Source: a phage
Sequence record: NC_129764.1
Strand: one strand, 5' to 3'
Length of the DNA stretch: 51,099 nt
Positions 1-51,099 of the stretch are shown here, piece after piece (positions within the stretch are counted from its first letter, which is position 1; every line of letters starts with the position of its first letter). Below the pieces are notes generated by a model. The model was not told where the DNA came from and ran no database searches. It saw nothing but the letters and a program-made list of their open reading frames with translations. Position numbers and translations under genes: made by a program.

Positions 1-530
1 ATTGCATGGTGTGCAACAGTTGGTTGATTTGTTGCTGAGATTGCAATGATTGTGAGAGGGGGGATTTAGTGTTACCCGGTTCGCCTGGTGGTCATCTCCA
101 TTTTTAGCAAAACGTGCTATTCGTCTATGCGGTAGTTGTAATTGTCGTAATAGTTGTATACCATTAGGGGTGTTACAAAATGGCCCGAGAATCGATAGGC
201 CTATAGATAATAAAATATCTATATATAATAATAAGATAGATAATATATATTTATTTATTTATTATATTATATATTGGTATGTAATCGGCGTAATAGGTGC
301 AACCGCATTTTTTGAGGGTGGCATATATTTCGTGATGCATAGTATAAAAAACATACTATTCCGCGCGCATAAATAGATGTTCTTACTTTTATAGAAAAAG
401 TCGGTTGCATCGGTTGCACTGGTTACAAAAATAAAAAATGCAGCTATAGACATTGACGCGCCTGACGTTGTAGCTGTAACATGTTTTTCGAAGTTGAAAG
501 TTACACCCATAGACAACGAGGTATAGACAA
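1..530. promoter_or_regulatory. AT-rich non-coding control region with GTTACA/GTTGCA-type repeats and (TATAGATAATA)-like tracts
   Basis: No convincing ORF; AT tracts 200-290; repeated gttaca/gttgca/tgtaac words; shares GGTGTTACAAAAT (169-181) with the region at 30868-30881. Confidence 0.5.
103..121 (-). promoter_or_regulatory. dyad motif copy (rc reads AATAGCACGTTTTGCTAAA), minus orientation
   Basis: Direct sequence match to the recurrent motif; points toward window start. Confidence 0.5.
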
Positions 531-1106
531 GTGAAAACTCAGCTTAAAGAAGTGACAGAATTTGAACTCAACCTGCCGGACTATATTCGAAAGGCGATTG
601 AAATCCACCAATCAGGCGGTGAGTTCTCAATCACCGGAAAGCAAATGGTTGAAGTGTACGTCAATGAGCAGGCCGAGATTGTAAAGGCTACTCAGGGCGT
701 GGAACTTAACGATGACCAGATCGATGAGGCAGTCGTTAACGAGTACACATCTCGATCAGCCTGGTTGCTCGAGCGACTCACCGCGTCGTACGTGTCCAAT
801 ATCATCAAGCGCCACATGCTCAAGGCGCACAATAAGGCCGTATCTGTGCGAATCAACCGCGATCAGGTTGACGGGGTGACGATATTCATAACCGAACTCG
901 AAGGCGAGGAAGCAGAGAAGGCCATAGGCGAAGCTAAACAGGGCAAGAGAGGTCGCAAGCGAAAGAGCATAGCCGACACGTTCAATGCTAAGGTTGAGGC
1001 GTTCAGAATCGATTTGAGGGATTTTGAAGGTAGCAATATCTCGGTATCCGATCTCAATAAGCTGGTCGAGCAATTCCGCTCGCATTTACTGGATGAGGAG
1101 AAATAA
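531..1106 (+). CDS. hypothetical early protein (191 aa), GTG start
   Basis: Long ORF, GAGG 10 nt upstream, acidic with KRGRKRK basic patch. Confidence 0.55.
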   Translation: MKTQLKEVTEFELNLPDYIRKAIEIHQSGGEFSITGKQMVEVYVNEQAEIVKATQGVELNDDQIDEAVVNEYTSRSAWLLERLTASYVSNIIKRHMLKAHNKAVSVRINRDQVDGVTIFITELEGEEAEKAIGEAKQGKRGRKRKSIADTFNAKVEAFRIDLRDFEGSNISVSDLNKLVEQFRSHLLDEEK

Positions 1107-1108
1107 TC

Positions 1109-1348
1109 ATGAGCAAAATTAAGCATGACGACCTGAAAGGTGTATTAATGCAACTCAATCCAGGTCAAGCATTCCAACTTAACCCCGAGACGTTCGGATT
1201 CAATGGGAGCTATCGCACAACATTTGAGTTCATCCGGTATGTAAAGAGGGAGTTAGGAATTGATGTTATTCAAGCTGGGCTTATTAATGGCATTCAAACA
1301 TTCATATTTAAGCCAAGCGAGATTCGTTGCCTCACTCTGATGAAATAG
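1109..1348 (+). CDS. hypothetical protein (79 aa)
   Basis: ORF with RBS ggagaaataatcATG; stop TAG lies inside the dyad motif. Confidence 0.55.
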   Translation: MSKIKHDDLKGVLMQLNPGQAFQLNPETFGFNGSYRTTFEFIRYVKRELGIDVIQAGLINGIQTFIFKPSEIRCLTLMK

Positions 1349-1364
1349 CACTTTTTGTTAAAGC
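1344..1364 (+). promoter_or_regulatory. dyad motif copy AATAGCACTTTTTGTTAAAGC
   Basis: Sequence match; intergenic. Confidence 0.6.
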
Positions 1365-1420
1365 CCGGTCGAGCGGATCGGGTATTATCTTTTCATCGAC
1401 ACGATACAGAGGAAACGAAG

Positions 1421-1615
1421 ATGGAAACGCAAATTGATGCGGTTGTTGTTCAGCGCGACTCAACTCACGAAAAGGGTCTATTCAAGAAAGGAACCGAAAT
1501 CACGATCGACCTTGAGGATATGGTTGCATATCACTCGGGCCTTACCTGGAACGTGGTGCGCGTAGGCAGCGACTACAAACTCAAAGGCTTTAACACTTAC
1601 TTTGCGGAGGTTTAA
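1421..1615 (+). CDS. hypothetical protein (64 aa)
   Basis: ATG with RBS gaggaaacgaagATG; the track ORF at 1355 begins at TTG inside the motif. Confidence 0.5.
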   Translation: METQIDAVVVQRDSTHEKGLFKKGTEITIDLEDMVAYHSGLTWNVVRVGSDYKLKGFNTYFAEV

Positions 1616-1617
1616 TC

Positions 1618-2088
1618 ATGGCGACAATTACCGTATTCCTGGCTAAAGATGAGATTGACGATGAAATGTCATTCTTCGCATTCGAGCACAAAACCGGATC
1701 GCACTGGCACACTTACAGCCATTACACGGTTATCCCAATCGAAGCGTACGACGGCGAACTGCTCACTGATAAACTTAGTAATTTCATTGAAGATGTTAAT
1801 GCTAGCGGTGGCTGCGAGTGGAAAGAAGATCACGAAGTTATTCGAATGCTTGAGATGGTCAACCCGGTCCGTCTTGAGTCGTTCGAGCTTGATGCTGATG
1901 TGTCTATTAAGGTGAGAAAGTCTGGTGAGTTATTGCCAGGGATGCGCGTGCTGACTGGTTACTCGGGCCGTAAAGTGTGGCGCACTGTGTCGAAGGTTCG
2001 CCAGCGTTCAGAAACATGCTACAGCATATTCTTTGAGGATGGCTGGAATGTGATGGCTGGTAGCGAAGTAAAATATCTCACCAAATAG
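1618..2088 (+). CDS. hypothetical protein (156 aa)
   Basis: ORF; stop TAG is part of the motif at 2084. Confidence 0.6.
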   Translation: MATITVFLAKDEIDDEMSFFAFEHKTGSHWHTYSHYTVIPIEAYDGELLTDKLSNFIEDVNASGGCEWKEDHEVIRMLEMVNPVRLESFELDADVSIKVRKSGELLPGMRVLTGYSGRKVWRTVSKVRQRSETCYSIFFEDGWNVMAGSEVKYLTK

Positions 2089-2104
2089 CACGAATTGTTA
2101 AAAC
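2084..2104 (+). promoter_or_regulatory. dyad motif copy AATAGCACGAATTGTTAAAAC
   Basis: Sequence match; followed by hairpin ggggta-N12-tacccc containing TGATATAGT. Confidence 0.65.
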
Positions 2105-2166
2105 CGGATCGGGGTATCTTGATATAGTTACCCCATCGAAAAGAGATACCAATCAGAGGATTCACC

Positions 2167-2397
2167 ATGTCAATCGTCAAGAACCAACAAGCCATCGACT
2201 CAACCAATAACAACCGCTTTGCTATCTTCATCACGTCGATAGGTCGTCGCTTTGCAGTCAAGGCCGTGCCGGGCGGGTGCAAAACCTACATGGAGGATAA
2301 CGGGAAGTGGGTGTGGTGCGAAAACTTGGCAAACTTCCTGGTATGGAATGCAGACCTTCAGGGATTCGACGATATCAGCACTTTAATTGAGGAATAA
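2167..2397 (+). CDS. hypothetical protein (76 aa)
   Basis: ORF with RBS context accaatcagaggattcaccATG. Confidence 0.55.
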   Translation: MSIVKNQQAIDSTNNNRFAIFITSIGRRFAVKAVPGGCKTYMEDNGKWVWCENLANFLVWNADLQGFDDISTLIEE

Positions 2398-2403
2398 ATA
2401 ATT

Positions 2404-2631
2404 ATGCCACGTTACAATAAGCAGACTAAACTAACCCGCGTAAACGGGTGCACGATTCCGGCAGAATCCACTCACTACGCTATGGGCGCAAAGCACGGAG
2501 TCTATTTCAAGTGGCGCGGTCAATGGAACTTCACGGCGGTGAGTAATTTCTACATGCGCGTCCCAGGTGAAGACCCGCAATCGGTAGTCGAGAACTCAAT
2601 CGGAAACAACAAGATCGAGGTGCTAAAATGA
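2404..2631 (+). CDS. hypothetical protein (75 aa)
   Basis: ORF, RBS gaggaataaataattATG. Confidence 0.55.
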   Translation: MPRYNKQTKLTRVNGCTIPAESTHYAMGAKHGVYFKWRGQWNFTAVSNFYMRVPGEDPQSVVENSIGNNKIEVLK

Positions 2632-2738
2632 ACTTCAATACAATAGCGCTATGGTCTGCCGTCTGGTTCTTCTGCATGGGTCACACCATTGTTGGGATCG
2701 TAATAATGTTGTTACTTTGTGCAGGAGCGTTCGAATGA
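2628..2738 (+). CDS. small hydrophobic peptide (36 aa), putative membrane peptide
   Basis: ATGA overlap with upstream stop; hydrophobic translation MNFNTIALWSAVWFFCMGHTIVGIVIMLLLCAGAFE; below track size cutoff. Confidence 0.3.
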   Translation: MNFNTIALWSAVWFFCMGHTIVGIVIMLLLCAGAFE

Positions 2739-2908
2739 TGCGCATTCTGATTTGCATGATGGCGGCGGTCGCCCTGGCTATCCTGGTAGTGTCCGGCTGC
2801 GGCGAGGTCAAAGAGCGATGCCATGAAACTGGGAACCAGGTTACTACTTTCGTGATGGTTGGTAACGTATTGCTACCAATCACATCAAATGAAATCACTT
2901 GCGAATAG
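2735..2908 (+). CDS. small putative lipoprotein (57 aa)
   Basis: ATGA overlap start; N-terminal signal-like segment with lipobox-like VVSGC. Confidence 0.45.
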   Translation: MMRILICMMAAVALAILVVSGCGEVKERCHETGNQVTTFVMVGNVLLPITSNEITCE

Positions 2909-2917
2909 GATGTTAAA

Positions 2918-3109
2918 ATGGCTGATTTTATGCACCAAATGATTGCAGTATTCAAAGGCAGCGATGACCAGGAGGTGAAAGAGTGCTTTACTGTCGATAA
3001 GCCTTATAACGCATCGCTAACCAGCTTCGGGAATATCTCATTGCTTGATGATAATGGCGACCCCTGGATATTCGACGAAGATACTGATTGCTTCGAAATT
3101 AAAGAATAG
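2918..3109 (+). CDS. small acidic protein (63 aa)
   Basis: ORF, RBS ggatgttaaaATG; stop TAG in motif. Confidence 0.5.
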   Translation: MADFMHQMIAVFKGSDDQEVKECFTVDKPYNASLTSFGNISLLDDNGDPWIFDEDTDCFEIKE

Positions 3110-3125
3110 CACTTTTTGTTAAAAC
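3105..3125 (+). promoter_or_regulatory. dyad motif copy AATAGCACTTTTTGTTAAAAC
   Basis: Sequence match; downstream hairpin ggggtt-N-aacccc with TATAGT. Confidence 0.65.
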
Positions 3126-3180
3126 TAAATATAGGGGTTGCGCTATAGTAACCCCATCGACAACGAACGAGGACGATAGC

Positions 3181-3669
3181 ATGAAAATCAAATTACTTTG
3201 CACTGGCGGTTACAAGGGCTTTACCCGAGATCTGGAAGCAGACCCTATCGTGGTTGATGCGGTGAAGTGTGATTCCAGTACCGGAGGCTACCGCGTTAAG
3301 GTTGACGATCTGGTTAAAGCTGGCGTGTACGATCTGGACTATGGACTTTCGGTTAGCCCTGTATTTGGTCCGGCTGACTTTAACGAGAATGACGGAACGA
3401 TGTTCTTCTTCGAATGGGAAGTCCAAGCAAATCCTAAGCCGCGCAAGGTTCGACTTCTCAGTAATGGCGGCTACCCGCTGCGACAAGGCTATGAGAACCG
3501 CACATTCCCAGTTATCGTGGACTTTGAAGAAATTACTAGCAATCTGGCATACGTTAACGATGAGCAGTTGCGAGCCGTTGGATTTGTCGGCGGGATGAAT
3601 AAAGAGCCGCTATGCTTCTTCCATTGTAAAGCCGAGCCGTTCGATATTGAGTGCGAGTTAGTATACTAA
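3181..3669 (+). CDS. hypothetical protein (162 aa)
   Basis: ORF, RBS gaggacgatagcATG. Confidence 0.6.
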   Translation: MKIKLLCTGGYKGFTRDLEADPIVVDAVKCDSSTGGYRVKVDDLVKAGVYDLDYGLSVSPVFGPADFNENDGTMFFFEWEVQANPKPRKVRLLSNGGYPLRQGYENRTFPVIVDFEEITSNLAYVNDEQLRAVGFVGGMNKEPLCFFHCKAEPFDIECELVY

Positions 3670-3686
3670 GCACGAATTGTTAAAAT
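3666..3686 (+). promoter_or_regulatory. dyad motif variant CTAAGCACGAATTGTTAAAAT
   Basis: Sequence match; followed 22 nt later by TGGTATAAT. Confidence 0.6.
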
Positions 3687-3740
3687 GGGATTTGTCCTGA
3701 CTGGTATAATCCCCACATCAACCACTAATAGGAAAGCATC

Positions 3741-4226
3741 ATGTTAAAATTAAAAGATATTCAGTTCCCTGTAGTATTTACCACTATTAGCTGCGGTAAA
3801 ATAACCTGCCACAGCAAAGATCGCGCAACAGATTCATCATTCAATGAGTGCCACCCGTCTATTGTTGGTAATCTTATTGAGCTTCATAACAATCACAATC
3901 CTGATAACATCCCATCTCTTCCATATTATGTTGAGGGGGTCGGGCCTGGTTGGAAGGTTGGTCGCTCCATCTTCCATGCAGCAAAGCCAGAAATCAAGCC
4001 AGCGCTACAATGCACTCAGATCGAGAACATGCCATTGAGCGCGACACTAAAAGGTGTCCAACTTGATAGCGAATCTTGGATCGATATTACCGCCACGCCT
4101 AAAACTATTGAGGTACACGATGATGTGGTGATTCTCCTATTGCATTACGGCAGCTTTAAGCACAAAACGGTATCAGGTGAAATAAGCATTAAGCGCGGAA
4201 CGCTTGTACGCTATGAGGTGAAATAA
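3741..4226 (+). CDS. hypothetical protein (161 aa)
   Basis: ORF, RBS taggaaagcatcATG. Confidence 0.6.
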   Translation: MLKLKDIQFPVVFTTISCGKITCHSKDRATDSSFNECHPSIVGNLIELHNNHNPDNIPSLPYYVEGVGPGWKVGRSIFHAAKPEIKPALQCTQIENMPLSATLKGVQLDSESWIDITATPKTIEVHDDVVILLLHYGSFKHKTVSGEISIKRGTLVRYEVK

Positions 4227-4375
4227 TGACTGCATGGGTTTTGATTATCTTAATGAGTACCGGGCCAGATCACGTATACATGGAAAGCCAACAATCATGC
4301 AACAAGGCACGGGAAGTTATCGCAGAAAATAAGCCGTTCGGATATGAAGTAAAAACTATGTGTGTTAAACGATAG
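4226..4375 (+). CDS. small protein (49 aa)
   Basis: TAATG overlap with upstream stop; hydrophobic N-terminus; stop TAG in motif; below track cutoff. Confidence 0.3.
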   Translation: MTAWVLIILMSTGPDHVYMESQQSCNKAREVIAENKPFGYEVKTMCVKR

Positions 4376-4390
4376 CACGAATTGCTAAAC
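4372..4390 (+). promoter_or_regulatory. dyad motif copy ATAGCACGAATTGCTAAAC
   Basis: Sequence match; downstream hairpin aaggcca-tttgatatag-tggcctt. Confidence 0.65.
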
Positions 4391-4455
4391 CTTCCGCAAG
4401 GCCATTTGATATAGTGGCCTTATTGAAGCAGAGCAACCAATCAGAGGAATCGGCT

Positions 4456-4662
4456 ATGGCTACACGACTAACTCAGTGGCAGATTTACGACAAGGCCTCA
4501 CGCCTTCGTGAATCGCTTCGCGGACTGACGCCGAATGACCGAATGGAGATTATCGGGCACGCATTGCACGAACTAACATCTCAGGACGTAATCTATCATT
4601 CATGCGGCAATAAATTCTGGAACGTGACATTCGAGGTAAAGAAAGATGAGCAAGCGTCATAA
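4456..4662 (+). CDS. hypothetical protein (68 aa)
   Basis: ATG with RBS context aaccaatcagaggaatcggctATG. Confidence 0.5.
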   Translation: MATRLTQWQIYDKASRLRESLRGLTPNDRMEIIGHALHELTSQDVIYHSCGNKFWNVTFEVKKDEQAS

Positions 4663-4933
4663 GTTAAAAATCGCCCCGGTCCATTTCATCGGTGTAATGA
4701 ACGGAACTAAAACGGCTGAGTTCCGCATCAATGACCGCAACTTCCAGCTTGGCGATATCCTGGAGCTATGCGAGTTCGATCGTGGAGAGTTTACCGGATT
4801 GGAAGCGCACGCCAGGGTGTCAGATGTTACCGACGTGACGCCGTACATCAATCGCGGATATGATGAGCAAGAATGCGACTTCACGCAGTACGTCATGTTA
4901 TCAATCAAGGTGTACAGGCTGGTGAAGCCATAA
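4646..4933 (+). CDS. DUF3850/ASCH-like small protein (95 aa)
   Basis: Translation HKLKIAPVHFIGVMNGTKTAEFRINDRNFQLGDILEL resembles the DUF3850 (ASCH-like) signature from memory. Confidence 0.5.
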   Translation: MSKRHKLKIAPVHFIGVMNGTKTAEFRINDRNFQLGDILELCEFDRGEFTGLEAHARVSDVTDVTPYINRGYDEQECDFTQYVMLSIKVYRLVKP

Positions 4934-5023
4934 AAATATATCTTCCATCGAATCGTGGATGGTGTTAAATTTAACGACGTAATTGAAGCAATCAACCAAC
5001 TACATAATAAAGAGGTAAAAACT

Positions 5024-5398
5024 ATGAAATTCGAATGTATCAGTGATAACACAAAAAAATTTACCGTCGGCAAAATTTACGACGTTCCCTCTGAGCACGC
5101 TAAGCACACGGCTGTAATTACCGACGATACAGGCCGCAACCGCATTGCAACCGTAACGCACAACGGCGAGGGTCTTCGCTGGAACAGCGGCGGCACCAAG
5201 TTCGCAACGTTCGGCAAGAAGCGCAAGCGAGCTTTCCGCGTCAATGGCAAGATCAACACCAGCAAGATTAGCAACGTCAAGCCTATTAATGTTGACCGCA
5301 AGCCAGCACTGAAGTTTGAAGAGAAAGCGGATTTGTCTGGCCTAGCTATCGCTCTTGTTCTCCTGGTCGCTTCGATTTCGCTGATGTTCATCATGTAA
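5024..5398 (+). CDS. hypothetical protein with C-terminal transmembrane anchor (124 aa)
   Basis: ATG with RBS aagaggtaaaaactATG; C-terminal LSGLAIALVLLVASISLMFIM. Confidence 0.5.
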   Translation: MKFECISDNTKKFTVGKIYDVPSEHAKHTAVITDDTGRNRIATVTHNGEGLRWNSGGTKFATFGKKRKRAFRVNGKINTSKISNVKPINVDRKPALKFEEKADLSGLAIALVLLVASISLMFIM

Positions 5399-5405
5399 TT
5401 TTAAC

Positions 5406-5439
5406 GGGGAATCGGCTCTGAGCGGTTCCCCTTTCTTTT
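5406..5439 (+). terminator. putative intrinsic terminator or attenuator
   Basis: ggggaa-N14-ttcccc stem followed by tttcttttg. Confidence 0.35.
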
Positions 5440-5546
5440 GGAGAAAACACTATGCCAGACTTTTCCAACTGGAATAACGAGCCGCCATCATTTCAGGAGT
5501 TGCTATTCTGCCTCCTGGTCCTGACATTATCTCTTAAGGGTGTTTT

Positions 5547-5765
5547 ATGGCTACTATCATGACAGCAGAAGATGCAGCGCGTGACGCAGTGGAAGGAATG
5601 CGCCCAAATACCTCCAGAATCGCACACTACTACAAATCTGAGGTGTCGGCAGTGCAATTGGTCCACGAAATTTTAAGGCTCCCACAAGTCGATTCAGCGC
5701 GCGTGGTGACGTGCTTAAAAAATTATTTTTGCATCACTATTAAAACGAATAGCACGAATTGCTAA
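5547..5765 (+). CDS. hypothetical protein (72 aa)
   Basis: ORF; overlaps an alternative 36-aa ORF at 5452-5562. Confidence 0.35.
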   Translation: MATIMTAEDAARDAVEGMRPNTSRIAHYYKSEVSAVQLVHEILRLPQVDSARVVTCLKNYFCITIKTNSTNC

Positions 5766-5768
5766 AAC
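5748..5768 (+). promoter_or_regulatory. dyad motif copy AATAGCACGAATTGCTAAAAC
   Basis: Sequence match; hairpin ggggaatgcgctatgattcccc downstream. Confidence 0.65.
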
Positions 5769-5822
5769 CTATCAAGGGGAATGCGCTATGATTCCCCTAC
5801 ACCAAAAAACGAGGGAACACTC

Positions 5823-6269
5823 ATGAAACATTTGATTTGCATTGAAACGCCTAACGATGAATACACCCTGCACGGCATCGGAATGTTCAAAGGTCACTAC
5901 ATGACAGCAAGTATTTATGATGCGCGTCGCGGCGATGGCGATCTGATGATTACCTCAAAAGAGGTTAATCCGTACATCATGCAGAATCTTGGAAATAACG
6001 AATATATGGCCTACGGCTGCAACGCGGTGTATAAGCATATCAAGATCCGCAAGCGTGTCGTGCGAGCATTCAAGAAAATTGCAATGAAACACTGGAAGAT
6101 GAGCAAGAAAGATGCCGGACATTGGGCGCGTAACGTTGCAGATTCATACTTCTACCGTAACGGCGAGTCATGCTACTTCCTGATCGATGAAATGATGGAA
6201 AATTATAGCGGCACATTCTGCCAAAGTGATTTTGACGCCTGGGCTGACTACGAGGTCGATTGCTGGTAA
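5823..6269 (+). CDS. hypothetical protein (148 aa)
   Basis: ATG with RBS gagggaacactcATG. Confidence 0.55.
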   Translation: MKHLICIETPNDEYTLHGIGMFKGHYMTASIYDARRGDGDLMITSKEVNPYIMQNLGNNEYMAYGCNAVYKHIKIRKRVVRAFKKIAMKHWKMSKKDAGHWARNVADSYFYRNGESCYFLIDEMMENYSGTFCQSDFDAWADYEVDCW

Positions 6270-6288
6270 TAGCACGAATTGCTAAAAC
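6268..6288 (+). promoter_or_regulatory. dyad motif copy AATAGCACGAATTGCTAAAAC
   Basis: Sequence match; hairpin aagggca-tttgttagaa-tgccctt. Confidence 0.65.
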
Positions 6289-6352
6289 TTGCTCAAGGGC
6301 ATTTGTTAGAATGCCCTTCGTTGAGTTAAGCAACCAATCAGAGGAATAAATC

Positions 6353-6886
6353 ATGGATAAAATCACAATTTGGGGCCAGACAATCAACCTGTTTCTCGGC
6401 ACGCGCCGAGTGGCAATCTTTGACTTTGACGGGACACTTAGCGATGGATCTGGTCGACTTCACCTGCTGCCAACAAAGGATTTGCACTTGACTGAAAGCT
6501 GGTCCGAGTTTAACCGCGCGGCAATATTTGACAACCCAATCCAGAGCACGATCGATGTGATGAACTCTATGTTTGCCGCTGGGTATCATGTGATCATTTT
6601 AACCGGGAGAAGTGATGAGGTGCGTTACGCATCTGAGTTATGGCTTAAGCATCACGGCGCTCGATATGATTACTTAGTCATGCGACCGCATACCGACAAC
6701 CGAAAAGACACGGTAATGAAAGAAGAGGCAGTGCGCGCGATCGGCATTGAGAACATTCTGGCGGCATGGGATGACTCACCGCAAATTATTCCATTATTCC
6801 GGTCGCTTGGAATAACCACTTACGCTGTAGTTGACTATGGCGATAAAGTTCACGAACATTTAAAATCTCACGGGGTAGATGAATGA
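6353..6886 (+). CDS. HAD-superfamily phosphatase (177 aa)
   Basis: HAD motif I FDFDGTL, motif II-like ILTGR, C-terminal acidic DD motif. Confidence 0.65.
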   Translation: MDKITIWGQTINLFLGTRRVAIFDFDGTLSDGSGRLHLLPTKDLHLTESWSEFNRAAIFDNPIQSTIDVMNSMFAAGYHVIILTGRSDEVRYASELWLKHHGARYDYLVMRPHTDNRKDTVMKEEAVRAIGIENILAAWDDSPQIIPLFRSLGITTYAVVDYGDKVHEHLKSHGVDE

Positions 6887-6994
6887 ACCTGTACGAATTT
6901 ATTTCAGCACATCCGGTATTAACGGTTATCATCCTGTTAATCATCAATCACACTATCATCAATGTGGCAAAATTATTTTTAGGGAGATGCTAAC

Positions 6995-7567
6995 ATGAAA
7001 ACAGCTATCATTTTAAACGGCGCGCCGGGCGCAGGCAAAGACACTATCGGATGCATCCTGGCCGACACTTACGATCACGTAGCGCTACGCAGCTTCAAGG
7101 CGCCAATGTTTGAGATTGCCCGAGCAATATTGGGTGAGACTAATTTCGAATACTTCATGTTCTTGTATGAGGACCGTCGATATAAAGAAGAGCCAGCATC
7201 AATCCTGAACGGTAAAAGCCCGCGCCAGTTTATGATCTGGATTAGCGAGGAGGTCATCAAGCCGCAGTTCGGAAATCGCTTCTTCGGTATGCGAGCGGAA
7301 AGCAAGGTGAAAGAGTCTCACTCCCTTTCGGTATTTACTGACGGTGGATTCAAAGACGAGATCTTGCAGATGATTGAAGGTGATATCCAGGTAAAGCTAT
7401 GTCGAATCCATCGCAACGGTTGCAACTTTGACAACGACAGCCGCGACTATATCTATCTTGACGATATGATCGGGGTCAACGGTTATCAGGAATGTGACTT
7501 CTTTTCTGTCGAAGGCCATCCAGAAATTACCGCCCAGCACATAGCCGCCACGTTCATCAACAAATAG
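6995..7567 (+). CDS. P-loop kinase (190 aa), possibly polynucleotide or nucleotide kinase
   Basis: Walker A GAPGAGKDT at N-terminus. Confidence 0.6.
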   Translation: MKTAIILNGAPGAGKDTIGCILADTYDHVALRSFKAPMFEIARAILGETNFEYFMFLYEDRRYKEEPASILNGKSPRQFMIWISEEVIKPQFGNRFFGMRAESKVKESHSLSVFTDGGFKDEILQMIEGDIQVKLCRIHRNGCNFDNDSRDYIYLDDMIGVNGYQECDFFSVEGHPEITAQHIAATFINK

Positions 7568-7583
7568 CACGAATTGCTAAAAC
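7563..7583 (+). promoter_or_regulatory. dyad motif copy AATAGCACGAATTGCTAAAAC
   Basis: Sequence match; stop TAG embedded. Confidence 0.65.
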
Positions 7584-7639
7584 GTCGGTGGGGTGATTTG
7601 ATATAGTTACCTCATCGACAACGAAGAGAGAAAATCGAA

Positions 7640-7849
7640 ATGATGGTATCAACTGATAAGTTTTTCACTTGCACTAAAACTTCTGAAGTATTCGAACTGG
7701 TTCATACTGATAATGGTGACTTCATGCATGACGGTTGCGATGTTTTCATTGAAGTGAAAGAAAGCGACTATGACGATGGGGTTTATTATAACCCGGCAGT
7801 GAACACTCAGTTTTTTACCCCGATCGAAGATGAGGGAGAAGAAGCATGA
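7640..7849 (+). CDS. hypothetical acidic protein (69 aa)
   Basis: ORF downstream of motif and leader catcgacaacgaagagag. Confidence 0.5.
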   Translation: MMVSTDKFFTCTKTSEVFELVHTDNGDFMHDGCDVFIEVKESDYDDGVYYNPAVNTQFFTPIEDEGEEA

Positions 7850-8190
7850 TCACGATTAACCTGTCAGATAAACAAGCGCGTGAAATCCTCGACACTATCG
7901 GCGAACAGCTTCACGTAAAAGGCGCTACCGCTGAGATTCTTAACCAGATCGAAAGACAACTTACCCCAGCATCAACCAACCAAGCGGAGTTTGCAGCCTG
8001 GAAAAGTGAGCGAATCCTGCCAAATATCATCAAGGCATGGAAGCGCAAGCATAAAAAAGAAATCAATGTTGAGGATTTATTTTCCGATGAATTAAGTCCT
8101 TCAAAGGTTGCTCAATACCAGTTGCGATACATGGAATCAGTTTGCAAACAGGTTTTAGGTGTTAACGTTTCATTTGGGAGAGGTAAATAA
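7846..8190 (+). CDS. hypothetical protein (114 aa)
   Basis: ATGA overlap with upstream gene. Confidence 0.55.
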   Translation: MITINLSDKQAREILDTIGEQLHVKGATAEILNQIERQLTPASTNQAEFAAWKSERILPNIIKAWKRKHKKEINVEDLFSDELSPSKVAQYQLRYMESVCKQVLGVNVSFGRGK

Positions 8191-8420
8191 TGTTCGGTTT
8201 AAGCGAAGTGGAGTGGAATGTTGTAAAGCGTGCCGCGAAGGAATTGAATAAATTCGTTAGCGGAATGAAGAAAGAAGATCGCAAAAACGAAAAGATTATG
8301 ATTGATGTGATCTCAACTCATCACAAAAAGGTTGAGCTACTCATTGACCGATACAAGTTTGTATGGACCGCCGGATATATTGCAGGGCGCGTAGGTAATA
8401 AAGAGTGGGATTACGAATAA
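8190..8420 (+). CDS. hypothetical protein (76 aa)
   Basis: ORF, RBS gggagaggtaaataATG. Confidence 0.5.
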   Translation: MFGLSEVEWNVVKRAAKELNKFVSGMKKEDRKNEKIMIDVISTHHKKVELLIDRYKFVWTAGYIAGRVGNKEWDYE

Positions 8421-8623
8421 TGGCTAACTTACCGAAGAAAGGCGATCAGGTTCGATGCATTACATCACGCAATAGTGATGCTTTCTCAGCGGGATGCTTG
8501 TATGACGTTGAAAAAGTAAGTAAAGCAAAGAGACTCGTATTTGTATACGGAGACGATGGAAACATTCATGAGATTGATTACCCGCAGGATATGACTAAGG
8601 GACAATTCGAAATTAATGATTGA
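8420..8623 (+). CDS. hypothetical protein (67 aa)
   Basis: TAATG overlap start (MANLPKKG); the track start at 8405 is GTG. Confidence 0.5.
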   Translation: MANLPKKGDQVRCITSRNSDAFSAGCLYDVEKVSKAKRLVFVYGDDGNIHEIDYPQDMTKGQFEIND

Positions 8624-8787
8624 CCTGAATCGCTGAGCGGTGATAGTATTAATCCCGTAGACAGACGAGGCGCAAAGAAGCGCAACGCGTGAGACGATTC
8701 TCACACTTCCAGCTAACAAGCTCGGTTGCATAGTGGTTAAGCAACGCCGCAGACCCGTAAGCGGCAACAATTCCAGAGGATTGCATA

Positions 8788-8949
8788 ATGCAAAATATCA
8801 AAGACGAATCAGTCAAAATCGAAATTAAAGTAACTCGCAACGGCAAAACGACTCGTTATAAAAAGCGGTTAAATCCTGGAGAGGCCGTTATTGGTCGCAT
8901 CGATGGCGTTATGATTAAGGCGCAAGAAGATGAAGCGATTCAAAGTTAA
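8788..8949 (+). CDS. small basic protein (53 aa)
   Basis: ATG with RBS ccagaggattgcataATG; below track cutoff. Confidence 0.4.
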   Translation: MQNIKDESVKIEIKVTRNGKTTRYKKRLNPGEAVIGRIDGVMIKAQEDEAIQS

Positions 8950-9115
8950 GTTAATCATTAGAAAGATGGGGATGTTTTGCCAATCATGCAAACAATCTTT
9001 CGAGACTGAATTATCAGCAACCAGTCAGGCAGAAGCCATCACGAAAGCCAAAAAACTTTCAGGCGCTAACCTCGACACTCACAAAATAAACATTGAATTA
9101 ATTAAGGAGATTTAA
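8930..9115 (+). CDS. hypothetical small protein (61 aa or shorter from internal ATG 8966)
   Basis: ORF overlapping the previous small gene. Confidence 0.35.
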   Translation: MKRFKVKLIIRKMGMFCQSCKQSFETELSATSQAEAITKAKKLSGANLDTHKINIELIKEI

Positions 9116-9116
9116 C

Positions 9117-9344
9117 ATGACAGTTTTTTTATTGATTATCGCTGGTGTCATTATTTTTGGTGCTGGTTTGTTTGCTGGATTCGCGCTTGTTGCGGCTGCA
9201 ATTGCGATGGACGCGAAGGATAAAACTGGTGTATGGCTTACCTACTCACCAAAGAAGGACCAATGGGAAATGATTGGCGATCTTGCTCACTGCTACGCTA
9301 AAGCGCAGACCCACCCTAAAGGCATTAAACGACGATTATCGTGA
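9117..9344 (+). CDS. small membrane protein (75 aa)
   Basis: N-terminal hydrophobic helix LLIIAGVIIFGAGLFAGFALVAAAIA. Confidence 0.5.
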   Translation: MTVFLLIIAGVIIFGAGLFAGFALVAAAIAMDAKDKTGVWLTYSPKKDQWEMIGDLAHCYAKAQTHPKGIKRRLS

Positions 9345-9354
9345 TAAATACTAA

Positions 9355-9376
9355 CCCGCCTCGGCGGGTTTTTTTA
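9355..9376 (+). terminator. intrinsic terminator
   Basis: cccgcc-tcg-gcggg stem followed by T7 run. Confidence 0.7.
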
Positions 9377-9393
9377 TGCCTGCAATATGCTAA

Positions 9394-9413
9394 AATAGCA
9401 CTAAATGTTAAAC
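9394..9413 (+). promoter_or_regulatory. dyad motif variant AATAGCACTAAATGTTAAAC
   Basis: Sequence match upstream of packaging genes. Confidence 0.55.
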
Positions 9414-9428
9414 AAAGAGGATTGATTT

Positions 9429-9953
9429 ATGAGTGAACCTAAGAACGCTCCCGTAGTTCAGGGAGGTAATTTCAAAGAGCTATACAAGAAAAAGTTTGGC
9501 ACTGTTCTTGCGAAGAATCGGGCAATGACTCCTGAGCAATTATTCGATCTGTCAGTGAAGTATTTTGAATGGGCCGAAGATAATGCGATCAAGGCGTCAG
9601 AATCAGCCAGCTTCCAGGGTGGCGTTTACGAGTCACTTGTTCATAAGCCGCGCGTCTTCACTTGGACCGGATACCGACTATTCATAGGAGCAAGCGAGGC
9701 CGCAATCATTAAATGGAAACGAGAGGAAGAATACAGTGAGGTTATGGAGTTCGTGGAATCTGTAATCAACGAGCAAAAATTCCAGCTTGCTGCCAACGGT
9801 GTGATTAACGCTTCCTTTATCGGTAAGGATTTGGGAATCGATAAGCCAGCCTCAATCAATATCGAAAACTCGTCAGCTTCCGCATCGACAGTAGTCGCCA
9901 CTACTGAGGATGCAATGAAAGAGGCAGTAAACAGCATTCTTGATATGCTTTAA
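9429..9953 (+). CDS. putative terminase small subunit (174 aa)
   Basis: Position immediately upstream of the large terminase. Confidence 0.5.
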   Translation: MSEPKNAPVVQGGNFKELYKKKFGTVLAKNRAMTPEQLFDLSVKYFEWAEDNAIKASESASFQGGVYESLVHKPRVFTWTGYRLFIGASEAAIIKWKREEEYSEVMEFVESVINEQKFQLAANGVINASFIGKDLGIDKPASINIENSSASASTVVATTEDAMKEAVNSILDML

Positions 9954-9991
9954 CGTTAGGGGCGCGCAAGCGCCCATACAGGAGAATTGAT

Positions 9992-11560
9992 ATGATTCAA
10001 TGGGAAGAACTCGACGCAACTCAGAAGTTAGCGATCAAGAAAATGAGCGAGGCCAATTTCGAAAAAATGATTCGGATCTGGTTCCAGCTTATGCAGGCGC
10101 AGCAGTTCCAGCCTAACTGGCATCACCTTTACCTATGCCACGAAGTGGAGGAAATTATTGCAGGCCGACGCGGGAATACTATCTTTAACGTCACGCCCGG
10201 TTCCGGTAAGACTGAGGTGTTCTCAATCCACCTTCCGGTTTACGCGATGCTCAAGTGTAAGAAGGTGCGAAACCTTAACGTGTCGTTTGCCGATAGCCTG
10301 GTTAAGCGTAACAGTAAGCGAGTGCGTGAGATTATCAGCAGCAACGAGTTCCAGGAGCTATGGCCCTGTAAGTTCGGCACATCAAAAGACGAAGAGATGC
10401 AAGTCCTTAACAGCGACGGTAAGGTCTGGTTCGAACTAATCTCCGCAGCGGCTGGCGGTCGAATTACAGGTTCGCGTGGCGGCTACATGACGCCAGGATT
10501 CTCCGGGATGGTAATGCTCGACGATATAGACAAGCCTGACGATATGTTCTCAAAGGTTAAGCGTGAGCGTACTCACATGCTATTAAAGAACACCATACGA
10601 TCCCGTCGTATGCACAACGAGACGCCGATTATCGCAATCCAGCAGCGACTGCACGCGCAGGATTCAACTTGGTTTATGATGAATGGAGGTATGGGTATTG
10701 AGTTTGATCAGATCTCGATTCCGGCACTAGTAACTGAGGAATACGGAAAGACGCTTCCTGACTGGTTACAACCATACTTCGAGCGCGACGTTTTGTCGTC
10801 TGAGTATGTGGAATTGGATGGAGTTAAGCATTACTCATTCTGGCCCAGCAAGGAGAGTGTTCACGACCTATTGGCTTTGCGCGAAGCGGACCAGTACACC
10901 TTTGATTCTCAGTATCAACAGAAGCCGATAGCGCTTGGTGGCTCCGTGTTTAACTCGGAGTGGTGGACTTATTACGGAAGCAGCCTTGACGCTGACGAGC
11001 CAGATCCGGGTAAATATGATTACCGTTTTATCACCGCTGATACCGCTCAGAAGACAGGTGAGCTAAACGACTACACAGTCTTTTGTTTATGGGGTAAGAA
11101 AAACGATAAGGTTTACTTTATCGACGGCATTCGCGGAAAGTGGGAAGCGCCTGATATGGAGAAACAATTTACCGCCTTCGTGAATCAGGCATGGAGGCAC
11201 AATAAATCAATGGGTGTGCTTCGCAAAATCTACGTGGAAGATAAGGCGAGCGGGACGGGCTTGATTCAGAACTTAAGGAAAAAGACTCCGATCTCAATCA
11301 CACCATTGCAGCGTAACAAAGATAAAGTTACCCGAGCTATGGATGCTCAGCCAGTAATTAAGGCCGGGCGCGTGGTTCTTCCAGAAGAGCACCCTATGCT
11401 TGCGGAAATCATCGCAGAACATAGCGCCTTCACTTACGATGACACCCATCCGCATGATGATATCGTCGATAACTTCATGGATGCGGCGAACATCGAATTG
11501 CTGACCATTGATGATCCTATCGAGAGAATGAAGCGACTCGCCGGGATGGTTAAGCGGTAA
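9992..11560 (+). CDS. terL: terminase large subunit (522 aa)
   Basis: Walker A-like TPGSGKT; size and position before portal. Confidence 0.85.
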   Translation: MIQWEELDATQKLAIKKMSEANFEKMIRIWFQLMQAQQFQPNWHHLYLCHEVEEIIAGRRGNTIFNVTPGSGKTEVFSIHLPVYAMLKCKKVRNLNVSFADSLVKRNSKRVREIISSNEFQELWPCKFGTSKDEEMQVLNSDGKVWFELISAAAGGRITGSRGGYMTPGFSGMVMLDDIDKPDDMFSKVKRERTHMLLKNTIRSRRMHNETPIIAIQQRLHAQDSTWFMMNGGMGIEFDQISIPALVTEEYGKTLPDWLQPYFERDVLSSEYVELDGVKHYSFWPSKESVHDLLALREADQYTFDSQYQQKPIALGGSVFNSEWWTYYGSSLDADEPDPGKYDYRFITADTAQKTGELNDYTVFCLWGKKNDKVYFIDGIRGKWEAPDMEKQFTAFVNQAWRHNKSMGVLRKIYVEDKASGTGLIQNLRKKTPISITPLQRNKDKVTRAMDAQPVIKAGRVVLPEEHPMLAEIIAEHSAFTYDDTHPHDDIVDNFMDAANIELLTIDDPIERMKRLAGMVKR

Positions 11561-11577
11561 TAAATGAGATATAATCA

Positions 11578-11604
11578 AGGCTGTCAATTGACGGCCTTTT
11601 TTTA
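11578..11604 (+). terminator. hairpin plus T-run between terminase and portal (attenuator-like)
   Basis: ggctgtcaattgacggcc near-palindrome followed by ttttttt. Confidence 0.4.
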
Positions 11605-11617
11605 TTGGAGGGAAAGT

Positions 11618-12901
11618 ATGAAAATTGTTAAGCATGATGGTTATAACGATATCTTTAACGGCGGCGCGGACGGCTCACCTAAACCATTTTTTATGGTTGA
11701 TGCGTCATATAACGTCGGCTCATTCTATAACGATAACGCGACAGCGAAAAGAATTGTAGACGTGATCCCTGAAGAGATGGTTACGGCTGGTTTTAAAATA
11801 TCAGGAGTCAAGGATGAAAAGGAGTTCAAATCTCTGTGGGATAGTTACAAAATTGATCCTAGCTTGGTTGATGTTCTTTGCTGGGAGCGCCTATACGGTG
11901 GAGCGGCTATTGTAGCGATCATTAATGACAACAGAATGTTAACCAGCCCTGTTAAACCTGGAGCTAAACTTGAAGGTGTGCGTGTTTATGATAGATTCGC
12001 AATTACAATCGAAAAAAGAGTAACTAATGCTCGATCGCCTCGCTATGGTGAACCTGAGATCTATAAGGTGTCTCCTGGTGACAATATTCAACCTTACTTA
12101 ATCCACCACACAAGAATTTTTATTGCTGATGGTGAGCGAGTAACACCTCAGATTCGAAAGCAGAATCAAGGGTGGGGTGCTTCAGTTTTGAATAAGTCAC
12201 TGATTGATGCGATCTGCGATTACGACTACTGCGAATCTCTAGCGACTCAGATCCTGAGGCGTAAGCAGCAGGCGGTATGGAAAGTCAAAGGTCTTGCTGA
12301 AATGTGTGATGATGATGATGCTCAGTATGCAGCGCGCTTGAGACTGGCTCAGGTTGACGATAATTCAGGTGTTGGCCGTGCGATCGGTATCGATGCCGAG
12401 ACGGAAGAATACGACGTTTTAAACTCTGATATCAGCGGAGTTCCTGAGTTCCTATCAAGCAAGATGGACCGCATTGTCTCGCTTTCTGGTATCCATGAGA
12501 TTATCATCAAGAATAAGAACGTAGGCGGCGTATCAGCGAGCCAAAACACAGCGCTTGAGACTTTCTATAAGCTAGTCGATCGCAAGCGAGAGGAAGATTA
12601 CAGGCCGCTTCTTGAGTTCTTGTTGCCGTTCATTGTTGACGAAGAAGAGTGGTCCATCGAGTTTGAGCCGCTGTCGGTCCCGAGCAAGAAAGAAGAATCC
12701 GAGATCACGAAGAACAACATTGAGTCGGTAACGAAAGCTATCACCGAGCAAATCATCGATCTGGAAGAAGCTCGCGACACGTTACGATCCATTGCGCCTG
12801 AGTTCAAACTCAAGGATGGTAATAACATCAACATTCGCGAACCGGAAGAAACAACAGAGCCGGAACCGGGATTAGGGGGGAAGTTAGAAGATGAAAATTA
12901 A
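11618..12901 (+). CDS. portal protein (427 aa)
   Basis: ATG with RBS ggagggaaagtATG; large ORF directly after terminase. Confidence 0.75.
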   Translation: MKIVKHDGYNDIFNGGADGSPKPFFMVDASYNVGSFYNDNATAKRIVDVIPEEMVTAGFKISGVKDEKEFKSLWDSYKIDPSLVDVLCWERLYGGAAIVAIINDNRMLTSPVKPGAKLEGVRVYDRFAITIEKRVTNARSPRYGEPEIYKVSPGDNIQPYLIHHTRIFIADGERVTPQIRKQNQGWGASVLNKSLIDAICDYDYCESLATQILRRKQQAVWKVKGLAEMCDDDDAQYAARLRLAQVDDNSGVGRAIGIDAETEEYDVLNSDISGVPEFLSSKMDRIVSLSGIHEIIIKNKNVGGVSASQNTALETFYKLVDRKREEDYRPLLEFLLPFIVDEEEWSIEFEPLSVPSKKEESEITKNNIESVTKAITEQIIDLEEARDTLRSIAPEFKLKDGNNINIREPEETTEPEPGLGGKLEDEN

Positions 12902-13652
12902 TGGCGTTGCAACACAGTGGCGCTATCCTGAAATGAGCGAGCGCGCAATGTCGCGCCCCTTACAGGATGTTGCAGCCAGACTAACAGAAAGAATGCGTGA
13001 CGAATTAAAGCCGATGAAATTTGACGCTACCGACGAAGAGATAGATCAGACAGAAAGGTCATTGCTTGATTACGTCGAATCACTCATCGCTCCGATTATT
13101 GGTTCTCTATCATCCGTTGCGCTCGCGATCTATAAATTCAACTCTAAGCAGTGGCTGCGCATCGCTCGCAATGCTGGAGGTAAGAAGAATCAAGCCGTGA
13201 TGCTACTTGCCCTGATTGGTCCTACCGCTGCCGAAAGCTGGTACTCAGGACAATATAATCTGTGGCGATCGCAGGTGACTACTTCTATCAGGAAATTTGC
13301 CGCCAACATGGTTACTGATTTCACTGATAAACTTCGTGCGGCATCCGGTCAGGGTAAAAGCAAGGATTTTGTTGTTGAACTTGCTAAGGAGCGATTTGGT
13401 ATTTACCGTAGCTGGGCCAAAAATAGAGCGTCGGGAATTGTCGGAACCTGGAACAGTAGACTGATGCGGCAGCGCATAAAAGACGCTGGTGTATCTTACT
13501 ATTTCTGGCGCGGGGTGATGGATTTACGCGAACGTGAAAAACATGTAAGATGGGAAGGTAAGCGCATAGCGGTAGATTCCGATCACGTATTCCCGGGTGA
13601 AGAATACAACTGCCGCTGTTGGGCTGTTCCAGACTTTTCTACAGGAGATTAA
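12891..13652 (+). CDS. minor head / head morphogenesis protein (253 aa)
   Basis: Synteny after portal; overlaps portal stop. Confidence 0.55.
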   Translation: MKINGVATQWRYPEMSERAMSRPLQDVAARLTERMRDELKPMKFDATDEEIDQTERSLLDYVESLIAPIIGSLSSVALAIYKFNSKQWLRIARNAGGKKNQAVMLLALIGPTAAESWYSGQYNLWRSQVTTSIRKFAANMVTDFTDKLRAASGQGKSKDFVVELAKERFGIYRSWAKNRASGIVGTWNSRLMRQRIKDAGVSYYFWRGVMDLREREKHVRWEGKRIAVDSDHVFPGEEYNCRCWAVPDFSTGD

Positions 13653-13654
13653 AA

Positions 13655-14767
13655 ATGAAGGCAAAGCAAAGATTCGATTCAGTAAAAATCAAGGCTCACT
13701 TTGATGATAACGGTTTTTTAGTTGACCGCCCAATCGTGGCGCGAATCGGCGCTCAGGTTTACAAAACGCCGCACGGCGATCGAGTTGAGTTCCGTCCGGC
13801 GTCCGAAGTTTTCAAGCAAGATTCCTTGCAAAGTTTTGCAGGCAAGCCGATCACAGTCGGTCACGTAACTGTGACTCCGCAAAATGCTAAGGACGTTGTT
13901 GTAGGATCGTGCGCTGGCGCTGGTATTGCTTCAGGCGTTGGAGTTGAAGTCCCTTTGAGCATTTACAGCGACTACGCGATCAGCAAGGCTAAAGCAAAAG
14001 AAGCTGGTGAATTATCTGTTGGCTACACGTCAGTAGATATTGATAAGCCGGGATGGGGTTCAAATGAGACTGGAGAATATATCTTCGAAGAGGATATGAA
14101 ACAGGACGAAGCGCCGCCTGAAGGTTGGGTTAAATTCGATGCTGTTCAAACAAACATCAAGGTAAACCACATTGCACTTGTTTTCAAGGGTCGCGCTGGA
14201 ATTGCTAAATTAAACCTTGATGCAGAGCAGGAGTTCCCGTATGATAATAACGTTCAATTAACTAACGAGGACAAGCAAATGAAAAAAATTAAGATCGACT
14301 CAGTTGATGTGGAAGTGACCGAAGATGTTGCGAACCATATCGAAAAATTAACCGCGCAGATTGCCGCCATTCAGGGGAAAGCTGATGGCTTCGAAGCTGA
14401 GCGCGATGCGCTGAAGGTTAAGGTTGACTCCCTGCCGGAACTGGTGAAGGCCGAAGTAGAGAAGCAAAAAGCTGACGCCGCAGCGCGTGCTGAAGTCACC
14501 GCAGTAGCGGAAACCGCAGGCGTTAAGCATGATGGTCTTGATATCAAAGACGTTAAGGTAGCTGTTGTCAAAGCCATGCTTGATAAAGATGTTAGCGAAA
14601 AATCAGACGCATATATCGACGCTATGTTTGATGTTGCTAAGGATTCTGATATTATGGCTATTCAGCGTAAGGCGGTAAAAGGCGATTCTATCGAAGGCGG
14701 TAAGCCGGAAGAGAAAAACGACGCCGCACCTGTTACGCCAAATTCACGTTTAAGCAAAGTAATGTAA
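13655..14767 (+). CDS. putative scaffold or prohead protease-scaffold protein (370 aa)
   Basis: Position before capsid; Ala/Lys/Glu-rich predicted coiled-coil C-terminal half. Confidence 0.5.
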   Translation: MKAKQRFDSVKIKAHFDDNGFLVDRPIVARIGAQVYKTPHGDRVEFRPASEVFKQDSLQSFAGKPITVGHVTVTPQNAKDVVVGSCAGAGIASGVGVEVPLSIYSDYAISKAKAKEAGELSVGYTSVDIDKPGWGSNETGEYIFEEDMKQDEAPPEGWVKFDAVQTNIKVNHIALVFKGRAGIAKLNLDAEQEFPYDNNVQLTNEDKQMKKIKIDSVDVEVTEDVANHIEKLTAQIAAIQGKADGFEAERDALKVKVDSLPELVKAEVEKQKADAAARAEVTAVAETAGVKHDGLDIKDVKVAVVKAMLDKDVSEKSDAYIDAMFDVAKDSDIMAIQRKAVKGDSIEGGKPEEKNDAAPVTPNSRLSKVM

Positions 14768-14778
14768 GGGGAAATATC

Positions 14779-15255
14779 ATGGCACAGATTAATGCATCTT
14801 ATCAGCGAGACATGGCTATTGCGCTTCCGGGTATGGTTGCGGATACTTCGAAGTATAATATTGATGGCGCTTGCGTCGTTAACGAAGGTGATGTTTTTGT
14901 TGGCGCTGCCGTACAGGTTGTTCAAGCCCAAGCCGTTGACGGCCATAAATTGGTTAAGGCTATGGAATCGTCTAAAGTGCCGTATGGCGTAGCTATTCGA
15001 TCTCACTGGCAGACTGTGAACAAAGATAATCAGATGATTTACGAAGATGGCGGTGCTATCAACGTCATGACCTCCGGGCGAGTCTGGATGCTTTCCAAAT
15101 CAGAAGAAGCACCAACTTTCGGGACCGCTGTAAAACTTGACGTTGACGGTCAAGAGAAATCTGATGGTACGATCGAAACAACTTGGACCTACGCTGGCGG
15201 CTGGACCAAATATAAAGACATTCAGCTTGTTGAAGTTCAGTTGCATCAACTGTAA
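14779..15255 (+). CDS. capsid-associated protein, paralogue 1 (158 aa)
   Basis: Paralogous to the next ORF (TSKYNIDGACVV vs TSTYNIDGSCVA; PYGVAIRS vs PYGIAFRS). Confidence 0.5.
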   Translation: MAQINASYQRDMAIALPGMVADTSKYNIDGACVVNEGDVFVGAAVQVVQAQAVDGHKLVKAMESSKVPYGVAIRSHWQTVNKDNQMIYEDGGAINVMTSGRVWMLSKSEEAPTFGTAVKLDVDGQEKSDGTIETTWTYAGGWTKYKDIQLVEVQLHQL

Positions 15256-15270
15256 TTAGTGTTTAATATG

Positions 15271-15300
15271 GGGACTATCCTTTTGGGTAGTCCTTTTTTT
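15271..15300 (+). terminator. intrinsic terminator
   Basis: gggactatcc-tttt-gggtagtcc stem followed by T7. Confidence 0.6.
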
Positions 15301-15314
15301 ATGGAGAAAATACT

Positions 15315-16082
15315 ATGCCTTACGAAAATTTAATGTTACGCCCGGCGTGCCCTGGTAATCTTTCGGATACTTCAACCTACAATATTGATGGATCTTGTGT
15401 TGCCCAAGGCGATATTGAGTTCGGCTCCGCTGTTAAAGTTATCGGTATTGTTGACGGCGTTAAGGTTGTTTCCACGCTTACTGATGGTGAAACACCTTAC
15501 GGAATCGCTTTCCGTTCCCAATATGAACACCTGAGCGGTAAAATCCTCGACGGTGAAGTTTGCAACGTCGTTTCTCATGGTCGCGTGTGGACGCTAACTT
15601 CTCTTGATGAAGCTCCGGCCTTGTTCTCAAAGTTACAATTTGGATCTGGTGGTGTTGTTACTGGTAGCTCTGGTTCCGTAGGTTGGACTTTTGCTGGTGG
15701 ATTTGTTAAGCACGAGGACGGGTACATTATTGAGGTTCAGGTTAAGCAAAATGCCTTTATTGTTCCACCTCCACCCCCTCCCGTGGTTCTTGTTGAGTCT
15801 GCGACGATTACAACTAACAAGGAGAGTCCTCAGCCAAACAATGCACCTGTGCAATTTAACGTTGCTGTAAAACCTGACAATGCCACCGATAAAACTGGCG
15901 TGTGGTCTGTTGATGCTGAAAATATTGCGACAATAGATCCAAAATCTGGCGTTCTTACTCCAATTGGTGGAGATGCGGCAGGTAGCGTAATCGTAAATTG
16001 GACGGCTAACGATGCCAGCAAAACTAAAGAATCGATCACTTATGTTTTTGATGCTGCGCCAACCGAAGAAGAAGAGTCATAA
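15315..16082 (+). CDS. capsid-associated protein, paralogue 2, with poly-Pro linker and Ig-like (Big_2-like) C-terminal domain (255 aa)
   Basis: Paralogue of 14779-15255; PPPPPPVV linker; C-terminal segment resembles bacterial Ig-like domain. Confidence 0.5.
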   Translation: MPYENLMLRPACPGNLSDTSTYNIDGSCVAQGDIEFGSAVKVIGIVDGVKVVSTLTDGETPYGIAFRSQYEHLSGKILDGEVCNVVSHGRVWTLTSLDEAPALFSKLQFGSGGVVTGSSGSVGWTFAGGFVKHEDGYIIEVQVKQNAFIVPPPPPPVVLVESATITTNKESPQPNNAPVQFNVAVKPDNATDKTGVWSVDAENIATIDPKSGVLTPIGGDAAGSVIVNWTANDASKTKESITYVFDAAPTEEEES

Positions 16083-16101
16083 CACAAAAATACTTTGACG
16101 C

Positions 16102-16120
16102 TTTAACAAAAAGTGCTATT
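16102..16120 (-). promoter_or_regulatory. dyad motif copy, reversed (plus strand TTTAACAAAAAGTGCTATT)
   Basis: Sequence match; lies between TTGACG and TATTAT upstream of the capsid gene. Confidence 0.55.
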
Positions 16121-16126
16121 ATTGAA

Positions 16127-16153
16127 GCCGTGAACATAATCACGGCTTTTTTT
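16127..16153 (+). terminator. intrinsic terminator or attenuator in capsid gene leader
   Basis: gccgtgaacataatcacggc stem followed by T7. Confidence 0.6.
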
Positions 16154-16174
16154 ATTAACTAAGGAGAAGTAATC

Positions 16175-17134
16175 ATGACTACTAAAAAATTTGATGAAGC
16201 AGATAAGAGCAATGTTGAAATGTATCTGATCCAGGCTGGCGTAAAACAGGATGCAGCCGCAACGATGGGTATCTGGACCGCTCAGGAACTACACCGCATC
16301 AAAAGCCAGTCCTATGAAGAAGACTACCCGGTAGGCTCCGCACTTCGAGTATTCCCGGTTACTACCGATCTATCTCCGACCGACAAGACGTTTGAGTATA
16401 TGACCTTTGATAAGGTTGGTACTGCGCAGATTATCGCTGACTATACAGATGACCTGCCTCTGGTTGATGCGCTTGGTACTTCTGAGTTCGGTAAGGTGTT
16501 CCGCTTGGGTAACGCGTACCTGATTTCAATCGACGAAATCAAAGCAGGTCAGGCAACTGGCCGACCGCTGTCAACCCGCAAGGCAAGCGCGTGTCAGTTA
16601 GCGCATGACCAACTGGTTAACCGTCTGGTGTTCAAAGGTTCCGCGCCGCACAAGATCGTGTCCGTGTTCAACCATCCGAACATCACCAAAATTACCTCCG
16701 GTAAGTGGATGAATGTCTCAACTCCGAAGCCGGAAACGGCTGAAGCGGAATTGACTCAGGCGATTGAAACCATCGAGACGATTACTCGCGGTCAGCATCG
16801 TGCAACCAACATTCTGATCCCGCCGTCCATGCGTAAGGTTCTGGCGATCCGTATGCCTGAAACTACCATGTCTTACCTGGACTATTTCAAGTCTCAGAAT
16901 GCTGGTATCGAAATCGACTCTATCGCAGAGCTTGAAGATATCGACGGTGCGGGTACTAAAGGCGTACTGGTGTACGAAAAAAATCCGATGAATATGTCCA
17001 TCGAGATCCCGGAAGCATTTAACATGCTGCCAGCGCAGCCGAAAGACCTTCACTTTAAAGTGCCTTGCACCTCCAAGTGTACTGGCCTTACAATTTATCG
17101 TCCGATGACTATTGTCTTAATCACTGGCGTGTAA
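16175..17134 (+). CDS. major capsid protein (319 aa)
   Basis: Strong RBS aaggagaagtaatcATG; flanked by terminators; position in head module. Confidence 0.7.
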   Translation: MTTKKFDEADKSNVEMYLIQAGVKQDAAATMGIWTAQELHRIKSQSYEEDYPVGSALRVFPVTTDLSPTDKTFEYMTFDKVGTAQIIADYTDDLPLVDALGTSEFGKVFRLGNAYLISIDEIKAGQATGRPLSTRKASACQLAHDQLVNRLVFKGSAPHKIVSVFNHPNITKITSGKWMNVSTPKPETAEAELTQAIETIETITRGQHRATNILIPPSMRKVLAIRMPETTMSYLDYFKSQNAGIEIDSIAELEDIDGAGTKGVLVYEKNPMNMSIEIPEAFNMLPAQPKDLHFKVPCTSKCTGLTIYRPMTIVLITGV

Positions 17135-17141
17135 TATTATA

Positions 17142-17168
17142 GGGACTAACTTAGTTGGTCCCTTTTTT
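17142..17168 (+). terminator. intrinsic terminator after capsid gene
   Basis: gggactaac-tta-gttggtccc stem followed by T6. Confidence 0.7.
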
Positions 17169-17183
17169 ATTGGAGAAATCAAA

Positions 17184-17474
17184 ATGGCTAAAGAAAAAAC
17201 TGTTGTTATCGTAAACGTTGGTGTAGCGCTTCAGATGTTCCGTCTTGAAGATGGCTCATTCGCAAAGGTTCTCCCGGATGAAGAGGTGACACTCCCAGCA
17301 TCCGCACTTGAATTGCCCGGGCTGCGTTGCTTGATTGCTCGCGAAGAAATCGAAGTAAAAGACGACAGTGCCACCAACCGGGAAATCCGCGCAGAGATGG
17401 CTAAACTTAAAAAACCTGATCCGTGGGATAAGATGAGCGTAAAAGAGCTTGAAGACGGCGGCGAATACTATTAA
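17184..17474 (+). CDS. hypothetical head-associated protein (96 aa)
   Basis: ORF with RBS ggagaaatcaaaATG. Confidence 0.5.
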   Translation: MAKEKTVVIVNVGVALQMFRLEDGSFAKVLPDEEVTLPASALELPGLRCLIAREEIEVKDDSATNREIRAEMAKLKKPDPWDKMSVKELEDGGEYY

Positions 17475-17481
17475 TCAACAA

Positions 17482-17504
17482 GGCGCTTAATGCGCCTTTT
17501 TTTT
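17482..17504 (+). terminator. intrinsic terminator
   Basis: ggcgcttaatgcgcc stem followed by T8. Confidence 0.7.
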
Positions 17505-17517
17505 ATAGGTGGAAATT

Positions 17518-17931
17518 ATGGATCAAGAAACATTAAACAAAGTGGTCGAGCAAATGAGAAAGCTGGTTCCGGCACTTCGCAAGGTTCCAGACGAAACGCT
17601 TTATGCATGGGTAGAAATGGCTGAGCTATTTGTATGCCAGAAGACCTTTAAAGATGCATACGTCAAGGCGCTTGCTCTTTATGCATTGCACCTTGCTTTC
17701 CTTGATGGGGCGCTAAAAGGTGAAGATGAGGATCTTGAATCGTACTCACGACGCGTTACGTCATTCTCCCTGAGCGGTGAATTTAGCCAGACTTTTGGAG
17801 AGGTGACGAAGAACCAGTCAGAGAACATGATGCTTTCGACGCCGTGGGGTAAGATGTTCGAACAGCTTAAAGTGCGACGCCGTGGTCGATTCGCATTAAT
17901 GACAGGACTCCGTGGAGGATGCCACCAATGA
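17518..17931 (+). CDS. head completion / head-tail connector protein (137 aa)
   Basis: Synteny; ATG with RBS aggtgg. Confidence 0.5.
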   Translation: MDQETLNKVVEQMRKLVPALRKVPDETLYAWVEMAELFVCQKTFKDAYVKALALYALHLAFLDGALKGEDEDLESYSRRVTSFSLSGEFSQTFGEVTKNQSENMMLSTPWGKMFEQLKVRRRGRFALMTGLRGGCHQ

Positions 17932-18299
17932 ACTACTCACAGATCGAAAGGATGGCTCGCAAAGGCGTGGCTTTCTTCACCGATGCATCAAGACCTATGA
18001 ACCTGATAAAGCAAGGTGAATACGGATATGATGAAAACGGATTCGAGATCCCACCGATGGAACAGGTTATTCCAATATCCGGCGCGACGCGAAGACCGAA
18101 CGCGCGTGAGATTGACGGGGAGACTATCCGCGCCTCAGACCTTTTGGGGATCTTCAATAACGACCATGAAATAAACGAAGGTGACTATATAGAGATTGAC
18201 GGCGTTCGTCATGTTGTCGTTGATGCTCGCCCGGTTCAGGCGTCACTGAAACCAGTCGCCTATCGCCCAGTATTGCGGAGGGTATCAGTAGGTGGCTAA
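17919..18299 (+). CDS. head-tail joining protein (126 aa)
   Basis: Synteny; overlapping start. Confidence 0.5.
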   Translation: MPPMNYSQIERMARKGVAFFTDASRPMNLIKQGEYGYDENGFEIPPMEQVIPISGATRRPNAREIDGETIRASDLLGIFNNDHEINEGDYIEIDGVRHVVVDARPVQASLKPVAYRPVLRRVSVGG

Positions 18300-18735
18300 T
18301 TATCAGATTCGTAGATTTCAAGGTGAGATTGATGCGTGGATTAAGGCCGCTGAAAGCACGTTAGAACATTCCATTGAGATATTTGTAAGGGATGTTCACG
18401 ACGCGCTCGTTAGCCGTTCTCCCGTCGACACGGGGCGCTTTAAGGGTAACTGGCAGATAACTTTTAACGAAATCCCTAACTACGCATTAAATCGATACGA
18501 TAAAACTGGCGGCGTCGTCCGTAGTGAGGAGCAAGCCAAAACTTATGGCATGTTCAGCCGTGGGGGCGCGATAACATCCGTTCACTTCTCAAACATGTTG
18601 ATTTATGCAAACTCTCTTGAGTACGGTCATTCACAACAAGCACCAAACGGCGTCGTCGGGCTGGTTGCATTGAGATTGCGATCGTATATGGCAGACGCAA
18701 TAAAGCAAGCAAGGAGACAACAAAATGCACTATGA
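18292..18735 (+). CDS. tail completion protein (147 aa), GTG start
   Basis: Synteny. Confidence 0.5.
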   Translation: MANYQIRRFQGEIDAWIKAAESTLEHSIEIFVRDVHDALVSRSPVDTGRFKGNWQITFNEIPNYALNRYDKTGGVVRSEEQAKTYGMFSRGGAITSVHFSNMLIYANSLEYGHSQQAPNGVVGLVALRLRSYMADAIKQARRQQNAL

Positions 18736-19123
18736 GTTATCAGCGGCGGCGCGAGCCGCCTTTCTGTCGAAGTATAGAGACTTTCCTCACTACATGGAAA
18801 ACAGGAACTTTACACCACCGAAGGATGGCGGCATGTGGCTAAGGTTCAACTACATTGAAGGGGATACGCTTTATCTATCAATTGACAGAAAGTGTAAATC
18901 TTACATTGCAATAGTTCAGATCGGAGTTGTGTTCCCTCCTGGTTCCGGCGTTGATGAGGCAAGATTGAAAGCAAAAGAGATTGCTGATTTTTTCAAAGAT
19001 GGTAAAATGCTTAACGTTGGTTATATTTTCGAAGGTGCAATCGTGCATCAAATTGTTAAACACGAAAGCGGATGGATGATTCCGGTTCGCTTTACAGTAC
19101 GAGTAGATACAAAGGAGACTTAA
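18725..19123 (+). CDS. tail terminator-like protein (132 aa)
   Basis: Synteny directly upstream of major tail gene. Confidence 0.5.
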   Translation: MHYELSAAARAAFLSKYRDFPHYMENRNFTPPKDGGMWLRFNYIEGDTLYLSIDRKCKSYIAIVQIGVVFPPGSGVDEARLKAKEIADFFKDGKMLNVGYIFEGAIVHQIVKHESGWMIPVRFTVRVDTKET

Positions 19124-19124
19124 T

Positions 19125-19793
19125 ATGCACTTACCAAATGGCGCGCAAATTTTCGTGGAAACCTCTCGCGGAGAAGAGATCGAGGCGACCGCTGTCACTA
19201 ACGCAAAAAATCCTGTTGCTACAGTTGCATCTAAGGGCGACTTGGCAAAAGGTGATTACGTTATTGTAACTCAGTCAACTTGGGCTAAGATGGTTAGTCG
19301 AGTACTTATTGTTACCGATGCTCAGGAAACAAGCATTACTCTTGCTGGAATTGACACTACTGATACTCTTGTTTTCCCGGCTGGCGGTACGATGAGCTTT
19401 GCAAAAGTTACTGGCTGGACTGAGATTCCTTGCGTACAGGAGATTGGTCAGGACGGCGGTGAGCAGCAGTACTACACTTATCAGTGTTTGTCAGACGATA
19501 AAGAGCAGCAGATCCCGACGTTTAAATCTGCAATCTCGCTAACTTACACCTTCGCGCACGAATTTGATAACCCGATCTACCCTATTCTGCGTAAGCTGGA
19601 TTCTTCTGGTCAGGTAACTGCGGTTCGTATGTATGTTCCAAAAGCGAACGAGATGCGCATGTGGGCTGGCATCTTGTCTTTTAACGACATTCCGTCTACG
19701 CAAGTAAACGAAATGGAAACGGTACAACTAGCCGTATCCCTGAAGGGTGATTTCACTTTCGTTTCATCCTCTCTGGCATCACCTGGTGCCTAA
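19125..19793 (+). CDS. major tail protein (222 aa)
   Basis: Position before chaperone and tape measure; followed by terminator. Confidence 0.6.
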   Translation: MHLPNGAQIFVETSRGEEIEATAVTNAKNPVATVASKGDLAKGDYVIVTQSTWAKMVSRVLIVTDAQETSITLAGIDTTDTLVFPAGGTMSFAKVTGWTEIPCVQEIGQDGGEQQYYTYQCLSDDKEQQIPTFKSAISLTYTFAHEFDNPIYPILRKLDSSGQVTAVRMYVPKANEMRMWAGILSFNDIPSTQVNEMETVQLAVSLKGDFTFVSSSLASPGA

Positions 19794-19805
19794 ATCATAT
19801 CCACA

Positions 19806-19826
19806 GGGGGCTTGCGCCCCCTTATT
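19806..19826 (+). terminator. intrinsic terminator
   Basis: gggggcttgcgccccc stem followed by ttatt. Confidence 0.6.
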
Positions 19827-19866
19827 CATTTCTGTAAAATCATCGTATCAACTTTTCACTATTCTC

Positions 19867-19886
19867 TTTTAACAAAAAGTGCTATT
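19867..19886 (-). promoter_or_regulatory. dyad motif copy, reversed (plus strand TTTTAACAAAAAGTGCTATT)
   Basis: Sequence match directly abutting the RBS aaccaatcaggag of the tail chaperone gene. Confidence 0.55.
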
Positions 19887-19906
19887 AACCAATCAGGAGA
19901 AATATC

Positions 19907-20224
19907 ATGGCTAAATTTAATTTCGTTCTTGGTCAACTTCCAGACTTCAAACTTCCAGTCACCTTCACCATGCCTAACGGTGAAGATGCAACGATCATTT
20001 TCACTGTACGCCACCTTTCCAGTAAAGAAGTTCAGGATATGTATGCCAACCAGGGAGAAATGAACGATAGCGAGTTCATTACCAAGATCGCGTCAGGATG
20101 GAACCTTGAAGAAGAATTTAACGAAGAAAATGCGCGAAAACTGGTTCAGTATTATCCTTCAGCAGCGTACAATCTGACAGCGACTTACATCAAGGCTCTC
20201 GCCGGACACCGCGCAAAAAACTAA
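19907..20224 (+). CDS. tail assembly chaperone (G-like, 105 aa)
   Basis: Position between major tail and tape measure; ends at slippery site. Confidence 0.65.
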   Translation: MAKFNFVLGQLPDFKLPVTFTMPNGEDATIIFTVRHLSSKEVQDMYANQGEMNDSEFITKIASGWNLEEEFNEENARKLVQYYPSAAYNLTATYIKALAGHRAKN

Positions 20225-20541
20225 AAAGGGCGGTCTATCTGTTATATCAGAAGCCGCCAACAGAGGAACAATTGCGATCGGTTGGCTTAAGTCTTTCCGA
20301 CTATGAAGACGAGGAGCCTGAAACGATAATTGGCGACGCTGAAATGGTGAAGGCTTGGAATGTTTTTACATCAATGCTCACCCAGTGGAGAAGTTCAGGC
20401 GCTGGCGCTTACGGTCTTGATTATAATGTTTTGCCTATGTTGTTTAAAATCTATAAAATAGAAGATGAAGAACTGGCATTGCAGGACGTTAGGATCATGG
20501 AAGCGAAAGCGCTTGAAATGATTGCTAAGCAGAATAACTAA
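19907..20541 (+). CDS. tail assembly chaperone -1 frameshift fusion product (GT-like)
   Basis: The -1 frame is open from 20110 to 20541 and overlaps the G-like ORF; heptamer A_AAA_AAC at 20215-20221. Confidence 0.5.
20215..20221 (+). other. putative -1 programmed ribosomal frameshift slippery heptamer AAAAAAC
   Basis: X_XXY_YYZ pattern in zero frame just before the G-like stop; conserved strategy in tailed phages. Confidence 0.5.
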
Positions 20542-20542
20542 G

Positions 20543-20563
20543 CCGCCGTTTGGCGGTTTTTTT
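20543..20563 (+). terminator. weak intrinsic terminator
   Basis: ccgcc-gttt-ggcgg stem followed by T7. Confidence 0.5.
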
Positions 20564-20580
20564 GTATATAAGGGGGTTAT

Positions 20581-23454
20581 ATGGTTGATAAGGTAGCAGG
20601 TCTATCGCTTGACGTTGATGTGTCGACAGTACAGCGCGCCGTCAAGTCATTGAAAGAGTTTTCAAAAGCTAACGACCAAGCCGCTGACTCTATGGGGTCT
20701 TTAATCAATGAGGCCGAGGTTGCAAAACAGAAGGCTAAAGAACACGCTGAGCAACTTAAGCGCCAGCGCAAAGAGTACGAGGCTGTAGAAAAGGCAATCG
20801 ATCCTACAGTATCAAAAATGGAAAGGCTGAAGATTGCATCTCAGCAGCTTGATAAACTCTGGCAAAAGGGCATTGTTCCAGATGAAACATTTTTCCGTTT
20901 GGGTGAAATGCTGGACATGCAAAATGCAAAACTTGCTCGCAGCCGGGCCATGCTTACTGAAGAGGGGCAGGCAGCATTGCAGGAAGCGAAAGCAAAAGAG
21001 CAGGCAGCAGCGAAAAACAAAGCGTTCATGGATTCCCTTAACAGTCAGGTTAACGCTATTGGCAAAACTCACGCAGAGTTAATGGAACTGAAAGCGGCTC
21101 AGCTTGGGCTATCAAATGAAGCAGCGCCACTGATCGCAAAACTGAAAGAGCAGGGTCGAGCCATGAATGCCGCAGGTATTAGCGCGGGGCAATATAGGCA
21201 GGCAATGCGAATGCTTCCTGCACAGATTACCGACGTCGTTACATCTCTTGCGTCCGGTATGCCAGTTTGGATGGTTGCCATCCAGCAAGGCGGTCAAATT
21301 AAGGACTCGTTCGGAGGGATCGGGAATACGTTTAAGGTATTGCTCAGCTATATTAATCCGGTCACAGTTGGCGTTGGTGTTCTTGTCGGCTCTTTAGGAC
21401 TTCTTGCGAAAGCTGGTTATGACTCTTACAAGTCAATAACTGATATGCAGAAGGCTCTTGTTGAGACTGGAGGTTACGCAGGAGTCACGGCTGAAGAACT
21501 TGATTCTGTTGCTAAAAAGGTGGCTCAGACGAGCAACTCAACAATTTCAAGCATTCGTGAGATTGTTACTGAACTTGCCAGTACGGGGAAGTATACGCGA
21601 GAGCAGATTCAGAACATCACAAAGGCTACCGCTGAGTGGTCGACAGCAACCGGAAAATCAGCAAGTAAAATCATCGCTGAGTTCGATAAAATCGCAAGCG
21701 ATCCTGTAAAGGGTCTGGCTAAACTTAACGAGCAATACAACTTTTTAGAAAAAGGTCAACTGACATATATCGATACGCTAAGCCGTACTAAGGGTGAAAC
21801 GGAGGCAGTGTCTGAAGCAACAAAATTATTCGCCGAAGTTATGGAGAAGCGAATGAAGTCGATCGCAGACAATGCCACTCCTCTTGAAAAAATGTGGAAC
21901 GATATTAAGCAGTGGGCCTCTGATGCGTGGGGGTGGGTTGGGGATCATACTCTCGGAGCATTAAACCTGATTATTGACGTAGTTCAGGGTACGGTAATTC
22001 AGGTAAAAATGATTCTGGCGAAGGGCGATGAGTACATCTCAAACTTTATAGCCTCTGCAATTAAGGCTACGCAGTCTCTGCCTGGAATGAGTGATTTCGG
22101 CGCTGATGTACTAAAGGAACAGGAGAATATTGTAAAAAGTTCTCGTGACAACTACGATCAGTTAGCTTCAGAGCTTGATGCCATCAACGCCCGTGTTGAA
22201 AAAGGTGAGATGGGATACATTGAAGCAATGAAGCAGCGCCGTACTCTTGAAAAGCAGTATAGCCAGGAAACTAAGGACGCTATCAAGGAAGAAGCTGAAG
22301 AGATCGAAAAGCGAAACCGTGAACGAAATAAGCAGTCGAAAATTTTACGCTCACCTACAGAGCAATTCGATAAGGAGTTAATTTCACTCAAAGCACAGCT
22401 TAAGGTTTTGCAGGAGCACAAGGAGATAGGGCAAAAACTATCAGCACAGAGAAAGGCGCTGTTTACGACTGAGGCTACAATTGCCGTTCTTAGAGAAGCT
22501 AGTTCTAAGCGTCAGTTATCTGCGGAAGAAAAAGCACTACTTGCAAACCAGGAGAAAGTTTTAGAGCTTGCGAAACAAAAGGCCGAGATTGGCGATCAGA
22601 TTGTTAAGCAGCAGCAGTTGAACGCTCTTACTGATAAATCACTGAAGTTTGTCAATGATTTGACGGCAGCTACAGAGCAGCTAAACGCGTCTCGCGGGAT
22701 GAGCACCCGAGAAATGGAGCGACAAGCGGAGTTGGCTAAGATCACCACTGACTATATTAATGCGGGTGGCAGCGAAGGGGATGAAAAACTCCAGAACATG
22801 ATCAAGGCGCAAAATGATTACTATGCTGCGGAAGATGCCAAGCGTGCTGACTGGTTGGCAGGTGCTGAAAGCGCATTTGCAGATTACGGCGATTCCGCAA
22901 TGGATATGTATGGTAACGTATATGATATAGCGTCAAGTTCACTTAACGGAATGAGTGATATGATGACCCAATTCCTGACTACAGGTAAGGCAAACTTTGA
23001 GGACTTTGCGAAAAACATCATTAGCATGATTATAAAGATGATTGCTCAGATGGTAATCTTCAATACGATCTCAGGCATGATGGGCGGTAAGACGTGGAGC
23101 TTTGCTGGAGTGGCGTCGTCTGGTGCTTCTGTGGCATCACAGGCAACCCCTACGCCTGCCGCCTCCGGTTTTAGGTCTTTATCATCGGGCGTTGCTGTTA
23201 CCTCGCTTGCTGCCGCGGCTGGTAGTGTGGCAACATCTGGATTTAACGCATCTAAAGCAGCGCCGAAGGCAGTAAACCAATCAGCAGGTGGGACGGTCGT
23301 TGACGTTAGGGGCATGGAGGTTAAAGTTGACAATGGTTCAGATCCGAGAGGAATTTCTCAGGGCGTAGAGATGATGTTCAAAAAAATGATTCGCGAATCT
23401 TGTTCTCAGGGCGGTGAGGTTTACAATTACATTCAGGAAAAAACAGGAGGCTAA
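20581..23454 (+). CDS. tail tape measure protein (957 aa)
   Basis: Very long alpha-helical, coiled-coil-rich ORF with Gly/Ser/Ala-rich C-terminal region. Confidence 0.9.
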
Positions 23455-23456
23455 TA

Positions 23457-23810
23457 ATGGCGGCACTTGATACTTTTAGTTGGTGTACGCAGGTTCAAGG
23501 GGGCGGCGGCTCCCTCACCACTACCAACAATGACAGATCCATACAGTTTGGCAACGGCTACATGCAGCTTGCATCTTCTGGATTTAACACCACGAGACGC
23601 GAGTATTCGGTTGTCTACGCTGGTGATGATTTCATGGCTGTTTACAACTTCTGTGATTCTCATCGAATTAAACCTTTCGCATGGACACCTCCAGACGGGA
23701 AGATCGGGGTATGGGTAGTTAAGCCAAATAGTTTGGGAGCGAAACCTGTATCACGGGACGTGATGGAAATTAACGTAACGTTTATGGAGCAGTTTACATC
23801 TATGCAATAG
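23457..23810 (+). CDS. minor tail protein (M-like, 117 aa)
   Basis: Synteny after tape measure. Confidence 0.65.
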   Translation: MAALDTFSWCTQVQGGGGSLTTTNNDRSIQFGNGYMQLASSGFNTTRREYSVVYAGDDFMAVYNFCDSHRIKPFAWTPPDGKIGVWVVKPNSLGAKPVSRDVMEINVTFMEQFTSMQ

Positions 23811-23826
23811 CACTTAGTGACAAAAG
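23806..23826 (+). promoter_or_regulatory. dyad motif variant AATAGCACTTAGTGACAAAAG
   Basis: Partial match; stop TAG embedded. Confidence 0.4.
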
Positions 23827-23848
23827 CCCGCCTTGCGCGGGTTTTTTT
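23826..23848 (+). terminator. intrinsic terminator (cccgccttgcgcggg family)
   Basis: Perfect stem followed by T7; followed by TAGAATGG. Confidence 0.7.
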
Positions 23849-23889
23849 GTAGCTGTAGAATGGTTGCAACTAAACAAGAGGAAAAGAAA

Positions 23890-24672
23890 ATGAGCGGAAA
23901 CAAAAAACTTTATGATGAAGAAAGCGGAAAGAGCCTGTTTCATAACTGCCTTCAGTCACTGTATCCAGGGGAGATAATCACCCTTATTGAAGTTGATGGT
24001 AGCAAGTTCGGCGCTCAGGTGTATCGATTCCACGGAGAGAACATCCAGTACACTCCAGAGGAAATCATGCAGGCCCAGCAAACTGGAACGCTGCCGCCGA
24101 AAGAAATTACATTCCGTGGCGAGCAATACGGAGCGCGACCGTTCGGTATATCCGGGATCTCGTTCGACAGTTCCGGTAAGGCCACAAAACCACAGTTGAC
24201 GGTGGCGAACATTGATAGCCGAGTATCTGCAATGATTCGATCATATAACGGATTGATGCAAGCTAAGGTGACAATCTGGATCACTCAAAAGGACTTAATT
24301 CAACCTGACGGCTCAATAGCTGACGGCGCTTACCGCAAACTGGTATACTATATCGAACGCCCGAGCTATGTCGATAAGAGCGTCGCCCGATTCGATCTCA
24401 CGTCGCCGTATGATATGGATGGCATCATGATCCCGTCTCGACTAACGCAAAGCGTTTGCTATTGGGCGCAGCGGGGATGGTATAAAACCGGGAAAGGCTG
24501 CGGATACAACGGGCAAAACGGTTATTTTGACAAAGACAACAACAAGGTAGGCGATCCATCCCTAGACTTCTGCCCTGGAACGGTAACTGCGTGCCGACTT
24601 AGATTTGGTGCAAATAATGAATTGGATTTTGGCGGTTGTGCTGTCGCTTCACTACAGAGGAAAAATCAATGA
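23890..24672 (+). CDS. minor tail protein (L-like, 260 aa)
   Basis: Synteny; C-terminal Cys cluster (CYWAQ...GKGCGY...DFCPG...TACR). Confidence 0.7.
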   Translation: MSGNKKLYDEESGKSLFHNCLQSLYPGEIITLIEVDGSKFGAQVYRFHGENIQYTPEEIMQAQQTGTLPPKEITFRGEQYGARPFGISGISFDSSGKATKPQLTVANIDSRVSAMIRSYNGLMQAKVTIWITQKDLIQPDGSIADGAYRKLVYYIERPSYVDKSVARFDLTSPYDMDGIMIPSRLTQSVCYWAQRGWYKTGKGCGYNGQNGYFDKDNNKVGDPSLDFCPGTVTACRLRFGANNELDFGGCAVASLQRKNQ

Positions 24673-25403
24673 TTAATGCAAAAATTAAACTTGAAATCAT
24701 GACTCACGCTCAAGAAGAATACCCCCGAGAATGCTGCGGGGTAGTTACCCAAAAAGGACGCGTGCAAAAATACCATCGCATTGATAACGTGCATCGCGAT
24801 CCTGAGAATCATTTCATGATGGACGCAGTGCAATACGCATGTATTGAGGATGACGCAGACTCAACCACGATTGCGATCGTTCACAGCCACACAGGAGACG
24901 GGGCTACAACTCTTCCCAGTGCTCACGACACATGCATGTGCAACGAGATGGAAGTTACCTGGATTATTGTTAGCGTACCGGAAGGAGATATGCGATTTGT
25001 TAAGCCTGAGAAATTACCTCTGATTGGTCGACCGTGGTCGTTAGGCTCATTTGACTGTTACGGTCTAGTAATGGCGTGGCACAAAGAGCACGGCGTAGAG
25101 TTACGCGATCGCCGATTGAATTTTGAATGGTGGAAACCTGAGTACGGAATTAATCTCTATCAGGATTATTACAAGCAAGATGGATTCGTTGAGATTCCAG
25201 ATCAGAACAACCCATCATTCGGGGATATGGTAATCATGCAGATAGGGCAAAATGTTCCGGTATGGAACCACGCAGGGATTTACCTGGGTGATAATCAGAT
25301 CTTGCATCACGCCTTTGGCAAACTTTCGAGACGTGATATCTATTCCGGCTGGTATCAGGATCATACTGTTTTAATTGTTCGCCATAAGGATCTTAAATTA
25401 TGA
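24669..25403 (+). CDS. tail assembly protein (K-like; MPN/JAB plus NlpC/P60-like, 244 aa)
   Basis: ECCGVV and HSHT segments N-terminally; synteny; ATGA overlap start. Confidence 0.75.
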   Translation: MINAKIKLEIMTHAQEEYPRECCGVVTQKGRVQKYHRIDNVHRDPENHFMMDAVQYACIEDDADSTTIAIVHSHTGDGATTLPSAHDTCMCNEMEVTWIIVSVPEGDMRFVKPEKLPLIGRPWSLGSFDCYGLVMAWHKEHGVELRDRRLNFEWWKPEYGINLYQDYYKQDGFVEIPDQNNPSFGDMVIMQIGQNVPVWNHAGIYLGDNQILHHAFGKLSRRDIYSGWYQDHTVLIVRHKDLKL

Positions 25404-25999
25404 ATGATGTAAAAGTAATCAAATTATCCGGTTCACTTGGAAGGCGCTTCGGCGTCTTCCACCGATTCGCTGTTGACTCTTACCCGGAAGCTATCAGGGC
25501 GTTATCCAGTCAGGTAGATGGATTTAAAGAATACATGCAAAGCGAGGTCGGCTCGCGTAGCAAGTTTGCAATATTTGTGGACGGCGTTAACGTAGGCCAC
25601 CATGAAGAGGAAAAATTCAAGTGTGCTAAAGAGATAAGAATCGTCCCGATCCCGACTGGCTCTAAGTCTGGAGGTCTATTCCAGGTAGTATTGGGCGCGG
25701 CAATAATGGTTGCCGCATTCTATACTGGCGGCGCATCTCTGGCGTTAATGGGTACAATGTCATCATCTCTGTTTATGATGGGCGGCGCTATGGTGCTGGG
25801 AGGTGTAATGCAGATGATTTCACCGCAGCCGGGTGGCGCAAATTTTGAGGTTCAGTCCAGTAAAAACAAGCCTTCGTACGCATTCGGCGGTGCTGTCAAT
25901 ACGACGGCAGCGGGATACCCCCTTCCGGTCCCGTATGGATATCGTGCTGGAGGTGGCGCAACATTCTCGGCAGGTTCTTACGCTGAGGATATGAGTTAA
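25400..25999 (+). CDS. tail assembly protein (I-like, 199 aa)
   Basis: Synteny; Gly/Ala-rich hydrophobic C-terminal half. Confidence 0.65.
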   Translation: MNDVKVIKLSGSLGRRFGVFHRFAVDSYPEAIRALSSQVDGFKEYMQSEVGSRSKFAIFVDGVNVGHHEEEKFKCAKEIRIVPIPTGSKSGGLFQVVLGAAIMVAAFYTGGASLALMGTMSSSLFMMGGAMVLGGVMQMISPQPGGANFEVQSSKNKPSYAFGGAVNTTAAGYPLPVPYGYRAGGGATFSAGSYAEDMS

Positions 26000-26005
26000 A
26001 ACCAA

Positions 26006-26028
26006 CCCGCCTTGCGCGGGTTTTTTTT
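26006..26028 (+). terminator. intrinsic terminator (cccgccttgcgcggg family)
   Basis: Same stem as 23827; T8 run; followed by TATAATGG. Confidence 0.7.
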
Positions 26029-26076
26029 CGCCTGTATAATGGGTTAACCGATAAACAGCACAAAAAGGTAAACATC

Positions 26077-29000
26077 ATGATTCAAAAAGTGATAAGTGGT
26101 TCGAAAGGCGGCTCTCCTAAGCCTCACAATCCAGTTGAAATGGAAGATAACCTGATCTCAATCAACAAAATAAAGATTCTTCTGGCAGTATCTGATGGCG
26201 AGATTGACGAAACATTCAACCTCAAGCAGCTGATGTTTAACTCAGTCCCGGTGCAAAACGAGGATGGCTCTTTCAACTTTGAAGGCGTAACGGCAGAGTT
26301 CAGGTCGGGCACGCAAACTCAGGAATATATCAAGGGGATGGAAGATAGCTCTAGTGAGGTAACTGTAAACCGTGAGGTTACTACAGATAACCCATACACG
26401 ATCTCAGTAACCAACAAAACGCTTTCGGCAATCCGTATCAAAATGTTTATGCCTCGCGGCGTACGAATTGAGAGCAACGGAGACAAAAACGGCGTTCGAG
26501 TTGAGTACGAAGTGCAGCAAGCGGTTGATGGCGGTTCGTTTGAAAAGGTTCTATCTGACGTAATCGAAGGCAAAACAATGTCAGGTTATGATCGAAGCCG
26601 ACGCATAAACCTTCCGAGCTTCAACAATCAGGTGATATTCAGAGTCGTTCGTAAAACTCCAGACTCTAGCGACTCGAACGTTGTTGACGCGATTCAGGTA
26701 AAGAGCTATGCCGAGGTGATTGATGCAAAATTCCGTTACCCTCTGACTGGTCTTCTTTTCGTCGAGTTCGATTCGAAGATGTTCCCAAACCAGTTACCTA
26801 CGATCTCAATTCGTAAGCGATGGAAGATTGTAAACGTTCCTTCGAACTACGATCCAGAATCACGAACTTATAACGGGAATTGGGATGGAACTTTTAAGAA
26901 GGCGTGGACGAATAATCCGGCTTGGGTGCTTTATGACCTGATGATTAATCAGCGTTATGGTCTGGATCAGAAGGAGCTTGGAATATCTGTCGATAAATGG
27001 GCGCTATATGAGGCGGCGCAATATTGCGACCAGATGGTCCCTGACGGCAAAGGCGGCACAGAGCCTCGCTACCTTTGCGACGTGATAATTCAATCTCAGA
27101 CTGATGCGTACAAGGTGATTCGAGATATTTGCTCAATCTTCCGTGGAATGAGTTTTTGGAATGGTGAAAGCATTTCGGTAATCATCGACAGGCCACGTGA
27201 GCCTGCGTACATCTTCACTAACGACAACGTTGTTAACGGTGACTTCTCCTATACTTTCGCAAGCGAGAAAAGTATGTACACGACGTGCAACGTGATGTTT
27301 GATGATGAACAAAACATGTATCAGCAGGACGTTGAGCCAGTATTCGATCGAGAAGCCACTCTACGGTTCGGGAATAACGTAACAAGCATTACAGCGATCG
27401 GTTGCACACGTCGAAGTGAAGCTAACCGTCGCGGACGATGGATTCTGAAAACAAACCTTCGCAGCACTACGGTAAACTTTGCTACCGGGCTTGAGGGTAT
27501 GATTCCGACAATTGGAGATGTTGTAGCGATAGCTGATAACTTCTGGTCAAGTAACTTGACTATGAACCTGTCAGGGCGTTTGCTCGAAGTGTCTGGAAGT
27601 CAGATTTTCCTGCCGTTCCGCGTTGATGCTCGCGCAGGTGACTTTATTATCGTAAATAAGCCCGATGGCAAGCCCGTGAAGCGCACAATCTCAAGTGTTA
27701 GTGCGGATGGTAAGACTATAGAGGTTAACATCGGCTTTGGCTTTCCTGTGAAGCCTAACACGGTATTCGCAATCGACCGTACCGACATTGCGTTGCAGCA
27801 GTACATCGTGACCAAAATCGACAAGGGTGATGATGATGAGGAATTTACCTACAAAATCACGGCAGTGGAGTACGATCCTAACAAGTACGATGAGATTGAT
27901 TACGGAGTTAACATCGACGACCGACCGACGAGCATCGTTGAGCCAGATCAGATCCCTAAACCGGAAAACGTGAAAGTGTCCTCAGAGTCGAGAATCGTTC
28001 AGGGGATGAGCGTAGAAACGATGATTGTTAGCTGGGATAAAGTGCCTTACGCAGTTTTCTATGACGTCCAGTGGCGAAAGGATAACGGCAACTGGCAAAA
28101 TGTACCGCAGACGGCAAATAAAGAGGTATACGTTGAAGGCATTTACGCTGGAAACTATCAGGTTCGCGTGCGATCCGTCGCTGGTTCAGGCACGACTTCA
28201 GGTTGGTCAAATATCGTAGCTGCGACGCTGACGGGTAAACAAGGTGAGCCGGGACGACCGATTAACCTTACAGCTACGGATGATGTTGTTTTTGGTATCC
28301 GTACAAAATGGGGGTTCTCTGATGGTTCTGGAGATACGGCCTACACGGAGTTGCAGCAGTCACCGGATGGAACAGTGGATAGCGCAAGTTTGCTTTCTTT
28401 GATTCCGTATCCGCAGCATGAGTATTATCACTCACCGATGCCTGGAGGGAATATTGTGTGGTATCGGGTAAGGACGGTTGACAGGATCGGTAACGTATCT
28501 CAGTGGACTGATTTTGTCAGAGGCATGGCATCAACAAACGTTGACGATATCATCGGAGAGATTTCTGTCGATATCGAAAACTCGCCGGGTTACGAGTGGC
28601 TTGTTGATAACGCAACAGACAACGCGGCGCAGAACGCAGCTAACGCAGAGGCAGCAATAGAAAACGCGCTCGCCAATGACAAAGATGCGATCTACATGAA
28701 GAAGGAGAACGGAAAACGAAAAGCTGAGTACACGAAATCACTTAAACTTATTGCTGATGAGACGCAGGCGCGAGTGACGTCGATCGAGCAGTTGAAGGCA
28801 AGTTTTGACGATCAGATTAGCGCAAGCAATAGCGAGTTGCGTGAAGTTATAGCGACCGAGACTGGAGCGATATCGCGTGAAATTGACCAACTCAAGGCTC
28901 AGATTGGTGACGATATTCAGGCGAGCTTGACAGATATCCGAGAGGCTATCGCAAACGAGACTGAGGCCAGAACTCAGGCCGACTTAACGTTAAACGCGAG

Positions 29001-29529
29001 GCTTGGAAATAACGAGGCGGCACTTGCTCAAAAACTTGACTCTTGGAGTAATGCGAGTTCTACCGGGGCGATGTACGGCGTTAAGCTGGGGCTGAAATAC
29101 AACGGGCAGGAATACAGCGCAGGAATGGCTATGTCCCTGATTGGTTCCGGCGCGGCTGTTAAGGCTCAGATTCTTTTTGAGGCGTCACGATTTGCAATCA
29201 TGACCGGGATGAATGGAAAGACACAATACCCGTTTGTTGTTGAGAATGGTCAGGTTATTTTAAGTAGCGCGATCATTAAAAACGGATTCATCACTAATGC
29301 TATGATTGGAAACGTTATTCAATCGAATAACTTCTCTTCAGGTAGTGCTGGATGGATGGTTAACAAGAATGGATCGGCTGAGTTTAATGCGGTTACTGTC
29401 AGAGGCAAACTTTACGCAAGTAACGGTGAGTTTGCATTCAACGGAACGGGTAATACCGTTCAGATTAACAATAACGGCATCACGGTAAACTTACCTGGTG
29501 GCGGGAAAGTTGTAGTGGGGAGGTGGTAA
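26077..29529 (+). CDS. tail tip / host specificity protein (J-like, 1150 aa)
   Basis: Size and position after the I-like gene. Confidence 0.85.
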   Translation: MIQKVISGSKGGSPKPHNPVEMEDNLISINKIKILLAVSDGEIDETFNLKQLMFNSVPVQNEDGSFNFEGVTAEFRSGTQTQEYIKGMEDSSSEVTVNREVTTDNPYTISVTNKTLSAIRIKMFMPRGVRIESNGDKNGVRVEYEVQQAVDGGSFEKVLSDVIEGKTMSGYDRSRRINLPSFNNQVIFRVVRKTPDSSDSNVVDAIQVKSYAEVIDAKFRYPLTGLLFVEFDSKMFPNQLPTISIRKRWKIVNVPSNYDPESRTYNGNWDGTFKKAWTNNPAWVLYDLMINQRYGLDQKELGISVDKWALYEAAQYCDQMVPDGKGGTEPRYLCDVIIQSQTDAYKVIRDICSIFRGMSFWNGESISVIIDRPREPAYIFTNDNVVNGDFSYTFASEKSMYTTCNVMFDDEQNMYQQDVEPVFDREATLRFGNNVTSITAIGCTRRSEANRRGRWILKTNLRSTTVNFATGLEGMIPTIGDVVAIADNFWSSNLTMNLSGRLLEVSGSQIFLPFRVDARAGDFIIVNKPDGKPVKRTISSVSADGKTIEVNIGFGFPVKPNTVFAIDRTDIALQQYIVTKIDKGDDDEEFTYKITAVEYDPNKYDEIDYGVNIDDRPTSIVEPDQIPKPENVKVSSESRIVQGMSVETMIVSWDKVPYAVFYDVQWRKDNGNWQNVPQTANKEVYVEGIYAGNYQVRVRSVAGSGTTSGWSNIVAATLTGKQGEPGRPINLTATDDVVFGIRTKWGFSDGSGDTAYTELQQSPDGTVDSASLLSLIPYPQHEYYHSPMPGGNIVWYRVRTVDRIGNVSQWTDFVRGMASTNVDDIIGEISVDIENSPGYEWLVDNATDNAAQNAANAEAAIENALANDKDAIYMKKENGKRKAEYTKSLKLIADETQARVTSIEQLKASFDDQISASNSELREVIATETGAISREIDQLKAQIGDDIQASLTDIREAIANETEARTQADLTLNARLGNNEAALAQKLDSWSNASSTGAMYGVKLGLKYNGQEYSAGMAMSLIGSGAAVKAQILFEASRFAIMTGMNGKTQYPFVVENGQVILSSAIIKNGFITNAMIGNVIQSNNFSSGSAGWMVNKNGSAEFNAVTVRGKLYASNGEFAFNGTGNTVQINNNGITVNLPGGGKVVVGRW

Positions 29530-29536
29530 AATATAA

Positions 29537-29558
29537 GGGGCCGAGTGGCCCCTTTTTT
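29537..29558. terminator. bidirectional intrinsic terminator
   Basis: ggggccgagtggcccc stem with T-run on plus and A-run upstream; sits between convergent genes. Confidence 0.7.
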
Positions 29559-30531
29559 AATACATGTTCGGAAGAACTATCAACGGAGATTGAATTGCTA
29601 TGTTCCTGTTAGGCATCACGAATTGCTGTCGAGAGTAGTTACCAACAACCTTGTTTTTAGCGACTCTTATTTTGTTACCTGCCATTCTGATCCCGTTCAT
29701 CCTTACGTGGTTGTATCCCCCATTGCTTTCAATCAAAGCGCCGCAGTATGATAGCTGAATAAGGCTGTTCCCTATATCCTGATCCCCTGTGCCGATATTG
29801 ATTACGCGGTTGTAAACGAATGGCTTATTTACTGTAGAGAAAGTAACCTGACCTTGCTTGTTGGTCATAGTTATACCGTTACCGCCACGCGGTGGAGTGT
29901 TATTGAATATCACCAAATCCATAGTAACAGAAGCCGTAACGTCATCTCTTCCCCCGTATGATGCATTCCTTACCGTGATGTTTGAACCGTCAAATCCAAC
30001 GCTTACATTAGGATCGTTCCATCTAGCGAAAGGAATGCCGCTTACTGGCAATTTCATGTTTCCATTAACAGTTATTCGATTTGAATATTGGCACGTCATT
30101 AATTTTGCCACGTTTGATATAGCGGTGAAGTCAGTCGAGTTTGCAACAAGTAGACCCTCATTTCTTGTGCCGACTGGTAATATCTCCATGACAGTACCAG
30201 CCCACTGAGGTAGCCCGGTATATGCACTCAATGCATCCTCACCTCTAATTATCACTCCGCTATTGCCATTCCTTGATACCGTCGTCGCATAAAACGGATC
30301 TGGTATTACAAGAGTCTGGTCAAATACCTCAATAACATCAACAGGTTTTGTGAAAACAACAACAACCTGAGATCCTGGCGTCAATGGAGTATTAACAGTC
30401 AACGTTTTATTTGATTGCGCCCTCTGATTAAAGTTAGCGCAGAATGACGGTGCGCGAAGCCCTGCCGTTATTTGCATCGCTGGTCGTCCGTCATTGTAGT
30501 TTACATATATCCCCTCACCCATAATTACCAC
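29557..30531 (-). CDS. hypothetical protein (324 aa), co-transcribed with lipoprotein; possible receptor-binding or exclusion accessory
   Basis: Long minus-strand ORF overlapping the lipoprotein gene end; function unassigned. Confidence 0.5.
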   Translation of the reverse strand: MVIMGEGIYVNYNDGRPAMQITAGLRAPSFCANFNQRAQSNKTLTVNTPLTPGSQVVVVFTKPVDVIEVFDQTLVIPDPFYATTVSRNGNSGVIIRGEDALSAYTGLPQWAGTVMEILPVGTRNEGLLVANSTDFTAISNVAKLMTCQYSNRITVNGNMKLPVSGIPFARWNDPNVSVGFDGSNITVRNASYGGRDDVTASVTMDLVIFNNTPPRGGNGITMTNKQGQVTFSTVNKPFVYNRVINIGTGDQDIGNSLIQLSYCGALIESNGGYNHVRMNGIRMAGNKIRVAKNKVVGNYSRQQFVMPNRNIAIQSPLIVLPNMY

Positions 30532-30755
30532 TCCTTAGTTTTGACTGAGATCTTACCGCTAAAGTTGCCCTGATTGTCGTCTGATGAAAGGCCTTTGAAT
30601 CGCATGTCAACTTCTCCAGCAGGTACTTTCTTACCGTCAACGAATCGCATCATGCAAGATCCGTAAGCGTAAGTAACACAGTCGCCATTCTTAAGATTCT
30701 GAGCGCAACCAGTCAGGATGAACGCAGCGGCGATAATGGTGATTAACTTTTTCAT
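30525..30755 (-). CDS. lipoprotein, Cor/Llp-like superinfection exclusion candidate (76 aa)
   Basis: Signal peptide with lipobox LTGC; small size; location next to tail genes as in FhuA-dependent phages. Confidence 0.55.
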   Translation of the reverse strand: MKKLITIIAAAFILTGCAQNLKNGDCVTYAYGSCMMRFVDGKKVPAGEVDMRFKGLSSDDNQGNFSGKISVKTKEW

Positions 30756-31282
30756 TTGTATGCCCTCGTCGTTAGTGTGTTTGAATTGTATGTCGCATTT
30801 ACTTTTATTGCAATAGTTCGATTACAATTTTTTTCGCGTAACAGGTGTCTATTTTTGTAACTGGAAGTGGTGTTACAAAATCGACCTCATTCGACCGCAG
30901 GTAGATATGATAAAAACTCTATATAATATATATAGATAGATAATATTTAATTTTAGCTTTATATATATAATTATTGCTGTGTAACAGTTGTCTATCATGT
31001 AACAGGTGATTTGATTGATTCGTCAAATTTCTATCATATATGTTCAAAATTTAATCAATCTTGGTTCTATTCATGGATATCTGTGTATTTATAAGAAAAA
31101 GCGGTTACAAGTGTTACACAATATACACCACATAAAATCAGTGTTAATCTATTGATTCCATTGATGCTGGTTGTAACTTGAGCGATATAGACACACGATT
31201 ACACACCAATTACATGTATTCGATTGACTAAACGCTGTTAATGGCTATAATGAATTCATCGTAAACGAAGGAGATAAACGAA
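30756..31282. promoter_or_regulatory. AT-rich divergent control region with GTAACA/GTTACA repeats and TATAGATAATA tracts
   Basis: No ORF; AT tract 30900-30980; repeats gtaacag/gttacaa; GTGGTGTTACAAAAT at 30868-30881 matches 169-181. Confidence 0.55.
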
Positions 31283-32347
31283 ATGTTCCAGGTATTCACA
31301 TCAAACCAGCTTTCTAATGACGAGTATCATAGCAATGAAGGTTGGGCGGCAGAGTATGTAAGCGGATCGAGCCTTGCAGAAATTTATCAGACCTGCCCGG
31401 CTAACTGGCGATTCAAGAAAAACGAGACAACGAAAGCGCTGGAGTTCGGTACTCAGTCTCATACCAACTTCGAGAGTCGCGATCTGTTTACTGCAACTTA
31501 TGCTCGTTGTCCGGCTCCGTCAGAGTTTAAAGATCTCATTACTTCGCAAGCCGCTCTGGCATCGAAATTAAAATCATTCGGCCTGAAAGGTACATCCGGT
31601 AAGCAGTACCCCGATCTCATCAAAATGATGGTTGATTGTGGTGAGGAACTAAACGTTCAATACCTGATTGAACTGATCGCAGAAGCTGAGGCGCGCGCTG
31701 AAGGAAAGAAACTCGTTGACGCTGACAAATACGATGCATGCATGAAAATGAGAGCCATTCTTGAGCAAAACCCGGATCATGAAGCGTGCATCAACAGTGA
31801 AACGGCGCAGCGTGAGATTTCAATCTTCGGTGAGATATCCGGCGTCAAAGTTAAGGTTCGACTCGATCATCTTGACTACAAAGAGAATGTCCCGGGTCGT
31901 GTGCTGACTGGTTATGATGAGAATGGCGATCCGGTTTATGAAGACGTAATTTTCCCGGAAGCGCTGATTATAACTGACTTCAAAACCACGATGAGCGCCA
32001 ACCCGTTAGAGTTCCCGAGACTGGCATACAATCACGGGTATTATCTGAAAATGGCCTTGCAGCATGACCTGCTACGACGCGCAATCCAGGCTGGCGCTTT
32101 TGAGGGTAACTTCCCGGAAGATATCCCGATCGTAGTTCGATTGCTGGCTCAGGAGAAAAAAGAGCCTTACATCGCACTTGCTTACCGTATGACTATGGAG
32201 CAAATCAGGATCGGTCGTAGCCAGTATGTTAGCGTAGTCCACACTTACAAGGCTTGCTCTGAAATGGATGTTTGGCCTGGGTACGCTGGCGACGCAAGCG
32301 AGATTGAACTTGAAACGCCATCATGGGTGCGTTACCAAAATAAGTAA
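31283..32347 (+). CDS. putative recombination exonuclease (PD-(D/E)XK-like, 354 aa)
   Basis: Position upstream of Erf and SSB; D-x-K-like segment ITDFKTT. Confidence 0.5.
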   Translation: MFQVFTSNQLSNDEYHSNEGWAAEYVSGSSLAEIYQTCPANWRFKKNETTKALEFGTQSHTNFESRDLFTATYARCPAPSEFKDLITSQAALASKLKSFGLKGTSGKQYPDLIKMMVDCGEELNVQYLIELIAEAEARAEGKKLVDADKYDACMKMRAILEQNPDHEACINSETAQREISIFGEISGVKVKVRLDHLDYKENVPGRVLTGYDENGDPVYEDVIFPEALIITDFKTTMSANPLEFPRLAYNHGYYLKMALQHDLLRRAIQAGAFEGNFPEDIPIVVRLLAQEKKEPYIALAYRMTMEQIRIGRSQYVSVVHTYKACSEMDVWPGYAGDASEIELETPSWVRYQNK

Positions 32348-32421
32348 ACGGCACAAATAGCTAAACAAATAATTAATGAGGTGTTATAATGCACCTCATA
32401 CACCAATCAGGAGAAGTTAAG

Positions 32422-33069
32422 ATGCAATTATCACCAGAAACAAACGAAATTCTTCCCGCACTGTTCAATGCTCGCAACAAATTTGCTAAAGCAAAGAAGG
32501 ACGCAAAAAACAATCACCTGAAAAATTCATACGCAACCCTTGATGCAATGATGGCGGCCGTTAGCCCGGCGCTCACCGATAACGATATTATGATCCTGCA
32601 ATCAATGCTTGACACCAGCACGGAAACAACCTTCCATCTTGAAACGATGCTGATTCACAAATCCGGGCAATGGGCCAAGTTCTTCATGATGATGCCTATT
32701 GCAAAGCGCGATCCTCAAGGTGTAGGTTCAGCGATGACGTATGCTCGGCGTTACTCATTAGCCGCAGCGCTGGGGATTAGCCAGAGTGATGACGATGCTC
32801 AACTTGCAGTGAAATCTGTCAAGGACTGGAAAAAAGAACTTGATGCGTGCGAAGATATCGAATCACTGAAAGAGGTATGGGCTAACGCTTACCGACAGAC
32901 GGACACGGCAAGCAAGTCAATCATTCAGGATCACTACAACGCACTTAAGGCTAAGTTTGAGATCGGTAAAGCTCGCGGCATTCGCCCGGCGCAACCGGAA
33001 CAGAAAAAACAGGTTGAAGCAACGAGCGCGAAGCCTGTACAATCTCAATCAATCACCAACTTCGAATAA
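32422..33069 (+). CDS. erf: Erf-like single-strand annealing protein (215 aa)
   Basis: ERF-family-like sequence (AMTYARRYSLAAALGI); RBS context caatcaggagaagttaagATG. Confidence 0.6.
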   Translation: MQLSPETNEILPALFNARNKFAKAKKDAKNNHLKNSYATLDAMMAAVSPALTDNDIMILQSMLDTSTETTFHLETMLIHKSGQWAKFFMMMPIAKRDPQGVGSAMTYARRYSLAAALGISQSDDDAQLAVKSVKDWKKELDACEDIESLKEVWANAYRQTDTASKSIIQDHYNALKAKFEIGKARGIRPAQPEQKKQVEATSAKPVQSQSITNFE

Positions 33070-33115
33070 TCATCAGGGCGGCTTCGGTCGCCCATAAATT
33101 TTAGGAGAGAAAATT

Positions 33116-33538
33116 ATGCATATTATAACTGGCGAGATCCGAAAAGAACCTAAGATTCTGGAACGTAACGGCGGCAATACTTACATCATCGAACTGGCAG
33201 AAAGCTACAAGCCTCGTGATGGGGATCGCGAATACACCAACTACACATTCTTTTTCAGCGACGGTGGAAAGCCCGGCCTTGCTGACTGGTATCGTGATGC
33301 GTTCCAGGTTGGTCGAGTCATTTCAGTATCGTGCGAAACGTTGAAGATCTCATCCCGTGAGCACAACGGAACTGTTTACAATTCATTGCAGGCGGCTGAC
33401 TTCCCCAAACTTGTTTTCAGTCAACGAGGTCAAGGTAATCAGCAACAACGAGCGCTGAATCAACAGCAACGCACTCAACAGCAATCACAACCAAAACCAA
33501 ATCCTCAGTCAACTTTCGACGACGATATTCCGTTTTAA
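33116..33538 (+). CDS. ssb: single-stranded DNA-binding protein (140 aa)
   Basis: C-terminal acidic tail DDDIPF preceded by Gln-rich linker. Confidence 0.8.
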   Translation: MHIITGEIRKEPKILERNGGNTYIIELAESYKPRDGDREYTNYTFFFSDGGKPGLADWYRDAFQVGRVISVSCETLKISSREHNGTVYNSLQAADFPKLVFSQRGQGNQQQRALNQQQRTQQQSQPKPNPQSTFDDDIPF

Positions 33539-33540
33539 TA

Positions 33541-33575
33541 AGAAAGCCCCGCATTGCGGGGCTTTCTTTTATTCT
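33541..33575. terminator. bidirectional intrinsic terminator
   Basis: aaagccccgcattgcggggcttt stem with flanking T-run. Confidence 0.7.
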
Positions 33576-35695
33576 TCTTTGCAACCTGTTGCGTGTGCTT
33601 CCTCCCACTCGCTTCTTTTTGCCCCGTTTCTTACTTCTCGCTCCATCCTTTCTAATTCGGTGTTGTAAATGCTGTTAGGTGGCATTTCAACACGGATGCT
33701 AACGAAAACATCATTCGGTATGTCGATCGGATCGCCGTTCGAATAACCTTCCTTATCGTTCCTTGCGAACTTCGGCGCACTCTCATGCGTTCGATGGAAT
33801 GTTTTAAGGATTATTGATCCATCGGCGTTTACTTCATAATCAACCCACAATAGCGGCTGCTTGTTTATGTCAACCGGGATTTCGATTCCACCACTAATGC
33901 CACCCCAAGCAAGATCGGAGTTCAATCCTGTGCATCCTTCAATAAGGTACTCGCCAACCCCGATTCGCTGAACGGTGCAGCCCTCAGATTCGTCGTTGGT
34001 TTCGAAAGAATCCCTCTTAACCCTCACGATCGGTGAAGCTCGCTTGATAAATCCATTGCCATCTACGGTTGTGTTTTTAGTTCCCCATAGAGCATTGACT
34101 TGAACCACGCCACTATTGAGGCCGCTATTGTTCGCGCCGATAGAGTAAACGTTAGCATTCCTGTAGTCAACTGAAAGCAATCCGAATGTATCACCTGCAA
34201 GCATGTAGATAGCTGCGTTATGCTGGAAGTTAGCTCCACCTGCAGAAGCCGCACCAGTATTACGCATAACCCTAGAACCTCCAGTATCGCGCATTCCCTT
34301 AATCCAAGCTCCAATATTTGGTTGATTTATATCCTTACCAGCACCTATTACCATAGTCTTATCACTATCTATTATAACCCTTCCGTCATATGCAACAGAG
34401 CTATCATCTCTCAACTGTAGTGCTCTATTAGACGTTCCGTTTTTAAAATAAACATCATTTCCACCAACACCAATATAACCAGATTGATTTGGCCTTCCCT
34501 GATCGGAACGCTTAATTGTAATTCCGTATTCTACACTTGGGGATGCGCTAGTTAGAACCTCCTTCCACGCACCATAATTACCATTATTCATACATCTGAA
34601 CATCATCCTTCCAGAACTTGAGTAAGATCCAGAGAGTTGAAATTTGTAATTATTGCCCTTAGTGCAATTAAATGTTACAACACCCAAAAACTGACCATCA
34701 CCAATACCGAATGGCTTTCCAAAGTTACCCCCTTCACCAACATAGAATCCATTTGCCAGATTAACAGAATTACCCTCAGATAATGAGTTTACAAGTCCAG
34801 CACTTGATTGAAGGCCAAGCCCAAACTTATCTATATCAAGATTTGTTCTTGCAACGCTTTTGTTTGTCAATCCACTAAGATTACCATCCTTCGTTAACAG
34901 GTTGTCAGCGTTAATGCTATTAGCTGCGTCCTTTGCTTCCTGAGCGCTAACCGATGCCGCATCTTTTGCACTAACAGCATCGTCACGAGCCGCCTGTGCG
35001 TCGTTTTTTGCTGAGGTTGCAGTTTGCGCCGCCGCCTGGGCGTTGTTAACGTAACCTGACAGATCTCCTTTGGCGTCATTGATTGCTTTAATGGCTGCTT
35101 TCTCTTCCGTGTCGATGTGCGTAATCGCCGCTGATTCTTTAGAGCCTACATCTGTGATCGCTTGTTCTTTTGCTGCATTGATGCTACCGACAGCCCCGTC
35201 AACAATTTGCTGAACTTGGCCTTTGGTGGCTTTAGCTTCGTCACGTGCTGCATTCGCTGAGTCGCGAGCAAGTTCCGCTTGATTCTGTGCAGATTCAGCG
35301 GCTGATTTGTTCGCCTTAATTTCTTCAACGATGCGGTTAAGGTTATCCATATCCAGACTCGCAATGATATCCATTGCCCCGGCAATCTCAGTCTCTTTGC
35401 TTTGATAGTATCGAAGCGTCTCAGCGACGTTTTGAGCCAATCCGTTAACAGTCAGTGAATCGTTAAGCAAGATCACATACTTACCGTCAGAGGCAGTCTG
35501 ACCGTCGGTAGAGATAGCCTTTAATTCTGTGTCGCTAACGATATCGCTAATCACCGCCAGCTTAATTGGTTGCTCAAGGAACACGATAGTTGCACCTACG
35601 CGAATAAGAGCAAGCTGATCTTTCCATTTTGTATCGGTTCCGTGAACCGTTCCGTCTGCATCCATTGATGCCGTACCGCGTCTGTATAAAGCCAT
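33569..35695 (-). CDS. tail fibre protein (708 aa)
   Basis: Long ORF with Ala/Lys/Asp-rich coiled-coil N-terminal part and Gly/Asn-rich distal region. Confidence 0.65.
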   Translation of the reverse strand: MALYRRGTASMDADGTVHGTDTKWKDQLALIRVGATIVFLEQPIKLAVISDIVSDTELKAISTDGQTASDGKYVILLNDSLTVNGLAQNVAETLRYYQSKETEIAGAMDIIASLDMDNLNRIVEEIKANKSAAESAQNQAELARDSANAARDEAKATKGQVQQIVDGAVGSINAAKEQAITDVGSKESAAITHIDTEEKAAIKAINDAKGDLSGYVNNAQAAAQTATSAKNDAQAARDDAVSAKDAASVSAQEAKDAANSINADNLLTKDGNLSGLTNKSVARTNLDIDKFGLGLQSSAGLVNSLSEGNSVNLANGFYVGEGGNFGKPFGIGDGQFLGVVTFNCTKGNNYKFQLSGSYSSSGRMMFRCMNNGNYGAWKEVLTSASPSVEYGITIKRSDQGRPNQSGYIGVGGNDVYFKNGTSNRALQLRDDSSVAYDGRVIIDSDKTMVIGAGKDINQPNIGAWIKGMRDTGGSRVMRNTGAASAGGANFQHNAAIYMLAGDTFGLLSVDYRNANVYSIGANNSGLNSGVVQVNALWGTKNTTVDGNGFIKRASPIVRVKRDSFETNDESEGCTVQRIGVGEYLIEGCTGLNSDLAWGGISGGIEIPVDINKQPLLWVDYEVNADGSIILKTFHRTHESAPKFARNDKEGYSNGDPIDIPNDVFVSIRVEMPPNSIYNTELERMEREVRNGAKRSEWEEAHATGCKEE

Positions 35696-35714
35696 AATAT
35701 AAACTCCTTAAGTA

Positions 35715-35734
35715 AATAGCACGAATTGCTAAAT
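35715..35734 (+). promoter_or_regulatory. dyad motif copy AATAGCACGAATTGCTAAAT (reads reversed relative to the tail fibre gene)
   Basis: Sequence match about 20 nt upstream of the tail fibre start; TTGCAA-N17-TAAAAT on minus strand just upstream. Confidence 0.55.
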
Positions 35735-35774
35735 ACAGATTTTATCATTGTGCTATGGGTCTTGCAACGTGCAA

Positions 35775-35796
35775 TAAAAAACCGCCAGAAGGCGGT
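35775..35796 (-). terminator. intrinsic terminator after primase gene
   Basis: accgccagaaggcggt stem with A6 on plus (T-run on minus). Confidence 0.65.
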
Positions 35797-36731
35797 TAGA
35801 GTAGGTCGCTTGCTGAGAATAATTTGGCTTGCATTCCTGAGCGGTATCCTCCCGGATTTGGGATGATTATCTTCAATTGTCGATCGTCTGCCATATACAA
35901 AGTCTCTTTGTCTGAAGGTTCGCACGCCACGCGCATCTCCCGATCCCCTTTGTATCTGTACGCAACCATTTCTAGATTCTCAGGAGTAAAGCAGGCCCAT
36001 ACCTCTTGCTTTGTGTGAAAGGAAATGTGCTGAGCATCAATCCAGTTCAGGCATAAGTAGATCGCCTTTTCTGTTTTACCAGTCACGGCAACCGAGCAAC
36101 TCGTGTATTTCTTCGCGTAAAATGACTCCCTTCCTTCATCATCAATAATCAAAATATTGCAAAACTCGTCATCAAGCCCATCCTCATGCACAAGTTGACA
36201 CGGGATAGTGTGAAATATGCTCTCCCCGCCATCTTCGCGGCGTTTTACACCAACGTCGAATGACTCAGTGGGTAGTGACTCAAACACGCTCAACGGCGTA
36301 TTTACACGCTTCTCTGTGCGCTCCATAACCTTCATCACCGCCTCATGTTCAGCCATCATGACATTGACACCTGACACCGGAGTCCTGCGTGCTTTCTTGT
36401 TTGCCTTAACAATGTATTCCTGAGGAACCTTTCCGAGAAATCTCCCCAGGATGTTTATACATTCACTGTACGGCATACCAGTTAATTTCATCAACCAACC
36501 GATCCCGGAGTCGTTGCCGCATGAGTTGCAGATCGCGCCTCCGTCACCGGGGGCATTAAGTTTATCCGTCCATCGAAAACGGTCTTTCCCACCGCAGTGA
36601 GGGCAAGGTTGGTGCTTCTTATTGAAAACCTCGTTCTGCAATCCGCATATGGACTGTAACGCCTCGCGCCACATCCCTTTCATGTAAGGCAAAACATCCT
36701 CTTTCTGAAACATCATAAACTCTTCGTTCAC
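35796..36731 (-). CDS. putative DNA primase with N-terminal zinc ribbon (311 aa)
   Basis: CPHCGG...CNSCG primase-type zinc ribbon pattern. Confidence 0.55.
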   Translation of the reverse strand: MNEEFMMFQKEDVLPYMKGMWREALQSICGLQNEVFNKKHQPCPHCGGKDRFRWTDKLNAPGDGGAICNSCGNDSGIGWLMKLTGMPYSECINILGRFLGKVPQEYIVKANKKARRTPVSGVNVMMAEHEAVMKVMERTEKRVNTPLSVFESLPTESFDVGVKRREDGGESIFHTIPCQLVHEDGLDDEFCNILIIDDEGRESFYAKKYTSCSVAVTGKTEKAIYLCLNWIDAQHISFHTKQEVWACFTPENLEMVAYRYKGDREMRVACEPSDKETLYMADDRQLKIIIPNPGGYRSGMQAKLFSASDLL

Positions 36732-36788
36732 TTCCAGATCTCCAAATAAAAAACGCGTAGAAGGATGTTAACCCGCTACGCGTCGTTT

Positions 36789-36809
36789 GTTTTAACTAAA
36801 AATGCTATT
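36789..36809 (-). promoter_or_regulatory. dyad motif variant (minus strand AATAGCATTTTTAGTTAAAAC)
   Basis: Sequence match; encodes the C-terminal NSIFS-stop of the upstream gene; followed on minus strand by hairpin acgcgtag/ctacgcgt plus T-run. Confidence 0.55.
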
Positions 36810-37244
36810 GGTCGTTCCGATATCTTCCTTCTTCACAACCCGCATGAATTTCTTGTTCTTGCATCGCTTCTCAAGGCACTTTCCGTTACCATCAAACTTG
36901 AGGTCGAATCTCAGCCATGCTGCGCGGTATCCTTTACACCCCTGTCGGCGGTAAGCGCGATGTGCAGCCTCAGCGCCTTGCCACGAAATCATGTTGCGTT
37001 CTTTCCAGCCTTGCACCGTCTGATTCGTTACTTTTAGTGCCTTTGCGCAGGCCGCAGGGCCACCATAATATTCGATAAGCGCATCAAGTCGTGCTCGCAA
37101 TCCGGCGCGTGTTTCTTCCTTATGAATATAGAACCCGCAGCGCTGTCGTGGCTTTTTGTCTTTACCGCGTCGAGTTCCGTTGTTACCATTGATGTGACGT
37201 TTATCGATTTCACCAGTTGACTCCGCGATGCGTTGAATACTCAT
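36792..37244 (-). CDS. putative DNA-binding protein with Cro/YdaS-like HTH (150 aa)
   Basis: ATG with RBS aggagaattaagATG; segment GGPAACAKALKVTNQTVQGWKERNMISWQGA resembles Cro/YdaS-type HTH. Confidence 0.5.
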   Translation of the reverse strand: MSIQRIAESTGEIDKRHINGNNGTRRGKDKKPRQRCGFYIHKEETRAGLRARLDALIEYYGGPAACAKALKVTNQTVQGWKERNMISWQGAEAAHRAYRRQGCKGYRAAWLRFDLKFDGNGKCLEKRCKNKKFMRVVKKEDIGTTNSIFS

Positions 37245-37256
37245 CTTAATTCTCCT

Positions 37257-37277
37257 ATAGCACTTTTTGCTAAAAAC
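37257..37277 (+). promoter_or_regulatory. dyad motif copy ATAGCACTTTTTGCTAAAAAC
   Basis: Sequence match at the divergent junction between the HTH gene and helicase. Confidence 0.6.
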
Positions 37278-37338
37278 GTTTACTGTATGCCGTGTATTAT
37301 ATCGTAAACGATACAACGATTCAAAGGATTAAATAGCC

Positions 37339-39357
37339 GTGACAATTAACATCAAAAAGCAAATCGCATTACTTGGCGAGGACTATATAAAACGCACTCA
37401 AGAACGATTCACTGTTGGTGAGGTAGTTCCGTATCCGTACCAGGTTGTTGCTTATGCTGAGATCGCAAAACGCCTATCAAATTATGAGCATCCATTCTTT
37501 GTTAAAGCGTCAGTATCGGCGGGTAAGACCATCATTTTTGCTATGGTTGCAAAGCAGTGTCAAAAAATGGGCTTGAAAATGCTCGTGCTGGCACGCCAGG
37601 GTGAGATTGTCGATCAGGATAGTGAAGAGATCGACAATTTCGGAGTGACTAACTCTATATTCTCAGCGTCACTTGGAATCAAGTCTTGCTACTTCCCGAT
37701 CGTGGTAGGCTCTGAGGGCACTGTTGCAAATGGTTTAAATAATGAGTTGGCTGATTTTGTCCCTCACGTAATCGGGATAGATGAATGTCACCAGGTGGAT
37801 TGGGAAGACCTTGCGCAAGCCATAGACGGAAAGGAAACAATGGAACAGATGCGGGGAGAGAAAGGGAAAATTATCATGGACGGTGATACTCCTCTGATTG
37901 GTAATGATGGAAAGCCTCTTCTTGGAACTAAGCGCAGTCAGTACACGATCGTAATCATGGAAATGATGCGACGCTGTAAAGAGGTTCACGGTCACGACCT
38001 TAGAATATTTGGTATGACTGGATCTGAATTTAGGGGTGTAGTTCCTATTCTTGTTGAGAATCCAAAGGCGTTAGGCTTCTGGCGTGAGCGCGTTACTGAT
38101 ATAGACACCAACTACCTTATTGAGTTTGGCTCAGTCGTTCCGACTATATTCGGCTCGACGGACGGAGTTCACTACGATCTTGATAAATTTAAGGCATCAA
38201 GCGAGGATGGGGTACAGGACTTCACAGAGAAAGATATGAAGGCAATGGAAGATGAGATCCTTCATGATAAATCTCTTACCCAGCGAATCATGCAAATGGT
38301 TGCCAAAAAGGCTGAAGAGCGTAACGCAGTTCTGATTACATGCGCCGGGGTGCGTCACTGCAAAGAGGCGGCGGCGGCACTACCACCAGGAAGCACATAT
38401 GCAATTATTACTGGCGACACAGACACTAAAACGCGCAAGAAGATTCTTGATGATGTGAGGGCCGGGAAAATTAAATATACCTTTCAGGTCATGGCGCTAA
38501 CTACTGGAGTTAACGTTCCAAATTGGGATTTTAGTGTAATACTTCGCAAGATAGGATCTCTTACCTTGCTGATTCAGCTTTTGGGTAGGGGTATGCGACT
38601 TCTTAAATCCTGGCAGGTTGCTGAAGGAATGGTTAAGCAAGATCATCTGGTATGGGATTTTGCTGGTACGATGGACGAGTTGGGGCAGCTTTATTTCGAT
38701 CCTATACTTGAGCAGGCTCAGTTCCAGAAGCGATTTGAGAACGGAAAAGACCCGAAAACGTGTCCGAAATGTGGTTGCGTAAATAGCTTCTATGCTCGCC
38801 GATGCGTTAACGTTATCGACGGTGAGCGCTGTGATCATTTCTGGACTTCTCAGATTTGCGAGGACCAGGTTGATGAGCGCACTGGGAAAATTCTTGTTAA
38901 AGGGTGCGGTGCCGAGAATGACGTTGTGGCCAGAGTCTGTCGCTGTTGCGATGTTTCTCTTGTTGATCCTAACCTTAAGTTATCCGGTAAGGCGTACACT
39001 AAGAATGACTGGTACGAGGTCAAGAATTTTGAGGTTACGTTAACCAAAAACCAAAAAGGCGTGATATACAAATACACGCTTATTAACGATGAAGGTGATG
39101 AGTTCAAAGCGTATGAAAAATTCTTCCCTGAGTCAGACTCTAAGATCTGCGGTACTCTATGGAAAACGAAAGGCGTACTTCCTCATGTGTCAGATCCTAA
39201 AATGCGTCGCTACTTTATCGGAATGAAGAATGCTATCAAGATCGTGCAATACTCACATCATATAGCGCATCCGGTACGCGTCACCCATAGACGCAACCAG
39301 AAGAAAGAAGATATTATTTCACGCAAAGACTTCGGTATGGAGGATATCCCGGAATGA
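37339..39357 (+). CDS. SF2 DNA helicase (672 aa), GTG start
   Basis: Walker A SAGKT, DECH box GIDECHQ, C-terminal Cys clusters. Confidence 0.8.
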   Translation: MTINIKKQIALLGEDYIKRTQERFTVGEVVPYPYQVVAYAEIAKRLSNYEHPFFVKASVSAGKTIIFAMVAKQCQKMGLKMLVLARQGEIVDQDSEEIDNFGVTNSIFSASLGIKSCYFPIVVGSEGTVANGLNNELADFVPHVIGIDECHQVDWEDLAQAIDGKETMEQMRGEKGKIIMDGDTPLIGNDGKPLLGTKRSQYTIVIMEMMRRCKEVHGHDLRIFGMTGSEFRGVVPILVENPKALGFWRERVTDIDTNYLIEFGSVVPTIFGSTDGVHYDLDKFKASSEDGVQDFTEKDMKAMEDEILHDKSLTQRIMQMVAKKAEERNAVLITCAGVRHCKEAAAALPPGSTYAIITGDTDTKTRKKILDDVRAGKIKYTFQVMALTTGVNVPNWDFSVILRKIGSLTLLIQLLGRGMRLLKSWQVAEGMVKQDHLVWDFAGTMDELGQLYFDPILEQAQFQKRFENGKDPKTCPKCGCVNSFYARRCVNVIDGERCDHFWTSQICEDQVDERTGKILVKGCGAENDVVARVCRCCDVSLVDPNLKLSGKAYTKNDWYEVKNFEVTLTKNQKGVIYKYTLINDEGDEFKAYEKFFPESDSKICGTLWKTKGVLPHVSDPKMRRYFIGMKNAIKIVQYSHHIAHPVRVTHRRNQKKEDIISRKDFGMEDIPE

Positions 39358-39770
39358 TTACAGACAAAGGCGATTACTTAGAGTTTTACGAGCGAGATCC
39401 TAGCGACACGAGAAAGGAGGACGCTCATCAAGTAGATTGCGTATCCTGGTTGAAATACAATTTTCCTCAGCTTCTATTTTGGCACACAGTTAATGAAGGT
39501 GAAAAAACAATAACGTCGGCGCTAAGGGATGAACAGTCTGGATTACTCAAAGGTGTGTCAGACTTTGTTATTCTGATTGGTATAAACTCACGCTACCCGT
39601 TTGCAGCTATCGAACTAAAGAGGGTTAATAAGTCCGGCAAAGGAAAGGCATCACCAGTCAGCGATAAGCAAAGGGAGTTTCTCAAAAAGGTTCGTGATCG
39701 CGGAGGATTCTCTGCCGTCGCATACGGATTTGAGCAATTCAAGCTGGCAATATACGATTTAACGAAATAG
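39354..39770 (+). CDS. VRR-NUC domain nuclease (138 aa)
   Basis: GVSDFVIL ... AIELKR ... SDKQREFL pattern typical of VRR-NUC. Confidence 0.6.
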   Translation: MITDKGDYLEFYERDPSDTRKEDAHQVDCVSWLKYNFPQLLFWHTVNEGEKTITSALRDEQSGLLKGVSDFVILIGINSRYPFAAIELKRVNKSGKGKASPVSDKQREFLKKVRDRGGFSAVAYGFEQFKLAIYDLTK

Positions 39771-39786
39771 CACTTTTTGTTAAAAC
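39766..39786 (+). promoter_or_regulatory. dyad motif copy AATAGCACTTTTTGTTAAAAC
   Basis: Sequence match; stop TAG embedded; hairpin tgccggaatggaatctggca downstream. Confidence 0.65.
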
Positions 39787-39837
39787 TGCCGGAATGGAAT
39801 CTGGCATTATTATCTCACCGAAACGAGAGGATTAAAA

Positions 39838-40551
39838 ATGAAAGACTTTAATGATATCGAAACAATCGACTTTGCAGAAACTGGGTGCTCATTCACTCGC
39901 GAAGCAATAGCATCAGGAGGTTATTATCAAGCATTGAAAACGCCAACCTGCAAAGAGATTTCAGGACGTCGATACAAGGGAACCAATACACCTGACGCAG
40001 TTCGTGATTTATGGTCAACCCCACGCGAGGTTATCGCATACCTTGAGGGTCGCTACGGAAAATATGATCTCGACGCTGCGGCAAGCGAAGAAAATAAAGT
40101 TTGCGAGAAGTTTTATTCCCAGGAAACAAACTGCTTAAAACGTTGGTGGGGTAAAAATAAGCACGTATGGTTAAATCCTCCTTACAGTCGACCTGATATA
40201 TTCGTCAAGAAAGCGATTGAGCAAATGGAGCACAACAACCAGATCGATATTCTTTTACCTGCCGATAACTCGACGGCGTGGTTTACTGAGGCTCGACAGC
40301 ACGCGGCTGAAATCATCTGGATTGAAGCTGATTTGACTGAGGATATTGACGGCAATGAATACGCACGATCCGGTCGTCTGGCTTTCATATCCGGTGAAAC
40401 TGGAAAAGCTGTAGACGGCAACAACAAAGGTTCGGTTATTTTTATTATGCGCGAACTTAAAGAAGGTGAGACGCAACAGACTCACTACATCCCAATCACA
40501 AGCATTTGTCCTTCCGTTAAAAACAAACGAGCAAAGGTGAGAAAAGTATGA
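39838..40551 (+). CDS. dam: DNA N6-adenine methyltransferase (phage Dam-like, 237 aa)
   Basis: NPPY catalytic motif (WLNPPYS). Confidence 0.75.
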   Translation: MKDFNDIETIDFAETGCSFTREAIASGGYYQALKTPTCKEISGRRYKGTNTPDAVRDLWSTPREVIAYLEGRYGKYDLDAAASEENKVCEKFYSQETNCLKRWWGKNKHVWLNPPYSRPDIFVKKAIEQMEHNNQIDILLPADNSTAWFTEARQHAAEIIWIEADLTEDIDGNEYARSGRLAFISGETGKAVDGNNKGSVIFIMRELKEGETQQTHYIPITSICPSVKNKRAKVRKV

Positions 40552-40799
40552 TGAGCGAAAAAATGGTTCCTGTTAAATTAACTGATCAAGGGTTATGGCT
40601 TCTTTATCGCGCTACGTGCTGCGAAATTATGGAGCGAAACGGATTAACTCAAGATGTTATTGGTTGCGATTTATGGGAGTTTACAAGTTCTCTTGATATG
40701 TCGTTCGATGAGATAAAGAATAAACATATCGAGCATTGGCCTTCAATCATTCAGAAAGACGTAGAAGAACTTAAATCCGACACGATCTTACAGCACTAA
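40548..40799 (+). CDS. hypothetical protein (83 aa)
   Basis: ATGA overlap with methylase gene. Confidence 0.5.
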   Translation: MMSEKMVPVKLTDQGLWLLYRATCCEIMERNGLTQDVIGCDLWEFTSSLDMSFDEIKNKHIEHWPSIIQKDVEELKSDTILQH

Positions 40800-40809
40800 T
40801 TGCTAAAAC
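40791..40809 (+). promoter_or_regulatory. dyad motif variant CAGCACTAATTGCTAAAAC
   Basis: Sequence match; hairpin acccggcgaaagtcgggt followed by TATAGT. Confidence 0.55.
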
Positions 40810-40865
40810 TACCCGGCGAAAGTCGGGTATAGTTATTTCATCAAAACGAAATGAGGAATAAGAAT

Positions 40866-41075
40866 ATGGCCCGCATTAACGCAAACTTTTTCAATATCGC
40901 TCAGCAGTCTGCAAAAATGGCTGTTCATATCACTGACAAGCAAGGCGGCAATTTTGATTGGGATATTGCTATGAACTTCCTTAAAATGGCTTACTATCGC
41001 TGCTCAGTCAAAGATGTTGAGTATTTTATTGAAAGCGTGGAGAAATTAACCAATGTTGATAAAAAAACAAGGTAA
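40866..41075 (+). CDS. hypothetical protein (69 aa)
   Basis: ATG with RBS gaggaataagaatATG. Confidence 0.5.
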   Translation: MARINANFFNIAQQSAKMAVHITDKQGGNFDWDIAMNFLKMAYYRCSVKDVEYFIESVEKLTNVDKKTR

Positions 41076-41325
41076 ACGCGAGGTTTGGGAGCACGCGAAG
41101 GAGTGCGGGATCTCAGGTGATATAGCACTAATAGCCAAATATTTCGATATAAAGGATGTTAGCATTATCTCAAATGGCAAGATTTCATTTATGGAAGATA
41201 TGCCGAGAAAAATGCATAGAGTGCCAGCCACCCCATCACTTGAATTTTATCGTGAAGAAGGAAAGAGAATTGAGAGAGAACGAAAAACAGCAAAGAACAA
41301 TAAGTCTTCCAGGATTAAACATTAA
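41053..41325 (+). CDS. hypothetical protein (90 aa); possibly the 5' part of a frameshifted gene continuing to 41557
   Basis: ORF with RBS; an overlapping ORF in another frame (41156-41557) has a protein-like 3' half without a plausible start. Confidence 0.35.
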   Translation: MLIKKQGKREVWEHAKECGISGDIALIAKYFDIKDVSIISNGKISFMEDMPRKMHRVPATPSLEFYREEGKRIERERKTAKNNKSSRIKH

Positions 41326-41635
41326 CGAAGACGATTACCAGACCATATGGATCGGAAAGAAGCAGGTTAAGAAAATACCTTTCTCTGATTGGTTGCCTCC
41401 TGACTTCGCAAACGTGCTGTGTACCATAGGGATCGATCAGGAGTTGCATATAGGTTATTACTCACCTGGTAGAAACAGTATGATGCTTGAGGTTGACGGA
41501 AAGCTGGTTGAGTTTAAATCGTCAGATCTAGGATTCTGGTTAAAGGCTGTGGCATGAATCTTTATTTTGCTGTAGTATTAACACCGCTAATTTCATTTTC
41601 AGTAATGTATTTCATTATCATGTAAGGATTAAAAT

Positions 41636-42787
41636 ATGTCACAAGCTAAAATCACTACCGAGCAACTTATCGAAGAGCGCATGAGCGGCCTTACACTTCG
41701 CGAGATTGCGGAAAAGTACGGTATGCACATCCGCACTGTTGAAGCTCGTCACGCAAAACTTGCAAAGGAAGGTCACTTCCACGGTAACGAGCATGTTGCT
41801 AAGAACGTACCGGAAGGATTCATGGTAAAAGGCACATCAACGATGATTCGCGGCGATGGGACCGAGGTAGTGCGATGGGTTAAGACCGATCAGGACCGTG
41901 AGAAGATTGCGGCAATGATGGAAGCAGCGCGTATTGCATTCTGTGAAGACTTGCCGCGAGCAAAACCAACTGAGCTACTCACATCGCAAGGGCTTACAAC
42001 CGCTATTGGCAAGCTGGCACTCTACCCGGTGTTCGATCTTCACATTGGCGCGCTTGCTCACAAGCATGAATGCGGAGAGAACTACTCTACAGACGTAGCG
42101 GAAAAAGTGCTGAATGACTTCTTTAACTACGCGATCGATATTGCCCCGAACGCAGAGAAGGCTGTTCTGTTAATCGGCGGCGACTTCCTTCACTCAGACG
42201 GTCTTGATGCTGTTACCCCGGCAAGCGGTCACGTTCTGGATCAGGATTCACGATATGCGAAATTGGTGCATGTGGCTATTCGATCGGTGCGACGAGCTAT
42301 CGACAAAATGCTGACTAAACACAAAGAGGTCGAAGTTCAGGTTATCGAAGGGAACCACGACCAGGCCGGAATGATTTGGCTACGCGCTGCAATGGCTGCA
42401 TACTATGAGGACGAGCCGCGAGTATTCGTTGACGTTAGTCCTATGATTCTGCATAAGACCCGCTGGGGAAATACCTTGTTGGGATACACTCACGGTCACA
42501 CGATGAAAAAGGCAGACACGCGACTTGCAGCGATGGCGGCAGACTTCCGTGCAGACTTCGGTGAAAGCAAATACGTGTATACTCACAGTGGACACTGGCA
42601 CCATCAAACAATCACAGAACACTCGTTAGGTATTGATGAGGTTCACGGGCAGTTAGGCGCGAAAGATGCATACGCCGCGCGAGGCGGGTGGCGCTCATAT
42701 CGCCAGGCGGCGGTAATCGTTTACGATAAACAGTTTGGTGAAATCGGTCGATTCATCTATCGTCCAGAAATGACAGGATCGCACTAA
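41636..42787 (+). CDS. metallophosphoesterase (calcineurin-like) with N-terminal HTH-like segment (383 aa)
   Basis: Motifs GDFLHSDG, GNHD, GH; N-terminal LTLREIAEKYGMHIRTVEA. Confidence 0.55.
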   Translation: MSQAKITTEQLIEERMSGLTLREIAEKYGMHIRTVEARHAKLAKEGHFHGNEHVAKNVPEGFMVKGTSTMIRGDGTEVVRWVKTDQDREKIAAMMEAARIAFCEDLPRAKPTELLTSQGLTTAIGKLALYPVFDLHIGALAHKHECGENYSTDVAEKVLNDFFNYAIDIAPNAEKAVLLIGGDFLHSDGLDAVTPASGHVLDQDSRYAKLVHVAIRSVRRAIDKMLTKHKEVEVQVIEGNHDQAGMIWLRAAMAAYYEDEPRVFVDVSPMILHKTRWGNTLLGYTHGHTMKKADTRLAAMAADFRADFGESKYVYTHSGHWHHQTITEHSLGIDEVHGQLGAKDAYAARGGWRSYRQAAVIVYDKQFGEIGRFIYRPEMTGSH

Positions 42788-42798
42788 TCGCAAAAAAC
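42778..42798 (+). promoter_or_regulatory. degenerate dyad motif ATCGCACTAATCGCAAAAAAC
   Basis: About 14 of 21 positions match; followed by hairpin cccgaagggattcggg and TATATT. Confidence 0.3.
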
Positions 42799-42850
42799 TC
42801 CCGAAGGGATTCGGGTATATTGACCACATAGAAAACAAAGAGGGTATTTC

Positions 42851-43027
42851 ATGAAACGAGTTAAGTGCATCCGAAATGATTCCAAAACGCTTCCATTCCG
42901 CGTAAATCAGATCTATAGTGTTGGTTATGATTTCGGAGGTGGATTGTTTGAGATTTACGATGGTAGAGGTTCAACAATCCAAGCTCCTCTGAACGGTCAT
43001 TACCTGGAATTTATTGAGCTAGATTAA
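42851..43027 (+). CDS. small protein (58 aa)
   Basis: ATG with RBS aagagggtatttcATG; below track cutoff. Confidence 0.4.
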   Translation: MKRVKCIRNDSKTLPFRVNQIYSVGYDFGGGLFEIYDGRGSTIQAPLNGHYLEFIELD

Positions 43028-43145
43028 CAATATCATTCATAACCTTACGGGCTGGCATGGTTTACATGCTGGCCTTTTTGCGTTGTATCAAGTAAATTTG
43101 AAGGTTAAAATCAACTCACTTGTTCAAAAAATATATGGTGAGATT

Positions 43146-43361
43146 ATGAAAGAATTTTTAACAGCGGCTACGTCCAGCACGGGCGGCGCTTCATTGGTAG
43201 GGGCGGCGACAGGGCAACTTTATATTGCTGGCGCTACATTCATTTGCTTTCTGCTTTTTGGTGCATGGGGCGCATACTGGAAGTATCGTGATAGTAAGGC
43301 AATTCAGGAAGCGTTAAACGATGGCGATCTAAATAAGGCGCTTAAGATTAGGGGGAGATAA
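43146..43361 (+). CDS. holin (71 aa)
   Basis: Small hydrophobic protein with charged C-terminus directly upstream of endolysin. Confidence 0.6.
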
Positions 43362-43849
43362 TGAGTTTAAAAAATAACGTTATAGGCGCATCGATCGGGG
43401 CCGCTTTGACGTTGACGCCTACTCTACTGGAACGAATCGAAGGTATAGAGTACGAGGTGTATTACGATATCGCCGGAGTACCTACCGTATGCAGCGGAAT
43501 AACCGGGCCTGACGTAATACTTGGTAAGAAATACACTAAGCGAGAATGCGATGCATTGCTGATAAAACATATCGGAGTCGCTCAGCGATACGTTGACAAA
43601 AAGGTGAATGTTGATATTCCGGTAACGATGCGCGCGTCACTGTACAGCTTCACTTTCAACGTTGGTACTGGCGCGTTCGGATCTTCTACAATGCTTAAGC
43701 TAATAAATCAGAGTAAGCACAAGGAAGCGTGCAATCAGTTATGGCGATGGGTATACTACTACAACCCAAAAACCAAAAGGCGCGAAGTGTCTAGAGGACT
43801 CAAGAATCGACGCGCTGAAGAATACGCGTATTGCGTTAAGGAATTATGA
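43361..43849 (+). CDS. SAR endolysin (GH24-type lysozyme, 162 aa)
   Basis: N-terminal Gly/Ala-rich weakly hydrophobic segment; catalytic E-x8-D-x5-T ([16 protein letters not shown]). Confidence 0.8.
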
Positions 43850-44250
43850 TGAAACTGAAGAAAACGTGCATTGCGATTGCAGTGGCTGTTGGTGTTATTT
43901 CTCTATCCGGTTGCTCGACGGCATCTGCTCTGAGCGGTTTACTTTCTGACTCCCCGGATGTTACTGCGCAGGTTGGCGCTGAGAACACGAAGCAACTGGC
44001 GGGAGTTACTGCAAAGGCCGACGATAAGCGAGAAGTGAAGGTGAGTGATTCAAATATTGGCAAGATTGACTCATCCGTCAAGAAGTCTGTAGAAGTGTCA
44101 ACCATTCAGGCTAACACGGTTAACGCTGAAAGCATCACGGTAACAAAACCGGGGAACTGGTACGATGCAATTGTAGGGTGGACTCTCGTTTTTATTGGCC
44201 TGTTGATGGTTTATTTTTCAATTCGTAAGTACGAAAAAAAGGAGGCGTAA
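43846..44250 (+). CDS. unimolecular spanin (134 aa)
   Basis: Lipoprotein signal with lipobox LSGC plus C-terminal transmembrane helix [13 protein letters not shown]. Confidence 0.7.
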
Positions 44251-44262
44251 GCCTCCATTCTT

Positions 44263-44478
44263 TTATGCATCAGCCCACATGTAACTTTCGTTCGTGAGTT
44301 TTGCGTATTCTCGAACTTCAATCTCGCAGGTGTCGCCGTACATCTCAGCGACCTTCTTCTCGTTCGCTACCGCCGTTTCTTCAGTCCATCCATCGGCCTT
44401 GCTGTAAAGGGTGGGAATCTCACTGCTAGTGCCGTTAGAGTGGTTGTAAACGCGAACTACTAAAAATTTGTTAGCCAT
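44263..44478 (-). CDS. hypothetical protein (71 aa)
   Basis: ATG (MANKF) with RBS aaggaaagcattATG downstream of a motif copy. Confidence 0.5.
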   Translation of the reverse strand: MANKFLVVRVYNHSNGTSSEIPTLYSKADGWTEETAVANEKKVAEMYGDTCEIEVREYAKLTNESYMWADA

Positions 44479-44539
44479 AATGCTTTCCTTCGGGTCGCCT
44501 CGTTTCGATGAAACAAATATACCCGATACGAGATCGGGT

Positions 44540-44560
44540 GTTTTAACAAAAAGTGCTATT
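44540..44560 (-). promoter_or_regulatory. dyad motif copy (minus strand AATAGCACTTTTTGTTAAAAC)
   Basis: Sequence match; hairpin acccgatctcgtatcgggt followed by TATATT. Confidence 0.65.
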
Positions 44561-44667
44561 TGTACCTTTTTACGTGAAGGAGTAACTCCCCCTCCTTGTC
44601 GCAAAGATTATGCTCGCTTTCGTTACTGGCCCTCATTGAAGTGAGTAACAGACTCAACAACCCTTGC

Positions 44668-45075
44668 TCAAATTCTTCTTTCGTAAGATGGAGCCTTGCG
44701 CACAATTCGACGTTCCGATCTATCAATGTTTCTACGTTCGCCAAACAAATCTTCATCACTCATCTCTCCAATGTGCATCATTTCCCACGTATACCGATTG
44801 TTGTAGCCATCAATACACATCAGCTTCATCATTACCGGGCGCTTAATCTTTCCCTTGCACCAGTAAACTCCATCCTTGCGATCTAAGTAACCCTCAGTCA
44901 CGCAACGAGCGCAAAACTCCTTAGATAGCGCGCTTGTAAATTCACGGCGAGTCATTCCAGCAGCCTTAGCAAATCGCTCACTTTCCTTGTGGGCGTATAT
45001 AAATTTCGCTATGTGCTGTCGAGTGTATTTATCGTAACCTTCGCAGAACCTGAACAGATCTAAAAGAAGAAGCAT
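44668..45075 (-). CDS. hypothetical protein (135 aa)
   Basis: ORF; weak RBS, start uncertain. Confidence 0.45.
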   Translation of the reverse strand: MLLLLDLFRFCEGYDKYTRQHIAKFIYAHKESERFAKAAGMTRREFTSALSKEFCARCVTEGYLDRKDGVYWCKGKIKRPVMMKLMCIDGYNNRYTWEMMHIGEMSDEDLFGERRNIDRSERRIVRKAPSYERRI

Positions 45076-45079
45076 GTTG

Positions 45080-46648
45080 TTAACCCATTAGTCGAGGATT
45101 GATGAAAACAATATCATCAATGCGGCAAGTGTAGTTCATCTCTTCGAGCGTGATCAGTAGGCTATCGATTCGCTCAGATACTTTCTGTTGACCGTTGAAC
45201 GGAGTAACGTTCCGGCACTTTGCAACAATACTATGAATAGGCGCGCGCCCTTTGTTCTTCTTTGCGATCTCAGTGATAACATCAATCAGCTTACGAGATT
45301 CAGCCTCATCACCTGCATACCCGGCAGCGCTGGCAGATGACAGGTAAGTCCTGGAAAGCTCATTGAAAATCATGATCGCTTCTTGCATTGTTTCAAGGTC
45401 AATCTCACGGTTGGATCGGTTCGGTGATTCGCCTTCCCAATTCTTGATCGTGTGTAGAACTGAAGCAATACGCAAAGCGTGCTTATCGAACTTGCCGAGA
45501 TGACCGCGAAGCATTGAGTGAGAGTATTTTCCCCCGGCGGCGAAATCAGGCTCCATCGCCTGGCGTGCAAGGTTTAATTCACGCATAGCATTACGGCTCA
45601 CAGAGAGAACAACGTTGTCCTCCTTCATGATGTTGTGCACGAGTCTGTAATATTTGCTAACCAGTCCGCGATCGACTTCTTTATACAGTGCATCACCATT
45701 TTCATCACAAAGAATACGAGTACCTAAAAGCGGTTCCTCTCGAACCAGGAGGAAACGCTCAGATACACCGATACCGCGCTGGCCTGCGTCCATGATACCC
45801 TTGATTGTTTCATCCTGAGCAATTACGCAGATTGAACCGACCGGGCATAGAGATAAGTTGTTATCCTGGTTGGAACGAGCGACCTCCATATGGTTTTTAT
45901 CCCACGCCTTAAGGATAAGCTCACTGTTAGATTTCTTATCTGAACCGCCATACGTAAGCCCGAGCAATGTATTGATTGCCGTTGCCTCGTCAGATATTAC
46001 GGAAAAGTGACCTTGCACTGCCGCCACTTTCGCAAGACCTTCAGGTGTAGGATCTGATACCGCGAAAACAATATCAGCCATCTTCTTGATCTTCTCTTCC
46101 AGTTTTTCTTTGTCCTCGTACAGTGCCGCCGTAGTGTTGCCTTTAGGATCATTCTTGATTTCCTTCTCAACCTGGCGTAGCTGACTGGTTAAACGGATAC
46201 GTTCCTTTTTGCGCTCTTCATTCAGTCGCTGAATCTCCGCACGCATAGGTGTAATCGCCGCTGAGTTAATCGCGGACTTACCTGTTGATGGTGGCTGGCT
46301 GATTACCATGTAAAGCGCGGTCGGCTGTTCCTCTCCGTGATATTGCACCCAAAACTTCCCTAGCATCGCGGCTGAGATGCAACCGATAAAATGAGCATAC
46401 GCGGATGAAACCGGGAACTGGACTGATTCAGCTTTTGCTTTTGCATATTCGAATACCAGGTTATCGCCACCTAACGAAATCAGAGGGAACTTATCGTTGC
46501 CGCTATTAATATCGATCGGGTCTTGCCAAAACGAAACGGAATCACCGTAGCTGTTTTCACGAATTGCGATCGCCACCGGGTTAACTCCAGTGCTATTGGC
46601 GATCTCAATAATCTGTTGGTAATTCAGTTTTGGCTTAATGTTAAACAT
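45080..46648 (-). CDS. putative P-loop NTPase (522 aa)
   Basis: ATG with RBS aaggagtttattgtgATG; Walker A-like PPSTGKS; central coiled-coil. Confidence 0.55.
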   Translation of the reverse strand: MFNIKPKLNYQQIIEIANSTGVNPVAIAIRENSYGDSVSFWQDPIDINSGNDKFPLISLGGDNLVFEYAKAKAESVQFPVSSAYAHFIGCISAAMLGKFWVQYHGEEQPTALYMVISQPPSTGKSAINSAAITPMRAEIQRLNEERKKERIRLTSQLRQVEKEIKNDPKGNTTAALYEDKEKLEEKIKKMADIVFAVSDPTPEGLAKVAAVQGHFSVISDEATAINTLLGLTYGGSDKKSNSELILKAWDKNHMEVARSNQDNNLSLCPVGSICVIAQDETIKGIMDAGQRGIGVSERFLLVREEPLLGTRILCDENGDALYKEVDRGLVSKYYRLVHNIMKEDNVVLSVSRNAMRELNLARQAMEPDFAAGGKYSHSMLRGHLGKFDKHALRIASVLHTIKNWEGESPNRSNREIDLETMQEAIMIFNELSRTYLSSASAAGYAGDEAESRKLIDVITEIAKKNKGRAPIHSIVAKCRNVTPFNGQQKVSERIDSLLITLEEMNYTCRIDDIVFINPRLMG

Positions 46649-46702
46649 CACAATAAACTCCTTAGTTGACGGTGTGAATGATACACCGCCAATGTTACAC
46701 GC

Positions 46703-46722
46703 GTTTTGCAAAAAGTGCTATT
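46703..46722 (-). promoter_or_regulatory. dyad motif variant (minus strand AATAGCACTTTTTGCAAAAC)
   Basis: Sequence match about 55 nt upstream of the P-loop gene. Confidence 0.55.
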
Positions 46723-46724
46723 GG

Positions 46725-47141
46725 TTATAAGTATTTGGCCTCAAAGGTTGTGCCGTCAGCAATACTAAAACCAACCTCTTCGCGGAATAATGTCCAGCGG
46801 CAACCGTCCTCATCAAAGATGTAACCAGCCACTCCACCGAGAGCGCGACCGCTTTCCACCTGGTAACGCTTGCCAACTTTGAATGATTTTTTCATTGGGT
46901 TGCGATGGTCAAGCCCTGTACACTTGAGTGTTTTGGTTTTAAGTTCAGTGAATTTTGCGAAGAAGATTTCATCAGATCCGTGAATCTGTAATTCATCGTG
47001 CTTTTCAAGTTTTAAATACTTACCACACTTTAACTTAACCTCGCGAGTACCATCGTATCGCTCTCGACCTTTGTACAGGTTGTTAACTTCAAATCCTGTG
47101 ATTTTGTCTGCGGAAGTACACTTAAGTTTGATGGATTTCAT
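46725..47141 (-). CDS. hypothetical protein (138 aa)
   Basis: RBS context aaccaatcaggagttaacgcaATG. Confidence 0.55.
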   Translation of the reverse strand: MKSIKLKCTSADKITGFEVNNLYKGRERYDGTREVKLKCGKYLKLEKHDELQIHGSDEIFFAKFTELKTKTLKCTGLDHRNPMKKSFKVGKRYQVESGRALGGVAGYIFDEDGCRWTLFREEVGFSIADGTTFEAKYL

Positions 47142-47200
47142 TGCGTTAACTCCTGATTGGTTATCTTGAATAAGGTCACTTTATCAAATGACCTTACGGC

Positions 47201-47223
47201 AATATTAACAAATCGTGCTATTT
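47201..47223 (-). promoter_or_regulatory. dyad motif variant (minus strand AAATAGCACGATTTGTTAATATT)
   Basis: Sequence match; hairpin aaggtca-tttgataaag-tgacctt. Confidence 0.6.
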
Positions 47224-47434
47224 ACCAGGGAATATAATCGTCGTCGTCATTATCACCAATATCATCGTCTGGTATCTCGAAGTCGGGATTATATTCACTT
47301 TCTGCGTCCATATCCATATTCCCTAGTGCTTCGTCAAGCGTAATTTCTTTATATGCAACCTTGATACACCATTCCGCACTAAGCCCGGCATCGAGCGCGG
47401 CAAAATAACGGGTCCAGAAATTATCCTGTTCCAT
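47222..47434 (-). CDS. small acidic protein (70 aa)
   Basis: ORF; highly acidic C-terminus. Confidence 0.5.
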   Translation of the reverse strand: MEQDNFWTRYFAALDAGLSAEWCIKVAYKEITLDEALGNMDMDAESEYNPDFEIPDDDIGDNDDDDYIPW

Positions 47435-47437
47435 TAA

Positions 47438-47662
47438 TTAGCTCCATGAATTAATGTAAATCGAGTTAGCCTCAAGCGTTGCGCGAACATCCGCATCTGT
47501 TGCATTTACTAAGCGCGATCCTGGTGTGCTGCCAATAACATTATTACCGTTCCGAGCCTTAGTTACCGTCATTGAAATAAAACCGGAAGACTTATCCATT
47601 TTGATAACTACACGCCCTTTCGCGTTCAGATGCTTGATGATATTCTCAACTTTAATGCTCAT
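47438..47662 (-). CDS. hypothetical protein (74 aa)
   Basis: ORF. Confidence 0.5.
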   Translation of the reverse strand: MSIKVENIIKHLNAKGRVVIKMDKSSGFISMTVTKARNGNNVIGSTPGSRLVNATDADVRATLEANSIYINSWS

Positions 47663-47879
47663 TTTTAATTCCTTTGTTTCGTTTGGTGTGGGAGTAATAT
47701 ACCTTACTCCATATTTATTGTCTTTAGCAATTGGTGCTATCAGTATTCTGAAATTACTTTACACTCTTTGATTGTTCCACCTAGCACTACTTTCTGCATC
47801 ATTGCTTTTTGGTGGCTATCATAAACGCGAACATTTTTTACGCTGTTAAATTTGCCAGTATAGAAAGTGTGAATATAAA

Positions 47880-48200
47880 TCATTTTTTACCGTCCCATGT
47901 TTGATATGCCGTCACAAGGTTAATGCTATGGTCGAACTCGTCAATGCTAAGCGATCCGATTCGAACCAGTTCTTTATCATGCTTAATATCGATCATCCGG
48001 CTATATGGATGACCTGGCACATATTTGAATAGTCGCTTGCTGTCAGCAATGTCTGCGTTGATTCCATAGAATCTTCCTACTGCCGCCTTCACGCGCTCCA
48101 TGATGTTTTTTTCGTGGATTGCTGCCGCGTTATTCAATGCCGCGACCGTGCTTCCGTTAATCTTCGGTGATTTCGTTGTGATTTTATAAGTGTGGATCAT
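47880..48200 (-). CDS. hypothetical protein (106 aa)
   Basis: ATG (MIHTYK) with RBS agggggaataATG. Confidence 0.5.
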   Translation of the reverse strand: MIHTYKITTKSPKINGSTVAALNNAAAIHEKNIMERVKAAVGRFYGINADIADSKRLFKYVPGHPYSRMIDIKHDKELVRIGSLSIDEFDHSINLVTAYQTWDGKK

Positions 48201-48216
48201 TATTCCCCCTAACCAG

Positions 48217-48417
48217 TCAGGATAGCTTTCTCGCTTCATCAATGATAACAGGTTCGAGACGCTCAAGTCTAACTCGGAACGTGTTCATAAATCCTTCGTT
48301 ATTCTTCAGTAGCTCGAATGCGTCTGTTGCCTCAATTGCGCTATTTCCCATGTAGGCAACTACTCTCTTTTGCGTCTTGCGTGAGATCGCAACCACGCGG
48401 TAGATATTATCACTCAT
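48217..48417 (-). CDS. hypothetical protein (66 aa)
   Basis: ATG (MSDNIYR) with RBS aaggaggcattgtATG. Confidence 0.5.
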   Translation of the reverse strand: MSDNIYRVVAISRKTQKRVVAYMGNSAIEATDAFELLKNNEGFMNTFRVRLERLEPVIIDEARKLS

Positions 48418-48781
48418 ACAATGCCTCCTTAACACGATCGGCAATGCAGGAGTTTACAGTGATTGAGTAGTTAGCCACGCCCCATAATGCAATATTGCCA
48501 AGCTCGGTACGCATTGATGGATTGTTTAGCTGAATGATTGTCTCGCCAGTATCTTTATCGACGAAGCGAGACACGCCAGAATGGTCCATCACGCGCGTTA
48601 CTAGGTTCACGCACTCCATTACATCACTTACACCATAATAGGCGGTTAGAGCGGCTCTCACGGCCTTCTCTTGCTTATTGTAAATCTTGCGCGCGATGTT
48701 CTCGATCGCTACGCTTTCTTTCTCGTCAGTCTGGATTGCTGTGCTGGCTGAGAAGTCCAGATCTGTGAAATGCTTAAACAT
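48410..48781 (-). CDS. hypothetical protein (123 aa)
   Basis: ATG (MFKHF) with RBS gaggaaagagttATG. Confidence 0.55.
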   Translation of the reverse strand: MFKHFTDLDFSASTAIQTDEKESVAIENIARKIYNKQEKAVRAALTAYYGVSDVMECVNLVTRVMDHSGVSRFVDKDTGETIIQLNNPSMRTELGNIALWGVANYSITVNSCIADRVKEALYE

Positions 48782-48838
48782 AACTCTTTCCTCGCTTGCT
48801 GTTGATGGGATGACTATACCAGCCATCCCGGATGAGCG

Positions 48839-48857
48839 TTTAGCAAAAAGTGCTATT
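48839..48857 (-). promoter_or_regulatory. dyad motif copy (minus strand AATAGCACTTTTTGCTAAA)
   Basis: Sequence match; hairpin gggatggctggtatagtcatccc. Confidence 0.65.
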
Positions 48858-49026
48858 CGGTAATTTCCTTCTCAACAATCGTCGTGTAGTCGTACATGCT
48901 TTTTCCGGCGCGAATCTGTTCCTTCATTCTGTTTTCGTACTGCTTCGCCTTCTTCTCATCAAGGTGAACAGTCTCTACATATTCACCCTCATATGTAACG
49001 CCGCCCATAACGATATATACGATCAT
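48853..49026 (-). CDS. small protein (57 aa)
   Basis: ATGA overlap with upstream gene; RBS ggaggaaagattATG; below track cutoff. Confidence 0.4.
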   Translation of the reverse strand: MIVYIVMGGVTYEGEYVETVHLDEKKAKQYENRMKEQIRAGKSMYDYTTIVEKEITE

Positions 49027-49403
49027 AATCTTTCCTCCAGGATTTCACGGATACGGTTGATTGCGTCCATCTTGTCGCAATCCCAACGAGTCGTTCCGTT
49101 ATCCGGTCGCTCTTCGAACGCGAGACTCACCTCTTCGAGAAGGTTGTCAATGATAGCCTCCTTCTCGTCACCGTCCAGCCTTCCGAACTCAACCGATCCT
49201 ACGTAACGATTGATATAAGAAATCATGCTTTTATGCTCTTCAATGGTAAAGATATCCGTGATACTGATCCCGGTATCGCGTTGCGTGATAACAACCCGGT
49301 TGCTGGGGTGGATTATCCCGCCCACCAGGCGATTGCAAATCTCAACTGTGAATCCCTTCTCATTTGCGCGGTCAATTGCTGACTGAAGTTTTGAATCTGT
49401 CAT
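49023..49403 (-). CDS. hypothetical protein (126 aa)
   Basis: RBS context aaccaatcaggagaatgactagATG. Confidence 0.55.
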   Translation of the reverse strand: MTDSKLQSAIDRANEKGFTVEICNRLVGGIIHPSNRVVITQRDTGISITDIFTIEEHKSMISYINRYVGSVEFGRLDGDEKEAIIDNLLEEVSLAFEERPDNGTTRWDCDKMDAINRIREILEERL

Positions 49404-49458
49404 CTAGTCATTCTCCTGATTGGTTTATGTTGGAGTTATACCCTGATTAACCGGGCGT

Positions 49459-49479
49459 GTTTTAACAAAAAGTGCTATT
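49459..49479 (-). promoter_or_regulatory. dyad motif copy (minus strand AATAGCACTTTTTGTTAAAAC)
   Basis: Sequence match. Confidence 0.65.
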
Positions 49480-49664
49480 TAGAATTTTACATCCTCAACA
49501 AGCTCGACAAATTTGTATCCCAGGCGATATGAGTCGCCGAACAACAACAGACCCATAAATTCATCTCTGCTTATTGACTGCTTATCAACCGTCCTTAACT
49601 CTCCGTTGTGAATCACAGTATCGCCGATCTTGATTTCTGATTTATGCACTAATTTCGTTTTCAT
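49479..49664 (-). CDS. hypothetical protein (61 aa)
   Basis: ORF. Confidence 0.45.
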   Translation of the reverse strand: MKTKLVHKSEIKIGDTVIHNGELRTVDKQSISRDEFMGLLLFGDSYRLGYKFVELVEDVKF

Positions 49665-49679
49665 TTGTTAGCCCGTTAA

Positions 49680-49865
49680 TTAGAAGAATGCTACATAGTT
49701 TGCAATGCCTTTGGCATCGTCGTTAGGCATCGCCTTGACAGCAAGGTCGTAACCCGCCTCTACCTTTTGCTTTGCTGATTCTTCGTTGTATCCCCAAATA
49801 ACCAGGATTTTAACTACGTTTTCTTTATTCAGAACTTTAAGGTCTTTAGTGATGCGACGTGCCAT
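49680..49865 (-). CDS. hypothetical protein (61 aa)
   Basis: ATG (MARRITK) with RBS gaggaaaacaaaATG. Confidence 0.5.
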   Translation of the reverse strand: MARRITKDLKVLNKENVVKILVIWGYNEESAKQKVEAGYDLAVKAMPNDDAKGIANYVAFF

Positions 49866-49922
49866 TTTGTTTTTCCTCAATCTCGTTTCGATGAGGTAAT
49901 TATGCCAAATCACACCGATCGA

Positions 49923-49943
49923 GTTTTAACAAAAAGTGCTATT
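49923..49943 (-). promoter_or_regulatory. dyad motif copy (minus strand AATAGCACTTTTTGTTAAAAC)
   Basis: Sequence match; downstream hairpin and leader catcgaaacgag. Confidence 0.65.
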
Positions 49944-50630
49944 TGCGATTGCTTTGAAAAATCCACGCGGCGACAGCGATCGTATCAACTTCGTTTTGGC
50001 AGACTTGCCGCCCAGCTTGTTTTGCTGCGCAGAGTACCCGTCAGGCAGGCTTACTGGCTTTCTCTCCGGCATGACAAAATCGTCCGAGGTCCAAAGACAC
50101 GTCTTTTTCGGGTAAGCATCGCGCGGCGCAATATACATCGGGAACCAGGGATGCGCGTCATTCTCAGGAAGATAGCCGCCATACTCCCAGGGATTGAATG
50201 AGTGATCTGGTTTTCTCCAGGCAGATGACAGGACGCTAACCGGATTCTCAATGATGTAAGTCACGCCCAGGGCGTCGCCAATATTCGCAGCAATCCGTGC
50301 GGTGGCAACGGCCTTCTCCTGGAATAACGGATCACGTTCACGCTTGCTGGCAAAGTGGCGAGCACCACTAACAGCCAGGTCAGTACACGGAGGGAAGGCC
50401 ATAATAAAATCCGGCTTGCCATACACGCCAGCGATAGCATCACGCTCAAACGCTGCGTCAATGAAGACGTTCACATACTCAATGTTCGGATGCTCAACCC
50501 TGGCGTTATACTTTGCGTAATCTCCGTGATCGGCTCCGTCAAAGTTGAAGCACATCACCTTATGACCTTGCTTTGCCAGTTCATGACCAGCAAGGCCGGA
50601 ACCGTCGAATAGTGACCAAATTAATTTCAT
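49926..50630 (-). CDS. minimal C5-cytosine methyltransferase-like protein (234 aa)
   Basis: Motif I-like LFDGSG, motif IV PC (FPPCTDLAVSG), motif VI ENV-like (IENPVSVL); no obvious target recognition domain. Confidence 0.6.
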   Translation of the reverse strand: MKLIWSLFDGSGLAGHELAKQGHKVMCFNFDGADHGDYAKYNARVEHPNIEYVNVFIDAAFERDAIAGVYGKPDFIMAFPPCTDLAVSGARHFASKRERDPLFQEKAVATARIAANIGDALGVTYIIENPVSVLSSAWRKPDHSFNPWEYGGYLPENDAHPWFPMYIAPRDAYPKKTCLWTSDDFVMPERKPVSLPDGYSAQQNKLGGKSAKTKLIRSLSPRGFFKAIANSTFC

Positions 50631-50633
50631 TGC

Positions 50634-50798
50634 TTATTCCTCGCATCCTAATTGCTTGCAGTAGTGTCGCATTTTGCACCAGATCAAAAAGCTATGCCAT
50701 CCTGTGTATGATTGCGCACGTTTCTTTTTCTCGTTCACCACAGCACGCAAGAGAGACTTGCACTCCCCCTTGTTTGTGAATCGACGCATCAATTTCAT
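50634..50798 (-). CDS. small basic Cys-rich protein (54 aa)
   Basis: ATGA overlap with upstream gene; RBS ggagatcgcaaaATG; C-x-x-C-like spacing (WCKMRHYC, GC); below track cutoff. Confidence 0.45.
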   Translation of the reverse strand: MKLMRRFTNKGECKSLLRAVVNEKKKRAQSYTGWHSFLIWCKMRHYCKQLGCEE

Positions 50799-50938
50799 TT
50801 TGCGATCTCCTTTTTGTAGTGATTCAGTTTGTCGATGATTGACTTCGCCTTGTTAGCTAATGCCATGTCAGAGAACAGCGCTACGCGATAGATGTGTTCG
50901 TAACGACTAATGGTTGCGTTGATGTTTGCAGTTGTCAT
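50795..50938 (-). CDS. hypothetical protein (47 aa)
   Basis: ATG (MTTANI) with RBS context ccaatcaggagcaatcgacATG. Confidence 0.45.
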   Translation of the reverse strand: MTTANINATISRYEHIYRVALFSDMALANKAKSIIDKLNHYKKEIAK

Positions 50939-51006
50939 GTCGATTGCTCCTGATTGGTTGATGTGATGAATCATACCTAGTCGACATGGATGAGTCGTTA
51001 GCAAAA

Positions 51007-51025
51007 AATGCTATTCCAATAATTG
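51007..51025 (-). promoter_or_regulatory. dyad motif variant (minus strand AATAGCATTTTTTGCTAAC)
   Basis: Sequence match about 70 nt upstream of the 50938 start. Confidence 0.55.
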
Positions 51026-51099
51026 CTCATTATTCCATCAATACTGGAATAGGTGTAATAATCTTGATTGTTATTGATTACGAATGATGAAACGTGATT

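What the first reader, a model, noticed from the sequence alone, without database searches (positions are those of the whole stretch)
49926..50798. Minimal C5-cytosine methyltransferase-like gene coupled to a small Cys-rich protein, alongside a separate Dam-like methylase
The 234-aa protein has recognisable C5-methyltransferase motifs (LFDGSG, FPPCTDLAVSG, IENPVSVL) but is far shorter than typical enzymes and lacks an obvious target recognition domain. It is translationally coupled to an upstream 54-aa basic Cys-rich ORF (50634-50798) that is missing from the ORF track. Together with the NPPY N6-adenine methyltransferase at 39838-40551, the phage may modify both cytosine and adenine as anti-restriction. 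Alternatively this is a non-canonical modification enzyme whose specificity comes from the small partner.
Basis: partly seen in the sequence, partly recalled or inferred. Interest (0 to 1): 0.6.

Follow-up and report, generated by a model that had tools for sequence, protein, structure and literature searches.

The report
Known phage Dcm-like cytosine methylase
This is the short, stand-alone DNA cytosine-C5 methylase that T1-like phages commonly carry, already shown in related phages to make 5-methylcytosine and to trigger a bacterial retron defence, and the small gene in front of it is a recent 168-bp insertion, not a conserved partner.

The parts
49926..50630 (-). Orphan Dcm-like DNA C5-cytosine methyltransferase gene (234 aa). 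Motif I is F8-D-G-S-G12, the catalytic residue is P81-C82, motif VI is E128-N-P, and K175-K176 stand in place of motif VIII.
50631..50798 (-). 168-bp insertion relative to pSf-2, DELF2 and EF3-1. It carries the 54-aa ORF (50634-50798), its stop codon, a 3-nt spacer and a new ribosome-binding site (GAGGAA, 50637-50642) for the methylase.
   Evidence: Alignment. No DNA match in 50,697 phage records. Present in 21 metagenomic contigs in the same arrangement.
50634..50798 (-). 54-aa basic small ORF. It belongs to a rare family of Drexlerviridae early genes (54-66 aa; MKLxRRFTNKGxC...W.KMR..QL).
   Evidence: tblastn at 39% identity to Tlsvirus and Vilniusvirus proteins. A profile search found 7 clusters in 5.8 billion proteins. 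Family alignment. AF2 gives a low-confidence two-helix model.
50788..50798 (-). Left copy of an 11-nt imperfect direct repeat (ATGAAATTGAT), forming the start of the 54-aa ORF. It is the likely recombination junction.
50620..50630 (-). Right copy of the repeat (ATGAAATTAAT), forming the start of the methylase gene.
50795..50938 (-). 47-aa upstream ORF (MTTANINAT...). In pSf-2 it overlaps the methylase start by ATGA; here it overlaps the 54-aa ORF start instead.
   Evidence: No Pfam or PHROG match.
39838..40551 (+). Separate T1-type Dam N6-adenine methyltransferase gene (237 aa, NPPY at residues 113-116).
   Evidence: Pfam PF05869 at E 4.8e-69. Motif checked.

Best explanation
The 234-aa gene encodes a stand-alone (orphan) SAM-dependent DNA cytosine-C5 methyltransferase of the short 'Dcm-like' family common in Drexlerviridae and many other enterobacterial phages. 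It sits in the phage's cluster of small, same-strand genes and is presumably made early in infection. Its Cys82 thiol attacks C6 of a flipped-out cytosine, Glu128 acts on the N3/N4 side, and a methyl group passes from SAM to C5. This chemistry is inferred from conserved residues and fold, and 5mC formation has been shown for a close homologue. It needs no partner protein. Its target-recognition region is only about 40 residues, of which about 10-12 vary across the family. The target site is therefore probably short and set by the enzyme itself, possibly acting as a dimer as DNMT3 does. CCWGG has been proposed for homologues but never mapped directly. Together with the separate Dam enzyme, it marks phage DNA with 5mC and 6mA. 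The likely benefit is protection from some restriction enzymes. The known cost is that the same activity methylates retron Ec86 msDNA and sets off abortive infection. The 54-aa ORF is an unrelated small accessory gene that recombination dropped between the 47-aa ORF and the methylase, at the shared ATGAAAYTRAT start sequence. The insertion brought a replacement ribosome-binding site for the methylase.
Against: The window protein scores below Pfam PF00145's gathering threshold (11.5 against 22 bits) and matches no NCBIfam model or PDB sequence. Membership therefore rests on fold, motifs and homologues, not on the curated profile. Motif VIII is KK, not QxRxR. No assay was done on this protein itself. 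CCWGG specificity in the K42 paper is assumed by analogy with E. coli Dcm and from msDNA mutants. The dcm+ control strain gave low msDNA 5mC, so the target may differ (my inference). BASEL found no simple link between these genes and restriction resistance.
Confidence: 0.85

Rival explanations
1. The 54-aa protein is a functional partner of the methylase. It would supply or alter sequence specificity or regulate activity, making a two-component modification enzyme.
For: The genes lie 3 nt apart on the same strand in one operon, and the small protein is basic, so it could bind DNA. In other Drexlerviridae its homologues lie in the same cluster of small genes as the methylase.
Against: The ORF sits in a 168-bp insertion absent from pSf-2, DELF2, EF3-1 and every one of 50,697 phage records. 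The methylase family has thousands of members, while the small family has 7 clusters. Homologues lie about 1.5 kb away with 5-7 genes between. The K42 enzyme works alone. Only one Cys is conserved, and the model is a low-confidence helical hairpin.
Confidence: 0.04
2. The enzyme performs non-canonical chemistry on the C5-methylase scaffold. One example would be carboxymethyl transfer from carboxy-SAM, as CmoX does. Another would be action on RNA, as Dnmt2 does.
Against: The CmoX markers are an SPPC motif and an Arg at the cofactor carboxylate. This family has FPPC. No CmoA or ligase gene lies nearby. LC-MS on the K42 homologue detected 5mC on DNA.
Confidence: 0.03
3. The 54-aa ORF is not a functional gene. 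It would be just an open frame in a scrap of inserted DNA.
For: It is very short, has no family annotation and lacks about 12-17 central residues found in its homologues. Its model has low confidence.
Against: The N- and C-terminal motifs are shared with annotated 59-66-aa proteins (18 of 23 N-terminal residues identical to P0127). It has an AAGGAG site upstream and an ATGA overlap with the preceding ORF. It is intact in 21 contigs, with 2 synonymous changes and 1 amino-acid change.
Confidence: 0.15
4. The methylase is real, but its main role is not anti-restriction. It could instead time phage replication or packaging, alter host gene expression, or be a nearly neutral passenger gene.
For: BASEL found most Drexlerviridae very sensitive to restriction systems despite carrying these genes. 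The gene is broken in DELF2 (in-frame TAA) and flagged as frameshifted in ADB-2. It is lost in Ec86 escape mutants without loss of viability.
Against: The family is extremely widespread and well conserved in lytic phages, which argues for a selective benefit. Methylation of phage DNA is the classic counter to restriction (established knowledge; reference cited).
Confidence: 0.2

Closest known systems
Phage K42 / KarlJaspers (Bas06) 'Dcm-like C5 cytosine methyltransferase', the trigger of retron Ec86/Eco1
   Same: Same family and the same length class (236 against 234 aa). 56% identical over the full length. C82, E128, K175 and K176 fall at identical positions. It comes from the same phage family and occupies the same position in the cluster of small genes, and that phage also carries a Dam gene.
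   Different: It belongs to a different subfamily (Tempevirinae/Hanrivervirus against Tunavirus), and 44% of residues differ, including the ~10-residue variable loop. Its upstream neighbour is an unrelated 74-aa ORF. The window's enzyme has not been tested.
Pantoea phage AAS23 gp52 (Drexlerviridae, Sauletekiovirus)
   Same: 51% identical at E 6e-80. It too lacks a conserved-domain hit while matching C5-methylases by HHpred. AAS23 DNA is reported Dam- and Dcm-methylated.
   Different: The host is different. The evidence is restriction digests only, and host methylation was not separated from phage methylation.
DNMT3A/DNMT3B catalytic domain
   Different: Sequence identity is only 12-16%. They are eukaryotic, work as DNMT3L-assisted oligomers with regulatory domains, and target CpG. 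No evidence here bears on oligomerisation.
Classical bacterial C5-methylases (M.HhaI, M.HaeIII, E. coli Dcm/M.EcoRII; Pfam PF00145)
   Different: This protein is about 100-240 residues shorter. Motif VIII to motif IX spans about 40 residues, against roughly 100 in M.HhaI (own knowledge). KK replaces QxRxR. It scores below the Pfam threshold and has no NCBIfam hit. It has no cognate nuclease.
CmoX DNA cytosine C5-carboxymethyltransferase (Synechococcus phage S-B43)
   Different: CmoX has SPPC and a cofactor-binding Arg, and it travels with CmoA and a ligase. This protein has FPPC and no such neighbours.

Membership tests
DNA cytosine-C5 methyltransferase superfamily | Motif I (FxGxG) for SAM binding | tested here: met
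   F8-D9-G10-S11-G12. S11 and G12 are invariant and F8, D9 and G10 nearly so in 69 homologues.
DNA cytosine-C5 methyltransferase superfamily | Motif IV Pro-Cys catalytic nucleophile | tested here: met
   P81-C82 is invariant in alignments A2 and A3. C82 is one of four residues mutated in the inactive K42 enzyme.
DNA cytosine-C5 methyltransferase superfamily | Motif VI Glu-Asn (ENV) | tested here: met
   E128-N129-P130 is invariant.
DNA cytosine-C5 methyltransferase superfamily | Motif VIII QxRxR | tested here: not met
   The equivalent strand reads Y173-P-K175-K176-T177. Lys replaces Arg and there is no Gln. K175 and K176 were treated as substrate-binding residues in K42.
DNA cytosine-C5 methyltransferase superfamily | Class I methyltransferase fold closest to known C5-methylases | tested here: met
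DNA cytosine-C5 methyltransferase superfamily | Score above the Pfam PF00145 gathering threshold | tested here: not met
   11.5 bits against a 22-bit cut-off, with only the N-terminal 100 residues aligned. 39 of 69 homologues match at E<=1, best 1.3e-6.
DNA cytosine-C5 methyltransferase superfamily | Sizeable variable target-recognition domain between motifs VIII and IX | tested here: not met
   About 40 residues separate K176 from R217. Most are conserved, and only about 10-12 vary.
DNA cytosine-C5 methyltransferase superfamily | Produces 5-methylcytosine in DNA | not testable with these tools
   LC-MS showed this for the K42 homologue, and digests suggested it for AAS23. It has not been assayed for this protein.
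Short phage 'Dcm-like' methylase family (phrog_757) | Full-length profile match and a length of about 200-260 aa | tested here: met
   phrog_757 at E 2e-84 over residues 1-231.
Short phage 'Dcm-like' methylase family (phrog_757) | Conserved C-terminal signature RDAYxKKTCLW...KLGGKSxxTKxIRSLTPRGF | tested here: met
   Present at residues 170-224. G207, T213, R217, S218, R222 and G223 are invariant.
E. coli Dcm / M.EcoRII (CCWGG methylases) | Sequence membership in curated bacterial C5-methylase models | tested here: not met
   No NCBIfam model matched at E<=1, and no PDB sequence matched.
E. coli Dcm / M.EcoRII (CCWGG methylases) | Methylates the inner C of CCWGG | not testable with these tools
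   This was proposed for K42 by analogy and from msDNA mutants, and for AAS23 from digests. No direct methylome was found in the literature searches.
Type II restriction-modification system | Cognate restriction endonuclease gene next to the methylase | tested here: not met
   The neighbours are 47-138-aa ORFs that match only unknown-function families.
CmoX carboxymethyltransferases | SPPC motif, a cofactor-carboxylate Arg, and linkage to CmoA | tested here: not met
   The motif is FPPC, and no CmoA or ligase is among the neighbours. The Arg position could not be aligned with certainty.

The most novel reading that the evidence does not exclude
The 54-aa protein was inserted directly in front of the methylase gene because it modulates that enzyme or the enzyme's consequences. 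It might tune the enzyme's activity or target choice. It might instead blunt host systems such as retron Ec86 that sense the methylase's activity. Separately, this enzyme with almost no target recognition domain may recognise something other than CCWGG.
Probability: 0.06. Interest if true: 0.6.

Novelty: already known. Interest (0 to 1): 0.18.

Why it matters
It matters little as a discovery. The gene is a routinely annotated T1-like phage methylase, and its family already has experimental support. Two open points are still useful. First, nobody appears to have mapped directly which sequence these ~230-aa enzymes methylate, although they are among the shortest C5-methylases I am aware of and could be of practical interest. 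Second, carrying this gene predicts sensitivity to retron Ec86 hosts such as E. coli BL21, which is relevant when choosing a phage or a propagation strain. The 168-bp insertion is a clean small example of a gene cassette slotted in at a start codon.

Tried and rejected
- **Curated profiles and sequence searches.** Pfam, NCBIfam and PDB sequence searches on the methylase gave nothing above threshold. Fold comparison and homologues were needed instead.
- **Small ORF against profile libraries.** Pfam, PHROG and NCBIfam searches on the 54-aa ORF and its homologues gave only chance-level hits.
- **Insertion at the DNA level.** A DNA search for the insertion in phage genomes found nothing.
- **Zinc-finger idea.** A Cys-rich or zinc-finger reading of the small ORF was rejected because only Cys13 is conserved and the model is a helical hairpin.
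- **Restriction-modification pair.** This was rejected because no nuclease lies nearby. The 'restriction endonuclease' next to the homologue in Pantoea phage AH01 is a 106-aa ORF, and I did not follow it up.
- **CCWGG avoidance as a specificity clue.** This was uninformative: 87 sites observed against 53 expected.
- **Promoter and terminator scan.** A scan of 49600-51099 was at chance level.
- **Literature on target sites.** Searches for a direct methylome of this family found none. The Rtp genome paper was not available.
- **CmoX-like chemistry.** This was considered and rejected on motif grounds.

Full report
**What is there.** The window is a T1-like phage genome. Megablast of 49400-51099 hits 146 phage records, nearly all Escherichia or Shigella Tunavirus (Drexlerviridae). 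The best is Shigella phage pSf-2 at 93.8%. On the minus strand, 49926-50630 encodes a 234-aa protein, with LFDGSG at residues 7-12, FPPCTDLAVSG at 79-89 and IENPVSVL at 127-134. A 54-aa ORF (50634-50798) ends 3 nt before the methylase ATG. Its own ATG overlaps the stop of a 47-aa ORF (50795-50938) in an ATGA. The ORF at 39838-40551 matches Pfam Dam (PF05869) at E 4.8e-69 and carries NPPY at residues 113-116.

**What the 234-aa protein is.** Curated profiles barely detect it. Pfam DNA_methylase scores 11.5 bits against a cut-off of 22 and aligns only the N-terminal 100 residues. No NCBIfam model matches, and no PDB sequence matches, even with a family profile. In contrast, it matches PHROG 757 'DNA methyltransferase' at E 2e-84 over its whole length. 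The family is very large:
- 4,926 hits in the 5.8-billion-protein set, all about 225-260 aa among the 120 listed;
- 1,971 clusters at 50% identity in an exhaustive profile search, nearly all 200-260 aa with full-length matches;
- tblastn hits in 1,521 of 50,697 phage records, from Drexlerviridae to 130-165-kb myoviruses, often annotated 'Dcm' or 'C5 cytosine methyltransferase'.

The short length is thus the family norm and not a truncation.

**Experimental anchors in the literature.**
- A bioRxiv study of retron Ec86 isolated escape mutants of phage K42, whose genome is 95.4% identical to that of BASEL phage KarlJaspers. All four escapers had lesions in a 711-bp 'dcm' gene.
- Dcm expressed alone was toxic only in Ec86+ cells. 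LC-MS showed high 5mC on msDNA with the wild-type enzyme but not with a C82A/E128A/K175A/K176A mutant. 34 of 35 Ec86-sensitive phages encoded the gene.
- KarlJaspers bas06_0055 is a 711-bp 'Dcm-like C5 cytosine methyltransferase'. It is 56% identical to the window protein over its full length (E 1e-88), and the four named residues fall at exactly the same positions here.
- Pantoea phage AAS23 gp52 is 51% identical (E 6e-80). Its authors likewise found no conserved domain but a 99.7% HHpred match to C5-methylases, and they reported from restriction digests that AAS23 DNA is Dam- and Dcm-methylated.
- The BASEL paper notes that Drexlerviridae abundantly encode N6-adenine and C5-cytosine methylases, but it found no simple link to restriction resistance.

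The C5-methylase reading is therefore right and already known. The anti-restriction role is plausible but unproven.

**Specificity remains open.** In the K42 paper, CCWGG is assumed by analogy with E. coli Dcm and supported by msDNA mutants. The dcm+ MG1655 control gave low msDNA 5mC, so the phage enzyme may not simply copy host Dcm (my inference). I found no direct methylome for this family. CCWGG is not avoided in the window, with 87 sites against 53 expected.

**The small ORF.**
- Aligning the window with pSf-2, DELF2 and EF3-1 shows that the 54-aa ORF lies in a 168-bp insertion (50631-50798). In pSf-2 the 47-aa ORF overlaps the methylase start directly.
- The insertion is bounded by ATGAAATTGAT and ATGAAATTAAT, the start sequences of the two genes. 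It supplies a GAGGAA ribosome-binding site for the methylase.
- No phage record holds this DNA. Twenty-one metagenomic contigs do, in the same 47-54-234 arrangement, with two synonymous changes and one amino-acid change.
- At the protein level it resembles 59-66-aa hypothetical proteins of Tlsvirus and Vilniusvirus phages, sharing MKLxRRFTNKGxC and W.KMR..QL. A profile search of 5.8 billion proteins found only seven clusters.
- In those phages the gene lies about 1.5 kb upstream of the methylase, with five to seven genes between.
- Only Cys13 is conserved, and the model is a low-confidence two-helix hairpin.
- Upstream neighbours of the methylase differ from phage to phage, and the K42 enzyme acts alone.

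The small ORF is therefore a sporadic accessory gene that landed here by recombination. It is not a conserved specificity subunit.

**Other rivals.** CmoX-type carboxymethylation is unlikely. CmoX is defined by SPPC, a cofactor-binding Arg and linkage to CmoA. This family has FPPC, and the neighbours match only unknown-function families. No nuclease gene lies nearby, so this is an orphan methylase and not part of a restriction-modification pair.

**Verdict.** This is an ordinary, already described phage gene with a lineage-specific small insertion beside it. The remaining interest lies in the unmapped target motif of this unusually short C5-methylase, and in the prediction that this phage triggers retron Ec86.

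Noticed in passing
L002 (Escherichia phage vB_EcoS-DELF2) 2017-2721; also ADB-2: The orthologous methylase is broken in some T1-like phages. DELF2 has an in-frame TAA after codon 61 and is annotated as two CDSs. ADB-2 is flagged 'potential frameshift'. This fits a dispensable gene that is sometimes selected against, for example by retron Ec86.
   Followed up: partly
window 50620-50630 and 50788-50798: The 168-bp insertion is bounded by an 11-nt imperfect direct repeat, which is the ATG-AAA-TTR-AT start of both genes (both begin MKL). This suggests cassette insertion by recombination at start-codon microhomology.
   Followed up: partly
window 49479-49913 versus L007, L009, L012-L014 at about 3439-3774: Downstream of the methylase, the window, L008, L010 and L011 carry two 61-aa genes (DUF7421 and phrog_3623). 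Other contigs that have the same 54-aa insertion carry a single 111-aa gene there, so this cluster of small genes is mosaic.
   Followed up: no
window 49680-49913 (-): The 77-aa ORF with a GTG start is probably over-extended. The DUF7421 and phrog_7717 matches cover residues 17-77, which fits the ATG (MARRITK...) used for the 61-aa orthologues.
   Followed up: partly
window 50795-51004 (-): The listed 69-aa ORF with a TTG start is likewise over-extended. The orthologue in pSf-2 starts at the ATG giving 47 aa (window 50938), which is preceded by AGGAG.
   Followed up: partly
whole window: CTAG is strongly depleted (28 observed against 123 expected, z = -8.7). CATG, GGCC, AGCT and GGWCC are moderately depleted. 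CCWGG and CCNGG are enriched, and GATC is not avoided.
   Followed up: no
L017 (Pantoea phage AH01) 2190-3157: In this Guernseyvirinae phage, a family member overlaps a 106-aa ORF annotated 'restriction endonuclease' and is followed by a helicase. The ORF is too small for a typical type II enzyme, and I did not examine it further.
   Followed up: no
L019 (Klebsiella phage VLCpiS8c) 1183-2912: This phage carries a divergent, longer member of the family (259 aa, 37% identical in the alignment, with extra loops). A second annotated DNA methyltransferase lies about 300 bp downstream.
   Followed up: no
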